64,000 nucleotides of DNA from Escherichia coli (GTDB lineage: Bacteria > Pseudomonadota > Gammaproteobacteria > Enterobacterales > Enterobacteriaceae): assembly GCF_044324875.1 (NCBI RefSeq), contig NZ_CP172185.1; one strand, 5' to 3'. Below the pieces are notes generated by a model. The model made no database searches and was not told the origin of the DNA. It worked only from the letters and a program-made list of their open reading frames with translations. The translations under genes and the position numbers were made by a program. This document shows, in pieces, positions 1 to 64,000 of this stretch. How positions within the stretch are numbered: the stretch's first letter is position 1; every line of letters starts with the position of its first letter.

Positions 1-398
<398 letters not shown>

Positions 399-417
399 TC
401 TTTTTTGCCTGAAAACT

Positions 418-450
418 AAAGCCTTAGCGTTCTGCGTTAAGGCTTTTTTC
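418..450 (+). terminator. Rho-independent terminator after kdsA
   Basis: Hairpin aagccttagcg...cgttaaggctt followed by T-run. Confidence 0.6.
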
Positions 451-546
451 ATGGGGGCCGGATACAAAAAGGGCCGCAGGCTGTTACCCCTGCGGCCGGT
501 TTCGGGCGCATATTGCCATCACGGCAGCCTGACGCCCGTTTTCACC

Positions 547-654
547 TTACTTCCGGTTACGCCACCAGCTGACAATCACTGCGGTAATAATCCCCGCCAG
601 GATCGGTGCCGCCAGGTCGTGCCAGAAAATCATGGCAAACTGCGCGAGCGTCAT
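547..654 (-). CDS. ldr: Ldr type I toxin peptide (35 aa), copy 1
   Basis: Minus-strand ORF translated by hand: MTLAQFAMIFWHDLAAPILAGIITAVIVSWWRNRK; below ORF-track size cutoff. Confidence 0.8.
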   Translation of the reverse strand: MTLAQFAMIFWHDLAAPILAGIITAVIVSWWRNRK

Positions 655-702
655 ATAGCCGCCTTGTTGTAATGACAACAATTTGCGGCTATTCTTGAAT
701 TG

Positions 703-768
703 TTCTGGTTCAAGATTAGCCCCCGTTCTGTTGTCAGGTTGTACCTCTCAACGTGCGGGGGTTTTCTC
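703..768 (+). ncRNA. rdl: Putative Rdl antisense RNA, copy 1 (approximate ends)
   Basis: Plus-strand TTGTAA-17bp-TATTCT promoter-like hexamers at ~667-695 and terminator hairpin cccccg...cggggg plus T-run at ~719-770; ~66 nt transcript antisense to ldr leader. Confidence 0.4.
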
Positions 769-1081
769 TTTCCAGCAACCAATGCCACCAGGGATAAAGC
801 CCCCGCAACATTGCGCCTCACCGGATAACGCCGGCTTGGTGTGGATACTACGACTCAATTCATCTTCACTTCATCCCTGAAATGTTTGCAATGAAGAGTG
901 CATTCCGGTTTTTCAACAGCTGTTACAGTCGTTTCATGAGTGCTCTGAATGATGCTTCCAGCTCGGGTTGCCAATATTTACTTGTGGAAGAGATAAAGAC
1001 AAAAAGGGCCGCAGGCTGTTACCCCTGCGGCCGGTTTCGGGCGCATATTGCCATCACGGCAGCCTGACGCCCGTTTTCACC

Positions 1082-1189
1082 TTACTTCCGGTTACGCCAC
1101 CAGCTGACAATCGCTGCGGTAATAATTCCCGCCAGGATCGGTGCTGCCAGGTCGTGCCAGAAAATCATGGCAAACTGCGCGAGCGTCAT
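1082..1189 (-). CDS. ldr: Ldr type I toxin peptide (35 aa), copy 2
   Basis: Same ORF in second repeat; one amino-acid difference (V to A) plus synonymous changes. Confidence 0.8.
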   Translation of the reverse strand: MTLAQFAMIFWHDLAAPILAGIITAAIVSWWRNRK

Positions 1190-1237
1190 ATAGCCGCCTT
1201 GTTGTAATGACAACATTTTGCGGCTATTCTTGAAGTG

Positions 1238-1303
1238 TCTGGTTTCAAGATTAGCCCCCGTTTTGTTGTCAGGTTTTACCTCTCAACGTGCGGGGGTTTT
1301 CTC
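1238..1303 (+). ncRNA. rdl: Putative Rdl antisense RNA, copy 2 (approximate ends)
   Basis: Same promoter and terminator elements in second LDR unit. Confidence 0.4.
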
Positions 1304-1593
1304 TTTCCAGCAACCAATGCCACCAGGGATAAAGCCCCCGCAACATTGCGCCTCACCGGATAACGCCGGCTTGGTGTGGATACTACGTCTCAATTCATCT
1401 TCACTTCATCCCTGAAATGTTTGCAATAAAGAGTACATTCCGGCTTTTCAACAGCTGTTGCAGTGGTTTCGTGCAGGTTCTGGTACAGGCTCGCAATTCT
1501 GATTAACAACCTGTTCAGGTAGTATGAAGAAATACAATAAGCAGAAATTTATATTATCTCCCCCGATTTCAGTCATCGGAGGAGATATAACTG

Positions 1594-2694
1594 TCAGGCA
1601 AATATCGTCATCAAATAGGCGGCAAACAGTGCCAGATGCGCTGCGCCATTGAGCACGTTAGTACGTCCGGTGGAGAAGGAGATATGGCACAGCACTAAAG
1701 AGGCCACCATCACCACCATTTCTGGCGCACCAAGTGCAAACTGCAATTCGTTACCCGTCATAAAGGCAATTAGCGTGACGACAGGTACGGTAAGCGAAAT
1801 GGTTGCTAACACTGAACCAAAGAACAGATTCATCGCGCGCTGGACCTGGTTGTTCAACACTGCTTTTAACGCACCTAAACCTTCCGGCGACAGAATCAAC
1901 AGAGCCACCAGGAAGCCAGTAAAGGCGACAGGGGCATTCATGCTGTCGAGCAATGTCTCCAGCGGTCTGGCGTTCATTTTGGTCACCGCAATAACGGCAA
2001 TCAGATGGACAATCAACCAGATAGCATGCCACAGGCTGCTATGGGCAGACGGTTTACCGTGGTGCGGGTCGTCATCATCACTGTCATCTTCGTGCTCGTA
2101 GACAAATAAACTTTGATGCGTTTTGGTCTGGATCAGCAAAAATACGCCATACATTGCCGCAGAAATTAATGCTACCAGTAACGCCTGACCGGTTGAAAAA
2201 TTCGCCACAGGCAGAGCCATTGGAAATACCAGTACGATTATCGCCAGGGGGAACAGCGCAATTAAATACTGCTTGATACCAAACAGATTCATATATTGGG
2301 TGGCAAACTTGCGTCCGCCCAACAATAATGAAAAGCCAACCAGCCCACCGGTAACAATCATAATGATTGAATAGAGCGTATCACGCATTAGCGTTGGTGC
2401 GGCGTCGCCGGTTGCCATTAAAGCTGAAATCAAACTGACTTCAAGAATAACCACTGAAAGGCTAAGAATAAGCGAACCGTAAGGTTCTCCCAGGCGATGG
2501 GCTAATACGTCCGCATGACGGACAACACTAAAGGCGCTACTTAAAATACCAATAAGAGCAAGAAGATTGATGCCAATGACCACTGGTAGTGTCTGGCTGC
2601 TTCCCCACAGGAACAGCACTACCAGCGCCAGAACCGGGAAAATAAGCGAAGTCTCCTTGTGGCGGGTTTTTACCGCCTCTTGAGCATTTGACAT
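1594..2694 (-). CDS. chaA: Ca2+/H+ (Na+/H+) antiporter ChaA
   Basis: 366-aa polytopic membrane ORF starting MSNAQEAVKTRHKE; the longer 395-aa ORF in the track is an upstream extension. Confidence 0.9.
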   Translation of the reverse strand: MSNAQEAVKTRHKETSLIFPVLALVVLFLWGSSQTLPVVIGINLLALIGILSSAFSVVRHADVLAHRLGEPYGSLILSLSVVILEVSLISALMATGDAAPTLMRDTLYSIIMIVTGGLVGFSLLLGGRKFATQYMNLFGIKQYLIALFPLAIIVLVFPMALPVANFSTGQALLVALISAAMYGVFLLIQTKTHQSLFVYEHEDDSDDDDPHHGKPSAHSSLWHAIWLIVHLIAVIAVTKMNARPLETLLDSMNAPVAFTGFLVALLILSPEGLGALKAVLNNQVQRAMNLFFGSVLATISLTVPVVTLIAFMTGNELQFALGAPEMVVMVASLVLCHISFSTGRTNVLNGAAHLALFAAYLMTIFA

Positions 2695-2963
2695 TATGGT
2701 TATCCCTTTGCAGATGAATTTATCGAAAATGTAAAAAATAGGTAGGAAAAATAACAGAAAGTGTCTGGATATCGGTAACATTTTACGAATTTTTACCCCG
2801 CTGTCGATTTTTTACTCATCGGGCCATAAAAATAAGCAATGCGTTTAGACAATGTTTGTTTTAGCGTTTCTTAAGAAGAGTCTGACATGAAAATTCTTAT
2901 GTTTTGGCAAGAGTGGATATTGTTGACCACACTTAATGTTCAACTTTGTAAAAGGAGTCAACG

Positions 2964-3194
2964 ATGCCGTATAAAACGAAAAGCGATCTGCCGGAAAGCG
3001 TAAAGCACGTGCTACCGTCTCATGCTCAGGATATCTATAAAGAAGCGTTCAACAGCGCATGGGATCAATATAAAGATAAAGAAGATCGGCGTGATGACGC
3101 CAGTCGCGAAGAAACCGCGCATAAAGTGGCCTGGGCTGCTGTGAAGCATGAATATGCCAAAGGGGATGATGATAAATGGCATAAAAAATCGTAA
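2964..3194 (+). CDS. chaB: Cation transport regulator ChaB
   Basis: 76-aa ORF, synteny after chaA. Confidence 0.85.
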   Translation: MPYKTKSDLPESVKHVLPSHAQDIYKEAFNSAWDQYKDKEDRRDDASREETAHKVAWAAVKHEYAKGDDDKWHKKS

Positions 3195-3351
3195 AACCGG
3201 TAGCTTAGTTAAAGCTATTCGTGCGGTGTTGCCTTGCAAGTGGTCCGTGGATTGCATATTGTCCCGTTAGTGGTTTCAAAATGAGCAGTAAAAATGTCCG
3301 GAAGACACCAAAAAGTTGTCGCAGGGAAGTATGCAGTGGCGGAGGTGTAAG

Positions 3352-4047
3352 GTGATAACGCGTGATTTCTTGATGAATGCCGATTGTAAAACGGCATTTG
3401 GTGCCATTGAAGAATCACTCTTATGGTCAGCAGAGCAACGGGCGGCTTCGCTGGCGGCGACGCTGGCTTGTCGACCTGATGAGGGACCGGTGTGGATCTT
3501 CGGTTATGGATCGTTGATGTGGAATCCGGCACTGGAGTTTACCGAGTCGTGCACCGGTACACTGGTTGGATGGCATCGCGCGTTTTGCCTGCGTCTGACC
3601 GCCGGGCGCGGGACTGCGCACCAGCCGGGACGAATGCTTGCACTGAAAGAGGGCGGACGCACCACAGGCGTCGCCTATCGACTGCCAGAAGAGACGCTGG
3701 AGCAGGAACTAACCCTGTTGTGGAAGCGCGAGATGATTACCGGCTGTTATCTGCCAACCTGGTGTCAGCTTGATCTTGATGATGGACGCACAGTAAACGC
3801 CATTGTGTTTATTATGGACCCGCGACATCCAGAATATGAATCTGACACTCGCGCTCAGGTCATCGCGCCGTTGATTGCGGCGGCGAGCGGTCCACTGGGA
3901 ACCAACGCACAATACCTGTTTTCACTGGAACAGGAGCTTATCAAACTGGGAATGCAGGACGATGGGCTGAATGATTTGCTGGTATCGGTAAAAAAACTGC
4001 TGGCGGAGAATTATCCGGATGGTGTGTTACGGCCGGGATTCGCCTGA
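3352..4047 (+). CDS. chaC: Glutathione-specific gamma-glutamylcyclotransferase ChaC
   Basis: ORF with GTG start preceded by GGAGG; MITRDFLMNADCKTAF; 231 aa. Confidence 0.8.
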   Translation: MITRDFLMNADCKTAFGAIEESLLWSAEQRAASLAATLACRPDEGPVWIFGYGSLMWNPALEFTESCTGTLVGWHRAFCLRLTAGRGTAHQPGRMLALKEGGRTTGVAYRLPEETLEQELTLLWKREMITGCYLPTWCQLDLDDGRTVNAIVFIMDPRHPEYESDTRAQVIAPLIAAASGPLGTNAQYLFSLEQELIKLGMQDDGLNDLLVSVKKLLAENYPDGVLRPGFA

Positions 4048-4090
4048 GTAAACTTCCCTCATAGTGGGGCGTCAGACGCCCCCTCAAACA

Positions 4091-4444
4091 CTAAAATGTG
4101 AGCACTTTATCGGCTGACAGCGTCCATTGCGCCAGTTCCACAAGCGTACCGATTTCCACCCCATCAATCAGAGGAAGTGTGCTAATCCCGCGTCCGTCAG
4201 TACAGGTTTTGCACAATTTCACCGGTACATTCTGAGCGGTAAGGATCTCCAGCATTTGCTGAATGTTGTAGCCTTCCCCTGGTTTTTGCCCGCGCAACCC
4301 GGCTGTGACCGCATCAGACATCAGGAACAGGCGCAGATCCAGATTGCTCTCCTGCTCTCGTAACGCAATGGCCAGCCGCAAGCTGTTAAACAAGGATTCG
4401 CTCCCGTAAGGTGCGCCATTGGCAACGATCACGATTTTTTGCAT
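4091..4444 (-). CDS. ychN: DsrE/DsrF-like protein YchN
   Basis: 117-aa ORF, synteny. Confidence 0.85.
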   Translation of the reverse strand: MQKIVIVANGAPYGSESLFNSLRLAIALREQESNLDLRLFLMSDAVTAGLRGQKPGEGYNIQQMLEILTAQNVPVKLCKTCTDGRGISTLPLIDGVEIGTLVELAQWTLSADKVLTF

Positions 4445-4461
4445 TATTTACTCCTGTATTC

Positions 4462-4565
<104 letters not shown>

Positions 4566-4593
4566 TTGCCAGTAATCGTTATTCTTTAGGGCT

Positions 4594-6024
4594 ATGGTTT
4601 TTCATTTTTTACCGGAAGTTACCGACGTTTTGAGCCGTTTCGTTCCTCGCATTATTCCGTTTTATTTACTCTTGCTGGCGGCAGGCGGTACAGCTAACGC
4701 ACAATCTACCTTCGAGCAAAAAGCGGCAAATCCCTTTGATAATAACAATGATGGTCTGCCGGATTTAGGCATGGCACCTGAAAATCATGATGGGGAAAAA
4801 CACTTTGCTGAAATTGTGAAAGATTTCGGCGAAACCAGTATGAATGATAACGGGCTGGATACTGGCGAGCAGGCAAAAGCTTTCGCATTGGGAAAAGTCC
4901 GCGATGCGCTTAGTCAACAGGTTAATCAGCACGTAGAGTCCTGGCTATCACCGTGGGGAAATGCCAGTGTTGACGTCAAAGTGGATAACGAAGGACATTT
5001 CACCGGCAGTCGTGGAAGCTGGTTTGTGCCGTTACAAGATAATGATCGTTATCTCACCTGGAGCCAGCTTGGTCTTACTCAGCAGGATGATGGGCTGGTG
5101 AGCAATGTGGGCGTTGGGCAACGCTGGGCGCGCGGCAGCTGGCTGGTGGGTTATAACACTTTTTATGACAACTTGCTGGACGAAAATCTTCAGCGAGCGG
5201 GCTTCGGTGCCGAAGCGTGGGGCGAATATTTGCGACTATCGGCAAACTTTTATCAGCCGTTTGCTGCATGGCATGAACAGACAGCCACGCAGGAACAACG
5301 GATGGCGCGCGGGTACGACCTGACAGCCCGGATGCGCATGCCGTTTTATCAACACCTCAATACCAGTGTCAGCGTAGAACAGTATTTTGGTGATCGTGTT
5401 GATTTGTTTAACTCTGGTACGGGTTATCACAATCCCGTCGCGTTGAGTCTGGGATTAAATTATACCCCAGTGCCATTAGTCACTGTGACGGCCCAGCATA
5501 AACAGGGTGAAAGTGGCGAGAATCAAAATAACCTCGGGCTGAATCTTAATTACCGCTTTGGTGTACCGCTCAAAAAACAACTTTCTGCGGGCGAGGTTGC
5601 CGAAAGTCAGTCGTTACGTGGTAGTCGCTATGACAATCCGCAGCGAAATAATCTTCCGACTCTTGAGTACCGACAGCGAAAAACGTTAACGGTGTTTCTG
5701 GCGACACCGCCGTGGGATCTAAAACCTGGCGAAACAGTGCCGCTGAAATTACAAATCCGCAGTCGTTATGGTATTCGGCAACTGATTTGGCAGGGCGATA
5801 CGCAGATATTAAGTTTAACGCCAGGCGCACAAGCCAACAGCGCGGAGGGCTGGACGCTGATCATGCCTGACTGGCAAAACGGGGAAGGGGCAAGCAATCA
5901 CTGGCGATTGTCGGTGGTGGTGGAAGATAACCAGGGGCAGCGTGTCTCCTCCAATGAGATCACGCTAACGCTTGTCGAACCGTTCGACGCATTGTCAAAC
6001 GACGAACTGCGCTGGGAACCGTAA
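4594..6024 (+). CDS. ychO: Invasin/intimin-like outer-membrane protein YchO (start uncertain)
   Basis: 476-aa ORF with N-terminal signal-like segment; synteny between ychN and narL. Confidence 0.7.
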   Translation: MVFHFLPEVTDVLSRFVPRIIPFYLLLLAAGGTANAQSTFEQKAANPFDNNNDGLPDLGMAPENHDGEKHFAEIVKDFGETSMNDNGLDTGEQAKAFALGKVRDALSQQVNQHVESWLSPWGNASVDVKVDNEGHFTGSRGSWFVPLQDNDRYLTWSQLGLTQQDDGLVSNVGVGQRWARGSWLVGYNTFYDNLLDENLQRAGFGAEAWGEYLRLSANFYQPFAAWHEQTATQEQRMARGYDLTARMRMPFYQHLNTSVSVEQYFGDRVDLFNSGTGYHNPVALSLGLNYTPVPLVTVTAQHKQGESGENQNNLGLNLNYRFGVPLKKQLSAGEVAESQSLRGSRYDNPQRNNLPTLEYRQRKTLTVFLATPPWDLKPGETVPLKLQIRSRYGIRQLIWQGDTQILSLTPGAQANSAEGWTLIMPDWQNGEGASNHWRLSVVVEDNQGQRVSSNEITLTLVEPFDALSNDELRWEP

Positions 6025-6675
6025 TCAGAAAATGCGCTCCTGATGCACCCATACCGCTGCTTCCACGCGAGACTTGAGCTTCATTTTCTTCAGCATGTGC
6101 TTGACGTGCACTTTTACTGTGCTTTCGGTGATGTCCAGGCGGCGGGCAATCATCTTGTTCGGCAAACCCTGGGCAATCAGCTTGAGAATATCGCGCTCGC
6201 GTGGGGTTAACTGGTTAACATCGCGCTCAGTAGTGGCACGGTTAGCGCGCAAGCTGGCGGCCAGAACAGGCGTTAATGCTTCGCTTAATACCATTTCGCC
6301 AGCAGCTGCCTGATGCAATGCTTTCAGCAGATCTTCCGGTTCCATATCTTTTAACAGATAGCCATCCGCGCCGCGTTTCAGTGCGGTGACCACATCTTCT
6401 TCATGGTTAGAGACGCTGAATACCACAATGCGCCCTGAGAGGGACTTTTCGCGGAGTTTATCCAGCGTTTCCAGACCATTCATGCCGGGCATATTGAGAT
6501 CTAACAGGATCAGATCGGGATCAAGAGATTCCGCCAGTTCAATACCCTGTTCGCCATTACTCGCTTCGCCAACCACGCTGATATCTGGTGCCATACTGAT
6601 AAGCTGTTTTACGCCAGTTCGCAGCATCGGGTGATCGTCGATCAGCAGGATAGTAGCCGGTTCCTGATTACTCAT
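6025..6675 (-). CDS. narL: Nitrate/nitrite response regulator NarL
   Basis: 216-aa [24 protein letters not shown]; receiver plus LuxR-type HTH; start overlaps narX end. Confidence 0.95.
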
Positions 6676-8464
6676 GGGTATCTCCTTGGACGTCTGTGAA
6701 AGTTTTTTCGGGAATAAAGGTGACAACCACTTCGGTGCCACCTGATTCACGACGGCGGACGCGGCAATCGCCTCGTAAACTTTGCGCACGGTCGCGCATT
6801 ATTATCATGCCGTAGTGATTGCTGCGGATGGCATTTTCAGGCACGCCGCAGCCGTTATCCTGGACGGTCAGTTTGACCTGATTATCGTTTTGCGCCACCG
6901 TCACCAAGACCTCACTCGCTTGCGAATGTTTGAGGGCGTTACTTAATGCCTCACGGGCAATTTGCAACAAGTGGATTGCCTGATGCGAAGGCACCAGACG
7001 AGGTGGCAATTGATAATCCAGCTTCACCGGGAAGCCAAATTTGGCGCTGTACTCTTCGCAACTCGCCTCCAGCGCTGGACGTAATCCAGGCTCGGTGAGC
7101 TGCAAGCGGAATGTGGTGAGCAATTCACGCAACTGCGCCCAGGATGCATTCAGTTCGTTACGGATCTGACTTAACAGTTCGCGGCTGCTTTCTGGCAGCG
7201 CATCGCCCTGCATCTGTAAACAACTCACCTGCATCTTCATGCAAGAGAGAGATTGGGCAATAGAATCATGCAGTTCGCGCGCAATGGTGGCACGCTCTTC
7301 CATCACGATCAACTGTTGCTGACGTTCCTGATGGCGATCCAACGCCAGCGTGGCGGTGAGTTGTTCAACCAGGGTATCCACCAGTTGTTGTTGATCATGG
7401 CTAAGATGACGCCCCTGCGGTAGGGTCGCCAGCAAAATGCCGTACTGCGTATGAGAGTCAGCCAGCCGCCACTTCAGGGTTGTGCCGCGATCGCCAACGG
7501 GTAATACGCCGCGCGGGCAGAGCTGGCAGCCTTTATCATCACAAGTCATATCTGGCTGGCAGGTAAACTCCTGATGATTCTCTTCATCATCAGTGTCATA
7601 CACCCGCAGTTCGATATCACGTAGCAGGGTCAAATTCTGTAAGCCGTTGAGTACAGGTGACAGGCGTTCACACAGCGGGGCGCGGGAATGCAAACGGCGG
7701 TTAGCCTGCCATAAAAAAGAGAGGATCTGATTTTTATGCTCCAGCCCGGCAGTTTTCTCCTGAACCCGCTGCTCAAGTACGGCATAACTTTCGGCCAGTT
7801 CTGCAGACATATTGTTCAATGCAGTTCCAAGCATCGCCATTTCGTTGCGCCCGCTGATGTTTGCGCGTTGGGTAAAATCGCGATGGCTGACGGCACTCGC
7901 CATTGCCAGCAGTTGCCGCCACGGTTGTAGCAATCGCGCCCGCAACCAGATAATAGTGAACACCAGTAAAAGTGCCATAAATACCGCCATTACCCGATGG
8001 ACCAGCACCACTGTCTCAATGCGCATTTCCGTGGTGCGGTCAAAACCAGATACCAGCTGATCAAGCCCGGCAACAAACTGGCTGACATCCGCTGACACCG
8101 TTTCGCGGTTTTGTGCACGCATCAGCGTAGGGATCAGTTCATTACGCCAGTAATCTTGTAAACCCTGTAATTGCGCCAGTTGTCCGTCTCCTTCTGCTGC
8201 TCGGGTTAACTCGGCGCTAAATGCCGTTTGTTCCATTTCTTTAATTAAGGGCTTGTCTTTCTCGCTTAATGGCACTGCTGCCAACAGACGGTAACTTTGC
8301 ATGCGCAGCGATCCCGCTTTGTTGATCGCATGGGCGCTGCCCTGAACGCCTTGCACCAGCCAGCCAGAAACCGCCATCCCTGCCAGTCCAATAGCAGTAG
8401 AAAGCAACACAATAAGCGCAACCTGATTAACCAGGGTGAGCGGAGAGAGACAACGTTTAAGCAT
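6668..8464 (-). CDS. narX: Nitrate/nitrite sensor histidine kinase NarX
   Basis: 598-aa ORF, two TM segments, HAMP and kinase core; overlaps narL by 8 bp. Confidence 0.95.
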
Positions 8465-8729
8465 GTAAACCTCTTCCTTCAGGCTTTAAATGAGCAATAA
8501 CCTTAATGAATGTGACGATACATTCTGGAATGGCAGTATTCTCGGCTATTGGCTGAAGTATACCCATACCCGGAAAGAGTTACTCCTTATTTGCCGTGTG
8601 GTTAGTCGCTTTACATCGGTAAGGGTAGGGATTTTACAGCACCGTGAAAAATCTCATAATTTTTATGAAATCACTGTACTCACTATGGGTAATGATAAAT
8701 ATCAATGATAGATAAAGTTATCTTATCGT

Positions 8730-8743
8730 TTGATTTACATCAA
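8730..8743 (+). promoter_or_regulatory. FNR box upstream of narK
   Basis: TTGAT-ttac-ATCAA palindrome ~60 bp upstream of narK start. Confidence 0.6.
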
Positions 8744-8802
8744 ATTGCCTTTAGCTACAGACACTAAGGTGGCAGACATCGAAACGAGTATCAGAGGTGT
8801 CT

Positions 8803-10194
8803 ATGAGTCACTCATCCGCCCCCGAAAGGGCTACTGGAGCTGTCATTACAGATTGGCGACCGGAAGATCCTGCGTTCTGGCAACAACGCGGTCAACGTAT
8901 TGCCAGCCGCAACCTGTGGATTTCCGTTCCCTGTCTGCTGCTGGCGTTTTGCGTATGGATGTTGTTCAGCGCTGTTGCGGTGAACTTACCAAAAGTTGGT
9001 TTTAATTTTACGACCGATCAGCTATTTATGTTGACTGCGCTGCCTTCGGTTTCTGGCGCGTTATTACGTGTTCCATACTCCTTTATGGTTCCTATCTTCG
9101 GTGGTCGTCGCTGGACGGCGTTCAGCACCGGTATTCTGATTATTCCTTGCGTCTGGCTGGGTTTTGCCGTGCAGGATACCTCCACGCCTTATAGCGTCTT
9201 CATCATCATCTCTCTGCTGTGCGGCTTTGCTGGCGCGAACTTCGCTTCCAGTATGGCAAACATCAGCTTCTTCTTTCCGAAACAGAAGCAGGGTGGCGCG
9301 CTGGGTCTGAATGGTGGTCTGGGCAACATGGGCGTCAGCGTCATGCAGTTGGTTGCTCCGCTGGTGGTATCACTGTCGATTTTCGCAGTATTTGGTAGCC
9401 AGGGTGTCAAACAGCCGGATGGGACTGAGCTGTATCTGGCGAATGCGTCCTGGGTATGGGTGCCGTTCCTTGCCATCTTCACCATTGCGGCGTGGTTTGG
9501 CATGAACGATCTTGCTACCTCGAAAGCCTCCATCAAGGAGCAGTTGCCGGTACTCAAACGGGGTCATCTGTGGATTATGAGCCTGCTGTATCTGGCAACC
9601 TTCGGCTCCTTCATCGGCTTCTCCGCGGGCTTTGCGATGCTGTCAAAAACGCAGTTCCCGGATGTTCAGATTCTGCAATACGCTTTCTTCGGGCCGTTTA
9701 TTGGTGCGCTGGCGCGTTCTGCAGGTGGTGCATTATCTGACCGTCTGGGCGGAACTCGTGTCACACTGGTGAACTTTATCCTGATGGCGATTTTCAGCGG
9801 CCTGCTGTTCCTGACCTTACCGACTGACGGGCAGGGCGGAAGCTTCATGGCGTTCTTCGCGGTCTTCCTGGCGCTGTTCCTGACAGCTGGGCTGGGTAGT
9901 GGTTCCACTTTCCAGATGATTTCCGTGATCTTCCGTAAACTGACAATGGATCGCGTGAAAGCAGAAGGGGGTTCTGACGAACGTGCGATGCGTGAAGCGG
10001 CAACCGACACGGCGGCGGCGCTGGGTTTCATCTCTGCGATTGGCGCGATTGGTGGCTTCTTTATCCCGAAAGCGTTCGGTAGCTCGCTGGCATTAACGGG
10101 TTCGCCAGTCGGCGCAATGAAAGTATTTTTGATTTTCTATATCGCCTGTGTAGTGATTACCTGGGCGGTATATGGTCGGCATTCTAAAAAATAA
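8803..10194 (+). CDS. narK: Nitrate/nitrite antiporter NarK (MFS)
   Basis: 463-aa ORF from ATG at 8803 with AGAGG RBS; MSHSSAPERATGAV. Confidence 0.95.
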   Translation: MSHSSAPERATGAVITDWRPEDPAFWQQRGQRIASRNLWISVPCLLLAFCVWMLFSAVAVNLPKVGFNFTTDQLFMLTALPSVSGALLRVPYSFMVPIFGGRRWTAFSTGILIIPCVWLGFAVQDTSTPYSVFIIISLLCGFAGANFASSMANISFFFPKQKQGGALGLNGGLGNMGVSVMQLVAPLVVSLSIFAVFGSQGVKQPDGTELYLANASWVWVPFLAIFTIAAWFGMNDLATSKASIKEQLPVLKRGHLWIMSLLYLATFGSFIGFSAGFAMLSKTQFPDVQILQYAFFGPFIGALARSAGGALSDRLGGTRVTLVNFILMAIFSGLLFLTLPTDGQGGSFMAFFAVFLALFLTAGLGSGSTFQMISVIFRKLTMDRVKAEGGSDERAMREAATDTAAALGFISAIGAIGGFFIPKAFGSSLALTGSPVGAMKVFLIFYIACVVITWAVYGRHSKK

Positions 10195-10319
10195 ATCTTA
10201 ATATTTGATTATCCTTTGCGCGGCATGATGTCGCGCTTTTTTTATCTGTCGTTTAGTTACAACATACTCATGTGTGAGTGGCTTATTTCGCCGGATTTCA
10301 TTAAGAGCCATTAATATGT

Positions 10320-10349
10320 TACCCATGGGGAATACTCCTTAATACCCAT
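10320..10349 (+). promoter_or_regulatory. NarL heptamer cluster (narG -200 region)
   Basis: TACCCAT, TACTCCT, TACCCAT heptamers ~200 bp upstream of predicted narG transcription start. Confidence 0.6.
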
Positions 10350-10492
10350 CTGCATAAAAATCTTAATAGTTTAAATAACTACAGGTATAAAACGTCTTAA
10401 TTTACAGTCTGTTATGTTGTGGCTGTTAATTATCCTAAAGGGGTATCTTAGGAATTTACTTTATTTTTCATCCCCATCACTCTTGATCGTTA

Positions 10493-10506
10493 TCAATTCT
10501 CACGCT
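10493..10506 (+). promoter_or_regulatory. FNR box of narG promoter
   Basis: TTGAT-cgtt-ATCAA palindrome ~90 bp upstream of narG ATG. Confidence 0.7.
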
Positions 10507-10587
10507 GTTTCAGAGCGTTACCTTGCCCTTAAACATTAGCAATGTCGATTTATCAGAGGGCCGACAGGCTCCCACAGGAGAAAACCG

Positions 10588-13500
10588 ATGAGTAAATTCC
10601 TGGACCGGTTTCGCTACTTCAAACAGAAGGGTGAAACCTTTGCCGATGGGCATGGCCAGCTTCTCAATACCAACCGTGACTGGGAGGATGGATATCGCCA
10701 GCGTTGGCAGCATGACAAAATCGTCCGCTCTACCCACGGGGTAAACTGCACCGGCTCCTGCAGCTGGAAAATCTACGTCAAAAACGGTCTGGTGACCTGG
10801 GAAACCCAGCAGACTGATTATCCTCGTACCCGTCCGGATCTGCCAAACCATGAACCTCGCGGCTGCCCGCGCGGTGCCAGCTACTCCTGGTATCTTTACA
10901 GTGCCAACCGCCTGAAATACCCGATGATGCGCAAACGCCTGATGAAAATGTGGCGTGAAGCGAAGGCGCTGCATAGCGATCCGATTGAGGCATGGGCTTC
11001 TATCATTGAAGACGCCGATAAAGCGAAAAGCTTTAAGCAGGCGCGTGGACGCGGTGGTTTTGTTCGTTCTTCCTGGCAGGAAGTGAACGAACTGATCGCC
11101 GCATCTAACGTTTACACCATCAAAAACTACGGCCCGGACCGTGTCGCTGGCTTCTCGCCAATTCCGGCAATGTCGATGGTTTCTTACGCGTCGGGTGCGC
11201 GTTATCTCTCGCTGCTTGGCGGTACTTGCTTAAGCTTCTACGACTGGTACTGCGACCTGCCTCCTGCGTCTCCGCAAACCTGGGGCGAGCAGACTGACGT
11301 ACCGGAATCTGCTGACTGGTACAACTCCAGCTACATCATCGCCTGGGGTTCAAACGTGCCGCAGACGCGTACTCCGGATGCTCACTTCTTTACTGAAGTG
11401 CGTTACAAAGGCACCAAAACTGTTGCCGTCACACCGGACTACGCTGAAATCGCCAAACTGTGCGATCTGTGGCTGGCACCGAAACAGGGCACCGACGCAG
11501 CAATGGCGCTGGCGATGGGCCACGTAATGCTGCGTGAATTCCACCTCGACAACCCAAGCCAGTATTTCACCGACTATGTGCGTCGCTACACCGACATGCC
11601 GATGCTGGTGATGCTGGAAGAACGCGACGGTTACTACGCCGCAGGTCGTATGCTGCGTGCTGCTGATCTGGTGGATGCGCTGGGCCAGGAAAACAATCCG
11701 GAATGGAAAACTGTCGCCTTTAATACCAATGGCGAAATGGTTGCGCCGAACGGTTCTATTGGCTTCCGCTGGGGCGAGAAGGGCAAATGGAATCTTGAGC
11801 AGCGCGACGGCAAAACTGGCGAAGAAACCGAGCTGCAACTGAGTCTGCTGGGTAGCCAGGATGAGATCGCTGAGGTGGGCTTCCCGTACTTTGGTGGCGA
11901 CGGCACGGAACACTTCAACAAAGTGGAGCTGGAAAACATTCTGCTGCACAAACTGCCGGTAAAACGCCTGCAACTGGCTGATGGCAGCACCGCACTGGTG
12001 ACCACCGTTTATGATCTGACACTGGCAAACTACGGTCTGGAACGTGGCCTGAACGACGTTAACTGCGCAACCAGCTATGACGATGTGAAAGCTTACACTC
12101 CGGCGTGGGCCGAGCAAATCACTGGCGTTTCTCGTAGCCAGATTATCCGTATTGCCCGTGAATTTGCCGATAACGCTGACAAGACGCACGGTCGTTCGAT
12201 GATTATCGTCGGTGCGGGGCTGAACCACTGGTATCACCTCGATATGAACTATCGTGGTCTGATCAACATGCTGATTTTCTGCGGCTGTGTCGGTCAGAGC
12301 GGGGGTGGCTGGGCGCACTATGTAGGTCAGGAAAAACTGCGTCCGCAAACCGGCTGGCAGCCGCTGGCGTTTGCTCTTGACTGGCAGCGTCCGGCGCGTC
12401 ACATGAACAGCACCTCTTATTTCTATAACCACTCCAGCCAGTGGCGTTATGAAACCGTGACCGCAGAAGAGTTGTTGTCGCCGATGGCGGATAAATCCCG
12501 TTATACCGGACACTTGATCGACTTTAACGTCCGTGCAGAACGTATGGGCTGGCTGCCGTCTGCGCCGCAGTTAGGCACTAACCCGCTAACTATCGCTGGC
12601 GAAGCGAAAAAAGCGGGCATGAATCCGGTGGATTACACCGTGAAATCCCTGAAAGAGGGTTCTATCCGTTTTGCGGCAGAACAACCAGAAAACGGTAAAA
12701 ACCACCCGCGTAACCTGTTCATCTGGCGTTCTAACCTGCTCGGTTCTTCCGGTAAAGGTCATGAGTTTATGCTCAAGTACCTGCTGGGGACGGAGCACGG
12801 TATCCAGGGCAAAGACCTGGGGCAGCAGGGCGGCGTGAAGCCGGAAGAAGTGGACTGGCAGGACAACGGTCTGGAAGGCAAGCTGGATCTGGTGGTGACG
12901 CTGGACTTCCGTCTGTCGAGCACCTGTCTCTATTCCGACATCATTTTGCCGACGGCGACCTGGTACGAAAAAGACGACATGAATACTTCGGATATGCATC
13001 CGTTTATTCACCCGCTGTCTGCGGCGGTCGATCCGGCCTGGGAAGCGAAAAGCGACTGGGAAATCTACAAAGCCATCGCGAAGAAATTCTCCGAAGTGTG
13101 CGTTGGTCATCTGGGTAAAGAAACTGACATCGTCACGCTGCCTATCCAGCACGACTCTGCCGCTGAACTGGCGCAACCGCTGGATGTGAAAGACTGGAAA
13201 AAAGGCGAATGCGATCTGATCCCAGGTAAAACTGCACCGCACATTATGGTCGTAGAGCGCGATTATCCGGCAACTTTCGAACGCTTTACCTCTATCGGCC
13301 CGCTGATGGAGAAAATCGGTAACGGCGGTAAAGGGATTGCCTGGAACACCCAGAGCGAGATGGATCTGCTGCGTAAGCTCAACTACACCAAAGCGGAAGG
13401 TCCGGCAAAAGGTCAGCCGATGCTCAATACCGCAATTGATGCGGCAGAGATGATCCTGACGCTGGCACCGGAAACCAATGGTCAGGTAGCTGTAAAAGCC

Positions 13501-14331
13501 TGGGCTGCCCTGAGCGAGTTTACCGGTCGTGACCATACGCATCTGGCGCTGAATAAAGAAGACGAGAAGATTCGCTTCCGCGATATTCAGGCACAGCCGC
13601 GCAAAATCATCTCCAGCCCGACCTGGTCTGGCCTTGAAGATGAACACGTTTCTTACAACGCCGGTTACACCAACGTTCACGAGCTGATCCCGTGGCGTAC
13701 GCTCTCTGGCCGTCAGCAGCTGTATCAGGATCACCAGTGGATGCGTGATTTCGGTGAAAGCCTGCTGGTTTATCGTCCGCCGATCGACACCCGTTCGGTG
13801 AAAGAAGTGATGGGCCAGAAATCCAACGGCAACCCGGAAAAAGCGCTCAACTTCCTGACGCCGCACCAGAAGTGGGGTATCCACTCCACCTACAGCGACA
13901 ACCTGCTGATGCTGACTTTAGGTCGCGGTGGTCCGGTGGTCTGGCTGAGTGAAGCCGATGCCAAAGAGCTGGGTATCGCCGATAACGACTGGATTGAAGT
14001 CTTCAACAGCAACGGTGCACTGACTGCCCGTGCGGTTGTCAGCCAGCGTGTTCCGGCAGGGATGACCATGATGTACCACGCGCAGGAACGTATCGTTAAC
14101 CTGCCTGGTTCGGAAATTACCCAACAGCGTGGTGGTATCCATAATTCGGTCACCCGTATCACGCCGAAACCGACGCATATGATCGGCGGCTATGCCCATC
14201 TGGCATACGGCTTTAACTACTATGGCACCGTAGGTTCTAACCGCGATGAGTTTGTTGTAGTGCGTAAGATGAAGAACATTGACTGGTTAGATGGCGAAGG
14301 CAATGACCAGGTACAGGAGAGCGTAAAATGA
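10588..14331 (+). CDS. narG: Respiratory nitrate reductase A alpha subunit
   Basis: 1247-aa ORF; synteny; overlaps narH start. Confidence 0.97.
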   Translation: MSKFLDRFRYFKQKGETFADGHGQLLNTNRDWEDGYRQRWQHDKIVRSTHGVNCTGSCSWKIYVKNGLVTWETQQTDYPRTRPDLPNHEPRGCPRGASYSWYLYSANRLKYPMMRKRLMKMWREAKALHSDPIEAWASIIEDADKAKSFKQARGRGGFVRSSWQEVNELIAASNVYTIKNYGPDRVAGFSPIPAMSMVSYASGARYLSLLGGTCLSFYDWYCDLPPASPQTWGEQTDVPESADWYNSSYIIAWGSNVPQTRTPDAHFFTEVRYKGTKTVAVTPDYAEIAKLCDLWLAPKQGTDAAMALAMGHVMLREFHLDNPSQYFTDYVRRYTDMPMLVMLEERDGYYAAGRMLRAADLVDALGQENNPEWKTVAFNTNGEMVAPNGSIGFRWGEKGKWNLEQRDGKTGEETELQLSLLGSQDEIAEVGFPYFGGDGTEHFNKVELENILLHKLPVKRLQLADGSTALVTTVYDLTLANYGLERGLNDVNCATSYDDVKAYTPAWAEQITGVSRSQIIRIAREFADNADKTHGRSMIIVGAGLNHWYHLDMNYRGLINMLIFCGCVGQSGGGWAHYVGQEKLRPQTGWQPLAFALDWQRPARHMNSTSYFYNHSSQWRYETVTAEELLSPMADKSRYTGHLIDFNVRAERMGWLPSAPQLGTNPLTIAGEAKKAGMNPVDYTVKSLKEGSIRFAAEQPENGKNHPRNLFIWRSNLLGSSGKGHEFMLKYLLGTEHGIQGKDLGQQGGVKPEEVDWQDNGLEGKLDLVVTLDFRLSSTCLYSDIILPTATWYEKDDMNTSDMHPFIHPLSAAVDPAWEAKSDWEIYKAIAKKFSEVCVGHLGKETDIVTLPIQHDSAAELAQPLDVKDWKKGECDLIPGKTAPHIMVVERDYPATFERFTSIGPLMEKIGNGGKGIAWNTQSEMDLLRKLNYTKAEGPAKGQPMLNTAIDAAEMILTLAPETNGQVAVKAWAALSEFTGRDHTHLALNKEDEKIRFRDIQAQPRKIISSPTWSGLEDEHVSYNAGYTNVHELIPWRTLSGRQQLYQDHQWMRDFGESLLVYRPPIDTRSVKEVMGQKSNGNPEKALNFLTPHQKWGIHSTYSDNLLMLTLGRGGPVVWLSEADAKELGIADNDWIEVFNSNGALTARAVVSQRVPAGMTMMYHAQERIVNLPGSEITQQRGGIHNSVTRITPKPTHMIGGYAHLAYGFNYYGTVGSNRDEFVVVRKMKNIDWLDGEGNDQVQESVK

Positions 14332-15866
14332 AAATTCGTTCACAAGTCGGCATGGTGCTGAATCTCGATAAGTGCATCGGCTGCCACACCTGTTCAGTTA
14401 CCTGTAAAAACGTCTGGACCAGCCGCGAAGGCGTGGAATACGCGTGGTTCAACAACGTGGAAACCAAGCCGGGCCAGGGCTTCCCGACTGACTGGGAAAA
14501 CCAGGAAAAATACAAAGGCGGCTGGATCCGTAAAATCAATGGCAAACTGCAACCGCGCATGGGTAACCGCGCCATGCTGCTGGGTAAAATCTTCGCTAAC
14601 CCGCATCTGCCGGGGATCGACGATTATTACGAGCCGTTCGATTTTGATTATCAGAATCTGCATACCGCGCCGGAAGGCAGCAAATCGCAGCCGATTGCCC
14701 GTCCGCGTTCGCTGATTACCGGGGAACGGATGGCGAAAATCGAAAAAGGGCCGAACTGGGAAGATGACCTGGGCGGTGAGTTTGACAAGCTGGCGAAAGA
14801 CAAGAACTTCGACAACATCCAGAAGGCGATGTATAGCCAGTTCGAAAACACCTTCATGATGTATTTGCCGCGCCTGTGCGAACACTGCCTGAACCCGGCA
14901 TGTGTGGCGACCTGCCCGAGCGGTGCGATTTACAAGCGTGAAGAAGATGGCATCGTCCTGATCGACCAGGATAAATGCCGTGGCTGGCGTATGTGCATCA
15001 CCGGATGCCCATACAAAAAAATCTACTTCAACTGGAAGAGCGGTAAGTCTGAGAAGTGCATCTTCTGCTATCCGCGTATTGAAGCGGGTCAGCCGACCGT
15101 GTGCTCTGAAACCTGTGTCGGTCGTATCCGTTATCTCGGCGTGCTGTTGTACGATGCCGACGCCATTGAACGTGCAGCCAGCACCGAGAACGAGAAAGAT
15201 CTCTACCAGCGTCAGCTGGAGGTGTTCCTCGATCCGAACGATCCGAAAGTCATCGAGCAGGCAATTAAAGACGGTATTCCGCTGAGCGTTATTGAAGCCG
15301 CACAGCAGTCGCCGGTTTATAAAATGGCGATGGAATGGAAACTGGCGCTGCCGCTGCATCCAGAATATCGCACACTGCCGATGGTCTGGTACGTGCCGCC
15401 TCTGTCTCCGATTCAGTCTGCAGCAGACGCGGGTGAGCTGGGCAGCAACGGCATTCTGCCAGACGTCGAAAGCCTGCGTATTCCGGTACAGTATCTGGCG
15501 AATCTGCTGACCGCCGGTGATACCAAACCGGTACTGCGCGCGCTGAAACGTATGCTGGCGATGCGTCATTACAAACGTGCTGAAACCGTTGACGGTAAAG
15601 TCGATACCCGTGCGCTGGAAGAGGTCGGTCTGACCGAAGCCCAGGCACAGGAGATGTACCGTTATCTGGCGATTGCTAACTACGAAGATCGCTTTGTGGT
15701 GCCGAGCAGTCATCGTGAACTGGCGCGGGAAGCCTTCCCGGAGAAAAATGGCTGCGGCTTTACCTTTGGTGATGGCTGCCACGGTTCAGATACCAAATTC
15801 AATCTGTTCAACAGCCGCCGTATCGATGCCATCGACGTAACCAGCAAAACGGAGCCGCACCCATGA
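14328..15866 (+). CDS. narH: Respiratory nitrate reductase A beta subunit (Fe-S)
   Basis: 512-aa ORF with multiple Cys clusters (CIGCHTCSVTC etc.). Confidence 0.97.
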   Translation: MKIRSQVGMVLNLDKCIGCHTCSVTCKNVWTSREGVEYAWFNNVETKPGQGFPTDWENQEKYKGGWIRKINGKLQPRMGNRAMLLGKIFANPHLPGIDDYYEPFDFDYQNLHTAPEGSKSQPIARPRSLITGERMAKIEKGPNWEDDLGGEFDKLAKDKNFDNIQKAMYSQFENTFMMYLPRLCEHCLNPACVATCPSGAIYKREEDGIVLIDQDKCRGWRMCITGCPYKKIYFNWKSGKSEKCIFCYPRIEAGQPTVCSETCVGRIRYLGVLLYDADAIERAASTENEKDLYQRQLEVFLDPNDPKVIEQAIKDGIPLSVIEAAQQSPVYKMAMEWKLALPLHPEYRTLPMVWYVPPLSPIQSAADAGELGSNGILPDVESLRIPVQYLANLLTAGDTKPVLRALKRMLAMRHYKRAETVDGKVDTRALEEVGLTEAQAQEMYRYLAIANYEDRFVVPSSHRELAREAFPEKNGCGFTFGDGCHGSDTKFNLFNSRRIDAIDVTSKTEPHP

Positions 15867-16573
15867 TCGAACTCGTGATTGTATCGCGTCTCCTTGAATA
15901 TCCGGATGCTGCTTTATGGCAGCATCAACAAGAGATGTTTGAGGCAATTGCTGCGTCGAAAAATCTGTCGAAAGAAGATGCCCATGCGCTGGGCATTTTC
16001 CTGCGCGATTTAACGACGATGGATCCGCTCGATGCCCAGGCGCAGTACAGCGAACTGTTCGATCGTGGTCGCGCCACGTCGCTGTTGCTGTTTGAACACG
16101 TTCACGGGGAATCCCGCGATCGCGGTCAGGCGATGGTGGACCTGCTGGCACAGTACGAGCAGCACGGTTTGCAGTTAAACAGCCGCGAATTGCCCGACCA
16201 TTTGCCGCTGTATCTGGAGTATCTGGCGCAGCTGCCGCAAAGCGAAGCCGTGGAAGGTTTGAAAGATATCGCGCCGATTCTGGCATTGCTCTGCGCGCGT
16301 CTGCAACAGCGTGAAAGCCGTTATGCCGTGCTGTTTGATCTGCTGCTGAAACTGGCGAATACCGCAATCGACAGCGACAAAGTGGCGGAAAAAATTGCCG
16401 ACGAAGCGCGCGACGATACGCCGCAGGCGCTGGATGCTGTCTGGGAAGAAGAGCAGGTTAAATTCTTTGCTGACAAAGGCTGCGGTGATTCAGCCATCAC
16501 TGCTCATCAGCGTCGCTTTGCCGGTGCCGTCGCGCCGCAATATCTGAATATCACCACCGGAGGACAGCACTAA
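15863..16573 (+). CDS. narJ: Nitrate reductase assembly chaperone NarJ
   Basis: 236-aa ORF, 4-bp overlaps with narH and narI. Confidence 0.95.
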
Positions 16574-17250
16574 TGCAATTCCTGAATATGTTCTTCTTTG
16601 ATATCTACCCGTACATAGCCGGGGCGGTCTTCCTGATTGGTAGCTGGCTGCGTTATGACTACGGGCAGTACACCTGGCGCGCGGCGTCCAGCCAGATGCT
16701 GGATCGCAAAGGGATGAACCTGGCGTCGAACCTGTTCCATATCGGTATTCTGGGGATTTTTGTCGGTCACTTCTTCGGTATGCTGACGCCGCACTGGATG
16801 TATGAAGCCTGGCTGCCGATTGAAGTGAAACAGAAAATGGCGATGTTTGCTGGTGGTGCCAGCGGCGTGCTGTGTCTGATTGGCGGCGTGCTGTTGCTGA
16901 AGCGTCGTCTGTTCAGCCCACGCGTGCGTGCAACCACTACCGGAGCGGATATCCTGATCCTGTCGCTGCTCGTTATCCAGTGCGCGCTGGGCCTGTTGAC
17001 CATTCCGTTCTCCGCCCAACATATGGACGGTAGCGAGATGATGAAACTGGTTGGCTGGGCGCAGTCGGTAGTGACCTTCCACGGTGGCGCTTCTCAACAC
17101 CTTGATGGTGTGGCGTTTATCTTCCGTCTGCACCTGGTGCTGGGGATGACGTTATTCTTGCTGTTCCCGTTCTCACGTCTGGTGCACATCTGGAGCGTAC
17201 CGGTGGAGTATCTGACACGTAAGTATCAGCTGGTGCGCGCTCGTCACTAA
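16573..17250 (+). CDS. narI: Respiratory nitrate reductase A gamma subunit (cytochrome b)
   Basis: 225-aa membrane ORF. Confidence 0.95.
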
Positions 17251-17270
17251 GCGAATTTAAGTTTGCATAG

Positions 17271-17300
17271 ACCCCGCTTCGGCGGGGTTTTTTTATGGGC
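17271..17300 (+). terminator. Rho-independent terminator after narI
   Basis: accccgcttcggcggggt hairpin followed by TTTTTTT. Confidence 0.7.
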
Positions 17301-17430
17301 ACGGTACGGGGTGAGTTGTCGGATGCGCTTCGCTTATCCGAACAACAGGGAAGGATATTGTAGGTCCGGTAAACGCGGTGCCATTGGGCAGAATTAGCTC
17401 GGAGTAACAGGTTTTGAGTATTTACAGGAA

Positions 17431-17968
17431 GTGATGGTGGTTGGGGAAGGATTATTCAGCGCTGCGCGCTTCACCCTTCGGGTCGTTGCCTGCGGCAACG
17501 CTCTCTCGCTGGCGCTCGAGTCGAACCTTGGTCGAAGCTTCTCATCCTTCCCCGCTTGGGCAGAATATTTAATTACGGATTCGTTTGAGAGTTCAGGGAC
17601 TTTTGAAAGTGATGGTGGTGGGGGAAGGATTACTCAGCGCTGCGCGCTTCGCCCTTCGGGTCGTTGCCTGCGGCAACGCTCTCTCGCTGGCGCTCGAGTC
17701 GAGCCTTGGTCGAAGCTTCTCATCCTTCCCCGCTTGGGCAGAATATTTAATTACGGATTCGTTTGAGAGTTCAGGGACTTTTGAAAGTGATGGTGGTGGG
17801 GGAAGGATTACTCAGCGCTGCGCGCTTCGCCCTTCGGGTCGTTGCCTGCGGCAACGCTCTCTCGCTGGCGCTCGAGTCGAGCCTTGGTCGAAGCTTCTCA
17901 TCCTTCCCCGCTTGGGCAGAATATTTAATTACGGATTCGTTTGAGAGTTCAGGGACTTTTGAAAGTGA
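17431..17968 (-). repeat. Three tandem ~178-bp repeats of the tyrT operon distal region (rtT/tpr region)
   Basis: Units beginning at 17431, 17609 and 17786, each starting with a copy of the 3'-terminal ~19 nt of tRNA-Tyr; near-identical units. Confidence 0.9.
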
Positions 17969-18053
<85 letters not shown>

Positions 18054-18089
18054 ACGGGGTAATGCTTTTTACTGGCCTGCTCCCTTATC

Positions 18090-18135
18090 GGGAAGCGGGG
18101 CGCATCATATCAAATGACGCGCCGCTGTAAAGTGT
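18090..18135 (-). promoter_or_regulatory. tyrT promoter (-35 TTTACA, -10 TATGAT, GC-rich discriminator)
   Basis: Minus-strand hexamers at 18126-18131 and 18103-18109, GCGCCCCGC discriminator; classic stringent promoter layout upstream of tRNA. Confidence 0.7.
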
Positions 18136-18212
18136 TACGTTGAGAAAAATGAACTGGTTGCGTAATTTTCACCCGTAACGGATTAAAGGTAACCAGTTAT
18201 TTTTGCTGGCGA

Positions 18213-19055
18213 TTAAAGAATAATCGTCCGATTACCGTAAACAAAGACGCGCTGCGCCAGTACTTTGTAGAGTGCGCGACTTAAGACGTTTTTCTCGACG
18301 TCACGACCTGCGCGCATCATATCTTCAGCTGTGTAGGTATGATCGACATGAATAACGTCCTGCATGATGATTGGACCTTCGTCCAGATTGTCATTCACAT
18401 AGTGAGCGGTTGCGCCAATAATCTTCACGCCACGTTCATAGGCCTGGTGATAAGGACGTGCGCCGATAAACGCTGGCAGGAATGAATGGTGAATATTGAT
18501 GATCTTATTCGGGAAGCGTGCCACAAATTCTGGCGTTAATACCCGCATATACTTCGCCAGCACCACGTAGTCAGGCTGATAAGCATCAATGGCATCCGCC
18601 ATCTTTTGATCGTGCTCGTTGCGGCTTAACCCTTCATGGCTTACCAGCTCAAACGGAATATCAAAACGCTCAACCAGAGAACGTAAAGTATCGTGGTTAC
18701 CAATAACTGCCGCGATTTCGACATCCAGGCCGCCGTAATTGGCTTTCATCAACAAATCGCCGAGGCAATGCGCCTCTTTAGTGACCAGAATCACTATCCG
18801 GCGACGACCGGCAGGATTCAGCTCACGTACGGAGCCTTCTGGCAATGCGCTGTCGAGATCCGCCAGCAGGGTGGAATCATTAAAAATTCCTTCCAGTTCC
18901 GTGCGCATAAAAAAGCGCCCGGTACGGTGATCAACAAATTCATTGTTCTGTACGATATTTAACTCGTGCTTGTAGCAAATATTGGTAATACGTGCGATCA
19001 GACCTTTTTGGTCCGGACAAATAGTACGCAGAACTTTACGTTGGAGTGAATGCAT
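18213..19055 (-). CDS. purU: Formyltetrahydrofolate deformylase
   Basis: 280-aa ORF. Confidence 0.95.
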   Translation of the reverse strand: MHSLQRKVLRTICPDQKGLIARITNICYKHELNIVQNNEFVDHRTGRFFMRTELEGIFNDSTLLADLDSALPEGSVRELNPAGRRRIVILVTKEAHCLGDLLMKANYGGLDVEIAAVIGNHDTLRSLVERFDIPFELVSHEGLSRNEHDQKMADAIDAYQPDYVVLAKYMRVLTPEFVARFPNKIINIHHSFLPAFIGARPYHQAYERGVKIIGATAHYVNDNLDEGPIIMQDVIHVDHTYTAEDMMRAGRDVEKNVLSRALYKVLAQRVFVYGNRTIIL

Positions 19056-19104
19056 TGCTGGAAAAACCTTGTTGAGAGTGTTTGCTAAACCGTACCGTCA
19101 ACCA

Positions 19105-19563
19105 TTATTGGCCGCAGCACTTTTTAAATTTTTTACCTGAACCACAAGGGCAGGGATCGTTGCGGCCAAACTGCGGACGTGTACCGTCAATATAGTACCA
19201 TTGACCGTTTTCTTTCAAAAATCGCGAACGTTCAATGATTGCACCTGTTTTGCCACCTTCGGTATATCGCGCAACAAAACTGACAAATCCGATATTGTCG
19301 ACGTCCTGCCAACAATGTTCAAATACGGTCAATCCTAACCATTCAGTATGCGCAAATCCGGCAATCAATTCGGCACGTAACGCCGCCGCTCCACAAGATG
19401 GATGCCAGGTCTTTATTAAATAATCTGCGTCTTTCATCACAAAAGCGCAGTAACGCGAACGCATGAGATGTTCTGGATCAGGTGCAACCTTTTCACCAGA
19501 CACATAAGGGTGGCAACATAGGCTATACTCGACAGCACTACCACAGGGACAAAGCTGAGACAC
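19105..19563 (-). CDS. ychJ: SEC-C motif protein YchJ
   Basis: 152-aa ORF from GTG; CPCGS...[14 protein letters not shown] motifs at both ends. Confidence 0.8.
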
Positions 19564-19675
19564 AAATAATCTCCCTGGAAACAATAACGGCGTATTAACC
19601 GCCTGAGTAGCACTATGTTAACCGAGCAGTAGCGATGTTGCTACGATTGCATTCCAGGGGAATCTTGCGGGAATA

Positions 19676-20581
19676 ATGAGAAAGATAAAAATAGGGCTGG
19701 CGCTGGGATCTGGCGCGGCGAGAGGTTGGTCGCATATTGGCGTTATTAATGCGCTAAAAAAAGTGGGTATTGAAATTGATATCGTTGCAGGATGTTCAAT
19801 TGGTTCGCTGGTGGGCGCTGCCTATGCATGCGATCGACTATCTGCGCTGGAAGATTGGGTGACCTCTTTCAGTTATTGGGATGTTTTACGCCTGATGGAT
19901 CTCTCCTGGCAGCGCGGTGGGTTACTGCGCGGCGAGCGTGTCTTCAATCAATATCGCGAAATAATGCCGGAAACAGAGATCGAAAATTGTTCCCGTCGCT
20001 TCGCGGCTGTTGCCACCAATTTAAGTACTGGGCGCGAATTATGGTTTACTGAAGGCGATCTCCATCTTGCTATTCGTGCATCATGCAGTATTCCAGGACT
20101 AATGGCACCCGTTGCGCATAACGGCTACTGGCTGGTTGATGGCGCTGTAGTTAACCCAATTCCTATTTCGCTCACGCGTGCATTGGGTGCTGATATTGTG
20201 ATAGCGGTCGACCTGCAGCACGATGCTCATTTGATGCAACAAGATCTGCTCTCCTTTAATGTTAGTGAAGAAAATAGCGAGAATGGTGATTCTCTGCCGT
20301 GGCATGCGCGTCTGAAAGAAAGGTTGGGCAGCATAACGACACGTCGGGCGGTGACAGCGCCAACGGCAACAGAGATTATGACCACTTCTATCCAGGTGCT
20401 GGAGAACCGCCTTAAAAGGAACCGCATGGCAGGTGATCCGCCCGATATTCTGATTCAACCTGTTTGCCCGCAAATATCTACGCTTGATTTCCATCGCGCG
20501 CACGCTGCCATTGCGGCTGGGCAGCTGGCAGTGGAAAAGAAAATGGATGAACTTTTGCCGTTGGTACGCACCAACATTTGA
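19676..20581 (+). CDS. rssA: Patatin-like phospholipase RssA
   Basis: 301-aa ORF with GxSxG (GCSIGS) motif. Confidence 0.9.
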   Translation: MRKIKIGLALGSGAARGWSHIGVINALKKVGIEIDIVAGCSIGSLVGAAYACDRLSALEDWVTSFSYWDVLRLMDLSWQRGGLLRGERVFNQYREIMPETEIENCSRRFAAVATNLSTGRELWFTEGDLHLAIRASCSIPGLMAPVAHNGYWLVDGAVVNPIPISLTRALGADIVIAVDLQHDAHLMQQDLLSFNVSEENSENGDSLPWHARLKERLGSITTRRAVTAPTATEIMTTSIQVLENRLKRNRMAGDPPDILIQPVCPQISTLDFHRAHAAIAAGQLAVEKKMDELLPLVRTNI

Positions 20582-20672
20582 CCAGAATTTTTATCTACAC
20601 TTAAGTTAATTCTGACAGGCGCAGGTGGCAATAGCATGCCACTATTGAGTAAAGCCAGTCAGGGGAGAGAAC

Positions 20673-21686
20673 ATGACGCAGCCATTGGTCGGAAAACAGA
20701 TTCTCATTGTTGAAGATGAGCAGGTATTTCGCTCGCTTCTGGATTCGTGGTTTTCCTCATTGGGAGCGACAACGGTACTGGCGGCTGATGGGGTGGATGC
20801 CCTTGAGTTGCTGGGAGGTTTCACTCCAGACCTGATGATATGTGATATCGCGATGCCACGAATGAACGGGCTTAAACTGCTGGAGCATATACGTAACAGA
20901 GGCGACCAGACACCTGTTCTGGTGATATCTGCCACTGAAAATATGGCAGATATTGCCAAAGCGTTACGTCTGGGCGTTGAAGATGTTTTGCTGAAACCAG
21001 TTAAAGATCTGAATCGCTTGCGCGAGATGGTTTTTGCCTGTCTCTATCCCAGCATGTTTAATTCCCGCGTTGAGGAAGAGGAGAGGCTTTTTCGCGACTG
21101 GGATGCAATGGTTGATAACCCTGCCGCAGCGGCGAAATTATTACAGGAATTGCAACCGCCGGTTCAGCAGGTGATTTCCCATTGCCGGGTTAATTATCGT
21201 CAATTGGTTGCCGCGGACAAACCCGGCCTGGTGCTTGATATTGCCGCACTTTCGGAAAACGATCTGGCATTTTATTGCCTTGATGTCACCCGAGCTGGAC
21301 ATAATGGCGTACTTGCTGCCTTGTTATTACGCGCATTGTTTAACGGATTATTACAGGAACAGCTTGCACATCAAAATCAACGGTTGCCAGAGTTGGGCGC
21401 GTTATTGAAGCAGGTAAACCATTTACTCCGTCAGGCCAATCTACCGGGGCAGTTTCCGCTATTAGTTGGCTATTATCATCGCGAACTGAAAAATCTCATT
21501 CTGGTTTCTGCGGGTCTGAATGCGACATTAAATACTGGCGAACACCAGGTGCAAATCAGTAATGGTGTTCCGTTAGGCACTTTAGGTAACGCTTATTTGA
21601 ATCAATTGAGCCAGCGATGCGATGCCTGGCAATGCCAAATATGGGGAACCGGTGGTCGGCTTCGCTTGATGTTGTCTGCAGAATGA
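20673..21686 (+). CDS. rssB: RpoS proteolysis adaptor / response regulator RssB
   Basis: 337-aa ORF with receiver domain. Confidence 0.95.
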   Translation: MTQPLVGKQILIVEDEQVFRSLLDSWFSSLGATTVLAADGVDALELLGGFTPDLMICDIAMPRMNGLKLLEHIRNRGDQTPVLVISATENMADIAKALRLGVEDVLLKPVKDLNRLREMVFACLYPSMFNSRVEEEERLFRDWDAMVDNPAAAAKLLQELQPPVQQVISHCRVNYRQLVAADKPGLVLDIAALSENDLAFYCLDVTRAGHNGVLAALLLRALFNGLLQEQLAHQNQRLPELGALLKQVNHLLRQANLPGQFPLLVGYYHRELKNLILVSAGLNATLNTGEHQVQISNGVPLGTLGNAYLNQLSQRCDAWQCQIWGTGGRLRLMLSAE

Positions 21687-21887
21687 GCAAACGATAACGC
21701 GGGCTAAATTTGCATTACCTGCTAATGTCGGCTGGTGTTACTATCGTCGCCATTCGTATAAGTAATTGTCTTAATTATGCTAACTCGCCTCCTTTTCAGA
21801 ACTTAGCCCCTTCGGGGTGCTGATATACTGGGATGCGATACAGAAATATGAACACGTTCAAAACACGAACAGTCCAGGAGAATTTAA

Positions 21888-22796
21888 ATGGCTGCCATTA
21901 ATACGAAAGTCAAAAAAGCCGTTATCCCCGTTGCGGGATTAGGAACCAGGATGTTGCCGGCGACGAAAGCCATCCCGAAAGAGATGCTGCCACTTGTCGA
22001 TAAGCCATTAATTCAATACGTCGTGAATGAATGTATTGCGGCTGGCATTACTGAAATTGTGCTGGTTACTCACTCATCTAAAAACTCGATTGAAAACCAC
22101 TTTGATACCAGTTTTGAACTGGAAGCAATGCTGGAAAAACGTGTAAAACGTCAACTGCTTGATGAAGTGCAGTCTATTTGTCCGCCGCACGTGACTATTA
22201 TGCAAGTTCGTCAGGGGCTGGCGAAAGGCCTGGGACATGCGGTATTGTGTGCTCACCCGGTAGTGGGTGATGAACCTGTGGCTGTTATTTTGCCTGACGT
22301 TATTCTGGATGAATATGAATCCGATTTGTCACAGGATAACCTGGCAGAGATGATCCGCCGCTTTGATGAAACGGGTCATAGCCAGATCATGGTTGAACCG
22401 GTTGCTGATGTTACCGCATATGGCGTTGTGGATTGCAAAGGCGTTGAATTAGCGCCGGGTGAAAGCGTACCGATGGTTGGTGTGGTAGAAAAACCGAAAG
22501 CGGATGTTGCGCCGTCTAATCTCGCTATTGTGGGTCGTTACGTACTTAGCGCGGATATTTGGCCGTTGCTGGCAAAAACCCCTCCGGGAGCTGGTGATGA
22601 AATTCAGCTCACCGACGCAATTGATATGCTGATCGAAAAAGAAACGGTGGAAGCCTATCATATGAAAGGGAAGAGCCATGACTGCGGTAATAAATTAGGT
22701 TACATGCAGGCCTTCGTTGAATACGGTATTCGTCATAACACCCTTGGCACGGAATTTAAAGCCTGGCTTGAAGAAGAGATGGGCATTAAGAAGTAA
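21888..22796 (+). CDS. galU: UTP-glucose-1-phosphate uridylyltransferase
   Basis: 302-aa ORF. Confidence 0.95.
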
Positions 22797-22820
22797 CATC
22801 CGTATCGGTGTTATCCACGA

Positions 22821-22851
22821 AACGGCGTTGAGCAATCGACGCCGTTTTTTT
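22821..22851 (+). terminator. Terminator after galU
   Basis: aacggcgt...acgccgtt hairpin plus T7 run. Confidence 0.7.
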
Positions 22852-22888
22852 ATAGCTTATTCTTATTAAATTGTCTTAAACCGGACAA

Positions 22889-22917
22889 TAAAAAATCCCG
22901 CCGATGGCGGGATTTTT
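22889..22917 (-). terminator. Terminator after hns
   Basis: aatcccgcc...ggcgggatt hairpin with flanking A/T runs. Confidence 0.7.
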
Positions 22918-22940
22918 AAGCAAGTGCAATCTACAAAAGA

Positions 22941-23354
22941 TTATTGCTTGATCAGGAAATCGTCGAGGGATTTACCTTGCTCATCCATTGCTTTTTTGAT
23001 TACAGCTGGAGTACGGCCCTGGCCAGTCCAGGTTTTAGTTTCGCCGTTTTCGTCAACGTAGCTATATTTTGCCGGACGCTGAGCACGTTTAGCTTTGGTG
23101 CCAGATTTAACGGCAGCAAGGCTATTCAGCAGTTCGTTCGGGTCAATACCGTCAGCGATCAGCATTTCGCGATATTGCTGCAGTTTACGAGTGCGCTCTT
23201 CAACTTCAGCAGCAGCCGCGCTTTCTTCTTCGCGACGTTCGTTAACAACAACTTCTAATTTTTCCAGCATTTCTTCCAGCGTTTCAAGTGTACATTCTCT
23301 TGCCTGCGCACGAAGAGTACGGATGTTGTTCAGAATTTTAAGTGCTTCGCTCAT
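22941..23354 (-). CDS. hns: Nucleoid-associated protein H-NS
   Basis: 137-aa [23 protein letters not shown]. Confidence 0.97.
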
Positions 23355-23957
23355 TGTAGTAATCTCAAACTTATATTGGGGTGGTTTGTTGAGGTAATAA
23401 TAGAGCCTTAAATTCAGTTGTGCAATAGCCAGGAATGTAAGGAATTCAAAATTGTTCTTTATTTTGTGCCGCCAATAAATATCTTTTCATAAAATTAGCC
23501 AGAAAAGACGCGGCATATAGCCCTATTTGCGCCGATGATTTCGCAGCACGTGAGGTTAAAACTTCCTGATTCATGTCACATTTTATGGGGAGATTATCGT
23601 AGGCTGACGACCTTTCAGTCTTCTGTATTAGTCGTGTTTACGAGAATTCCCTATTAAGCGAATGATGAAAAGTAGAACAGTCGCAATAAGAGCAGGGACT
23701 TAGTATTGCACTATCTCCAGGAGGTCAACAGAGGGCTATTACTTGCGCAACAGGTTAAAGATTGTGAATAGTTACCAGCAGTCATTTACCCGCTTATAAC
23801 AAGCGAGGCAGTTGTAATGATAGCTCAGAAGGATTATGCAAGGCTTCGTAAGGGAGAACGCATATACCACTTCTGTGCATACTGTTGAGCTGAAAAACTG
23901 ACGAATTATGATAAACTCCAGCCAACTTTAATTCATATCATTGAGGGCCTGTGGCTG

Positions 23958-24575
23958 ATGGCACAGCTATATTTCTACTATTCCGCAATGAATGCGGGTA
24001 AGTCTACAGCATTGTTGCAATCTTCATACAATTACCAGGAACGCGGCATGCGCACTGTCGTATATACGGCAGAAATTGATGATCGCTTTGGTGCCGGGAA
24101 AGTCAGCTCGCGTATAGGTTTGTCATCGCCTGCAAAATTATTTAACCAAAATTCATCATTATTTGATGAGATTCGTGCGGAACATGAACAGCAGGCAATT
24201 CATTGCGTACTGGTTGATGAATGCCAGTTTTTAACCAGACAACAAGTATATGAATTATCGGAGGTTGTCGATCAACTCGATATACCCGTACTTTGTTATG
24301 GTTTACGTACCGATTTTCGAGGTGAGTTATTTATTGGCAGCCAATACTTACTGGCATGGTCCGACAAACTGGTTGAATTAAAAACCATCTGTTTTTGTGG
24401 CCGCAAAGCAAGCATGGTGCTGCGTCTTGATCAAGCAGGCAGACCTTATAACGAAGGTGAGCAGGTGGTTATTGGTGGTAATGAACGCTACGTTTCTGTA
24501 TGCCGTAAACACTATAAAGAAGCGTTAGAAGTCGGCTCATTAACGGCTATTCAGGAAAGGCATCGCCACGATTAA
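23958..24575 (+). CDS. tdk: Thymidine kinase
   Basis: 205-aa ORF with P-loop (NAGKST). Confidence 0.95.
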
Positions 24576-24784
24576 TAAGAATTTCTTTACTGACAGGGTG
24601 AGCAGGGCGCTTTTATCCTGTCAGTTCGTTTTACTCACTTCATCCGGTGTATATACCCTTCTCGACAGTTCTTTAACGCCACTATACCCCTCACAGAGCG
24701 CTTTTACAGTGACGTTGACTTGTGGACCTGTAAAGTACAATATCGCTGTGTGTAGGCGTTATACATCGCCGTAAATATGATGAA

Positions 24785-24793
24785 GGCAAATGC
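24785..24793. repeat. IS1 target-site duplication (left), GGCAAATGC
   Basis: Identical 9-mer directly flanks both IS1 ends. Confidence 0.85.
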
Positions 24794-24808
24794 GGTAATG
24801 ACTCCAAC

Positions 24809-25312
24809 TTATTGATAGTGTTTTATGTTCAGATAATGCCCGATGACTTTGTCATGCAGCTCCACCGATTTTGAGAACGACAGCGACTTCCGTCCCAGCC
24901 GTGCCAGGTGCTGCCTCAGATTCAGGTTATGCCGCTCAATTCGCTGCGTATATCGCTTGCTGATTACGTGCAGCTTTCCCTTCAGGCGGGATTCATACAG
25001 TGGCCAGCCATCCGTCATCCATATCACCACGTCAAAGGGTGACAGCAGGCTCATAAGACGCCCCAGCGTCGCCATAGTGCGTTCACCGAATACGTGCGCA
25101 ACAACCGTCTTCCGGAGCCTGTCATACGCGTAAAACAGCCAGCGCTGGCGCGATTTAGCCCCGACATAGCCCCACTGTTCGTCCATTTCCGCGCAGACGA
25201 TGACGTCACTGCCCGGCTGTATGCGCGAGGTTACCGACTGCGGCCTGAGTTTTTTAAGTGACGTAAAATCGTGTTGAGGCCAACGCCCATAATGCGGGCA
25301 GTTGCCCGGCAT
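24809..25312 (-). CDS. insB: IS1 transposase InsB frame
   Basis: 167-aa ORF; A6C slippery site near 25246-25255 for InsAB' frameshift fusion. Confidence 0.9.
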
Positions 25313-25506
25313 CCAACGCCATTCATGGCCATATCAATGATTTTCTGGTGCGTACCGGGTTGAGAAGCGGTGTAAGTGAACTGCAGTTGCCATGTTTTAC
25401 GGCAGTGAGAGCAGAGATAGCGCTGATGTCCGGCGGTGCTTTTGCCGTTACGCACCACCCCGTCAGTAGCTGAACAGGAGGGACAGCTGATAGAAACAGA
25501 AGCCAC
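25231..25506 (-). CDS. insA: IS1 InsA (transposition inhibitor / N-terminal transposase part)
   Basis: 91-aa ORF with zinc-finger Cys pairs. Confidence 0.9.
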
Positions 25507-25561
25507 TGGAGCACCTCAAAAACACCATCATACACTAAATCAGTAAGTTGGCAGCATCACC

Positions 25562-25570
25562 GGCAAATGC
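25562..25570. repeat. IS1 target-site duplication (right), GGCAAATGC
   Basis: Matches 24785-24793. Confidence 0.85.
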
Positions 25571-25655
25571 TGTCGGTTTATGGGAAAGTTGCTTTGGGTA
25601 AAACAAAAAAACGGCCCCAGAAGGGACCGTTTATGTTGCCAGACAGCGCTACTGA

Positions 25656-28331
25656 TTAAGCGGATTTCTTCGCTTTTTTCTCAGCTTTAGCCGGAGCGGC
25701 TTCCTTTTTCGCTGCAGTTTCACCTTCTACATAATCACGACCGTAGTAGGTATCCAGCAGAATCTGTTTCAGCTCGGAGATCAGCGGGTAACGCGGGTTA
25801 GCGCCGGTGCACTGGTCATCGAATGCATCTTCAGACAGTTTATCCACATTCGCCAGGAAGTCTGCTTCCTGAACGCCAGCTTCACGGATAGATTTCGGAA
25901 TACCCAGTTCAGCTTTCAGCGTTTCCAGCCATGCCAGCAGTTTCTCGATCTTAGCAGCAGTACGGTCGCCCGGTGCGCTCAGACCCAGGTGGTCAGCAAT
26001 TTCAGCATAACGACGGCGAGCTTGCGGACGGTCATACTGGCTGAATGCAGTCTGCTTGGTCGGGTTGTCGTTCGCGTTGTAGCGAATAACGTTACAAATC
26101 AGCAGGGCGTTTGCCAGACCGTGCGGAATATGGAACTGGGAACCCAGTTTGTGCGCCATTGAGTGACATACACCCAGGAAGGCGTTCGCAAACGCGATAC
26201 CCGCGATAGTTGCTGCACTGTGAACACGTTCACGCGCTACCGGATTTTTAGATCCTTCGTGGTAGGACGCTGGCAGATATTCTTTCAGCAGTTTCAGCGC
26301 CTGCAGAGCCTGACCATCAGAGAACTCAGATGCCAGTACAGAAACATAAGCTTCCATGGCGTGAGTTACTGCGTCCAGACCACCGAAAGCACACAGGGAC
26401 TTCGGCATGTCCATAACCAGGTTGGCATCGACAATCGCCATATCCGGGGTCAGCGCATAGTCTGCCAGCGGATATTTCTGACCAGTAGCGTCGTCAGTTA
26501 CAACCGCAAACGGAGTGACTTCAGAACCTGTACCAGAAGTGGTGGTGACAGCGATCATTTTCGCTTTCACGCCCATTTTCGGGAACTTGTAGATACGTTT
26601 ACGGATATCCATAAAGCGCAGCGCCAGTTCTTCGAAGTGAGTTTCCGGATGTTCGTACATGACCCACATGATCTTCGCGGCGTCCATCGGGGAACCACCA
26701 CCCAGCGCGATAATCACGTCTGGTTTAAAGGAGTTTGCCAGTTCTGCACCTTTACGAACGATGCTCAGGGTCGGGTCAGCTTCTACTTCGAAGAAGACTT
26801 CAGTTTCAACGCCTGCTGCTTTCAGTACGGAAGTGATCTGATCAGCATAACCATTGTTGAACAGGAAGCGGTCAGTCACGATGAGCGCACGTTTGTGGCC
26901 ATCAGTAATCACTTCATCCAGCGCGATTGGCAGGGAGCCACGGCGGAAGTAGATAGATTTCGGAAGTTTGTGCCACAACATGTTTTCAGCTCGCTTAGCA
27001 ACGGTTTTCTTGTTGATCAGGTGTTTCGGACCAACGTTTTCAGAGATGGAGTTACCACCCCAGGAACCACAACCCAGAGTCAGGGAAGGTGCGAGTTTGA
27101 AGTTATACAGGTCACCGATACCACCCTGAGAAGCCGGGGTGTTAATCAGGATACGAGCCGTTTTCATTTTCTGACCGAAGTAAGAAACGCGAGCCGGTTG
27201 GTTATCCTGGTCAGTGTACAGGCAAGAGGTATGACCGATACCGCCCATAGCAACCAGTTTCTCTGCTTTTTCTACCGCGTCTTCGAAATCTTTAGCGCGG
27301 TACATTGCCAGAGTAGGGGACAGTTTTTCATGTGCGAACGGTTCGCTTTCATCAACAACGGTCACTTCACCGATCAGAATCTTGGTGTTTTCTGGTACAG
27401 AGAAGCCTGCCAGTTCAGCAATTTTATAGGCTGGCTGACCAACGATAGCCGCGTTCAGCGCACCGTTTTTCAGGATAACGTCCTGAACAGCTTTCAGCTC
27501 TTTACCCTGCAACAGATAGCCGCCGTGGGTTGCGAAACGTTCACGTACTGCGTCATAAACAGAGTCAACAACAACAACAGACTGTTCAGAAGCACAGATT
27601 ACGCCGTTGTCGAAGGTTTTGGACATCAGCACAGATGCAACTGCACGTTTGATATCAGCAGTTTCATCGATAACAACAGGCGTGTTACCCGCGCCTACAC
27701 CGATAGCTGGTTTACCGGAGCTGTATGCGGCTTTAACCATGCCCGGACCACCAGTCGCGAGGATCAGGTTGATGTCTGGGTGGTGCATCAGTGCGTTAGA
27801 CAGTTCAACAGAAGGTTGATCGATCCAGCCGATCAGATCTTTCGGAGCACCGGCAGCGATAGCAGCCTGCAGAACGATATCAGCCGCTTTGTTGGTTGCA
27901 TCTTTTGCACGCGGGTGCGGGGAGAAGATAATGGCGTTACGGGTCTTCAGGCTGATCAGCGATTTGAAGATAGCAGTTGAAGTCGGGTTAGTGGTCGGAA
28001 CGATACCGCAAATAATACCGATTGGTTCAGCGATAGTGATGGTACCAAAAGTGTCGTCTTCAGACAGAACACCACAGGTTTTTTCATCTTTATAGGCGTT
28101 GTAGATATATTCAGAAGCAAAGTGGTTTTTGATCACTTTATCTTCGACGATACCCATGCCGGATTCGGCAACGGCCATTTTCGCGAGTGGGATTCGAGCA
28201 TCTGCAGCAGCCAGAGCGGCGGCGCGGAAGATTTTGTCTACTTGCTCTTGAGTGAAACTGGCATATTCACGCTGGGCTTTTTTTACACGCTCTACGAGTG
28301 CGTTAAGTTCAGCGACATTAGTAACAGCCAT
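25656..28331 (-). CDS. adhE: Bifunctional acetaldehyde-CoA / alcohol dehydrogenase
   Basis: 891-aa [23 protein letters not shown]. Confidence 0.97.
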
Positions 28332-28807
28332 AATGCTCTCCTGATAATGTTAAACTTTTTTAGTAAATCATCTGCTCGAATACGAGAGTATAGTCAGTGC
28401 GGTGATGATTTGCTTAACCGATGAAAATCAAAAGCTTACTCGCGCTCACACTCACTGTGATTTACTAAAAGAGTTTAAACATTAGAGTTATTATCTCTAA
28501 TGCGTCACTTCCAGGTGGCGTAAGCAAGATTACTCACTTCTGGGTACTGATTACGTGATCCAAATCAAATTTTTGCAAAGCTGACACCTTTCAGCATCGC
28601 TTTTCGCCATTATAGCTAACAGTTAATAAATTGTAGTATGATTTGTTGGCTACATTATCATGTTTTGCACAACCAGATAACAATAACGAATGATAGCAAT
28701 TTTAAGTAGTTAGGAGGTGAAAAATGCTGTCAAAAGGCGTATTGTCAGCGCGTCTTTTTAACCTTATTTATGGCTAACATTATCCGGCTTTTGCTTCGGA
28801 GCTAACC

Positions 28808-29455
28808 GTGATTCAGACCCTTTTTGATTTTCCCGTTTACTTCAAATTTTTCATCGGGTTATTTGCGCTGGTCAACCCGGTAGGGATTATTCCCGTCTTT
28901 ATCAGCATGACCAGTTATCAGACAGCGGCAGCGCGAAACAAAACTAACCTTACAGCCAACCTGTCTGTGGCCATTATCTTGTGGATCTCGCTTTTTCTCG
29001 GCGACACGATTCTGCAACTTTTTGGTATATCAATTGATTCGTTCCGTATCGCCGGGGGCATCCTGGTGGTGACGATAGCGATGTCGATGATCAGCGGCAA
29101 GCTTGGCGAGGATAAACAGAACAAGCAAGAAAAATCAGAAACCGCGGTACGTGAAAGCATTGGTGTGGTGCCACTGGCGTTGCCGTTGATGGCGGGGCCA
29201 GGGGCGATCAGTTCTACCATCGTCTGGGGTACGCGTTATCACAGCATTAGCTATCTGTTTGGTTTCTTTGTGGCTATTGCATTGTTCGCTTTATGTTGCT
29301 GGGGATTGTTCCGCATGGCACCGTGGCTGGTACGGGTTTTACGCCAAACCGGCATCAACGTGATCACGCGTATTATGGGGCTATTGCTGATGGCATTGGG
29401 GATTGAATTTATCGTTACTGGTATTAAGGGGATTTTCCCCGGCTTGCTTAATTAA
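28808..29455 (+). CDS. ychE: MarC-family inner membrane protein YchE
   Basis: 215-aa membrane ORF, GTG start. Confidence 0.85.
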   Translation: MIQTLFDFPVYFKFFIGLFALVNPVGIIPVFISMTSYQTAAARNKTNLTANLSVAIILWISLFLGDTILQLFGISIDSFRIAGGILVVTIAMSMISGKLGEDKQNKQEKSETAVRESIGVVPLALPLMAGPGAISSTIVWGTRYHSISYLFGFFVAIALFALCCWGLFRMAPWLVRVLRQTGINVITRIMGLLLMALGIEFIVTGIKGIFPGLLN

Positions 29456-30192
29456 TTCCTTTCAAATGAAACGGAGCTGTCATGCTCCGTTTACTTCGTC
29501 ATTATTTTTACTTTGTTCCGGTGCAGTTATCAAAAGCAAAGGGAATGGGTAAAAATATTCTTCTTGAATTACAGTTGGTTATAAGGATTTCCTTAACTGC
29601 TTCTCCTCACCATCATGTTATTTTCGCCACATCATAATCCTGGGCTTGCTGAAGAATAATTGAAATGATATTAGTTATTCCACTGCCTTTGGTAGAGGAA
29701 AGTGCTAAATAATAATCAATTGTTAAATTATTGTGCATTTCACTACTGGAACTGTAATCAGAAAAGATAGACATGCTTAACCAATCTCTATTTGATTGAA
29801 TTGAAAGATGTTTGTTAAGACATGGATGCAAGCTATAGATTCTGATACGGTCAATAAAAGAGAATTGCTTAACAATTTTGCAAAATGTATTGGCGAGTAA
29901 GAAGCGCATTTGGTACTTTCCGGGCAACCGCCAGACGATTCTTTATTGGTAATGAGAATAATTAACAATTAAAGAGCGTCGCGAAAGAATAATGTGTCTC
30001 GACAGGGGAGACACAGTACGAATCGACATAAGGTGATCGTCTGAATCACCAGAATAAATAAAGTCGGTGATAGTAATACGTAACGATAAAGTAACCTGAC
30101 AGCAGAAAGTCTCCGAGCCTGTGCAGGGTCCCAATCCGGGATTACACATGCTGGTTAATACCAGTAATTATAATGAGGGAGTCCAAAAAACA

Positions 30193-31824
30193 ATGACCAA
30201 CATCACCAAGAGAAGTTTAGTAGCAGCTGGCGTTCTGGCTGCGCTAATGGCAGGGAATGTCGCGCTGGCAGCTGATGTACCCGCAGGCGTCACACTGGCG
30301 GAAAAACAAACGCTGGTACGTAACAATGGTTCAGAAGTTCAGTCATTAGATCCGCACAAAATTGAAGGTGTTCCGGAGTCTAATATCAGCCGAGACCTGT
30401 TTGAAGGCTTACTGGTCAGCGATCTTGACGGCCATCCGGCACCTGGCGTCGCTGAATCCTGGGATAATAAAGACGCGAAAGTCTGGACCTTCCATTTGCG
30501 TAAAGATGCGAAATGGTCTGATGGCACGCCAGTCACAGCCCAAGACTTTGTGTATAGCTGGCAACGTTCTGTTGATCCGAACACCGCTTCTCCGTATGCC
30601 AGTTATCTGCAATATGGGCATATCGCCGGTATTGATGAAATTCTTGAAGGGAAAAAACCGATTACCGATCTCGGCGTGAAAGCTATTGATGATCACACAT
30701 TAGAAGTCACCTTAAGTGAACCTGTTCCGTACTTCTATAAATTACTTGTTCACCCATCAACTTCACCGGTGCCAAAAGCCGCTATCGAGAAATTCGGAGA
30801 AAAATGGACCCAGCCTGGTAATATCGTCACCAACGGTGCCTATACCTTAAAAGATTGGGTCGTAAACGAACGAATCGTTCTTGAACGCAGCCCGACCTAC
30901 TGGAACAACGCGAAAACCGTTATTAACCAGGTAACCTATTTGCCTATTGCTTCTGAAGTTACCGATGTCAATCGCTACCGTAGTGGTGAAATCGACATGA
31001 CTTATAACAACATGCCGATCGAATTGTTCCAGAAGCTGAAAAAAGAGATCCCGGACGAAGTTCACGTTGATCCATACCTGTGCACTTATTATTACGAAAT
31101 TAACAACCAGAAACCGCCATTTAACGATGTACGTGTGCGTACCGCACTGAAACTGGGTATGGACCGCGATATCATTGTTAATAAAGTGAAAGCGCAGGGC
31201 GACATGCCCGCCTATGGTTACACTCCACCGTATACTGATGGCGCAAAATTGACTCAGCCGGAATGGTTTGGCTGGAGCCAGGAAAAACGTAACGAAGAAG
31301 CGAAAAAACTGCTGGCTGAAGCGGGTTATACCGCAGACAAACCGTTAACCATCAACCTGTTGTATAACACCTCCGATCTGCATAAAAAGCTGGCGATTGC
31401 TGCCTCTTCATTGTGGAAGAAAAACATTGGTGTAAACGTCAAACTGGTTAACCAGGAGTGGAAAACATTCCTCGACACCCGTCACCAGGGCACTTTTGAT
31501 GTGGCCCGTGCAGGCTGGTGTGCAGACTACAACGAACCAACTTCCTTCCTGAACACCATGCTGTCGAACAGCTCGATGAATACCGCGCATTATAAGAGCC
31601 CGGCCTTTGACAGCATTATGGCGGAAACGCTGAAAGCGACTGACGAGGCGCAGCGCACAGCTCTGTACACTAAAGCAGAACAACAGCTGGATAAGGATTC
31701 GGCCATTGTTCCTGTTTATTACTACGTGAATGCGCGTCTGGTGAAACCGTGGGTTGGTGGCTATACCGGCAAAGATCCGCTGGATAATACCTACACCCGG
31801 AATATGTACATTGTGAAGCACTAA
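30193..31824 (+). CDS. oppA: Oligopeptide ABC transporter periplasmic binding protein
   Basis: 543-aa ORF from ATG at 30193 with GAGGGAG RBS; signal peptide MTNITKRSLVAAGVLAALMAGNVALA. Confidence 0.95.
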   Translation: MTNITKRSLVAAGVLAALMAGNVALAADVPAGVTLAEKQTLVRNNGSEVQSLDPHKIEGVPESNISRDLFEGLLVSDLDGHPAPGVAESWDNKDAKVWTFHLRKDAKWSDGTPVTAQDFVYSWQRSVDPNTASPYASYLQYGHIAGIDEILEGKKPITDLGVKAIDDHTLEVTLSEPVPYFYKLLVHPSTSPVPKAAIEKFGEKWTQPGNIVTNGAYTLKDWVVNERIVLERSPTYWNNAKTVINQVTYLPIASEVTDVNRYRSGEIDMTYNNMPIELFQKLKKEIPDEVHVDPYLCTYYYEINNQKPPFNDVRVRTALKLGMDRDIIVNKVKAQGDMPAYGYTPPYTDGAKLTQPEWFGWSQEKRNEEAKKLLAEAGYTADKPLTINLLYNTSDLHKKLAIAASSLWKKNIGVNVKLVNQEWKTFLDTRHQGTFDVARAGWCADYNEPTSFLNTMLSNSSMNTAHYKSPAFDSIMAETLKATDEAQRTALYTKAEQQLDKDSAIVPVYYYVNARLVKPWVGGYTGKDPLDNTYTRNMYIVKH

Positions 31825-31909
31825 TGGCAATACGTGGGGCAGGCGTGTCCTGCTCCACGGTGTCTGATTTTTATCGCATTACAGAAGGCACAGGCCAGAA
31901 GGTAGGGCA

Positions 31910-32830
31910 ATGTTAAAATTTATTCTACGTCGCTGTCTGGAAGCGATTCCGACGCTATTTATTCTTATTACTATTTCGTTCTTTATGATGCGCCTCGCGC
32001 CGGGAAGCCCTTTTACCGGCGAACGTACTTTACCGCCGGAAGTGATGGCCAATATCGAAGCGAAATATCATCTTAATGATCCGATCATGACACAGTATTT
32101 CAGCTACCTGAAACAACTGGCGCATGGCGATTTCGGTCCATCGTTTAAATATAAAGATTATTCGGTCAACGACCTGGTTGCATCCAGTTTTCCCGTTTCT
32201 GCCAAACTGGGAGCCGCAGCATTTTTCCTTGCGGTAATACTGGGTGTTAGTGCTGGCGTTATTGCAGCATTAAAACAAAACACCAAATGGGACTATACCG
32301 TGATGGGGCTGGCAATGACCGGGGTTGTTATCCCCAGTTTTGTGGTTGCGCCATTATTAGTCATGATATTTGCGATCATTTTGCATTGGCTGCCGGGCGG
32401 TGGCTGGAATGGTGGTGCGCTTAAATTCATGATACTGCCAATGGTGGCGTTGTCACTCGCCTATATCGCCAGTATTGCGCGTATTACCCGTGGCTCTATG
32501 ATTGAAGTATTACACTCCAACTTTATTCGTACTGCCCGGGCGAAAGGGTTACCTATGCGGCGGATCATTTTACGCCACGCATTAAAACCTGCTCTGTTAC
32601 CCGTGCTCTCCTATATGGGCCCTGCATTTGTCGGCATTATTACCGGTTCTATGGTCATCGAAACCATTTATGGTTTGCCGGGGATTGGGCAATTGTTCGT
32701 TAATGGTGCATTGAACCGTGACTATTCCTTAGTGTTAAGCCTGACCATTCTGGTTGGCGCGTTAACCATTTTGTTTAATGCCATTGTCGATGTGCTATAT
32801 GCGGTTATCGACCCGAAAATCCGTTACTGA
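31910..32830 (+). CDS. oppB: Oligopeptide ABC transporter permease
   Basis: 306-aa membrane ORF. Confidence 0.95.
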   Translation: MLKFILRRCLEAIPTLFILITISFFMMRLAPGSPFTGERTLPPEVMANIEAKYHLNDPIMTQYFSYLKQLAHGDFGPSFKYKDYSVNDLVASSFPVSAKLGAAAFFLAVILGVSAGVIAALKQNTKWDYTVMGLAMTGVVIPSFVVAPLLVMIFAIILHWLPGGGWNGGALKFMILPMVALSLAYIASIARITRGSMIEVLHSNFIRTARAKGLPMRRIILRHALKPALLPVLSYMGPAFVGIITGSMVIETIYGLPGIGQLFVNGALNRDYSLVLSLTILVGALTILFNAIVDVLYAVIDPKIRY

Positions 32831-32844
32831 TACTGGAGCTCGCG

Positions 32845-33753
32845 ATGATGTTAAGTAAGAAAAACAGCGAGACGCTGGAAAATTTCAGTGAAAAGCTGGA
32901 GGTCGAAGGGCGCAGCTTGTGGCAGGACGCACGTCGACGTTTTATGCATAACCGTGCGGCGGTTGCCAGTCTGATAGTGCTGGTGCTGATCGCGTTATTT
33001 GTCATCCTGGCACCGATGCTTTCGCAGTTTGCCTATGACGATACTGACTGGGCGATGATGTCCAGCGCCCCGGATATGGAGTCCGGTCACTACTTTGGAA
33101 CTGACTCATCCGGTCGCGATCTGCTTGTGCGCGTTGCGATTGGCGGGCGTATCTCACTCATGGTCGGTGTTGCTGCGGCACTGGTGGCAGTGGTCGTCGG
33201 GACACTTTACGGTTCGCTTTCCGGTTATCTGGGCGGTAAAGTGGATTCGGTAATGATGCGTCTGCTGGAAATCCTCAACTCCTTCCCATTCATGTTCTTC
33301 GTCATTTTGCTGGTGACCTTTTTCGGTCAAAACATCCTGCTGATTTTCGTGGCGATAGGCATGGTTTCCTGGCTGGATATGGCTCGTATTGTGCGTGGGC
33401 AAACCCTGAGTCTGAAGCGCAAAGAGTTTATTGAGGCGGCACAAGTTGGCGGTGTATCGACGTCGGGCATTGTTATTCGCCACATTGTGCCGAACGTACT
33501 CGGTGTGGTGGTGGTCTACGCATCACTTCTGGTGCCCAGCATGATCCTCTTTGAATCTTTCCTTAGCTTCCTGGGGTTGGGTACGCAAGAGCCGTTAAGC
33601 AGCTGGGGTGCATTGCTGAGTGATGGCGCGAACTCGATGGAAGTCTCTCCATGGTTATTGTTGTTCCCAGCGGGATTCCTCGTGGTGACGCTATTTTGTT
33701 TCAACTTTATCGGCGATGGCTTGCGTGATGCCCTCGACCCGAAAGATCGTTAA
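32845..33753 (+). CDS. oppC: Oligopeptide ABC transporter permease
   Basis: 302-aa membrane ORF. Confidence 0.95.
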   Translation: MMLSKKNSETLENFSEKLEVEGRSLWQDARRRFMHNRAAVASLIVLVLIALFVILAPMLSQFAYDDTDWAMMSSAPDMESGHYFGTDSSGRDLLVRVAIGGRISLMVGVAAALVAVVVGTLYGSLSGYLGGKVDSVMMRLLEILNSFPFMFFVILLVTFFGQNILLIFVAIGMVSWLDMARIVRGQTLSLKRKEFIEAAQVGGVSTSGIVIRHIVPNVLGVVVVYASLLVPSMILFESFLSFLGLGTQEPLSSWGALLSDGANSMEVSPWLLLFPAGFLVVTLFCFNFIGDGLRDALDPKDR

Positions 33754-33764
33754 GGAGTGCAGCC

Positions 33765-34778
33765 ATGAGCGTAATTGAAACTGCAACTGTGCCGCTCGCA
33801 CAACAACAGGCTGACGCACTGCTGAACGTGAAAGATTTGCGTGTCACCTTTAGTACCCCGGACGGCGACGTCACGGCGGTCAATGATTTGAATTTTTCCC
33901 TACGTGCCGGAGAAACGCTGGGCATTGTAGGTGAGTCTGGTTCGGGTAAATCGCAAACTGCATTTGCGTTGATGGGCCTGTTGGCTGCCAACGGACGTAT
34001 TGGCGGATCGGCAACCTTCAATGGGCGTGAAATCCTCAATTTGCCAGAGCATGAACTCAATAAACTGCGCGCTGAACAAATCTCAATGATTTTTCAGGAC
34101 CCAATGACTTCGTTGAATCCCTATATGCGTGTCGGTGAGCAGTTGATGGAAGTGCTGATGCTGCATAAGAACATGAGCAAAGCTGAGGCGTTTGAAGAGT
34201 CGGTGCGGATGCTCGATGCGGTAAAAATGCCGGAAGCACGTAAACGCATGAAAATGTACCCGCATGAATTTTCTGGTGGCATGCGTCAGCGAGTCATGAT
34301 TGCGATGGCATTGCTATGTCGACCTAAGCTGCTGATTGCGGATGAACCCACTACTGCGCTGGACGTCACCGTACAGGCGCAGATCATGACGCTATTAAAT
34401 GAACTGAAGCGGGAATTTAATACCGCCATCATTATGATCACCCACGATCTTGGCGTGGTGGCGGGGATCTGCGACAAAGTGCTGGTAATGTACGCCGGGC
34501 GCACGATGGAATATGGCAATGCGCGCGATGTCTTTTATCAACCCGTTCATCCTTATTCTATCGGTTTGCTCAACGCGGTGCCGCGTCTCGATGCGGAAGG
34601 TGAAACAATGTTGACCATCCCGGGTAATCCGCCAAACTTGCTGCGATTACCGAAAGGTTGCCCGTTCCAGCCACGTTGTCCACATGCGATGGAAATTTGT
34701 AGTAGCGCACCGCCGCTGGAAGAGTTTACGCCTGGCCGTCTGCGTGCTTGCTTTAAACCGGTGGAGGAACTGTTATGA
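33765..34778 (+). CDS. oppD: Oligopeptide ABC transporter ATPase
   Basis: 337-aa ORF with Walker A GESGSGKS. Confidence 0.95.
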   Translation: MSVIETATVPLAQQQADALLNVKDLRVTFSTPDGDVTAVNDLNFSLRAGETLGIVGESGSGKSQTAFALMGLLAANGRIGGSATFNGREILNLPEHELNKLRAEQISMIFQDPMTSLNPYMRVGEQLMEVLMLHKNMSKAEAFEESVRMLDAVKMPEARKRMKMYPHEFSGGMRQRVMIAMALLCRPKLLIADEPTTALDVTVQAQIMTLLNELKREFNTAIIMITHDLGVVAGICDKVLVMYAGRTMEYGNARDVFYQPVHPYSIGLLNAVPRLDAEGETMLTIPGNPPNLLRLPKGCPFQPRCPHAMEICSSAPPLEEFTPGRLRACFKPVEELL

Positions 34779-35779
34779 ATGCTGTAACTGAAGGAAGAAA
34801 AGTCCTCCTTGAAATCGCCGATCTGAAAGTGCACTTTGAAATCAAAGATGGCAAACAGTGGTTCTGGCAACCGCCGAAAACGCTCAAAGCCGTCGATGGT
34901 GTCACTCTTCGCCTGTATGAAGGGGAAACATTAGGTGTGGTAGGGGAGTCGGGATGCGGTAAGTCCACCTTTGCTCGCGCCATCATCGGTTTGGTCAAGG
35001 CGACCGACGGTCATGTTGCCTGGTTAGGTAAAGAGTTGCTGGGCATGAAGCCCGATGAATGGCGTGCCGTTCGCAGTGATATTCAGATGATTTTCCAGGA
35101 TCCGTTGGCATCGCTAAACCCGCGTATGACCATCGGCGAGATTATCGCTGAACCGCTGCGTACCTATCATCCGAAAATGTCACGCCAGGAAGTTCGCGAG
35201 CGCGTGAAGGCGATGATGCTGAAAGTCGGGTTATTGCCTAACCTGATTAACCGCTATCCGCATGAGTTCTCTGGTGGGCAGTGCCAGCGTATCGGGATTG
35301 CTCGTGCTCTTATTCTTGAACCGAAGCTGATTATCTGTGATGAGCCGGTGTCGGCGCTGGACGTGTCAATTCAGGCGCAGGTGGTCAACCTGCTCCAGCA
35401 GCTGCAACGCGAGATGGGATTGTCATTAATTTTTATCGCTCACGACCTGGCCGTGGTAAAACACATTTCCGATCGTGTGCTGGTGATGTATCTCGGCCAT
35501 GCGGTAGAACTGGGGACCTATGATGAGGTCTACCACAATCCACTACATCCTTACACCAGGGCATTGATGTCGGCAGTCCCCATACCTGATCCGGATCTGG
35601 AGAAGAATAAAACCATCCAGTTACTGGAAGGGGAATTACCGTCGCCGATCAACCCGCCTTCCGGTTGTGTTTTCCGTACCCGTTGCCCGATTGCCGGTCC
35701 GGAGTGCGCCAAAACACGTCCTGTTCTGGAGGGGAGTTTCAGACACGCCGTTTCTTGCCTGAAAGTCGATCCGCTTTAA
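34775..35779 (+). CDS. oppF: Oligopeptide ABC transporter ATPase
   Basis: 334-aa ORF with Walker A GESGCGKS; 4-bp overlap with oppD. Confidence 0.95.
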   Translation: MNAVTEGRKVLLEIADLKVHFEIKDGKQWFWQPPKTLKAVDGVTLRLYEGETLGVVGESGCGKSTFARAIIGLVKATDGHVAWLGKELLGMKPDEWRAVRSDIQMIFQDPLASLNPRMTIGEIIAEPLRTYHPKMSRQEVRERVKAMMLKVGLLPNLINRYPHEFSGGQCQRIGIARALILEPKLIICDEPVSALDVSIQAQVVNLLQQLQREMGLSLIFIAHDLAVVKHISDRVLVMYLGHAVELGTYDEVYHNPLHPYTRALMSAVPIPDPDLEKNKTIQLLEGELPSPINPPSGCVFRTRCPIAGPECAKTRPVLEGSFRHAVSCLKVDPL

Positions 35780-35831
35780 ACACAATAAGGGCTGACAGTT
35801 GTCAGCCCTTTTTCACGCCGAAAGTGATTAT

Positions 35832-37656
<1,825 letters not shown>

Positions 37657-37798
37657 AGATTAGAAATCCTTTTGAAAGCGCATTGTTATGAGTTTACGCA
37701 TATGGATTCATCTGGCAAATAAAAACGCGGGAAAAGCACTGGTCAGCGTCGGGGGCGGGGGTATAATGACCATTCTGTTATTGCATAGAGTAGTTAAC

Positions 37799-37972
37799 AT
37801 GAAGCGGAGTAGAACGGAAGTGGGGCGCTGGCGCATGCAGCGTCAGGCTAGCCGACGTAAATCGCGTTGGCTTGAGGGGCAGTCGCGCCGAAATATGCGT
37901 ATCCACAGCATCAGGAAGTGCATTCTAAACAAACAGCGTAACTCGTTATTGTTTGCGATCTACAATATCTAA
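37799..37972 (+). CDS. yciY: Small basic protein YciY (57 aa)
   Basis: Arg/Lys-rich ORF MKRSRTEVGRWRMQRQASRRKSRW between clsA and kch; recalled as a K-12 small protein. Confidence 0.5.
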   Translation: MKRSRTEVGRWRMQRQASRRKSRWLEGQSRRNMRIHSIRKCILNKQRNSLLFAIYNI

Positions 37973-38026
37973 ATGTACTGGGCACCATTGCGGTGCCCAA
38001 TAAGTTTACTCTTCCGTCTTTAAACT

Positions 38027-39280
38027 CTATTTTTGCGCCGATTCTTTACTGTCAGCTTTCGTTTCTTGTTCATCGTTATCGCTGAAAATACCATGACCTG
38101 AGTTCAACAACATTGAAACGAGCATATCATTATTAATCTCTTCACCATTTAAAACTCGCGCCAGAATTTCGCTGCCAAACAGTTGCGGTGAGAGAATGAT
38201 ATCCGGATGTACCATCTTAATCTTATTCAGGTTTTTGCTATCACTGACGGCGAGAACTGTTTTGACATCACTGCTCATATCTTTTGCCGAGAGTACAACA
38301 AACGCGTTATCTGCATCGTTATCACTCAGCGCCAGAATGGCCCGGCAACGATCGATTCCCGCTTTCTTTAATACTGAACTGTCATTACTGTCACCGGGGA
38401 TAACATCAGCGTTATCGCCTAAGCGTTGCTCAAGTTGCTTGATATCATCTTCAGGCAAGTTGCTGATAACCGTTACGTTTTGTCCGCGTTGATTCAGTTG
38501 CAGGATCGTATTGATGGCGAGAATCGAATGTCCGCAAACAATAAAATGATCTTTACGATGCATTGTATGATTGTTTCCTTTTACAAGTTTGTTGAATCCC
38601 CCGCGGATAAGCGGACCAAAAATTGAGGTCATAGAGGTGGCAAAAACGGTAATGCCGGAAATAATGACCGAAATAGTGAACAATCGTGCTGATTCAGAAA
38701 CAGGGACAATATCGCCATAGCCGACGGTTGACATGGTTTCTATCGAAAAATAGAACGCGGTCATCAAACTTTCTATTCGCGGATTAAAACCTTCGCTTAA
38801 ATAAAGCGCACCGTAGGTGGAGTAAAACAGTAACGTCGTGAAACTAATAAATGCGAAAATTGTCCCGGCTGCGGCGCTACTGTGGGAGAAGTCTTTGCGC
38901 AGTATCAGCAAAAACACCAGCGTAAAAATGCAAAATCCAATACTAAATTTCAGCCAGGGATAAAAATGCAGGGTGTAAATTAGCGCTATCAACAACAAAA
39001 TGATACTGATTGCCCATGCGAGCTTTGCCCGGAACAGTAAGCCAATGGAGTTCAGGACAAGAAAGACGCCGAGCATAAATAGTGGGGCGTTTGCCAGCAA
39101 GGAGAGATCCAACTCTGAAAATGCTTTGATATGGAAAATATCAAGCAAATTGACCGACATACCATAGATTGTTTTAAAAATAAGCAATCCATTTAAAAAG
39201 ACGGCCAGCGCGAGAATGTCGTGCCGTAGGGTCACCCATAAATTTGTTGCTGTTTGTTTGAATGTAGCCCAGTGACTCAC
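38027..39280 (-). CDS. kch: Voltage-gated K+ channel Kch
   Basis: 417-aa ORF from GTG; TVGYGD selectivity-filter motif. Confidence 0.9.
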   Translation of the reverse strand: MSHWATFKQTATNLWVTLRHDILALAVFLNGLLIFKTIYGMSVNLLDIFHIKAFSELDLSLLANAPLFMLGVFLVLNSIGLLFRAKLAWAISIILLLIALIYTLHFYPWLKFSIGFCIFTLVFLLILRKDFSHSSAAAGTIFAFISFTTLLFYSTYGALYLSEGFNPRIESLMTAFYFSIETMSTVGYGDIVPVSESARLFTISVIISGITVFATSMTSIFGPLIRGGFNKLVKGNNHTMHRKDHFIVCGHSILAINTILQLNQRGQNVTVISNLPEDDIKQLEQRLGDNADVIPGDSNDSSVLKKAGIDRCRAILALSDNDADNAFVVLSAKDMSSDVKTVLAVSDSKNLNKIKMVHPDIILSPQLFGSEILARVLNGEEINNDMLVSMLLNSGHGIFSDNDEQETKADSKESAQK

Positions 39281-39580
39281 TGATACCTCTGTAACCACAA
39301 TTTTGTTTAATTATCTCAACGTGCACATTTTCTGAACATACATGCGGCACGTGAATGTGTTAAACAATAGTAGATGACTTTATCCGCAGTAATCAAAGGT
39401 TTTGAGTGAGCAACTCTGCGTCAGGAAAGGGCATTTTTCCTGAATATGCTCACATCATATAAAGAAATACAGATAAAGTTATTATCTGCTTGTGGGGGGG
39501 AATGCACTGACCGACCTATAAGGAAAGGCCAAACAAGAACACGGTTGCAAAAACCGTGCCCTTAAATATTGAATCTCTAT

Positions 39581-39877
39581 TCAGAACACTTTCTTAAATG
39601 GTTTCACTGAAACGTGTTCATAGACTCCTGCCGCTACGTACGGGTCAGCATCGGCCCAGGCCTGAGCTGCTTCCAGCGATTCAAATTCAGCAATAACGGT
39701 TGAGCCAGTAAATCCCGCAGCCCCTGGATCGTTACTGTCTACCGCTGGCATTGGACCAGCTGTCAACAAACGACCTTCATCATGCAGTAACTGTAAACGT
39801 GCTAAATGTGCCGGACGAACGGAAAGGCGTTTTTCGAGGCTATCAGCTTTGTCTTGAGCGTAAATAACATACAACAC
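39581..39877 (-). CDS. yciI: YciI-like protein
   Basis: 98-aa ORF from GTG. Confidence 0.8.
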
Positions 39878-40029
39878 GGGCACAACTCCTTGTTCGGGAA
39901 AGTTGTAAAGTACGTTATTTGAAAGGGCGAAGATCTGCAACGGAAAGATGATGACTTTGTTAAGACCATGCATAAAGTAAGGTCAATTACGCTAAAAATG
40001 ACATTTTCACTGATCCTGATCGTCTTGCC

Positions 40030-40060
40030 TTATTGAATATGATTGCTATTTGCATTTAAA
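40030..40060 (+). promoter_or_regulatory. Putative Fur box / tonB promoter
   Basis: ttgaatatgattgctatttgcatttaaaat resembles Fur iron-box repeats upstream of tonB. Confidence 0.4.
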
Positions 40061-40100
40061 ATCGAGGCCTGGTTTTTCTACTGAAATGATTATGACTTCA

Positions 40101-40826
40101 ATGACCCTTGATTTACCTCGCCGCTTCCCCTGGCCGACGTTACTTTCGGTCTGCATTCATGGTGCTGTTGTGGCGGGTCTGCTCTATACCTCGGTACATC
40201 AGGTTATTGAACTACCTGCGCCTGCGCAGCCAATTTCTGTCACGATGGTTGCGCCTGCGGATCTCGAACCGCCACAAGCCGTTCAGCCGCCACCGGAGCC
40301 GGTGGTAGAGCCAGAACCGGAACCTGAGCCGATCCCCGAACCGCCAAAAGAAGCACCGGTGGTCATTGAAAAGCCGAAGCCGAAGCCGAAACCTAAGCCA
40401 AAACCGAAGCCGGTGAAAAAGGTACAGGAGCAGCCAAAACGCGATGTCAAACCCGTAGAGTCGCGTCCGGCATCACCGTTTGAAAATACGGCACCCGCGC
40501 GCCCGACATCAAGTACGGCAACGGCTGCAACCAGCAAGCCGGTTACCAGTGTGGCTTCAGGACCACGCGCATTAAGCCGCAATCAGCCGCAGTATCCGGC
40601 ACGAGCACAGGCATTGCGCATTGAAGGGCAGGTTAAAGTTAAATTTGATGTCACGCCGGATGGTCGCGTGGATAACGTGCAAATCCTCTCAGCCAAGCCT
40701 GCGAACATGTTTGAGCGTGAGGTGAAAAATGCGATGCGCAGATGGCGTTATGAGCCGGGTAAGCCAGGCAGTGGGATTGTGGTGAATATCCTGTTTAAAA
40801 TTAACGGCACCACCGAAATTCAGTAA
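40101..40826 (+). CDS. tonB: TonB energy transducer
   Basis: [24 protein letters not shown] with (EP)n-(KP)n proline-rich spacer; 241 aa here. Confidence 0.95.
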
Positions 40827-40834
40827 GCAGAAAG

Positions 40835-40864
40835 TCAAAAGCCTCCGACCGGAGGCTTTTGATT
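40835..40864. terminator. Bidirectional terminator between tonB and yciA
   Basis: aaaagcctccg-acc-ggaggctttt hairpin with A/T runs on both sides. Confidence 0.8.
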
Positions 40865-40865
40865 A

Positions 40866-41264
40866 TTACTCAACAGGTAAGGCGCGAGGTTTTCCTTCAG
40901 GATCAACCGCGACATACTTAAATAATGCTTCTGTCGCTTTATAGCGTTGCCCGATGGGTTCAGACGCGACTTTTTTCACCCACACTTCAATATTAATGCT
41001 GACCGATGTCGTCCCTTTCTGGACACAGCGTGCATAGCAGCACACCACATCGCCGACCGCAACCGGCCGTAAGAAAGTCATTCCTTCAACCCGCACAGTC
41101 ACGACGCGACCGTGGGCAATTTCTTTCGCCAGAATAGCGCCGCCAATATCCATTTGTGACATTAACCAACCACCAAAGATGTCACCATTGGCATTGGTAT
41201 CGGCGGGCATGGCTAAAGTACGTAAAACAAGATCGCCCTGAGGGACGTTATGTGTTGTAGACAT
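40866..41264 (-). CDS. yciA: Acyl-CoA thioesterase YciA
   Basis: 132-aa ORF. Confidence 0.9.
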   Translation of the reverse strand: MSTTHNVPQGDLVLRTLAMPADTNANGDIFGGWLMSQMDIGGAILAKEIAHGRVVTVRVEGMTFLRPVAVGDVVCCYARCVQKGTTSVSINIEVWVKKVASEPIGQRYKATEALFKYVAVDPEGKPRALPVE

Positions 41265-41368
41265 GGTAAAACCGACTTAAAAGGAAAATCACAGGCGCGA
41301 TGCTACTATGATTTTCCTGAGGAGAACAGAGGAGATACAGCGCCAGCCCCGAAGGACTGGCAGTCTGG

Positions 41369-41908
41369 TTAGGATTTATCTTCCTGCGGCATGTGGCGGT
41401 AGATATAGATACCGCTTAACAATGTGAAGATTAAGGTAAGGGCGGTCAGGCCAAAGACTTTAAAGTTGACCCAAATATTTTGCGGCAGCCAGAATGCGAT
41501 GTAGATGTTTGCCAGACCGCAAAGGATAAAGAAAACAGCCCAGGCCAGATTCAGCTTCGACCATACCGGTTGCGGCAGCGTGAGTTCTTTACCCAGCATC
41601 CGCTGAATTAGCGGCTTTTTCATCACCCATTGGCTGACTAACAGGGCTCCCGCAAACAGAGCATAAATGACTGTAACCTTCCATTTAATAAACTCATCAT
41701 TGTGGAAGAACAGCGTCAAGCCACCGAAGACGACCACCAGAACAAAAGTGATCAGGGCCATCTTCTCAACCTTACGAAAGCGAACCCAGCTATATATAAG
41801 CACAATCGCCGTGGCGACGATCAGCGCCGCAGTAGCCGCATAGATGTCATAAATCTTGTAAAACGCGAAAAAGACAACCAGCGGTAAAAAATCAAGAAAC
41901 TGCTTCAT
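41369..41908 (-). CDS. yciB: Inner membrane protein YciB (intracellular septation protein A family)
   Basis: 179-aa membrane ORF. Confidence 0.9.
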
Positions 41909-41937
41909 TTTACGATTCCGTAATCAAATGCTTAAGG

Positions 41938-42681
41938 TTATTGGCGAATCAACATATACAGGCGGAACAGATAGATGAGCAGTACGGCTGAAATCAGGTT
42001 GCTCAAGGTGTTCGCCAGTACGGCACCAATTTCCGGGGTTAATGCGGCAAAAGAAGAGGCAAAAAGCAGCAACAGTGTCTTTGCCAGCAACCAGCTCAGT
42101 ACTGCGGGTGCCACCAGACGCATATTCGCCCAGGTCAGGCGCATGCTGCTTCGCATCGAGGCAAAAATGCCCATTTTGTCCTGTACCAACATCACCGGTG
42201 CCAGGGCCAATAAAATGGCCATGATAATTCCCGGAACGACCACCAGCATGATGCCAATCTGTACTAAAAGGGTAGTCAGAAAAATCAGAATAAATAACTT
42301 GGGCAATATCGGCGCACTGGCACCAATAGCTCGCAGCGCACTGACTCTCTGACCCGCAGACACCAGCTGGATAATTAATATTACGCCTCCGGCGAGAATG
42401 GCGTTACCGATTAATCCTGAAAAAGTGGACGCCGCTGAAGCCTGCAGCAAAATTTGTTGCTGTTCCGGTGACATATTCTGAACCAGGTCGAACAACCCAC
42501 TACTGCCGCTAACGGGCACGCCGTCATTGAGCTGCGCAAGCTGTGCATCACTGGGTGAGAAAACATGCCCTAACACCACTGTGATAAACGCACATAGCAA
42601 CGATACCAGCAGAATGGTCATAAATTGATTACGGAAGAAATTTCCGGTGTCACGGTATACGGACTGCGCCGTGATAGACAT
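41938..42681 (-). CDS. yciC: Inner membrane protein YciC
   Basis: 247-aa membrane ORF. Confidence 0.9.
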
Positions 42682-43037
42682 GCACTCTCCTTGAGTTTTA
42701 TGCAGGTGTTAATTAGCGGGCAATTGTACCCTGGTTAAGCCTCGGGTGGCAGCATCAGGTCTTGTATGGAAAAGCATATCTTTGTAAAGCGGAGGTAATT
42801 GCTGGCCTTCAGGCGTGGGCAAACCGCGGCAAGTGGCGAACGAGTTAATATTTGCGTAGCGAAAATATTTAAAAATTGATTTAAATCACATTAACCAGGA
42901 TTCTCAATGCAACTTCTAAATTAATCCAGATCAATAAATGGTGAATTATCATATGTAATGTGATCTATGTAGGATCATTTGTTACTCCAATGTAGGTATA
43001 TTCGTCACGTTTTTATAACCATAACGACGGAGCGGAT

Positions 43038-43676
43038 ATGAAAAAGTTAACAGTGGCGGCTTTGGCAGTAACAACTCTTCTCTCTGGCAGTGCCTATGCG
43101 CATGAAGCAGGCGAATTTTTTATGCGTGCAGGGTCTGCAACCGTACGTCCAACAGAAGGTGCTGGTGGTACGTTAGGAAGTCTGGGTGGATTCAGCGTGA
43201 CCAATAACACGCAACTGGGCCTGACGTTTACTTATATGGCGACCGATAACATTGGTGTGGAATTGCTGGCAGCGACGCCGTTCCGCCATAAAATCGGCAC
43301 CCGGGCGACCGGCGATATTGCAACCGTTCATCATCTGCCGCCAACACTGATGGCGCAGTGGTATTTTGGTGATGCCAGCAGCAAATTCCGTCCTTACGTT
43401 GGTGCAGGTATTAACTACACCACCTTCTTTGATAATGGATTTAACGATCATGGCAAAGAGGCGGGGCTTTCCGATCTCAGTCTGAAAGACTCCTGGGGAG
43501 CTGCCGGGCAGGTGGGGGTTGATTATCTGATTAACCGTGACTGGTTGGTTAACATGTCAGTCTGGTACATGGATATCGATACCACTGCCAATTATAAACT
43601 GGGCGGTGCACAGCAACACGATAGCGTACGCCTCGATCCGTGGGTGTTTATGTTCTCAGCAGGATATCGTTTTTAA
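43038..43676 (+). CDS. ompW: Outer membrane protein W
   Basis: 212-aa ORF with signal peptide, C-terminal aromatic residue. Confidence 0.95.
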   Translation: MKKLTVAALAVTTLLSGSAYAHEAGEFFMRAGSATVRPTEGAGGTLGSLGGFSVTNNTQLGLTFTYMATDNIGVELLAATPFRHKIGTRATGDIATVHHLPPTLMAQWYFGDASSKFRPYVGAGINYTTFFDNGFNDHGKEAGLSDLSLKDSWGAAGQVGVDYLINRDWLVNMSVWYMDIDTTANYKLGGAQQHDSVRLDPWVFMFSAGYRF

Positions 43677-43684
43677 TTCCGCAC

Positions 43685-43710
43685 AAAAATGACCCCGTAA
43701 TTACGGGGTC
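43685..43710. terminator. Terminator hairpin between ompW and yciE
   Basis: gaccccgtaattacggggtc hairpin, A-run upstream (U-run on minus strand). Confidence 0.55.
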
Positions 43711-43734
43711 AATAAGGACATGGTATAAAGGGTA

Positions 43735-44241
43735 TTATTTCTTCGCTTCCACGCCATCAGTTTCAGAGCGAATTAAGAATTTCTCAGTTGTTTGCGGAAT
43801 ATGCTGAATTAGCCAGTCGGCCATGTGCTTTTCCTCATTTAAAATCGCTTCGATAATCGGAATTGAGGCTGTATCACCGGCATTTTTTGCTGCTGCTAAG
43901 AGTGAGGTATAACAGGCGATTTCAAATTGCTCGAAGACATATCCGCTAATAGAGCCTTTGACTATTTCATCAGAAGGGAATATACCACCGATTGACTGTC
44001 CAAGCGCAGCCATTTTACTCATGGAATCTTTAATGACTGAACGTGAAATGTCATTACGATCAAGAATAGTTTCCAGTTGAACAATCTGGTTTTTGGTTTC
44101 ACTAAGATGTTGTTCAATACGAGCGCGTAGTTCAGGATAATTATCTATACGACTGGCCATGGATTCAAGCATAGATTCGGCTTGCTTTTCCATTGCGTGG
44201 GCGTCACGTAACCAGTCATGATAATGTTCAATACGATTCAT
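43735..44241 (-). CDS. yciE: Ferritin-like protein YciE
   Basis: 168-aa ORF. Confidence 0.9.
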   Translation of the reverse strand: MNRIEHYHDWLRDAHAMEKQAESMLESMASRIDNYPELRARIEQHLSETKNQIVQLETILDRNDISRSVIKDSMSKMAALGQSIGGIFPSDEIVKGSISGYVFEQFEIACYTSLLAAAKNAGDTASIPIIEAILNEEKHMADWLIQHIPQTTEKFLIRSETDGVEAKK

Positions 44242-44286
44242 GAAAATGTCCTCTTTATAAAATGACTAAAAGTTAAAGTTCATATT

Positions 44287-44787
44287 TCAGGCTTTATTTT
44301 CGGCTTTCTTATTTACGTTATTAAGGGCCAGATCAGTCAGTTTGATGTCTGTGGCCTTTTCTTCTTCCAAAGTTTCTTTCAGAAGCTTCGCTGCTTTACG
44401 GTAACCTAATTGTTCAGCCAGCGTCGCTAAGGTCCCGTAACTGGCGATCTCATAGTGCTCGACTTTCTGTGCAGCGGCAATTAGTGCGGCATCACGTACT
44501 TCGTTTTTCTCGGTGCTTTCGATGACCTCATTAGCTTCTTCAATGAGACCTTCCATTGCCACACATTTCATGCGCTTAATTTTCAGGTTCGATTCAGATT
44601 CCACAACTTGATCAATTCGTTCAATCTGTCCATGAGTTTCCTCGAGGTGCGCATGAAAAGCCTGACTTAATTTTTCATTTGATGTTGCTCTTGCGAGTTT
44701 TGCCAGTGCCCGGGTTAATTGTTTTTCTGCGCTGTAGGTATCTGAAAGCAGGTGAATAAATACATCTTCAATGGTCTTCATATTCAT
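44287..44787 (-). CDS. yciF: Ferritin-like stress protein YciF
   Basis: 166-aa ORF MNMKTIEDVF. Confidence 0.9.
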   Translation of the reverse strand: MNMKTIEDVFIHLLSDTYSAEKQLTRALAKLARATSNEKLSQAFHAHLEETHGQIERIDQVVESESNLKIKRMKCVAMEGLIEEANEVIESTEKNEVRDAALIAAAQKVEHYEIASYGTLATLAEQLGYRKAAKLLKETLEEEKATDIKLTDLALNNVNKKAENKA

Positions 44788-44872
44788 ATTTTTCTCCAGT
44801 GAAATCACTGCGAGCCATACGGCCCGCAGATGCAATTATCTTTATCAGCTGATATTAATAATTAACGGTGAA

Positions 44873-45052
44873 TCAGGATTTTCCTGATTTATTACCACCG
44901 CTTTGTTGACCGCCTTTTTTACCCGCTTCGGATGCGCGTTGCGGATCATTTTTAAAATTACCGCCGCTATGCTGACCGCCTTTACGGCCTGCGTCGGATG
45001 CCTTCTCACGGTCTTCGGCGAAATTTCCTGAACCACCACGATGTTCGGCCAT
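44873..45052 (-). CDS. yciG: KGG-repeat stress protein YciG
   Basis: 59-aa Gly/Lys-rich ORF MAEHRGGSGNF. Confidence 0.8.
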   Translation of the reverse strand: MAEHRGGSGNFAEDREKASDAGRKGGQHSGGNFKNDPQRASEAGKKGGQQSGGNKSGKS

Positions 45053-45399
45053 GTTATTTCTCCCGTTGCGTTGCATTGTTTCATTAATATGAGTGTTGTG
45101 TGTCGACACTCATTAAAATTAGTCGCTAATGAGAATTAGTCAAATTAAGCGTAACGAGAAGAAAATGGGAAAATATATTATGAGGAAAGTTCTTGATATA
45201 TTAACAATTGCCTGAGGAATAAGTGACTTAGAGAAAATTATTGATTTTACTGGTGTTATGTTGCGGGATTAATTTATTTGATTATATTACTGTTGGGCGG
45301 AAAAATGACGTAAGTTGACGTTCGACAGGGGTAAGCGAAACGGTAAAAAGATAAATATTAAATGAATTTAGGATTTTTCTGGCTTCGTTAAAGAAAGTT

Positions 45400-45426
45400 A
45401 AAATGCCGCCAGCGGAACTGGCGGCT
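45400..45426 (-). terminator. trp operon terminator (trp t)
   Basis: gccgccag...ctggcggc hairpin followed by U-run on minus strand just after trpA stop. Confidence 0.75.
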
Positions 45427-45432
45427 GTGGGA

Positions 45433-46239
45433 TTAACTGCGCGTCGCCGCTTTCATCGGTTGTACAAAAACTTTCAGTGCCACCAGCATTTTCTCTGGCT
45501 CATTAATATGTTGCTCGATGATTTTAACAATGGCTGAACCTGAAATCGCGCCTGCAGCTCCTGCATCAATCGCTGCTTTGACCTGATCCGGGGCGGAAAT
45601 ACCAAATCCCTGCAATGGAGGTGCAGCGTTGTACTCTTTCAGCTTCGCAACCAGATGATCGAGGGGTAACGCGGCGCGGTTTTCTGCGCCGGTCACGCCC
45701 GCACGTGACAATAAATAGGTGTATCCACGACCGTAGGAGGCTATCTGGCGCAGCAAATCATCGTCGGCATTCGGCGGGCAAATAAAGATAGGTGCGACAT
45801 TATGACGCAACGCGGCCTGGCGGAAGGGAGCGGACTCTTCCACTGGCACATCGGCAACCAGCACCGAATCGACGCCGACTTTCTCGCACTGGGCATAAAA
45901 CTCATCAATGCCTTTGTTAAACACCAGGTTGGCATACATCAAAAGGCCGATGGGAATGGTCGGGTGCTTCTGGCGAATCAGTGCCAGCATCTCAAAGCAC
46001 TGTGCCGGGGTCACACCTGCCGCAAAGGCACGCAGTGTGGCGTTTTGAATCGTCGGGCCATCCGCCAGTGGGTCGGAGAAGGGGATACCTAACTCCAGCG
46101 CGTCAGCACCGGCTTCAATTAGCGTGTCGATAATTTTCAGCGACTGCTCAATGCCCGGATCACCGAGCGTGACGAAAGGAACGAATGCGCCTTCTTTGCG
46201 CTCCTTCAACTGGGCAAACAGAGATTCGTAGCGTTCCAT
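45433..46239 (-). CDS. trpA: Tryptophan synthase alpha chain
   Basis: 268-aa ORF. Confidence 0.97.
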
Positions 46240-47432
46240 CAGATTTCCCCTCGTGCTTTCAAAATATCGTGAACGGTGAAGATGTCTTTATCGCCGCGAC
46301 CGGAAAGGTTAACCACCAGTAGCTGCTCTTTTTCCGGGTTTTCGCGCATCATTTTCAGCGCATGGGCCAGGGCGTGGGAGGATTCTAGCGCCGGGATGAT
46401 CCCTTCGTGCAGGCACAGCGTTTTGAAGGCTTCCAGTGCTTCATCATCGGTAATTGACACGTAATCAGCGCGTCCAGTGCTGTTAAGATACGCGTGTTGT
46501 GGGCCGACAGACGGGAAATCCAGTCCGGCGGAGATGGAGTAAGATTCTTCAATCTGTCCGTCTTCGGTTTGCATCATCGGCGCTTTCATACCGAAATAGA
46601 TGCCCACGCGACCGTGTTTTAACGGTGCGCCGTGCTCGCCAGTTTCGATACCGTGACCGCCTGGTTCGACACCAATCAGGCCGACGTCGGTTTCGTTGAT
46701 AAAATCAGCAAACATGCCGATGGCATTCGAACCGCCGCCAACACAGGCGATAACCGCATCCGGCAGGCGACCTTCTCTTTCCAGAATCTGCGCTTTCGTT
46801 TCTTCGCCAATCATTCGCTGAAACTCACGCACAATGGTCGGGTAAGGATGCGGGCCAGCCGCGGTGCCCAGCATATAGTGCGCGGTTTCATAACTGCCGG
46901 ACCAGTCGCGTAGCGCCTCATTACAGGCATCTTTCAGCGTCGCGGAACCGCTATGCACCGGGATCACTTCCGCACCCATTAAGCGCATACGAAAAACGTT
47001 AGGCGACTGGCGCTCGACGTCTTTGGCACCCATATAAATGCGACATTTCAGGCCGAGCAGGGCGCTGGCAAGGGCCGACGCCACGCCATGCTGACCGGCT
47101 CCGGTTTCGGCGATGATTTCCGTTTTACCCATCCGCTTCGCCAGCAACGCCTGGCCGAGCACCTGGTTGGTTTTATGCGCGCCGCCGTGCAGCAAATCTT
47201 CGCGCTTCAGATACAGCGTGGTGTTCGTGCCAGCCGTAATGTTCTGGCATTTGGTCAGCGCGGTTGGACGCCCGGCATAGTTTTTCAGCAGGTCGTTGAA
47301 CTGAGCCTGAAATTCAGGATCTTTTTGCGCACTGACAAAAGCTTCTTCCAGCTGGCGCAGAGCAGGCATCAGGATTTGTGGCACGTACATGCCGCCAAAC
47401 TCACCAAAATAGGGGTTAAGTAATGTTGTCAT
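46239..47432 (-). CDS. trpB: Tryptophan synthase beta chain
   Basis: 397-aa ORF; 1-bp overlap with trpA. Confidence 0.97.
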
Positions 47433-47443
47433 TGTTCCTTTCC

Positions 47444-48805
47444 TTAATATGCGCGCAGCGTCTGGAAAACCGAGGCCAAAAGACGTGCGTCTTTGATGCC
47501 CGGTTGCGACTCTACAGCAGAATTAAAATCAAGTCCGGCGCAGCCGGTTTGTGCCGCTTCCACGCAGTTATCTGCGCCTAAGCCCCCCGCCAGCAGAACG
47601 TTGCAAAGCGATTGACCGTTTAACAGTGACCAGTCGAAACGTTGCCCGCTTCCACCCTGGCCGTTGTCTAAAACATATTTATCAACGTGCTGAAGCTCGC
47701 GGGCTGGCAGGGTTTCACCGACGCTTAATGCTTTCCAGATGGCAACGTTTTCAGGCAGCGCACCACGCAGCGTATCGATATACAGCTGATCTTCATTACC
47801 ATGCAGTTGCACTGCTGCCAGCGATAACACCTTAGCTTTGTCCACCACATCGGCAATATCGTGATTGCGGAACACGCCAACATACTGCAACGGTGCCGCA
47901 GCCATCACTTCCTGCGCCTGTTCAACGTTGACGCAACGCGGTGACGTCGCAACAAAAATCAACCCACCGTAAATTGCGCCCGCGTCATAAGCTGCTTTAG
48001 CATCTTGCCCACGCGTCAGGCCACATACTTTATTCTCACCCAGCAACACCCGGCGCACGGCGGCGTGCAAATCGTCATGGGCCATCAACGCCGAACCAAT
48101 CAGAAAACCGTTAGCGAAGTGGCTTAACTCGCGCACCTGAGCGTAAGTATTGATGCCGGATTCGCTGATTACCGTCACGTTGTGCCCCAGTTTCGGCGCA
48201 AGCTCGCGGGTACGGTTGAGATCAATCGACAAATCACGCAGATCGCGGTTGTTGATGCCAACGACCTTTGCCCCCAATGCAATGGCACGCTCCAGTTCCT
48301 CTTCATTACTGACTTCGGTCAGCACACCCATCTCCAGACTGTGGGCGACGGCGGCAAGCTGGCGATATTGTTCGTCATCAAGTACTGAAAGCATTAATAA
48401 GCAGGCATCGGCCTGGTAATAGCGCGCCAGATAGATCTGGTAAGGGTCGATTATGAAGTCTTTACATAAAATCGGCTGCGGGGCGATTTGACTGACGATG
48501 GGGAGGAAATCAAAGCTCCCCTGAAAATATTTCTCATCAGTCAGCACCGAAATTGCCGAAGCGTAATGTTTATAAATGGCGGCAATGCGTGCCGGATCGA
48601 AATCATCACGGATCACGCCTTTTGACGGCGACGCTTTTTTACACTCCAGAATAAACGCCGTGCGTGCGCCCTGAAGTGCATCATAAAAATGTCGCGTGCT
48701 CGGCTGAACCACATTCTGAAAACTGGCCAGCGGTTGCTGTTCTTTGCGGGTTTCTACCCAAATCGCCTTGTCTGCGACGATTTTCGCTAAAACGGTTTGC
48801 ATCAT
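47444..48805 (-). CDS. trpC: Indole-3-glycerol phosphate synthase / PRA isomerase
   Basis: 453-aa ORF. Confidence 0.97.
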
Positions 48806-50401
48806 TTACCCTCGTGCCGCCAGTGCGGTGACTCTGTCGTAAGCGGAACCACTGCGCAGTACCTCAAGAACGGTTTGCGCATTGGCTTGCAGATCTTCAT
48901 GGCCATGCAGGCGCATTAACATGGCGACATTCGCCGCGACGGCTGCTTCATGGGCGGCGTCGCCTTTACCTTGTAACAAGCGTGTTAAAATGTCACGGTT
49001 TTCTTCCGGTGTTCCGCCTGCCAGTTGCTCCTGGTGGTAGGGGGTCAGGCCAAAATCTTCAGCGGTCAATTGATAGCTCTTAATTTCGCCGTCATGCAGT
49101 TCGGCAACGATTGTCGGCGCGTGTAATGAAACTTCATCCATCCCGCCGCTGTGCACCACTGCCGCGCGTTGATACCCCAGCACGCGCAAGGTTTCGGCAA
49201 TCGGTAGCACCAGTTCCGGACTATAAACACCAATTAACGCCAGCGGCGGATGCGCCGGGTTAATCAATGGCCCCAGCACATTGAACAGGGTGCGGGTTTT
49301 CAGTTGCTGGCGAACCGGCATCGCGTGGCGGAATCCGGTGTGATATTTCGGCGCAAAGAGGAAACATACGCCTAACTCATCCAGCGCCTGGCGCGATTTA
49401 TCGGCGTTCATATCAAGATTAATACCGAATGCCGCCAGCAGATCCGACGAGCCGGATTTACTGGAGACGCTGCGGTTACCGTGTTTCGCCACTTTCAGCC
49501 CACAGGCCGCGGCGACAAACGCACTGGCGGTAGAAATATTGATGCTGTTGCTGCCGTCACCGCCAGTACCGACGATATCAGCAAACAGATAATCCGGGCG
49601 CGGGAACGGCGCTGCGTTTTCCAGTAGCGCGGTTGCTGCCCCGGCGATCTCGTTCGGGTGCTCACCGCGAATTTTCATGCTCACCAGCGCCGCCGCCAGT
49701 TGTTCCGGCTTCAGCTCGCCACGCACCACCGCTGAAAACAGCTGGTGACTTTCTTGTTGGCTAAGCGTCTGCGCCTGATACAGTTTTTCCAGAATCGGTT
49801 GCAGCGTGTTAGTCGGTTCCAGTTTCTGCTGCGCCCAGGCCAATGTTTGTTCCAGCAGGCGAGCGCCCTGGGTAGTAAGAATGGATTCCGGATGGAACTG
49901 GAATCCACAAACGCGATCTGCATCGTGACGCACCGCCATCACCATGCCATTAAAATGGGCGTTGATGGTTAAACCGGCCGGAATGTTACTGCCAACCAGC
50001 GAGTGATAACGCGCCACTGGCAGCGGGTTTGTTAATCCGGCAAACATCGCCTGACCGTCATGTTCAATGCTGGAGGCTTTACCGTGAAGAATTTCGCCCG
50101 CCTGACCGACATACCCCCCATAAGCTTCGACAATCGCCTGATGACCGAGGCAAATGCCAATAATTGGCAGCTTGCCGCGCAGGCGGGTGAGGAGTTCCGG
50201 CATACAACCGGCTTCGCTTGGCACACCGGGGCCAGGAGAAAGCATCAGCACCGGATTGCTCATTGTCGCCAGGCGTTCAATTAAGGTCTGCGCCGGAATA
50301 TGGTTGCGGTAAATCACCACGTTATGACCATTGCTGCGCAACTGATCTGCCAGGTTGTAAGTAAAAGAGTCGATATTATCGAGCAGCAGAATGTCAGCCA
50401 T
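48806..50401 (-). CDS. trpD: Anthranilate synthase component II / anthranilate phosphoribosyltransferase
   Basis: 531-aa ORF. Confidence 0.97.
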
Positions 50402-51963
50402 CAGAAAGTCTCCTGTGCATGGTGCGCGGTGGCGATAGCGCGCAGTACAGCGCGGGCTTTATTTCGGGTTTCGTCGGCTTCCGACTGCGGAACAGAATCA
50501 AGGACTACGCCAGCACCGGCTTGCACGGTGGCGATACCGTTTTCCACCAGCGCCGAGCGGATCACAATGCAGGTGTCGAGATCGCCATGCGCGGTGAAAT
50601 AACCTACCGCGCCGCCGTAGCTGCCGCGGCGACGACCTTCCGCCTCGGCAATTAACTGCATAGCGCGTACTTTCGGTGCACCGCTTAACGTCCCCATATT
50701 CATACAGGCGCGGTAAGCGTGCAGGGCGTCGAGATCGTGGCGCAGCTCACCGACCACGCGGGAGACCAGGTGCATCACGTAAGAGTAACGGTCAACTTTG
50801 GTGAGATCGGCGACGTAGCGGCTGCCGGGGGTGCAAATGCGCGCCAGGTCATTACGGGCGAGATCCACCAGCATCAGATGTTCAGAAAGCTCTTTATGAT
50901 CGGTACGCATTTCCAGTTCGATGCGGCTGTCGAGGTCTCTGTCCAGCGAGCCATCGGCGCGACGACCGCGCGGGCGTGTTCCGGCAATCGGGTAGATCTC
51001 AATCTGGCGGCTGGTGGCGTCATACTTGAGCGAACTTTCCGGCGACGCGCCAAACAGGGTGAAATCATTATCCTGCATAAAAAACATGTACGGGCTGGGA
51101 TTACTCTTTTTCAGCACGTAATAGGCCGCCAGCGGTGACGGGCAGGGCAGAGAGAAACGGCGAGATGGTACGACCTGGAAAATTTCTCCGGCGCGAATCG
51201 CTTTTTGCAACAAACGCACTACGCCACCGAACTCTTCATCGCTCTGGTTACATTCACAACGCATATGCGGCACGGAAACCACCGGCAGCGGTGGCGCGGT
51301 TTCAGTCAGTTGCTGGCGAAGATCGTTCAGGCGAGCAGTGAGACGTTGTTTTTCTTCTTCATTCGGAGCAAACAGACTGGCCTGAATGCGGGTGCTTTTT
51401 TTCTGATGGTCAATCACCATCAGCGTTTCAGCGAGATAAAAACAGAAATCAGGGCAGTTATTTTCCGCTGACAGTTGCGGTAAATCTTCAAACCCCACCA
51501 CAAGGTCATAAGAGAACAGGCCGCCGAAGAACATTGCTTCTCGTTCTTCCTTCGGTACATGCAACAGATTCTGTAATAAGCGGAAAGCGTCAAAAACCGA
51601 AAGGGAGCATAAGCGGGCGTCTTCATCCAGCAGTGGACTGACAGGGGGGAAGCGCAGCACACGGCAGTTTGGTGATTGTTCATTTTCCACACCCGCAGGC
51701 AGGGCGTTATCCAGTAGTGCCAGCAGGGCTTCACCATTGCCGGAAAGTGCCTGAATTGTGACCGTGTCACCTAATGCTGTAATGCGCAGCGCACTGTCTA
51801 CCAGCAGCAGGCTTTTTAAATCATCTTTGCTGTCGATATCTGCGGATTCCAGCAGCAGCGTTGCTGGACGATTCCCACACAACTGGTGAAAAAGCGCAGT
51901 CGGGTTGTCGCGATAAGCGCCTTCGCAGGTTAGCAGTTCAAGAGTCGGTTTTTGTGTTTGCAT
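50401..51963 (-). CDS. trpE: Anthranilate synthase component I
   Basis: 520-aa ORF; 1-bp overlap with trpD. Confidence 0.97.
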
Positions 51964-51984
51964 TGTTATTCTCTAATTTTGTTC

Positions 51985-52013
51985 AAAAAAAAGCCCGCTC
52001 ATTAGGCGGGCTG
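51985..52013 (-). terminator. trp attenuator (3:4 terminator hairpin)
   Basis: Minus-strand AGCCCGCCTAATGAGCGGGCT followed by U8. Confidence 0.9.
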
Positions 52014-52054
52014 GGTATCTGATTGCTTTACGCATGGTGAATACACTGCCCGTT

Positions 52055-52099
52055 TCAGGAAGTGCGCCACCAACCTTTCAGTACGAAAATTGCTTTCAT
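52055..52099 (-). CDS. trpL: trp leader peptide (14 aa, tandem Trp codons)
   Basis: Hand-translated [14 protein letters not shown]; below ORF-track cutoff. Confidence 0.9.
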
Positions 52100-52119
52100 T
52101 GTCGATACCCTTTTTACGT

Positions 52120-52165
52120 GAACTTGCGTACTAGTTAACTAGTTCGATGATTAATTGTCAACAGC
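52120..52165 (-). promoter_or_regulatory. trp promoter with TrpR operator
   Basis: Minus-strand TTGACA -35, TTAACT -10, palindromic ACTAGTTAACTAGT operator. Confidence 0.9.
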
Positions 52166-52236
52166 TCATTTCAGAATATTTGCCAGAACCGTTATGATGT
52201 CGGCGCAAAAAACATTATCCAGAACGGGAGTGCGCC

Positions 52237-53118
52237 TTGAGCGACACGAATTACGCAGTGATTTACGACCTGCACAGCCATACCACAGCTTCCGATGGCT
52301 GCCTGACGCCAGAAGCATTGGTGCACCGTGCAGTCGAGATGCGCGTCGGCACCCTGGCGATCACCGACCATGACACCACAGCTGCAATCGCGCCAGCAAG
52401 AGAGGAAATTTCACGTTCGGGACTGGCGCTGAATCTTATTCCCGGCGTGGAAATTTCCACGGTCTGGGAAAATCATGAAATTCATATTGTCGGGCTGAAT
52501 ATTGATATTACTCATCCGCTAATGTGTGAGTTCCTCGCGCAGCAGACAGAACGGCGCAATCAGCGGGCGCAGCTGATTGCCGAAAGACTTGAAAAAGCGC
52601 AAATACCAGGTGCGCTGGAAGGCGCGCAACGACTGGCGCAGGGCGGTGCGGTGACGCGCGGTCATTTTGCGCGTTTCCTTGTGGAGTGCGGCAAAGCCAG
52701 TTCAATGGCGGATGTCTTTAAAAAATATCTGGCGCGCGGGAAAACCGGATACGTTCCGCCACAGTGGTGTACAATAGAACAAGCTATTGATGTCATTCAT
52801 CATTCTGGCGGTAAGGCGGTGCTAGCTCATCCTGGGCGGTACAATCTTAGTGCTAAATGGCTGAAAAGATTGGTTGCGCATTTTGCTGAACACCACGGCG
52901 ACGCGATGGAAGTCGCGCAGTGCCAGCAATCGCCCAATGAACGCACCCAGCTGGCGACACTTGCGCGTCAGCATCATTTATGGGCATCACAAGGATCTGA
53001 TTTTCATCAGCCATGCCCGTGGATCGAACTGGGTCGTAAACTCTGGCTGCCCGCAGGCGTTGAAGGCGTCTGGCAGCTATGGGAACAGCCGCAGAACACC
53101 ACAGAGAGGGAATTATGA
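52237..53118 (+). CDS. trpH: PHP-domain phosphoesterase TrpH (YciV)
   Basis: 293-aa ORF. Confidence 0.9.
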   Translation: MSDTNYAVIYDLHSHTTASDGCLTPEALVHRAVEMRVGTLAITDHDTTAAIAPAREEISRSGLALNLIPGVEISTVWENHEIHIVGLNIDITHPLMCEFLAQQTERRNQRAQLIAERLEKAQIPGALEGAQRLAQGGAVTRGHFARFLVECGKASSMADVFKKYLARGKTGYVPPQWCTIEQAIDVIHHSGGKAVLAHPGRYNLSAKWLKRLVAHFAEHHGDAMEVAQCQQSPNERTQLATLARQHHLWASQGSDFHQPCPWIELGRKLWLPAGVEGVWQLWEQPQNTTEREL

Positions 53119-53735
53119 GCCAGTTTTTTTATATTCATCCTGATAATCCGCAGCAACGTCTGATCAACCAAGCGGTGGAGATCGTGCGTAAAGGCGGGGT
53201 GATTGTTTATCCAACCGATTCCGGCTATGCGCTCGGCTGTAAAATTGAAGATAAAAACGCCATGGAGCGTATTTGTCGAATTCGCCAGCTGCCGGACGGT
53301 CACAACTTTACCCTGATGTGTCGCGATCTTTCTGAGCTCTCGACCTATTCATTCGTGGATAACGTTGCGTTTCGTTTGATGAAAAACAACACGCCGGGCA
53401 ACTACACCTTCATCCTGAAAGGGACGAAGGAGGTGCCACGCCGTCTGTTGCAGGAAAAACGCAAAACCATCGGTATGCGTGTGCCTTCTAACCCGATTGC
53501 GCAGGCGTTGCTTGAAGCACTGGGCGAACCGATGCTTTCCACTTCGCTAATGCTGCCAGGCAGCGAATTTACCGAATCCGATCCGGAAGAAATTAAAGAC
53601 CGTCTGGAAAAACAGGTGGACTTGATTATTCACGGCGGCTATCTCGGGCAGAAACCAACAACGGTTATTGATCTTACTGATGATACGCCGGTCGTGGTGC
53701 GTGAAGGCGTAGGTGATGTGAAGCCTTTCTTATAA
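53115..53735 (+). CDS. yciO: YrdC/Sua5-family protein YciO
   Basis: 206-aa ORF MSQFFYIHPDNPQQRLINQAVE; ATGA overlap with trpH stop. Confidence 0.9.
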   Translation: MSQFFYIHPDNPQQRLINQAVEIVRKGGVIVYPTDSGYALGCKIEDKNAMERICRIRQLPDGHNFTLMCRDLSELSTYSFVDNVAFRLMKNNTPGNYTFILKGTKEVPRRLLQEKRKTIGMRVPSNPIAQALLEALGEPMLSTSLMLPGSEFTESDPEEIKDRLEKQVDLIIHGGYLGQKPTTVIDLTDDTPVVVREGVGDVKPFL

Positions 53736-53762
53736 CAAATTGCGTTCCACGGATGGAAGACT

Positions 53763-55658
53763 ATGGCAGGGATATATCGCTGCATTTTGCTGTTGATAGT
53801 TGGGCTTTTTTTCTCTTCGTTGAGTTATCCGAAAAACACGGAGATCCCTTTTTATGAAGAAGGGATCTCGCTCTTTGATGTTGAAGCCACTCTGCAACCG
53901 GATGGGGTGCTCGACATCAAAGAAAATATTCATTTTCAGGCGCGAAATCAGCAGATTAAGCACGGATTTTATCGTGATTTACCACGACTCTGGATGCAGC
54001 CTGATGGGGACGCTGCACTGCTGAACTATCATATTGTTGGCGTCACCCGTGATGGTATTCCTGAACCCTGGCATCTTGACTGGCATATCGGGTTAATGAG
54101 TATTGTCGTGGGCGATAAACAACGTTTCTTGCCTCAAGGCGACTATCATTATCAAATTCATTATCAGGTTAAAAATGCTTTCCTGCGTGAGGGAGATTCA
54201 GATCTGTTAATCTGGAACGTGACTGGTAACCACTGGCCGTTTGAAATCTATAAGACCCGATTTTCACTCAAGTTCCCTGATATCGCGGGTAATCCATTTA
54301 GCGAAATCGATCTCTTTACTGGAGAAGAGGGCGACACATATCGAAATGGCCGCATCCTTGAGGACGGAAGAATTGAATCCCGCGATCCGTTTTATCGTGA
54401 AGATTTCACGGTACTCTACCGCTGGCCTCACGCTTTACTTAGCAATGCCCCGGCTCCACAAACGACGAATATTTTCAGCCATCTTCTTTTACCCTCCACG
54501 TCATCGTTGTTAATTTGGTTTCCGTGTCTATTCCTGGTTTGTGGATGGTTATATCTCTGGAAGCGCAGGCCGCAATTTACGCCGGTAGATGTGATTGAAA
54601 CCGATGTCATTCCGCCAGATTACACGCCCGGCATGTTACGTCTCGATGCGAAGCTGGTTTACGACGATAAAGGTTTTTGTGCCGATATCGTAAATCTGAT
54701 TGTGAAAGGCAAAATTCATCTGAAAGATCAGTATGACAAGAACCAGCAAATCCTGATTCGTGTTAATGAAGGCGCGACCAGAAATAATGCGGTATTACTG
54801 CCCGCAGAGAAGTTATTACTGGAAGCGTTATTTCGTAAAGGCGATAAGGTCGTTCTTACGGGGAGACGCAACAGAGTCTTACGCAGTGCATTTTTACGGA
54901 TGCAGAAATTTTATCTGCCGCGTAAAAAGTCTTCGTTTTACCGGCCTGATACGTTTTTGCAATGGGGCGGAATGGCGATATTGGCGGTCATTCTCTATGG
55001 TAACCTGAGTCCCGTAGGTTGGGCAGGAATGAGTCTGGTTGGCGATATGTTTATTATGATCTGCTGGCTTCTTCCTTTTTTATTTTGTTCCCTTGAGCTT
55101 TTGTTTGCCCGCGATGATGACAAGCCTTGCGTTAATCGTGTAATCATCACTTTGTTTTTACCGCTGATTTGTTCAGGCGTGGCCTTTTACTCTCTCTATA
55201 TCAATGTCGGAGATGTATTCTTTTACTGGTATATGCCAGCGGGTTATTTTAGCGCTGTTTTCCTGACCGGTTATCTCACTGGCATAGGGTATATTTTTCT
55301 GCCAAAGTTTACCCAAACTGGGCAGCAACGTTATGCCCACGGTGAAGCTATCGTTAACTATCTTGCGGGTAAAGAGGCAGCAACACACAGTGGGCGGCGG
55401 CGGAAAGGGGAAACACGGAAACTGGATTACGCGTTGTTAGGTTGGGCGGTCTCGGCAAACCTTGGCAGAGAATGGGCAGCACGTATCACCCCATCACTCA
55501 CAGCGGCTGTTCGCGCCCCGGAAATTGCCCGTAGTGGCGTTTTGTTCTCATTACAGATGCACCTGAGTCTGGGGGCCAATACCAGTTTGTTGGGGCGAAG
55601 TTATTCCGGTGGTGGTGCTGGCGGCGGGGCGGGTGGCGGAGGCGGTGGTGGCTGGTAA
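53763..55658 (+). CDS. yciQ: Membrane protein YciQ (DUF2207-like), Gly-rich C-terminus
   Basis: 631-aa ORF with multiple TM segments; ends in a Gly-rich tail. Confidence 0.85.
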   Translation: MAGIYRCILLLIVGLFFSSLSYPKNTEIPFYEEGISLFDVEATLQPDGVLDIKENIHFQARNQQIKHGFYRDLPRLWMQPDGDAALLNYHIVGVTRDGIPEPWHLDWHIGLMSIVVGDKQRFLPQGDYHYQIHYQVKNAFLREGDSDLLIWNVTGNHWPFEIYKTRFSLKFPDIAGNPFSEIDLFTGEEGDTYRNGRILEDGRIESRDPFYREDFTVLYRWPHALLSNAPAPQTTNIFSHLLLPSTSSLLIWFPCLFLVCGWLYLWKRRPQFTPVDVIETDVIPPDYTPGMLRLDAKLVYDDKGFCADIVNLIVKGKIHLKDQYDKNQQILIRVNEGATRNNAVLLPAEKLLLEALFRKGDKVVLTGRRNRVLRSAFLRMQKFYLPRKKSSFYRPDTFLQWGGMAILAVILYGNLSPVGWAGMSLVGDMFIMICWLLPFLFCSLELLFARDDDKPCVNRVIITLFLPLICSGVAFYSLYINVGDVFFYWYMPAGYFSAVFLTGYLTGIGYIFLPKFTQTGQQRYAHGEAIVNYLAGKEAATHSGRRRKGETRKLDYALLGWAVSANLGREWAARITPSLTAAVRAPEIARSGVLFSLQMHLSLGANTSLLGRSYSGGGAGGGAGGGGGGGW

Positions 55659-55868
55659 TTAAGCTGATGTTAATCGAAACAAGCTTTAACCATAAAGATA
55701 GTGTAGTATGTTGCGCCTCAAAGCCAGGCCGATAAACGTCGAGTCGTTTACTTAAGGCCTGAAGAGTTCAAACAGACTTTACTATCAGTGAGTCAGATGT
55801 AAGTTCTGACTCACTGTTGCACAAAAGCATATCAGACGCCTGGGAAGGCGACACCAAAAGGAAGCTCT

Positions 55869-56744
55869 ATGAGCGAAAAGCTACAGAAAGTGCTGGCGCG
55901 TGCCGGCCACGGCTCTCGCCGTGAAATCGAATCTATTATTGAAGCCGGTCGTGTGAGTGTTGATGGCAAAATTGCTAAACTCGGCGATCGCGTTGAAATT
56001 ACCCCTGGATTGAAAATCCGTATCGATGGTCACCTGATTTCGGTACGTGAGTCCGCTGAACAAATTTGTCGCGTTCTGGCCTATTACAAACCGGAAGGTG
56101 AGTTGTGTACCCGTAACGATCCGGAAGGGCGTCCAACGGTGTTTGACCGTCTGCCAAAGCTGCGTGGCGCACGCTGGATTGCCGTGGGTCGCCTGGACGT
56201 TAATACCTGTGGTCTGCTGCTGTTCACTACCGACGGTGAACTGGCAAACCGTTTAATGCATCCAAGCCGTGAAGTTGAACGTGAATATGCCGTGCGTGTA
56301 TTTGGTCAGGTTGACGACGCGAAACTGCGTGATTTGAGTCGTGGCGTGCAGCTGGAAGATGGTCCGGCAGCCTTTAAAACCATCAAGTTCAGCGGCGGCG
56401 AAGGGATCAACCAGTGGTACAACGTAACTCTGACCGAAGGCCGTAACCGTGAAGTTCGTCGTCTTTGGGAAGCGGTTGGTGTGCAGGTAAGCCGCCTGAT
56501 CCGTGTTCGTTACGGTGATATCCCACTGCCGAAAGGTCTGCCACGCGGTGGCTGGACGGAGCTGGACCTCGCCCAGACTAACTATCTACGCGAACTGGTG
56601 GAGCTACCGCCAGAAACCAGCTCTAAAGTCGCTGTAGAAAAAGACCGTCGTCGTATGAAGGCGAATCAGATTCGTCGAGCGGTTAAGCGTCACAGTCAGG
56701 TGAGCGGCGGTCGTCGTTCTGGTGGACGTAATAATAACGGTTAA
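55869..56744 (+). CDS. rluB: 23S rRNA pseudouridine(2605) synthase
   Basis: 291-aa ORF with S4 domain and Arg/Gly-rich tail. Confidence 0.95.
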
Positions 56745-56761
56745 TTTAAGATAAGTATAAA

Positions 56762-56788
56762 ATAAAGGCCCTGCGGGGCCTTTTCTTC
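56762..56788 (+). terminator. Terminator after rluB
   Basis: aaaggccc-tgcg-gggccttt hairpin plus TTTTCTTC. Confidence 0.7.
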
Positions 56789-56913
56789 ATTTGAAGCATG
56801 ATAAATAGTCGCAGTATTTTAATTTAATTTCATACTTGCTTATGAATAATACCCGGAAATAGCCACATTACTATTTAATTATCTGAGATAAACTCAACGT
56901 CAAGAGGTGGGTT

Positions 56914-57936
56914 ATGATTAGATATAGTGGAATATTTCTATCGCTGTTAATGCTTTCAGGTTGTGCAACTGAAGCATTGAAAAACGAACAAGCTGAAACT
57001 GTTATTACTGCGGGTAACAAAGCAGTAGCGGCGAATGCAAGTTTCTTTAAACAATACTATGCTTCTCGTGAAAACTTCCTTGTTAATTTTTATGCGACTA
57101 ATCCGGATTGTGCACCTCGACCAGATTATGAGGTAGTTATTGAAAACAGTACCAGTGATGAGTCATTATGTCAGCAACCTGGAGATAAGCACAAAAAATC
57201 TCAAGAAGATCTTTTTATTACAAAGATAGTCGCTACTGAAAAAGAAAGATTGCTGGCTTCTATGGAAATCATTAGCAGTATGAGTTCTTATGTCGAACTT
57301 TTGAATGAGGATTTAGATGTTAAAGACAGCAAACAGTTCATATTGCTTAAACAAGCTCTGGATCACGCGAATAATGCGGGGGCACTTCTGGGCATCAATG
57401 ATGGTGGAACATTAACAAAATCTGCAGCAGCGGTTAAAGATTTAGTGGTTTATTTCAATGGGTTGTATAATACAAGGGTAAGCGCAGGGAATATAGGTAG
57501 TACGGTAAATAATCATTGGCAAAGAATAAAAAATGATCTAACTGATATACGAAACGATATCGCGACAAAAGGTAAACAAACTGGAAGAAATACCTTTGCG
57601 ACGGTACATAATAATCTCGTTTATTACAATGCCTCCTTAAAAAAAGGAGGAGGTAATGAATTTAAGACATTGAAGAGCAGACAAGAATTCCTGGCTGCGA
57701 TTATCAGTATTAATGAAACACGTCTTCGTGCAGCAGATCCAGCTATTCCAGCAATACAAGCACTGAACTCATTTCTTGACGAGGGGAATCACCTTAAGGA
57801 TTTATACACTAATAAAATACGCACAGCGGCTGAACAAAAAAGGCTAAATGAAATATTACGCGCACAGGTCATTAGTGGGTTAAAGGCGTCTGAGGGGCTG
57901 GCAAAACTACTTATTGCCAGCGGAATAATGTTATAG
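56914..57936 (+). CDS. Predicted lipoprotein of unknown function (340 aa) in an AT-rich insertion
   Basis: ORF with AGAGGTGG RBS; signal peptide MIRYSGIFLSLLMLSGC with lipobox LSGC and Ala at +2; codon usage visibly AT-rich compared with neighbours. Confidence 0.75.
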   Translation: MIRYSGIFLSLLMLSGCATEALKNEQAETVITAGNKAVAANASFFKQYYASRENFLVNFYATNPDCAPRPDYEVVIENSTSDESLCQQPGDKHKKSQEDLFITKIVATEKERLLASMEIISSMSSYVELLNEDLDVKDSKQFILLKQALDHANNAGALLGINDGGTLTKSAAAVKDLVVYFNGLYNTRVSAGNIGSTVNNHWQRIKNDLTDIRNDIATKGKQTGRNTFATVHNNLVYYNASLKKGGGNEFKTLKSRQEFLAAIISINETRLRAADPAIPAIQALNSFLDEGNHLKDLYTNKIRTAAEQKRLNEILRAQVISGLKASEGLAKLLIASGIML

Positions 57937-57948
57937 GAGGGGCTTTTT

Positions 57949-58257
57949 ATGAACGATGTACAAAACCGTAGAATATTGGCATTACTTGATATGCTGTATA
58001 ATACTCTGGGCAACAAAACCACATGCAAGGTTTGTCATAAATATTTTATCCTTATCCTCACGGTGATGAACAATCTGACGATTAACTACGGTACTGAAAC
58101 TTCGCCAGAGTTAAGCGGAATCAGTTATGAAGATGCCAATGCGTTAATTACTGAACTGATATTATTTATTGAAGATGTTGACGCTGAGAATCATGAAGCA
58201 TATCCGGGACATTTGAATGAGATTAAACGGATTCTGAGTTTTGCTATTGCCGCTTGA
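57949..58257 (+). CDS. Hypothetical small protein (102 aa), partner of the lipoprotein
   Basis: ORF 12 bp downstream of the lipoprotein stop with AGGAGG RBS; no signal peptide; CKVCH motif. Confidence 0.65.
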   Translation: MNDVQNRRILALLDMLYNTLGNKTTCKVCHKYFILILTVMNNLTINYGTETSPELSGISYEDANALITELILFIEDVDAENHEAYPGHLNEIKRILSFAIAA

Positions 58258-58271
58258 ATATAATTATGATT

Positions 58272-58306
58272 AAAGCACCTCAAGAGGCGATCTTTTGAGG
58301 TGCTTT
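58272..58306. terminator. Hairpin between the insertion cassette and btuR (convergent)
   Basis: Perfect 12-bp inverted repeat aaagcacctcaa / ttgaggtgcttt with 11-nt loop. Confidence 0.5.
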
Positions 58307-58309
58307 CAC

Positions 58310-58900
58310 TTAATAATCAATCCCTATTTGCGCCTTAACACCGGCATCAAACGCATGTTTGATGGGGCGCAGCTCACTTACCGTATCCGCCAATTCAAGA
58401 ATATCCCGATGACAACCACGACCCGTGATAATCACCGTCTGTTGATGTGGACGTTCATTTAACGCCTGCACCACTTCTTCCAGTGGCAAATAGTCATACG
58501 CCACCATATACGTCAGTTCATCGAGCAAAACCATATCCAGTGAAGGATTGGCAAGCATCCGCTTTGCATGTTGCCAGACTTCGCGACAGGCGGCGGTATC
58601 AGACTCGCGGTTTTGTGTATCCCAGGTAAAGCCCGTTGCCATCACCTGAAATTCAACGCCGTGTGGTTCCAGCAGATTTCGTTCGCCATTAGGCCAGGTG
58701 CCTTTAATAAACTGCACGACGCCCACTTTTTTTCCGTGACCAACTGCGCGTGTTGCCGTACCAAATGCCGCGGTGGTTTTGCCTTTTCCATTGCCGGTAA
58801 AGACGATGATAATACCGCGTTCATCCTGGGCCTGGGCCACACGAGCATCGACTTTTTCTTTCACTCGCTGCTGACGCTGTTGGTAGCGTTCATCACTCAT
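58310..58900 (-). CDS. btuR: Cob(I)alamin adenosyltransferase
   Basis: 196-aa ORF with P-loop-like GNGKGKTTAAFG. Confidence 0.95.
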   Translation of the reverse strand: MSDERYQQRQQRVKEKVDARVAQAQDERGIIIVFTGNGKGKTTAAFGTATRAVGHGKKVGVVQFIKGTWPNGERNLLEPHGVEFQVMATGFTWDTQNRESDTAACREVWQHAKRMLANPSLDMVLLDELTYMVAYDYLPLEEVVQALNERPHQQTVIITGRGCHRDILELADTVSELRPIKHAFDAGVKAQIGIDY

Positions 58901-59655
58901 TGGGAAATTCCTGGTTTACGGCCCGGTTGGGCGTCAAAGGTCATGCCGGTTTTACGGCGGCTGTCATCACCCATCAGCCAGAGGTAGAGCGGCATGATAT
59001 CAGCGGGTGTTTTAAGTTTCTGTGGATCTTCGGTCGGGAAGGCGCTGGCACGCATTGCGGTGCGCGTACCGCCTGGGTTAATGCAGTTGACGCGCAGGCG
59101 CTGCTGATATTCATCGGCCAGTACCTGCATCATCCCTTCGGTGGCAAATTTCGACGCTGCATATGCGCCCCAGTTTGCACGCCCCTGACGTCCAACGCTT
59201 GATGAAGTAAAGACCAGTGAACCCGCGTCCGATTTGAGTAATAAAGGAAGCAGTGCCTGGGTGAGCATAAAGGTAGCATTAACGTTGACCTGCATGACGT
59301 CCTGCCAGACCTGCGGATTTTGTTCGCTCATTGGGCAAACATCGCCGAGCAATCCGGCATTATGCAAAACACCATCCAGACGCGGATAATTAACGGCAAT
59401 GCGCTGCGCCAGTTGTTGGCAATCTTCGGACGTGCAGGTCAGCAAATCGAGAATAAACCACTGTGGCTGACGCCCAGTTTCTTCGTTTATGTGGCTGGCT
59501 ACCTGACGTAATTTTTCTTCATTACGGCCTAACAGAATCACTGTCGCACCATAGCGTGCATACGTCATCGCGGCTTCACGGCCAATACCATCGCTGGCTC
59601 CCGTCACCAGGATAATGCGATCATTGAGTAAATCTTGTTTTGGCTGGTAATGCAT
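58897..59655 (-). CDS. yciK: Short-chain dehydrogenase/reductase YciK
   Basis: 252-aa ORF with TGASDGIG Rossmann motif; 4-bp overlap with btuR. Confidence 0.9.
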   Translation of the reverse strand: MHYQPKQDLLNDRIILVTGASDGIGREAAMTYARYGATVILLGRNEEKLRQVASHINEETGRQPQWFILDLLTCTSEDCQQLAQRIAVNYPRLDGVLHNAGLLGDVCPMSEQNPQVWQDVMQVNVNATFMLTQALLPLLLKSDAGSLVFTSSSVGRQGRANWGAYAASKFATEGMMQVLADEYQQRLRVNCINPGGTRTAMRASAFPTEDPQKLKTPADIMPLYLWLMGDDSRRKTGMTFDAQPGRKPGISQ

Positions 59656-59874
59656 GGCTACTCCTCAACGACGTTGTCTGTCGCGCTGCCAGTGTACTTT
59701 ATGACTTTGGGGCTTTATGCCTGAAACAGAAGGGCATTTCAATCAGCCTGGGGCGATAACACCGCAAAATGGATACTTTGTCATACTTTCGCTGCAATAA
59801 CATCTCTGCGAGACGGCTTAACATGCCTGTTGTAAACTGTCAGCCAAAGCGTTGTTTAACCAAGGTGGGGACTC

Positions 59875-60924
59875 GTGGAATTGTTGTCTGAATATGGTTT
59901 GTTTTTGGCGAAAATCGTTACCGTTGTGCTAGCGATTGCGGCGATTGCCGCCATTATTGTCAATGTTGCTCAACGTAATAAACGCCAGCGTGGCGAGTTA
60001 CGGGTCAACAATCTCAGCGAACAGTATAAGGAGATGAAAGAAGAACTGGCCGCGGCGCTGATGGACTCACATCAGCAAAAACAGTGGCACAAAGCGCAGA
60101 AGAAAAAGCACAAGCAAGAAGCGAAAGCAGCAAAAGCGAAAGCCAAACTGGGCGAGGTGGCAACTGACAGTAAACCTCGCGTCTGGGTGCTGGATTTTAA
60201 AGGCAGCATGGACGCCCATGAAGTGAACTCGCTACGTGAAGAGATAACGGCGGTACTCGCAGCATTCAAACCGCAGGATCAGGTTGTGCTACGTCTGGAA
60301 AGCCCTGGTGGCATGGTGCATGGTTACGGGCTGGCGGCTTCGCAGCTGCAGCGTCTGCGTGATAAAAACATTCCTTTAACTGTTACGGTAGACAAAGTCG
60401 CTGCCAGTGGCGGTTACATGATGGCCTGTGTGGCAGACAAAATTGTTTCCGCACCGTTTGCTATTGTGGGTTCCATTGGGGTGGTGGCGCAAATGCCCAA
60501 CTTTAACCGCTTCCTGAAAAGCAAAGATATTGATATCGAACTGCACACCGCCGGGCAGTATAAGCGCACGCTGACCTTGCTGGGTGAAAATACCGAAGAA
60601 GGGCGGGAGAAATTCCGCGAAGAGCTGAACGAAACGCATCAGTTATTTAAAGATTTTGTGAAGCGTATGCGTCCGTCTCTGGATATTGATCAGGTGGCAA
60701 CGGGTGAACACTGGTACGGACAACAGGCGGTAGAGAAAGGCCTGGTTGATGAAATCAACACCAGTGATGAAGTTATTCTTAGCCTGATGGAAGGCCGTGA
60801 AGTGGTCAATGTACGCTATATGCAGCGTAAACGACTCATTGACCGATTCACCGGCAGCGCGGCAGAGAGCGCCGATCGATTGTTGCTACGCTGGTGGCAG
60901 CGGGGTCAAAAGCCATTGATGTAA
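59875..60924 (+). CDS. sohB: Inner-membrane peptidase SohB (S49 family)
   Basis: 349-aa ORF. Confidence 0.9.
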   Translation: MELLSEYGLFLAKIVTVVLAIAAIAAIIVNVAQRNKRQRGELRVNNLSEQYKEMKEELAAALMDSHQQKQWHKAQKKKHKQEAKAAKAKAKLGEVATDSKPRVWVLDFKGSMDAHEVNSLREEITAVLAAFKPQDQVVLRLESPGGMVHGYGLAASQLQRLRDKNIPLTVTVDKVAASGGYMMACVADKIVSAPFAIVGSIGVVAQMPNFNRFLKSKDIDIELHTAGQYKRTLTLLGENTEEGREKFREELNETHQLFKDFVKRMRPSLDIDQVATGEHWYGQQAVEKGLVDEINTSDEVILSLMEGREVVNVRYMQRKRLIDRFTGSAAESADRLLLRWWQRGQKPLM

Positions 60925-60959
60925 AAGACAAACGCGAGGCTAAGACCTCGCGTTTTGCT

Positions 60960-61211
60960 TTAATCAACCAGGTGATATTTTTCTGAAAGCACATGGGCCA
61001 GGTGTTTGAACATATTAAACACCGCGGTGCTTTTGGCTGTTGGCAATCCTTGTTCATCTAAAAAGTAGTCGCCGGTAAATACCAGCACGCCATTACGCTG
61101 CGTGACGCCGGTGGCTTCAATCCCTGCGAGCGTATCCTCATGCTCACGAATGATTTTGTTGGCCTCTTTCAACAGCGTTTCGCGGTCGATGGGTTGTGTC
61201 TCTTTGTTCAT
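60960..61211 (-). CDS. yciN: Protein YciN
   Basis: 83-aa ORF. Confidence 0.85.
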
Positions 61212-61590
61212 TATTTACTCCTTAAACAAGGACATTAGTCTACGCCAGGCATGGCTTGCAGACAAATATACCACGCTGGTGGCAAGAGCGCCTTACTGGC
61301 AACTTTGGATTTTGCATGCTAATAAAGTTGCGTATCGGATTTTATCAGGTACAGTGTGACGCTTTCGTCAATCTGGCAATAGATTTGCTTGACATTCGAC
61401 CAAAATTCCGTCGTGCTATAGCGCCTGTAGGCCAAGACCTGTTAACTCAGTCACCTGAATTTTCGTGAACAGAGTCACGACAAGGGGTTGATATCCGCAG
61501 AGAGCGAGTCCATATCGGTAACTCGTTGCCAGTGGAAGGTTTATCAACGTGCGACGCATTCCTGGAAGAATCAAATTAGGTAAGGTGAAT

Positions 61591-64000
61591 ATGGGTAAAG
61601 CTCTTGTCATCGTTGAGTCCCCGGCAAAAGCCAAAACGATCAACAAGTATCTGGGTAGTGACTACGTGGTGAAATCCAGCGTCGGTCACATCCGCGATTT
61701 GCCGACCAGTGGCTCAGCTGCCAAAAAGAGTGCCGACTCTACCTCCACCAAGACGGCTAAAAAGCCTAAAAAGGATGAACGTGGCGCTCTCGTCAACCGT
61801 ATGGGGGTTGACCCGTGGCACAATTGGGAGGCGCACTATGAAGTGTTGCCTGGTAAAGAGAAGGTCGTCTCTGAACTGAAACAACTGGCTGAAAAAGCCG
61901 ACCACATCTATCTCGCAACCGACCTTGACCGCGAAGGGGAAGCCATTGCATGGCACCTGCGGGAAGTGATTGGTGGTGATGATGCGCGCTATAGCCGAGT
62001 GGTGTTTAACGAAATTACTAAAAACGCGATCCGCCAGGCATTTAACAAACCAGGTGAGCTGAATATTGATCGTGTTAATGCCCAGCAGGCGCGTCGCTTT
62101 ATGGACCGCGTGGTGGGGTATATGGTTTCGCCGCTGCTGTGGAAAAAGATCGCTCGTGGTCTGTCTGCCGGTCGTGTGCAGTCGGTGGCGGTCCGCCTGG
62201 TGGTCGAGCGTGAGCGTGAAATTAAAGCGTTCGTACCGGAAGAGTTCTGGGAAGTCGATGCCAGCACGACCACGCCATCTGGTGATGCGTTGGCGTTGCA
62301 GGTGACTCATCAGAACGACAAACCGTTCCGCCCGGTCAACAAAGAACAAACTCAGGCTGCGGTAAGTCTGCTGGAAAAAGCGCGCTACAGCGTGCTGGAA
62401 CGTGAAGACAAACCGACAACCAGTAAACCTGGCGCTCCTTTTATTACCTCTACGCTGCAACAAGCTGCCAGCACCCGTCTTGGTTTTGGCGTGAAAAAAA
62501 CCATGATGATGGCGCAGCGTTTGTATGAAGCTGGCTATATAACATACATGCGTACCGACTCCACCAACCTGAGTCAGGACGCGGTAAATATGGTTCGCGG
62601 TTATATCAGCGATAATTTTGGTAAGAAATATCTGCCGGAAAGTCCGAATCAGTACGCCAGCAAAGAAAACTCACAGGAAGCGCACGAAGCGATTCGTCCT
62701 TCTGACGTCAATGTGATGGCGGAATCGCTGAAGGATATGGAAGCAGATGCGCAGAAACTGTACCAGTTAATCTGGCGTCAGTTCGTTGCCTGCCAGATGA
62801 CCCCAGCGAAATATGACTCTACGACGCTGACCGTTGGTGCGGGCGATTTCCGCCTGAAAGCACGCGGTCGTATTTTGCGCTTTGATGGCTGGACGAAAGT
62901 GATGCCTGCGCTGCGTAAAGGCGATGAAGATCGTATCTTACCGGCAGTCGATAAAGGCGATGCTTTAACACTCGTTGAACTGACACCAGCCCAGCACTTT
63001 ACCAAGCCGCCAGCGCGTTTCAGTGAAGCATCGTTGGTTAAAGAGCTGGAAAAACGCGGCATCGGTCGTCCGTCTACCTATGCGTCGATCATTTCGACCA
63101 TTCAGGATCGTGGCTATGTGCGAGTAGAAAATCGTCGTTTCTACGCGGAAAAAATGGGTGAAATTGTCACCGATCGCCTGGAAGAAAATTTCCGTGAGTT
63201 AATGAACTACGACTTTACCGCGCAGATGGAAAACAGCCTCGACCAGGTGGCAAATCACGAAGCAGAGTGGAAAGCTGTACTGGATCACTTCTTCTCGGAT
63301 TTCACCCAGCAGTTAGATAAAGCGGAAAAAGATCCGGAAGAGGGGGGGATGCGCCCGAACCAGATGGTTCTGACCAGCATCGACTGCCCGACCTGTGGTC
63401 GCAAAATGGGTATTCGCACAGCGAGCACCGGGGTATTCCTTGGCTGTTCCGGCTACGCTCTGCCACCGAAAGAGCGTTGCAAAACCACCATCAACCTGGT
63501 GCCGGAAAACGAAGTGCTGAACGTGCTGGAAGGTGAAGACGCTGAAACCAACGCGCTGCGCGCAAAACGTCGTTGCCCGAAATGCGGCACGGCGATGGAC
63601 AGCTATCTCATCGATCCGAAACGTAAGTTGCATGTCTGTGGTAATAACCCAACCTGCGACGGTTACGAGATCGAAGAGGGCGAATTCCGCATTAAAGGTT
63701 ATGACGGCCCGATCGTTGAGTGTGAAAAATGTGGCTCTGAAATGCACCTGAAAATGGGGCGTTTCGGTAAATACATGGCCTGCACCAACGAAGAGTGTAA
63801 AAACACACGTAAGATTTTACGTAACGGCGAAGTGGCACCACCGAAAGAAGATCCGGTGCCATTACCTGAGTTGCCGTGCGAAAAATCAGATGCTTATTTC
63901 GTGCTGCGTGACGGTGCTGCCGGTGTGTTCCTGGCGGCCAATACCTTCCCGAAATCGCGTGAAACACGTGCGCCACTGGTGGAAGAGCTTTATCGCTTCC
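61591..64000 (+). CDS. topA: DNA topoisomerase I, N-terminal ~803 codons (3' end outside window)
   Basis: Open frame from ATG at 61591 ([22 protein letters not shown]) with no stop before window end; Zn-ribbon Cys motifs near 63380-63800; not in ORF track because unterminated. Confidence 0.95.

Follow-up and report, generated by a model that had tools for sequence, protein, structure and literature searches.

The Lys-Pro (KP) repeat of TonB has been known since tonB was first sequenced. The spacer of the protein, which joins the membrane anchor to the C-terminal domain, has been portrayed as a stretched-out polyproline-II rod of sufficient length to bring the C-terminal domain to the outer membrane (PMC5413942, PMC9022066), and the S-H-L-S motif of the membrane anchor and its role have likewise been described (PMC12204202). 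TonB from which the Pro-rich motif had been deleted (Larsen, Wood & Postle, as cited in PMC9022066 and PMC10666116) is reported to transduce energy still. In addition, chimeras with domain II swapped between TonB and TolA have been made (PMC10666116), and these are reported in a later paper to be partially functional (PMC12204202). As regards natural variation of the repeat, our literature searches found no published description of a KP-number polymorphism in E. coli tonB; a paper on simple repeats in Haemophilus was rejected as a precedent, because it concerns TonB-dependent receptors rather than tonB. The 7-KP allele dealt with here is already known as a catalogued natural allele, i.e., it is ordinary variation.

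In the 64,000-nucleotide (nt) stretch of E. coli DNA that was analyzed (hereafter, the window), tonB occupies positions 40101..40826 (+ strand) and, when translated from the ATG at 40101, encodes 241 amino acids (aa) plus a stop codon, which is the length that the original prediction had given. The order of the surrounding genes, kch-yciI upstream and yciA-yciB-yciC downstream, is the same as at the annotated locus of K-12 strain BW25113; the window tonB is a chromosomal gene in its usual setting, within an E. coli-type genome. Its product matched the NCBIfam equivalog NF008083 (TonB system transport protein TonB) over residues 1-241 with 535.2 bits (cut-off, 448), and the gene has exactly the sequence of the annotated tonB of RefSeq strain 7/2 (protein WP_001306569.1). 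More specifically, the protein has a single N-terminal membrane anchor (approximately residues 12-32; 40134..40196, +) carrying the S-H-L-S motif (S16, H20, L27, and S31; read directly and the same as in K-12), a central Pro-rich spacer in which an acidic Glu-Pro block is followed by a basic Lys-Pro block, and a C-terminal TonB domain (residues 152-241; 40554..40823, +; Pfam TonB_C, 71.9 bits; TIGR01352, 73.3 bits) of the kind that would be expected to bind the Ton box of outer-membrane transporters. The window protein also matched solved E. coli TonB structures across its full length, among them the C-terminal structures 1u07, 2gsk, and 1ihr and the chains 2gsk_B and 2grx_C, whose entries are TonB-transporter complexes according to the literature. 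The entry 2gsk is cited as that of TonB with BtuB (PMC5413942). Given its 99% identity to K-12 TonB, the protein probably acts, as TonB does, together with ExbB/ExbD and the proton-motive force. Neither exbB nor exbD was seen in the examined parts of the window; in K-12, these two genes are located elsewhere on the chromosome.

Upstream of tonB, a promoter-like site (TTGAAT, 18 nt, TAAAAT; 40033..40062, +) was picked up solely by a consensus scan, in which it reached 9 of 12 matches. A Fur-box-like match (12 of 19 positions) at 40035-40053 was not above background, a score that roughly one in four random windows of 150 nt attains. Between the convergent tonB and yciA genes lies a GC-rich palindromic hairpin with a 12-pair stem (40835..40862; no strand assigned, reported on the minus strand). 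Relative to K-12, it shows a single nucleotide change immediately beyond the stem. With an A-run on one side and a T-run on the other, the hairpin is terminator-like and would read as a terminator both ways.

The spacer comprises a (Glu-Pro)4 tract in its acidic half (residues 70-77 by translation; 40308..40331, +) and a (Lys-Pro)7 tract in its basic half (residues 91-104; 40371..40412, +), the latter encoded by three copies of AAGCCG and then by AAACCT, AAGCCA, AAACCG, and AAGCCG. Consistent with the earlier claim that seven consecutive Lys-Pro dipeptides follow the Glu-Pro tract, translation gave a single (KP)7 run, and Tandem Repeats Finder reported 7.0 copies of a period-6 unit at 40371-40412, along with a period of 12 in the same tract. 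The start of the tract had been placed correctly at 40371, but neither of the ends proposed for it proved accurate: extension to 40421 includes Val-Lys-Lys, and closure at 40410 drops the last 2 nt, the true end being 40412.

Alignment with K-12 bore out the remainder of that reading. The annotated tonB of BW25113 measures 720 nt and encodes 239 aa with 6 KP units (WP_001360141.1), just as the original prediction had stated, so that the KP counts of reference and window are not identical (6 versus 7), and the alignment contains one 6-nt gap, with AAGCCG repeated three times in the window and twice in K-12. The extra Lys-Pro is thus a 6-bp expansion. Aligning the DNA with that of K-12 and of a B2 strain places the expansion site at three perfect tandem AAGCCG units (40371..40388, +), where K-12 and most E. 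coli carry two. The indel amounts to one whole repeat unit (exactly 6 nt) within a perfect DNA tandem, and this third copy is the sole length difference between the two genes; it is in frame and falls inside the Pfam TonB_N 'polyproline region' (residues 33-159, 130 bits), i.e., in the periplasm-spanning spacer, as had been suggested. Apart from the KP tract, the window and K-12 genes differ at 11 nucleotides. The two encode 99% identical proteins, are the same gene with the same neighbors, and show no amino-acid difference beyond residue 135; at the protein level, they agree fully in the anchor motif (S16/H20/L27/S31), the (EP)4 tract, and all of the C-terminal domain.

The two substitutions that had been tentatively noted, V-A-P versus V-T-P and R-P-T versus R-L-T, were both recovered by alignment with BW25113 and by direct reading. 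Codon 51 (40251..40253, +) is GCG (Ala) in the window and ACG (Thr) in K-12, and codon 135 (40503..40505, +) is CCG (Pro), the matching K-12 codon being CTG (Leu). Among 15 alleles compared, only the K-12 haplotype had Thr51, and it shared Leu135 with strain CFS3313 alone; the remaining alleles, the diverged B2 alleles included, carried Ala51 and Pro135. Thus, within this small sample (n = 15 alleles), K-12 represents the unusual state at both sites and the window the common one. A second in-frame indel lies just past the KP tract: the Gln109 codon CAG (40425-40427) is missing from B2-type tonB (for example in strains CCUG 73778, E2348/69, and L1PEag1), which reads VKKVEQP instead of VKKVQEQP. 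The identity range in which B2-type tonB alleles should lie contains approximately 567 genomes.

To place the allele in the species, a set of 5,426 complete E. coli genomes was searched with the 726-nt window gene, and 5,422 of these yielded tonB. At least 60 complete genomes carry a gene that is 100% identical to that of the window, encoding WP_001306569.1 (7/2, 50579417, WCHEC96200, and >55 others). Strains 50579417 and WCHEC96200 are published ST405 isolates, the latter reported as phylogroup D, and further carriers of the identical gene bear the labels 'strain 405' or O102:H6. The same protein is encoded in FEX669 (O150:H6) by a gene that differs at 6 silent sites. An exact look-up of the window protein in a collection of 15 billion protein sequences reported it absent, though RefSeq holds it as WP_001306569.1. 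In the laboratory strain XL1-Blue (NZ_CP132550.1), tonB matched two separate places, the better of which covers only nt 1-670; this suggests that the gene is disrupted or rearranged in that strain.

The 7-KP state itself was counted with a 100-nt probe over the tract, at an E-value limit that shuts out alleles with a 6-nt gap. By this measure, 117 of the 5,426 genomes (~2.2%) carry 7 KP units, 112 of them at ≥99% identity and 5 at 95-96%; two E2348/69 assemblies are among the matches listed for the latter group. A 44-nt probe that seeds only on the triple AAGCCG matched 114 genomes, of which 112 carry the triple unit; the genes of the other two, the low-identity matches OkiPb01692 and OkiPb01714, were fetched and have 6 KP units with an AAA>AAG change. 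Consistently, a long-flank probe with four AAGCCG copies gave 120 matches, i.e., the 117 genomes with 7 KP and a further 3 with 8 KP. Those three match at the full 8-unit length, and no complete E. coli genome was found to carry four AAGCCG copies with this probe. Approximately 97% of genomes keep 6 units.

Other lengths were found at both ends of the range, so that 5 KP is represented by at least three genomes, 6 KP by the majority, 7 KP by 117, and 8 KP by 3. A synthetic one-copy probe matched CAU16175 and PEC240 exactly and also led to L1PEag1; the fetched genes encode 5 KP in CAU16175 (237 aa) and 5 KP on a B2 background in L1PEag1 (236 aa). The fetched genes of LH13-b and RMDEC332 encode 8 KP (243 aa), and here the added DNA is a 12-bp duplication of AAGCCA-AAACCG, not of AAGCCG. 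These natural 5-, 7-, and 8-KP alleles (CAU16175, L1PEag1, E2348/69, LH13-b, and RMDEC332) resemble that of the window in having in-frame changes by whole units, hexamer or 12-mer, in the same tract. The (EP)4 count was constant in 15 of 15 alleles. We also considered whether tonB might be a phase-variable contingency locus and rejected this classification: there are 2-3 perfect units, the 6-bp unit keeps the frame, and all alleles examined encode full-length TonB (236-243 aa).

When the KP tract was removed and the remaining 684 aligned positions of the 15 alleles were compared, the length states did not follow the haplotypes, and 7, 5, and 8 KP each recurred on distinct tonB backgrounds. The K-12 haplotype carries 6 KP (K-12), 7 KP (CP52E and MS115-1), or 8 KP (LH13-b), with 0 other differences; likewise, the OkiPb01692-type haplotype carries 5 KP (CAU16175), 6 KP (OkiPb01692), or 8 KP (RMDEC332), and the B2 haplotype of CCUG 73778 carries 5 KP (L1PEag1) or 6 KP (CCUG 73778), again with 0 other differences in each. 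Seven units are found on the window/ST405 haplotype, on the B2-like E2348/69 haplotype, which has 19 differences from the window, and on three further haplotypes represented by FEX669, EC556, and CFS3313. The tonB genes of these last three strains look partly recombinant, sharing the 5' single-nucleotide polymorphisms (SNPs) of the window and having a different 3' half. The simplest reading of this distribution is that KP lengths reflect repeated in-frame gain and loss by slippage in both directions at an imperfect hexamer array of short length, with some recombination in addition.

The surroundings of the gene were compared with the closest complete genomes over positions 14797-64000, where divergence proved strongly mosaic (0-29 differences per kb). 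Relative to the ST405 strain 50579417, there were 0 differences from 39994 to 42608 (2.6 kb) and just one up to 44523; the flanks of this stretch showed 5-29 differences per kb, and outside 39994-44523 the window differs from the ST405 chromosome by 0.4-3%. The best matches among the 5,426 complete genomes reached only 99.2% (28-52 kb, a length of 24 kb) and 98.8% (44-60 kb, a length of 16 kb). Together with the diverged flanks, these values indicate that the window genome is not an ST405 strain, and its lineage, which may be that of a Shigella or of a rare E. coli, seems to be unrepresented among the complete genomes. An ST405-identical stretch of 2.6 kb amid diverged DNA implies that the tonB allele was inherited or was imported by homologous recombination. 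On sequence grounds, the 7-KP expansion is evidently not a fresh mutation in the window genome.

Several further features were noted in the window and in its comparison with 50579417. Between tdk and adhE, an insertion of ~770 bp (24794-25561) with IS1-like InsA (91 aa) and InsB (167 aa) open reading frames is absent from that place in 50579417, and, conversely, 50579417 has an IS200C transposase between sohB and yciN (L012:45971-46429) that is absent from the window. The tyrT locus (17435-18053) has three tandem RtT repeats and one tRNA-Tyr, as against five RtT repeats and two tRNA-Tyr in 50579417, so that this array of 178-bp repeats varies in copy number. The segment at 57129-57802, between the rluB side and the cobO side, gave no megablast match in 50579417, where two hypothetical genes occupy this place, and looks like a small variable island. 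The window also contains two copies of the rdlD antitoxin RNA of an ldr/rdl-type module (702-767 and 1237-1302) and the trp operon leader (51985-52078).

We consider it highly probable (approximately 0.93) that the chromosomal tonB gene of the window is a natural length variant that arose by slippage or unequal exchange, was inherited or imported here, sits in a weakly unstable tract, and is most likely near-neutral. On this reading, one copy was added to a perfect AAGCCG-AAGCCG tandem by replication slippage or unequal exchange, keeping the frame and lengthening TonB from 239 to 241 aa; the allele reached the window genome by descent or homologous recombination, base for base as it stands in many complete genomes, ST405 strains among them. 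Across E. coli, the KP tract behaves as a weakly unstable in-frame repeat of 5, 6, 7, or 8 units. The slippage polymorphism that the original prediction had proposed is supported by the third exact AAGCCG copy, by the recurrence of the +6-bp change on three or more plainly distinct tonB haplotypes, and by changes of -6 and +12 bp on others. That the extra hexamer might instead be a sequencing or assembly artefact has scarcely any probability left: short tandem repeats are prone to indel errors in general, but nothing specific to the window favors such an error, which would have had to add exactly one in-frame unit each time, and 7 KP recurs in 117 genomes. Sequencing error is excluded by the occurrence of the very same 726-nt gene in no fewer than 60 complete genomes that were sequenced and assembled independently, in many laboratories and on many platforms.

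A less remote alternative, though one that we still regard as unlikely, is that 7 KP originated once and reached the other haplotypes exclusively by homologous recombination in short conversion tracts, with no recurrent slippage. In its favor, the trp-tonB region is a plain mosaic, as the ST405-identical 2.6 kb within diverged flanks illustrates, and the genes of FEX669, EC556, and CFS3313, with the window's 5' SNPs joined to a different 3' half, look recombinant. The nearest sites that distinguish the K-12 and window haplotypes lie ~110 nt upstream and ~85 nt downstream of the KP tract, so that a short gene-conversion tract could in principle move a unit without a flanking SNP, which makes the count of independent slippage events uncertain. 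Against a single origin, the 7-KP form of the K-12 haplotype has 0 other differences over 684 nt and would require a conversion tract of less than ~240 nt; furthermore, the 5-KP contractions and the separate 12-bp duplication behind 8 KP, on several backgrounds, show that the tract mutates on its own. Selection on KP number, through envelope geometry or through escape from phages or colicins, with 7 KP being adaptive in ST405-like lineages, appears quite improbable. In its favor, a successful clinical lineage carries the allele throughout, length changes recur, and the spacer is thought to set the reach of TonB across the periplasm; however, ~97% of genomes remain at 6 units, and the variants are rare and scattered, as is expected for neutral or slightly deleterious slippage combined with clonal hitch-hiking. 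In addition, the whole Pro-rich motif is reported to be dispensable, and the tract, with only 2-3 perfect repeats, is far below true contingency loci and never turns the gene off by changing. Slightly more doubtful still is the narrower proposal that KP number serves as a selectable 'length dial' for the periplasmic reach of TonB or its passage through peptidoglycan, with 7 KP advantageous in ST405-like lineages; if it were true, the 7-KP form should measurably improve iron uptake, or else the defense against TonB-dependent phages or colicins, in these lineages.

Returning to the reading of a near-neutral natural length allele, its structural consequence would be small. The polyproline-II rise is ~0.31 nm per residue, so one more Lys-Pro corresponds to ~0.6 nm, which is what the extra dipeptide would add to the extended periplasm-spanning rod. 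The engineered TonB without the Pro-rich motif is altered in the length of this same spacer, by loss of the whole motif, whereas the window allele is natural and differs by +2 residues only. We infer that the 7-KP allele is most likely neutral or nearly so. In practice, K-12 residue numbers shift by +2 after position 90 in the 7-KP allele, and the KP tract, being homoplasic, is unsuitable on its own as a lineage marker. TonB length in E. coli is thus variable, with alleles of 236-243 aa, and the natural series of 5-8 units provides ready material for studying how spacer length relates to Ton-dependent transport.

Follow-up and report, generated by a model that had tools for sequence, protein, structure and literature searches.

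Several described systems resemble the locus treated here in one respect or another. Site-specific recombination targets carry short arms around a spacer, in a 13-8-13 layout in loxP and an 11-6-11 layout in dif. IS10 RNA-OUT is a cis-antisense RNA directed against the 5' end of the transposase mRNA. Of the two genes that flank the locus, yciQ has been described as a neutral site for integration and as belonging to the "extended-core" genes, and RluB binds the isolated helix-93 stem-loop of its target RNA, with seven Watson–Crick pairs, a 4-nt loop and a bulged A2602 (PMC3919597). The spacer between yciQ and rluB in Escherichia coli contains a perfect palindrome that is probably an RNA stem-loop of the rluB leader, inherited from the arm of an integrative island, formerly a terminator and now a structural element that is read through.

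The window analyzed is a stretch of 64,000 nucleotides of E. coli DNA (GCF_044324875.1, NZ_CP172185.1), in which adding 1270983 to a coordinate gives that of NC_000913.3; the region is identical to E. coli K-12 MG1655 over the compared interval. Here yciO (53079–53735) is followed on the + strand by yciQ (53763–55658), which encodes a DUF2207 membrane protein, and by rluB (55869–56744), which encodes the 23S rRNA pseudouridine 2605 synthase. The yciQ–rluB spacer measures 210 bp (55659–55868), one less than the initial annotation had given. The inverted-repeat search returned exactly the perfect 12-bp repeat with a tgtaagt loop described there: the arms CAGTGAGTCAGA (55786–55797) and TCTGACTCACTG (55805–55816) are 12 nt each, 100% complementary and 7 nt apart, reading CAGTGAGTCAGA-TGTAAGT-TCTGACTCACTG as DNA. 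Its position upstream of rluB also holds, at 52 nt from the end of the right arm to the ATG (55869) instead of the approximately 55 bp first estimated.

As RNA, the palindrome forms a stem-loop (55786–55816, + strand) with a perfect 12-bp stem and a 7-nt UGUAAGU loop. In a 43-nt context, the same stem forms at -20.1 kcal/mol (z = -5.1), none of 200 dinucleotide shuffles folds as well, and the fold persists when the whole spacer is folded. Perfect 12-bp inverted repeats with loops of 3–20 nt occur four times in the window, against a mean of 0.1 in 30 Markov-1 shuffles. Chance is therefore no explanation for the hairpin. Of the other three repeats, two, at 22891–22917 and 40835–40862, are GC-rich with A-run and T-run flanks (AAAAATCCCGCC...GGCGGGATTTTT; TCAAAAGCCTCC...GGAGGCTTTTGA) and look like classical bidirectional intrinsic terminators; the palindrome upstream of rluB has no T-run. 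The remaining one (58272–58306, AAAGCACCTCAA-11 nt-TTGAGGTGCTTT) lies in the divergent yciK–sohB intergenic region, where its position fits a terminator of neither gene.

Several ready-made identities were considered and set aside. A REP-like repeat does not fit a palindrome that is single-copy, found in one place per genome in 3976 genomes and matched once in the 64-kb window by a covariance model. An AUG-UAA start-stop in the loop has no Shine–Dalgarno (SD) sequence, is missing from a diverged E. coli allele (L005) and falls in a part of the hairpin that is unconserved in homologs. Mimicry of helix 93 was considered twice: the palindrome shares GUGAG.CAG...GUUC with the helix in a different structural context, and the homologs lack it; a second hairpin closer to rluB (55835–55853) has a 4-nt G(U/G)GA loop and five to six pairs with an A.A mismatch, but no bulge, and an A at the U2605 equivalent. 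Rfam searches at permissive thresholds of the window region, of the corresponding arm of an island in E. coli EC93 and of a Yersinia leader gave only chance snoRNA and lncRNA matches.

The palindrome lies within a mapped transcript. The SMRT-Cappable-seq supplement (PMC6131387) lists, in M9 medium, a forward transcript from 1326700 to 1327761 that covers all of b1269, with 37 reads starting at 1326700 and 18 ending at the rluB terminator at 1327761. This start corresponds to window position 55717, 8 nt after a TAGTAT that is probably the -10 hexamer of the rluB promoter (55704–55709, + strand) and 69 nt upstream of the palindrome. The transcription-start mapping that had been proposed as a check is in this way already available, and it places the start upstream of the palindrome on transcripts that run through rluB. 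The resulting 5'UTR is 152 nt long (55717–55868, + strand) and holds a first hairpin, hp1, then the palindrome at +70 to +100, the GNRA hairpin at 55835–55853 and the SD sequence GGAAG (55860–55864). The promoter has no recognizable -35, was missed by a consensus promoter scan and has its start from one published dataset; the tables of Kim 2012 and of Cappable-seq 2016, in the versions consulted, have no entry for the palindrome locus. SMRT-Cappable-seq is also size-selected, so that short products are invisible to it.

hp1 (GCCAGGCC...GGCCUG, 55725–55761, + strand) folds with an inner AAACG/CGUUU stem. It is specific to the lineage of the K-12-type leader and is an insertion relative to the arms of intact islands; its inner part is missing in allele L005, and one part, TTTACTTAAG, is duplicated in 27 genomes, such as strain W13-16. 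Published data also place a second rluB-directed start in the 3' part of yciQ (window 55314; MG1655 1326297) and a Rho-dependent termination region within yciQ (window ~54275; MG1655 1325258), and most yciV–yciO transcripts end before yciQ. This pattern is consistent with poorly expressed foreign DNA.

Homologs of the hairpin were sought by reading the 130 nt upstream of rluB in all loci and folding the 75 nt before a universally conserved element. Hairpins of the same kind precede rluB in genera that range from Escherichia to Yersinia, Serratia and Pectobacterium, with copies in Leclercia, Kosakonia, Enterobacter, Cedecea, Erwinia mallotivora, Pluralibacter, Pseudocitrobacter, Shimwellia and five Yersinia species. 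They share a lower stem of the form (AU)CA(G/A)UGAGUU...AACU(C/U)(G/A/C)(U/C)UG(AU). From an alignment of 23 sequences, RNAalifold derived a common structure made up of a 9-bp stem and a GNRA hairpin whose 5 bp are invariant. In these sequences, which are related, the lower stem is paired in 92.7% of cells, with changes on both sides at seven of the nine pairs. None of 500 shuffles reached any of five covariation measures, and slid controls pair at 33–50%, although these statistics ignore kinship and the homologs share part of their phylogenetic history. Some of the covariation may also reflect different island lineages imported by recombination, not compensation in place. With scores of at least 57 bits, a covariance model built from the alignment recovers the hairpin and its neighboring core from 28 of 86 sources; the window has a single hit.

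The pairing is also biased towards one strand. When each of 26 homologs was folded on both strands, the rluB-sense RNA was the more stable in 25 (mean difference 5.9 kcal/mol; Wilcoxon p = 1e-5); the Serratia and Pectobacterium copies have the same + strand advantage, and a Klebsiella relic has none. The distance from arm to arm varies from 7 to about 25 nt, with upper stems that are not conserved yet complementary, and stems reach 15–23 bp with internal loops in some homologs, for example in Yersinia. The 7-nt loop is unconserved, whereas the spacing between hairpin and core is constant at 17–18 nt. Variable arm distance, strand bias and compensatory changes together indicate a structure of the sense-strand RNA (or of a single strand) and not a duplex site with fixed spacing. 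The variants seen within E. coli change the loop (G>A), remove 3 nt from the 5' flank or, by a C>T in the right arm, replace a G-C pair with G.U. The diverged allele L005 reads CAGTGGGGCAGG-TGATAAA-TCTGCCCCACTG and keeps a perfect stem; it differs from the K-12 type by two compensatory pairs and one A-U>G-U change within a 189-nt context that is about 83% identical. From these comparisons, the pairing of the rluB-leader hairpin appears to have been conserved through compensatory changes on the sense strand.

Of the two possibilities first entertained for the palindrome, an RNA hairpin in the rluB leader has therefore gained from the mapped transcript, the compensatory changes and the better pairing on the rluB-sense strand. 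A protein-binding palindrome has lost ground through the variable arm distance, the strand-asymmetric pairing and a match of the E. coli arms to the core site of integration host factor (IHF) that is no better than in shuffles. An operator for a dimeric transcription factor that regulates rluB is one form of it, to which the perfect 12-7-12 symmetry downstream of a promoter would be suited. Such a site would be expected to have fixed half-site spacing and strand-symmetric conservation, but the spacing is unconserved and the alignment holds 27 G.U or U.G cells against a single C.A in the stem. The palindrome also sits far from the promoter, and the literature searched, in which subscription journals are thinly covered, has no paper on the rluB leader or its regulation, on yciQ–rluB or on rluB as an integration site. 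Taken together, this makes an operator highly improbable.

The distribution of the palindrome within the species is that of an indel. A 301-nt query around it is matched in full in 3976 of 5426 complete E. coli genomes (73%), and the remaining genomes match only from window position 55835 onward. In 1442 genomes (27%), yciQ is absent and the short allele yciO-100 bp-rluB is contiguous. The difference is a 2.1-kb segment consisting of yciQ and its flanks (53736–55834), bounded by the yciO stop codon (53735/53736) and by 55834/55835, which replaces a 66-bp yciO–rluB spacer of yciQ-less E. coli. At the equivalent position, the short spacer carries a hairpin of its own, AATGGCGC-TATACG-GCGCCATT (L001, L002). 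E. albertii, Citrobacter, Enterobacter and others have the short yciO–rluB spacer, the palindrome segment is absent from E. albertii, and no yciQ homolog was found beside rluB in 80 other Enterobacterales species; across genera, the yciO–rluB gap ranges from 83 bp to more than 8 kb. The conservation check suggested in the initial annotation consequently has a divided outcome, with homologous hairpins in a third of the sources and closest relatives that lack the whole segment instead of carrying a decayed palindrome. Taking absence from close relatives as refutation would misfire for this reason.

The source of the segment is suggested by what adjoins the hairpin elsewhere. In every case, the hairpin copies adjoin a gene for a tyrosine integrase of ~555 amino acids or its decayed remnant. 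In Kosakonia, Erwinia and a MAG, the sequence beside the hairpin reads on its opposite strand as ATGGTACACAGCATGGCAAAC, the start of such a tyrosine recombinase (PF00589). What looks like a promoter, TGACAT...GTACCATGAA, is in fact the integrase start MVHSMAN in reverse complement. Members of this integrase family occur widely in Enterobacterales, and in Serratia and Pectobacterium the gene is divergent from rluB and 111 nt away; the order int-hairpin-core-rluB is common to these two genera, Kosakonia and Erwinia. Seven E. coli genomes have a homologous integrase gene, at 64–84% DNA identity. Against a phage collection, the integrase gave only two remote matches at 27% identity, and the EC93 arm gave no DNA match.

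Island junctions, read by eye, show how these elements are placed. In E. coli EC93, yciO and the short-allele spacer (module A) precede GACGCCTGTGAAGGCG and an 8.4-kb island, after whose int come the hairpin homolog, TTTTTGAAAGTATACCA, GACGCCTGTGAAGGCGAC, the SD sequence and rluB. The island genes encode YagK/YfjJ, DUF4238, a resolvase, a hypothetical protein and the integrase. A 16-bp core, GACGCCTGKGAAGGCG, is repeated directly at the two ends of this island, and it is the same element that stands before the rluB SD sequence in all 83 of 83 loci, from Escherichia to Yersinia, Erwinia and Serratia. In the window, it lies ~18 bp from the palindrome and corresponds to the proximal GNRA hairpin GACGCCUGGGAAGGCGACA (55835–55853, + strand), the att core of the island family, with five invariant pairs. 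As RNA, GACGCCUG(G/U)GAAGGCGACA forms five base pairs closed by a GNRA loop, with an A.A mismatch at the foot of the stem. Among the E. coli copies read, the loop is GGGA with yciQ and GUGA without it, and a Serratia island copy has a C>U change that gives a U.G pair. The core 16-mer also occurs in 72 IMG/VR loci, none with the hairpin, and these were treated as chance matches.

The core has been used more than once. In strain Z1323CEC0012, yciQ, an identical palindrome and the core come first; next is a prophage-like island of 13 kb, which brings its own int, hairpin and core before rluB. Strain 2017-03-3CC and K. pneumoniae have a second type of integrase at this core, ~551 amino acids long, 55–64% identical and oriented the other way, with the junction ...GACGCCTGGGAAGGC|CATAAATC (L090 13640–13760; L165 2900–3010). 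In these loci, the island separates a K-12-like relic of promoter, hairpin and core from rluB. The core is the island junction in both L089 and L090. The near-invariant GNRA hairpin before the rluB ribosome-binding site is an attachment site for at least two integrase types, and the K-12-type core, as these junctions suggest, still serves as an integration target.

The islands carry varied cargo, including T6SS Hcp and Tlde1 effector domains, RelA/SpoT-domain proteins, DUF4238 and YagK/YfjJ, as well as serine recombinases, an alpha/beta hydrolase and IS3 (L024, L039, L053, L087, L088, L166). A third kind of upstream module, ~100 nt upstream of rluB, has a strong consensus promoter, GGTTACA-N17-(G)TATAAT, followed by TAACTCATTGATTTTTAAG, a perfect minus-strand IHF core that resembles the right arm of the hairpin without the left arm (L032–L035, L045, L054, L055, L063, L065–L067, L078, L080, L081, L083).

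Decayed Int N-termini interrupted by stop codons lie upstream of the hairpin in int-less loci, among them those of five Yersinia species and L044, L068, L064, L024, L028, L038 and L040. In the int-less Yersinia, the integrase relic is decayed while the promoter block, the hairpin region and the core are conserved. In the window, the relic amounts to eight codons, GATYYTIF against GRTYYTNF of intact Int (55694–55717, minus strand), a match that is weak alone and is linked to the clearer relics in other genera through the multiple alignment. The block GTGTA(G/A)TATGT is invariant in 13 of 13 aligned intact and relic copies, and also in the five Yersinia species. It is the reverse complement of the Int codons T-Y-Y-T and contains the -10 hexamer that precedes the K-12 start, which places the K-12-type rluB promoter antisense to codons of the integrase relic. 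Of the two cores, the window retains the right-hand one alone, its left junction falls directly at the yciO stop codon, and a repeat search found no flanking direct repeats in L028, L024, L031 or the window. The segment 53736–55834 is read here as a degenerate integrative island; yciQ lies in its interior and may be original island cargo. On the minus strand at 55826–55834, next to the core and facing the hairpin and the lost integrase, is an extended -10-like TGATATGCT (TGGTATACT in island copies), a candidate int promoter; the start-site tables searched have no minus-strand entry there.

The association with an attachment core raises the possibility that the palindrome is a relic of att-arm DNA, with inverted sites for IHF and/or arm-type sites for Int, functionless in the window, and that the RNA hairpin is incidental. 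The hairpin does lie between int and the att core in intact islands, at the constant distance from the core already noted. Read in reverse complement, the right arm is a perfect match to the IHF core WATCAANNNNTTR in seven homologs; perfect matches occur in Yersinia, L043 and L070, and most island copies have a single mismatch. The left arm of the islands likewise has perfect IHF cores near the core. At the left ends of two island types, at L087 9407–9450 (AATCAATGAATTG) and L089 318–345 (AATCAATAAGTTA), perfect IHF cores lie at a distance of ~30 nt from the core, which would suit an attP arm. However, the arms of E. coli copies have two to three mismatches to the IHF core, and the two mismatches of the window arms are equaled by 122 of 200 shuffles. 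The variable arm distance with upper stems that remain complementary, and the strong bias of pairing towards the + strand, are likewise not what a pair of duplex sites would leave. Pairing is moreover kept or improved in int-less relics, as seen in the K-12 type compared with L005 and in the five Yersinia species. An att-arm relic, the main rival of the RNA reading, is on balance unlikely, though it retains some weight.

The stem-loop inherited from an island arm has a more specific antecedent in the copies that still adjoin an integrase. Beside an intact or recently truncated int, the stem is followed by TTGTTTTTGAAAG or close variants, which gives intact-island hairpins a tract of U5-6, and one copy (L039) was flagged as terminator-like on the + strand, where TTTTTGAAAG comes after 14 pairs. 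The hairpin of intact islands is most likely a leaky intrinsic terminator, or attenuator, of the outward transcript. In most int-less relics, the T-run is lost and the stem kept, with TTGCACAAAAG in the window, GCGATCCATAAG in L044, TTGATTACAATA in Yersinia and TTGATTAATAAA in L070; L029, L030 and L026 depart from this, as they lack int and still have TTGTTTTTGAAAG or a similar sequence. The window copy has TTGCACAAAAGC 3' of the stem, without a U-rich tract, which is eroded to UUGCAC; it was not flagged, the scan returning 0 terminators. Compared with canonical island copies, its stem has two wobbles turned into Watson–Crick pairs, one double change from U-A to C-G and added pairs, and it folds at -20 kcal/mol against -7 to -16 for island copies beside an intact or recently lost int. 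Full-length rluB transcripts pass the hairpin in E. coli. The E. coli Term-seq tables (PMC7815308) have no 3' end at the hairpin or elsewhere in the rluB 5'UTR; their entries for this region are the rluB terminator at 1327761 and the Rho-dependent site in yciQ.

These data also bear on the nearest upstream gene. The palindrome is 128 nt downstream of the yciQ stop codon on the same strand, where it could be a transcription terminator or 3' stabilizer of yciQ, but it has neither a T-run nor a Term-seq 3' end, the rluB start lies between yciQ and the hairpin, and homologs of the hairpin occur without yciQ. A function in yciQ termination was accordingly rejected, and the whole reading is barely credible.

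The leader hairpin could also be a neutral fossil of the island terminator, without present role and kept only because the relic is young. Of the palindrome-bearing genomes, 2634 of 3976 are identical over 65 nt and the E. coli copies are 95–100% identical, so recency alone could explain the perfection of the stem. Many genera and the yciQ-less 27% of E. coli express rluB without the hairpin, and no 3' end or processing site has been reported at it. This fits poorly, however, with the diverged allele L005, which keeps perfect pairing through double changes, and with the old Yersinia relics, which keep the hairpin while the int remnant decays. It also fits poorly with the K-12-type stem, which gained Watson–Crick pairs relative to island copies while the U-tract decayed. 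A fossil without function is a doubtful account, though it keeps some plausibility for E. coli taken by itself. If the hairpin does have a role, one candidate is a putative processing site for RNase III or another double-strand-specific enzyme that would set the 5' end or half-life of rluB mRNA. A perfect 12–13-bp stem in a leader, longer but interrupted in homologs, would be a suitable substrate; 12 base pairs are nevertheless short for RNase III in vivo, and processing of this kind is very unlikely.

The preferred reading, an island-derived stem-loop of the rluB leader, draws on what was observed of the hairpin (its transcription, homology, covariation and strand bias), on the junctions of the islands and on the eroded U-tract, and can be put as a sequence of steps. 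The islands would insert into the conserved 16–18-bp hairpin-forming site GACGCCTGKGAAGGCG just upstream of the rluB ribosome-binding site and in doing so sever rluB from its old promoter, so that the island arm has to supply a replacement promoter, the hairpin and the att core. This promoter would be antisense to the first ~25 integrase codons and be followed by the hairpin and then by the core. In the lineage of the window, the integrase would have been lost while promoter, hairpin and core remained; the U-tract would have eroded and the stem improved to 12 Watson–Crick pairs, with transcripts reading through into rluB. Termination would then belong to the intact islands, and in K-12-type strains, the hairpin would presumably still affect rluB expression as a cis-acting element of the leader, through RNA folding, pausing or stability rather than termination.

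The arrangement in intact islands allows a further, tentative suggestion. The promoter there would yield a transcript antisense to the int start that runs into the hairpin. Conceivably, the antisense promoter and the hairpin with its U-tract make a ~115-nt cis-antisense RNA over the integrase start that keeps the island quiescent, while leaky read-through supplies rluB mRNA. The K-12-type spacer would be a domesticated remnant of this switch, in which the antisense promoter has become the rluB promoter, the U-tract has been stripped and the stem tightened, and it may still release a stable, 5'UTR-derived RNA of ~100 nt. This extension is speculative and is put forward with low confidence. If true, the stability of the island would be wired to the transcription of the host gene it displaces.

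A previously unexplained symmetry in K-12 is now a transcribed, covarying leader hairpin with a traceable origin. In most E. coli, K-12 among them, this housekeeping rRNA-modification gene appears to have taken its promoter and leader from a decayed island arm, which makes the locus a clear natural case of a mobile element that provides replacement regulatory DNA to the gene beside its insertion. An island origin would also explain the dispensable, "extended-core" status of yciQ, and the locus offers a testable model for how the outward-facing terminators of islands evolve after domestication.

Compared with the systems it most resembles, the palindrome shares with REP/BIME and ERIC elements that it is an intergenic palindrome in E. 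coli, and it differs from them in being single-copy, without REP consensus and without an Rfam match. The 12-7-12 layout of the window copy recalls loxP, FRT and dif; here, the crossover lies in a separate core 18 bp away, and the 7-nt spacer is unconserved among homologs. Cis-antisense RNAs of the IS10 RNA-OUT type are approached more closely by the intact islands, in which a promoter antisense in the first int codons and a terminator-like hairpin beyond the int start would, combined, give a ~115-nt RNA complementary to the int translation start. In this case, however, no short RNA has been observed, the same transcript feeds rluB, and in the window the target gene is gone. Intrinsic terminators and attenuators have in common with the palindrome a sense-strand stem-loop between promoter and coding region, and the intact-island homologs share with them the U5-6 tract as well, found by the terminator scan. 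The window copy differs, with UUGCAC in place of the tract, no 3' end and read-through, and no antiterminator structure was found. The attP or attR arm of lambda-type tyrosine-recombinase elements offers the likeness of position, between int and a 16-bp core, with IHF-core-like sequence at a fixed distance; the feature conserved here is instead strand-specific pairing with variable spacing, which persists after the integrase is lost.

Follow-up and report, generated by a model that had tools for sequence, protein, structure and literature searches.

What is the product of the 340-codon open reading frame that lies between rluB and cobO in this Escherichia coli chromosome (GCF_044324875.1, NZ_CP172185.1), and what might it do for the cell? 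The window, i.e. the whole stretch of 64,000 nucleotides that was analysed, contains the frame; a preliminary description, made from the sequence alone, had placed it at 56914-57936 and had called its product an unrecognised lipoprotein. The frame, which is intact, lies on the plus strand and begins MIRYSGIFLSLLMLSGCATE, is exactly as claimed there. The features to which we refer below are the following (coordinates are those of the window).

56764..56783, plus strand: intrinsic terminator hairpin of rluB (8-bp stem with 5 GC pairs, then a T-run), left boundary of the islet
56784..56901, plus strand: AT-rich upstream region, the presumed cassette promoter
56902-56910, plus strand: ribosome binding site AAGAGGTGG of the lipoprotein gene, seen on inspection 4 nt ahead of the ATG
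56914..57936, plus strand: lipoprotein gene, 340 aa, ATG start, TAG stop (57934-57936)
56914..56964, plus strand: signal peptide (aa 1-16) and lipobox L-S-G-C, predicted acylated Cys17, Ala at +2
57100..57237, plus strand: hypervariable head (aa 63-108), of low inter-allele identity, with Cys66 (57109-57111) and Cys86 (57169-57171)
57238..57933, plus strand: helical-bundle body (aa 109-340; helices from the AlphaFold2 model), with the conserved short hydrophobic tail LAKLLIASGIML
57935..57940, plus strand: ribosome binding site AGGAGG of the partner gene, read from the sequence, overlapping the TAG stop of the lipoprotein gene
57949..58257, plus strand: partner gene, 102 aa, product identical to RefSeq WP_001000709.1
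58272..58306, no strand assigned: perfect 15-bp hairpin in the gap where the partner gene and cobO converge, from RNA folding

Several observations argue that the lipoprotein frame is not a product of chance. It stays open over 1,023 nt of DNA with 35-41% GC, where stops are frequent, and is preceded by a good ribosome binding site; pN is well under pS between alleles (whole-gene pN ~0.19-0.22 versus pS 0.51-0.62), which indicates that purifying selection acts between them; a lipobox or near-lipobox is present in 25/25 aligned relatives; and Cys17, Cys66 and Cys86 account for three of the five columns that remain invariant down to 14% identity. The protein is identical to RefSeq WP_000622028.1, a 'hypothetical protein', and the locus is 100% identical in E. 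coli AF40 (NZ_OZ547043.1), where both products carry that same annotation.

The N-terminus reads MIRYSGIFLSLLMLSGC followed by ATE, with an Arg in the n-region, a hydrophobic core and then LSGC; as MIRYSGIFLSLLM-LSGC it matches the lipobox pattern [LVI][ASTVI][GAS]C. The signal peptidase II lipobox of the earlier reading is present, therefore, and its Cys is invariant throughout the family. Sorting to the outer membrane by the Lol system had been proposed from the Ala at +2, and the sequence C-A-T-E, which has no Asp at that position, fits the prediction under the +2 rule of Enterobacteriaceae. The two further cysteines, C66 (in NPDCAP) and C86 (in SLCQQP), described as about 20 residues apart, are separated by exactly 20. 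As had been said, the mature part is hydrophilic (GRAVY -0.31; pI 7.8) and its contents of Asn (8.6%) and Lys (7.7%) are moderately high, with Ala and Leu still its commonest residues. A catalytic motif had not been seen, and none was found here. The C-terminal tail is hydrophobic across all relatives; a C-terminal transmembrane anchor in the style of a unimolecular spanin was considered and rejected on account of too low a hydropathy (KD19 1.12).

The lipoprotein gave no sequence or profile match in Pfam, NCBIfam, PADLOC, PHROGs or the PDB, apart from a 13-bit PlsX noise match in NCBIfam and signal-peptide-level matches in PHROGs (E 0.09-0.16). No characterised family is thus matched by sequence and the term 'unrecognised' was apt; nor was any characterisation of the lipoprotein, its locus or DUF3829/YiiG found in the literature. 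Close homologues occur in Escherichia and Citrobacter only, and among 100,044 species-representative genomes such a homologue was detected only in E. whittamii and E. albertii. When 1.84 billion representatives were searched exhaustively with HMMER, about 12 full-length relatives came up (326-357 aa, 21-30% identity). A first scan of metagenomes gave none, a second gave three weak loci, and two relatives were added; a profile word-index search produced no new members of the lipoprotein family. Four distant relatives (L015, L017, L006 and L011) lie on high-GC metagenome contigs of environmental or soil type.

The resulting family alignment comprises 25 sequences, with identity down to 14-25%. 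Its five invariant columns are Met1, Tyr126 and three Cys, namely that of the lipobox and the two beyond it. A constant 49 residues separate the first Cys of the loop from the acylated one, and the loop itself measures 18-23 residues. The lipobox pattern matches 22 of the 25 sequences, the other three having the near-lipoboxes VCTAC, LCGC and PGGC; in the 22 members with a recognised lipobox the +2 residue is Ala, Thr, Ser or Gly, never Asp, which is consistent with an outer membrane destination. The proposal that the two extra cysteines may form a periplasmic disulfide is strongly supported by their invariance in all 25 sequences. Invariant cysteines, a fixed spacing of 49 residues and the absence of Asp at +2 together suggest, as far as sequence can tell, that all members of the family are lipoproteins and have a structural disulfide.

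The gene lies in an AT-rich islet: GC drops from 0.54-0.56 to 0.35-0.41 at the rluB terminator, and the 1.5 kb between this terminator and the cobO hairpin, with two genes inside, include the most AT-rich kilobase of the 64-kb window (GC 0.38). The neighbours are yciQ and rluB upstream, and cobO (btuR; stop codon at 58310), yciK, sohB and yciN downstream. The hairpin at 58272-58306 (-22.2 kcal/mol, z = -5.9 versus shuffles) probably terminates transcription from both sides and marks the right-hand limit of the islet. The islet region has no Rfam match, and no sigma-70 match of at least 9/12 was found in 56784-56901; the cassette might conceivably be regulated, for example through H-NS silencing of its AT-rich DNA.

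The lipoprotein gene is the first of a two-gene operon. Since the AGGAGG of the second gene overlaps the stop codon of the first, translational coupling of the partner gene is suggested. Between alleles the partner gene shows a pN of 0.14 versus a pS of 0.82, and such purifying selection argues that this frame, too, is a real gene. Its product is acidic (pI 4.8), lacks a signal peptide and any transmembrane or hydrophobic segment, and is predicted to be cytoplasmic. A Tat signal (NRRILALL) was considered in it and rejected, as an Asp lies within the hydrophobic stretch and the motif is missing in relatives. Enterobacterial partners conserve C26-x-x-C29-H30 and H88, which hints that the protein may bind a metal, perhaps Zn. 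The partner has no match in Pfam, NCBIfam, PADLOC, PHROGs or the PDB.

Pairing of the two genes extends well beyond the enterobacteria. In 17/17 loci with downstream DNA (the window, L019, L020, L013, L014, L022-L024, L002, L005, L006, L007, L008, L025, L011, L015 and L017) a partner gene lies 6-25 nt downstream of the lipoprotein gene or overlaps it. Partners of 88-107 aa are encoded in L002-L004, L005, L006, L007, L008-L010, L025 and the enterobacterial loci, and three loci have larger ones. Those of L015 (253 aa) and L017 (285 aa), which are homologues of one another (E 9e-21), begin with a soluble part and end in two to three membrane helices; that of L011 (773 aa) contains the metzincin-like motif HEIGHALNLAH and has a Trypco2 gene nearby. 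The small partners of enterobacteria and of a P2 prophage are related (E 2e-7). Across clades, homology between partners was not detected (hhalign probability 0.5%; BLASTP of the L011 N-terminus against L017 also failed), so what is conserved is the position and size of the partner, without demonstrable sequence similarity.

The cassette moves as a unit. In L005 it forms an insert of 34-40% GC in a P2-like prophage of 55-60% GC, where genes S (tail completion) and V (baseplate) lie on either side of it; the flanks are ~72% identical to peduoviruses of Klebsiella, Erwinia, Yersinia and Escherichia, in which the insert is missing. In P2 the S-V junction is the site of the non-essential orf30. 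Elsewhere the cassette adjoins an IS transposase (L002) or VapBC, Fic and a Y1 transposase (L008); a 413-aa gene upstream of the cassette in L008 was considered as a paralogue and rejected. No homologue was found by tblastn in 50,697 phage genomes, no family member in IMG/VR and no structural relative in the BFVD viral fold search. The link to phages thus comes from the single prophage of L005, as the family is otherwise absent from phage genomes, IMG/VR and viral structures.

In E. coli the cassette is polymorphic for presence and, where present, for sequence. It was found in 1,234-1,237 of 5,426 complete genomes (about a quarter), always at rluB-cobO; genomes that lack it have an empty site or, in one case, IS1. 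The same site is occupied in E. albertii (where the type-strain copy is frameshifted), E. whittamii and Citrobacter. Carriers include the extraintestinal lineages ST131 and ST648 and avian pathogenic strains. The E. coli alleles fall into three classes: class B (example L019; it includes ST131) with 776 genomes and class C (example L020, 333 aa) with 425 genomes, both counted at 80% coverage or more, and class A, that of the window, which is the rarest (~30 genomes by subtraction, at least 20 seen directly).

Divergence between the classes is distributed very unevenly along the protein. Identity is 92-100% over aa 1-62, 36-52% over aa 63-108 and 55-62% (~58%) over aa 109-300; in this last part copies from Escherichia and Citrobacter are 49-58% identical, near the inter-class figure. 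The head (aa 63-108) is the entropy maximum of the alignment and has a 7-aa indel inside. By block, pS is mostly 0.5-0.9 in the centre of the gene (near saturation in most blocks) and 0-0.26 in the first 60 codons, and dS in the flanking rluB is 0.07-0.09 between classes. Since dN/dS is below 1 in every computable 30-codon block (0.04-0.69), positive selection is not demonstrated. The locus is also mosaic: the lipoproteins of E. whittamii and L020 are 67-68% identical and their partners 94-95%. These comparisons show the pattern expected where old alleles persist, or are exchanged, at a single locus and recombination breakpoints fall within the gene. Clusters of intact proteins hold ~3,100 member sequences versus ~250 in N-terminally truncated clusters.

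A structural model of the lipoprotein depended on the breadth of the alignment: with close homologues only, AlphaFold2 reached a pLDDT of 43.5, which rose to 67 when distant relatives were added. In this model of moderate confidence (pTM 0.62) ~73% of the residues are helical, in keeping with the largely helical body that had been predicted. A long helix (aa 17-62) is followed by a beta-hairpin and loop (aa 63-108, strands at 73-77 and 100-104) that holds both cysteines, and then by seven further helices (110-129, 140-158, 169-186, 191-243, 253-272, 278-298 and 305-339). A specific link to ClyA/Mak toxins, to TPR lipoproteins or to cytochrome b561 was rejected on a model with this pLDDT; the hydrophobic beta-tongue head together with a specific fold match, by which alpha-helical pore-forming toxins of the ClyA/Mak/Hbl type would be recognised, was not found.

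We therefore think it highly probable that the gene encodes a genuine lipoprotein, predicted to reside in the outer membrane, with a disulfide-stapled variable head on a helical bundle, and that it belongs to an undescribed sequence family whose gene and that of a cytoplasmic partner form a conserved pair, mobile on occasion. The preliminary description was correct in what it said of the protein and incomplete in what it left out, having overlooked the partner gene, the rluB-cobO islet, the deep allelic polymorphism and the hypervariable Cys66-Cys86 loop.

As to its role, the reading that we put first, with a probability of roughly one in three, is that the pair serves recognition or exclusion, at the envelope, of a variable external agent, most likely phage and possibly bacteriocins. 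The lipoprotein would be exported, lipid-modified at Cys17 and, having no Asp at +2, probably passed by Lol to the outer membrane. Its helical-bundle body would present the small head at the outer membrane; the hypervariable loop of the head would be stapled by a Cys66-Cys86 disulfide, and the head might act as the recognition surface for an agent that itself varies. The invader would be bound or sensed there or in the periplasm, and the 102-aa partner would remain in the cytoplasm and act as a regulator, an adaptor or an effector, standing by itself in enterobacteria and bearing a membrane domain or a metzincin-like motif in distant relatives; frequency-dependent selection might then maintain both the alleles and the polymorphism of presence and absence. 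Exclusion of this kind would account for that polymorphism, for the existence of ancient allele classes, for an exposed loop that varies, for the copy in a prophage and for the larger, effector-like partners of distant relatives. It gives no account of the way in which a lipoprotein in the periplasm and a partner in the cytoplasm would communicate.

Several results count against a function in exclusion or defence. PADLOC-DB v2.0.0 (2023 library) has no model that matches the lipoprotein, its partner or, in L008, L011, L015 and L017, a larger partner or neighbouring protein; PHROG matches and homologues in phage genomes are likewise wanting. In enterobacteria no defence island surrounds the cassette, whose neighbours are housekeeping genes. 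Variation in the centre of the lipoprotein is not matched by variation in the partner (partners 94-95% and lipoproteins 67-68% identical in the comparison above). In addition, dN/dS stays below 1, the partners have no demonstrable homology across clades, and the model is only moderately confident. A bolder form of the proposal, in which the cassette would be an envelope-anchored conflict system of a new kind, its variable head detecting or blocking a phage or bacteriocin in the periplasm, its partner executing or relaying the response and its alleles (including that of ST131) being under frequency-dependent selection, seems to us rather unlikely, and the cassette is not demonstrably a new kind of system.

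Known envelope lipoproteins offer two sorts of precedent for envelope recognition. T5 Llp, phi80/N15 Cor, lambda Bor, F TraT and Ltp of the Streptococcus thermophilus phage TP-J34 are likewise accessory envelope lipoproteins on mobile DNA, and TP-J34 Ltp is helical and blocks the entry of phage DNA. These proteins are, however, much smaller (~60-240 aa), act alone without a conserved cytoplasmic partner and have no sequence or profile similarity to the lipoprotein (PHROGs, Pfam, NCBIfam); moreover the present family is essentially absent from sequenced phages. RcsF and NlpE are outer membrane lipoproteins that need disulfides formed by DsbA and report envelope events to the cell interior. They provide a conceptual model for a disulfide-containing outer membrane lipoprotein that senses an invader, but they share neither sequence nor fold with it, are core, non-polymorphic genes, and signal via known inner membrane partners and not via a small soluble cytoplasmic protein.

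The alternative that survives best, possible though in our view doubtful, is a physiological one, in which the lipoprotein is a periplasmic binder or sensor (of a ligand, a metal or an envelope component) akin to DUF3829/YiiG or imelysin-like proteins, the small gene is unrelated or regulatory, and the patchy distribution reflects dispensability. The structural comparisons speak for it. A Foldseek search of AFDB50 returned the protein's own relatives first and then lipoproteins of similar size, the best match outside the family being a DUF3829 protein (TM 0.74/0.75, E 4e-11); the top 40 included seven more DUF3829 proteins, five imelysin or imelysin-like proteins and two PilJ/NarX-like sensor entries. 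DUF3829 (PF12889) and YiiG are, like the present protein, uncharacterised lipoproteins of ~330-350 aa, apparently with a similar all-helical bundle, and YiiG likewise has a pair of cysteines in its mature part. The preliminary description had named clear homology to a characterised family as the result that would overturn it; what was found is a possible likeness at the level of fold, to lipoproteins of this uncharacterised DUF3829/YiiG type. In sequence, PF12889 does not match the window protein at E <= 10 or any of the 25 members (0/25) at E <= 0.1, and hhalign of the family profile against YiiG gave a probability of 2.2%, over the signal peptide only (YiiG entered as a single sequence, which limits sensitivity). 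YiiG differs further in its Asp at +2 (CDD, predicting retention in the inner membrane) and its long Pro/Ala-rich linker, and yiiG in K-12 has no downstream partner gene. Imelysin-like proteins (Peptidase_M75; the C-terminal domain of EfeO, IrpA, Algp7) are also periplasmic or lipoprotein helical bundles of similar size, but no conserved His or Glu column corresponding to the imelysin HxxE occurs in the family alignment and no Pfam match was obtained. A physiological role would also agree with a cassette that keeps its rluB-cobO position in both Escherichia and Citrobacter, apparently through vertical inheritance, and with purifying selection throughout.

Could the alleles instead be driven by immunity of an animal host? 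The lipoprotein would then be exposed at the surface or on vesicles and would act in serum resistance, in adhesion or as an antigen (compare Bor and TraT). Its occurrence in ST131, ST648 and avian pathogenic strains, the concentration of variability in the disulfide loop and the one copy at an accessory-gene position of a prophage would all suit such a role. We nevertheless hold it to be decidedly unlikely, as a vertebrate host is improbable for the environmental or soil-type relatives (L015, L017, L006 and L011), the sequence offers no sign of surface exposure, the Bor, Lom and TraT families show no similarity to it (Pfam, PHROGs, NCBIfam) and the conserved cytoplasmic partner is left without explanation.

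The order and sizes of the genes, a large exported protein followed by a cytoplasmic one of ~100 aa with a coupled start, at a locus that is polymorphic between strains, bring to mind a lipoprotein toxin with its immunity protein, as in myxobacterial SitA/SitI or polymorphic toxin-immunity cassettes. We regard this as very improbable: homology extends over the full length of the lipoprotein, the C-terminus is conserved, unlike the swappable C-terminal toxin domains of such cassettes, and the partner is 94-95% identical between E. whittamii and L020, where the lipoprotein is 67-68% identical. That the cassette is a decaying, functionless remnant of an old insertion, as its absence from most E. 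coli, the frameshift in the E. albertii type strain and several N-terminally truncated protein clusters might suggest, is scarcely credible given that intact member sequences number ~3,100 against ~250 truncated ones, that pN is well below pS in both genes, and that relatives of only 14-25% identity still have the frame, the lipobox, the cysteines and the paired gene.

If the lipoprotein should prove to be a dispensable periplasmic binder, it would be a modest addition to the catalogue of lipoproteins. If the module proves to act at the envelope, a gene pair that all annotation pipelines at present call 'hypothetical' would gain a defined function, and roughly one in four sequenced E. coli, pandemic ST131 among them, carries this pair. 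Three ancient classes with variation in a disulfide-bounded loop are a signature usual for surface antigens and for phage or colicin receptors, and the rluB-cobO locus offers a direct and testable handle on the selection behind the diversity of the E. coli envelope. For the DUF3829/YiiG lipoproteins, which are similar in structure, it could also provide a first clue to function.

The rluB-cobO intergenic site, in which the cassette resides, was found to be occupied by an IS1 element in one cassette-free strain, E. coli Ec-U3; therefore, the site takes other insertions besides the cassette. Complete E. coli genomes were searched four times with megablast, and each search returned a single plasmid-borne cassette match alongside about 1,235-1,242 chromosomal ones.

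L018:2569-3266, IS1 element filling the rluB-cobO intergenic site of E. coli Ec-U3 (without cassette)
Window 28001-30000, 38001-40000 and 44001-45000, further AT-rich stretches (GC 0.42)

These further AT-rich stretches might be additional accessory insertions. Elsewhere in the window, the DUF2207 protein YciQ (yciQ, 53763-55658) carries a long C-terminal glycine run (GGGAGGGAGGGGGGGW).

Some copies of the lipoprotein gene are probably damaged, and RefSeq naming of the 102-aa partner protein is not uniform.

L014:2898-3916, lipoprotein gene of E. albertii NBRC 107761 (type strain), matching as two pieces
L020:2682-2990, 102-aa partner allele of E. coli strain E5 (WP_001000713.1), RefSeq name 'amino acid kinase family protein'

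The reading frame of the E. albertii gene differs between the two matching pieces, which indicates that this copy is probably a frameshifted pseudogene. Several N-terminally truncated protein clusters occur in E. coli too. As for the partner, alleles near-identical to that of strain E5 are named 'hypothetical protein' in RefSeq, and the kinase label of WP_001000713.1 looks spurious because it has no backing from Pfam or NCBIfam.

At three loci with distant lipoprotein relatives, notable nearby genes were as follows.

L011:7035-9356, gene of a 773-aa protein, overlapping the stop of the distant lipoprotein relative
L015:2730-4162, 359-aa ORF containing HELTHG, a motif of thermolysin type, then a small 125-aa ORF, downstream of the distant cassette
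L008:4719-5960, gene of a 413-aa protein in one lineage, preceding the lipoprotein gene by 40 nt

The 773-aa protein is without a signal peptide and contains the metzincin-like motif HEIGHALNLAH (HExxHxxxxxH), its Pfam M10/M12 matches being weak only; a gene with a Trypco2 domain lies ~2.3 kb further downstream. The two ORFs at L015 probably constitute a neighbouring operon unrelated to the cassette. Judging from its sequence, the 413-aa protein at L008 appears to possess several membrane helices, along with a signal peptide and a helical segment rich in Gln and Leu; it had no match in a Pfam search and was unrelated to the lipoprotein family by hhalign. This protein may be a third component in that lineage.
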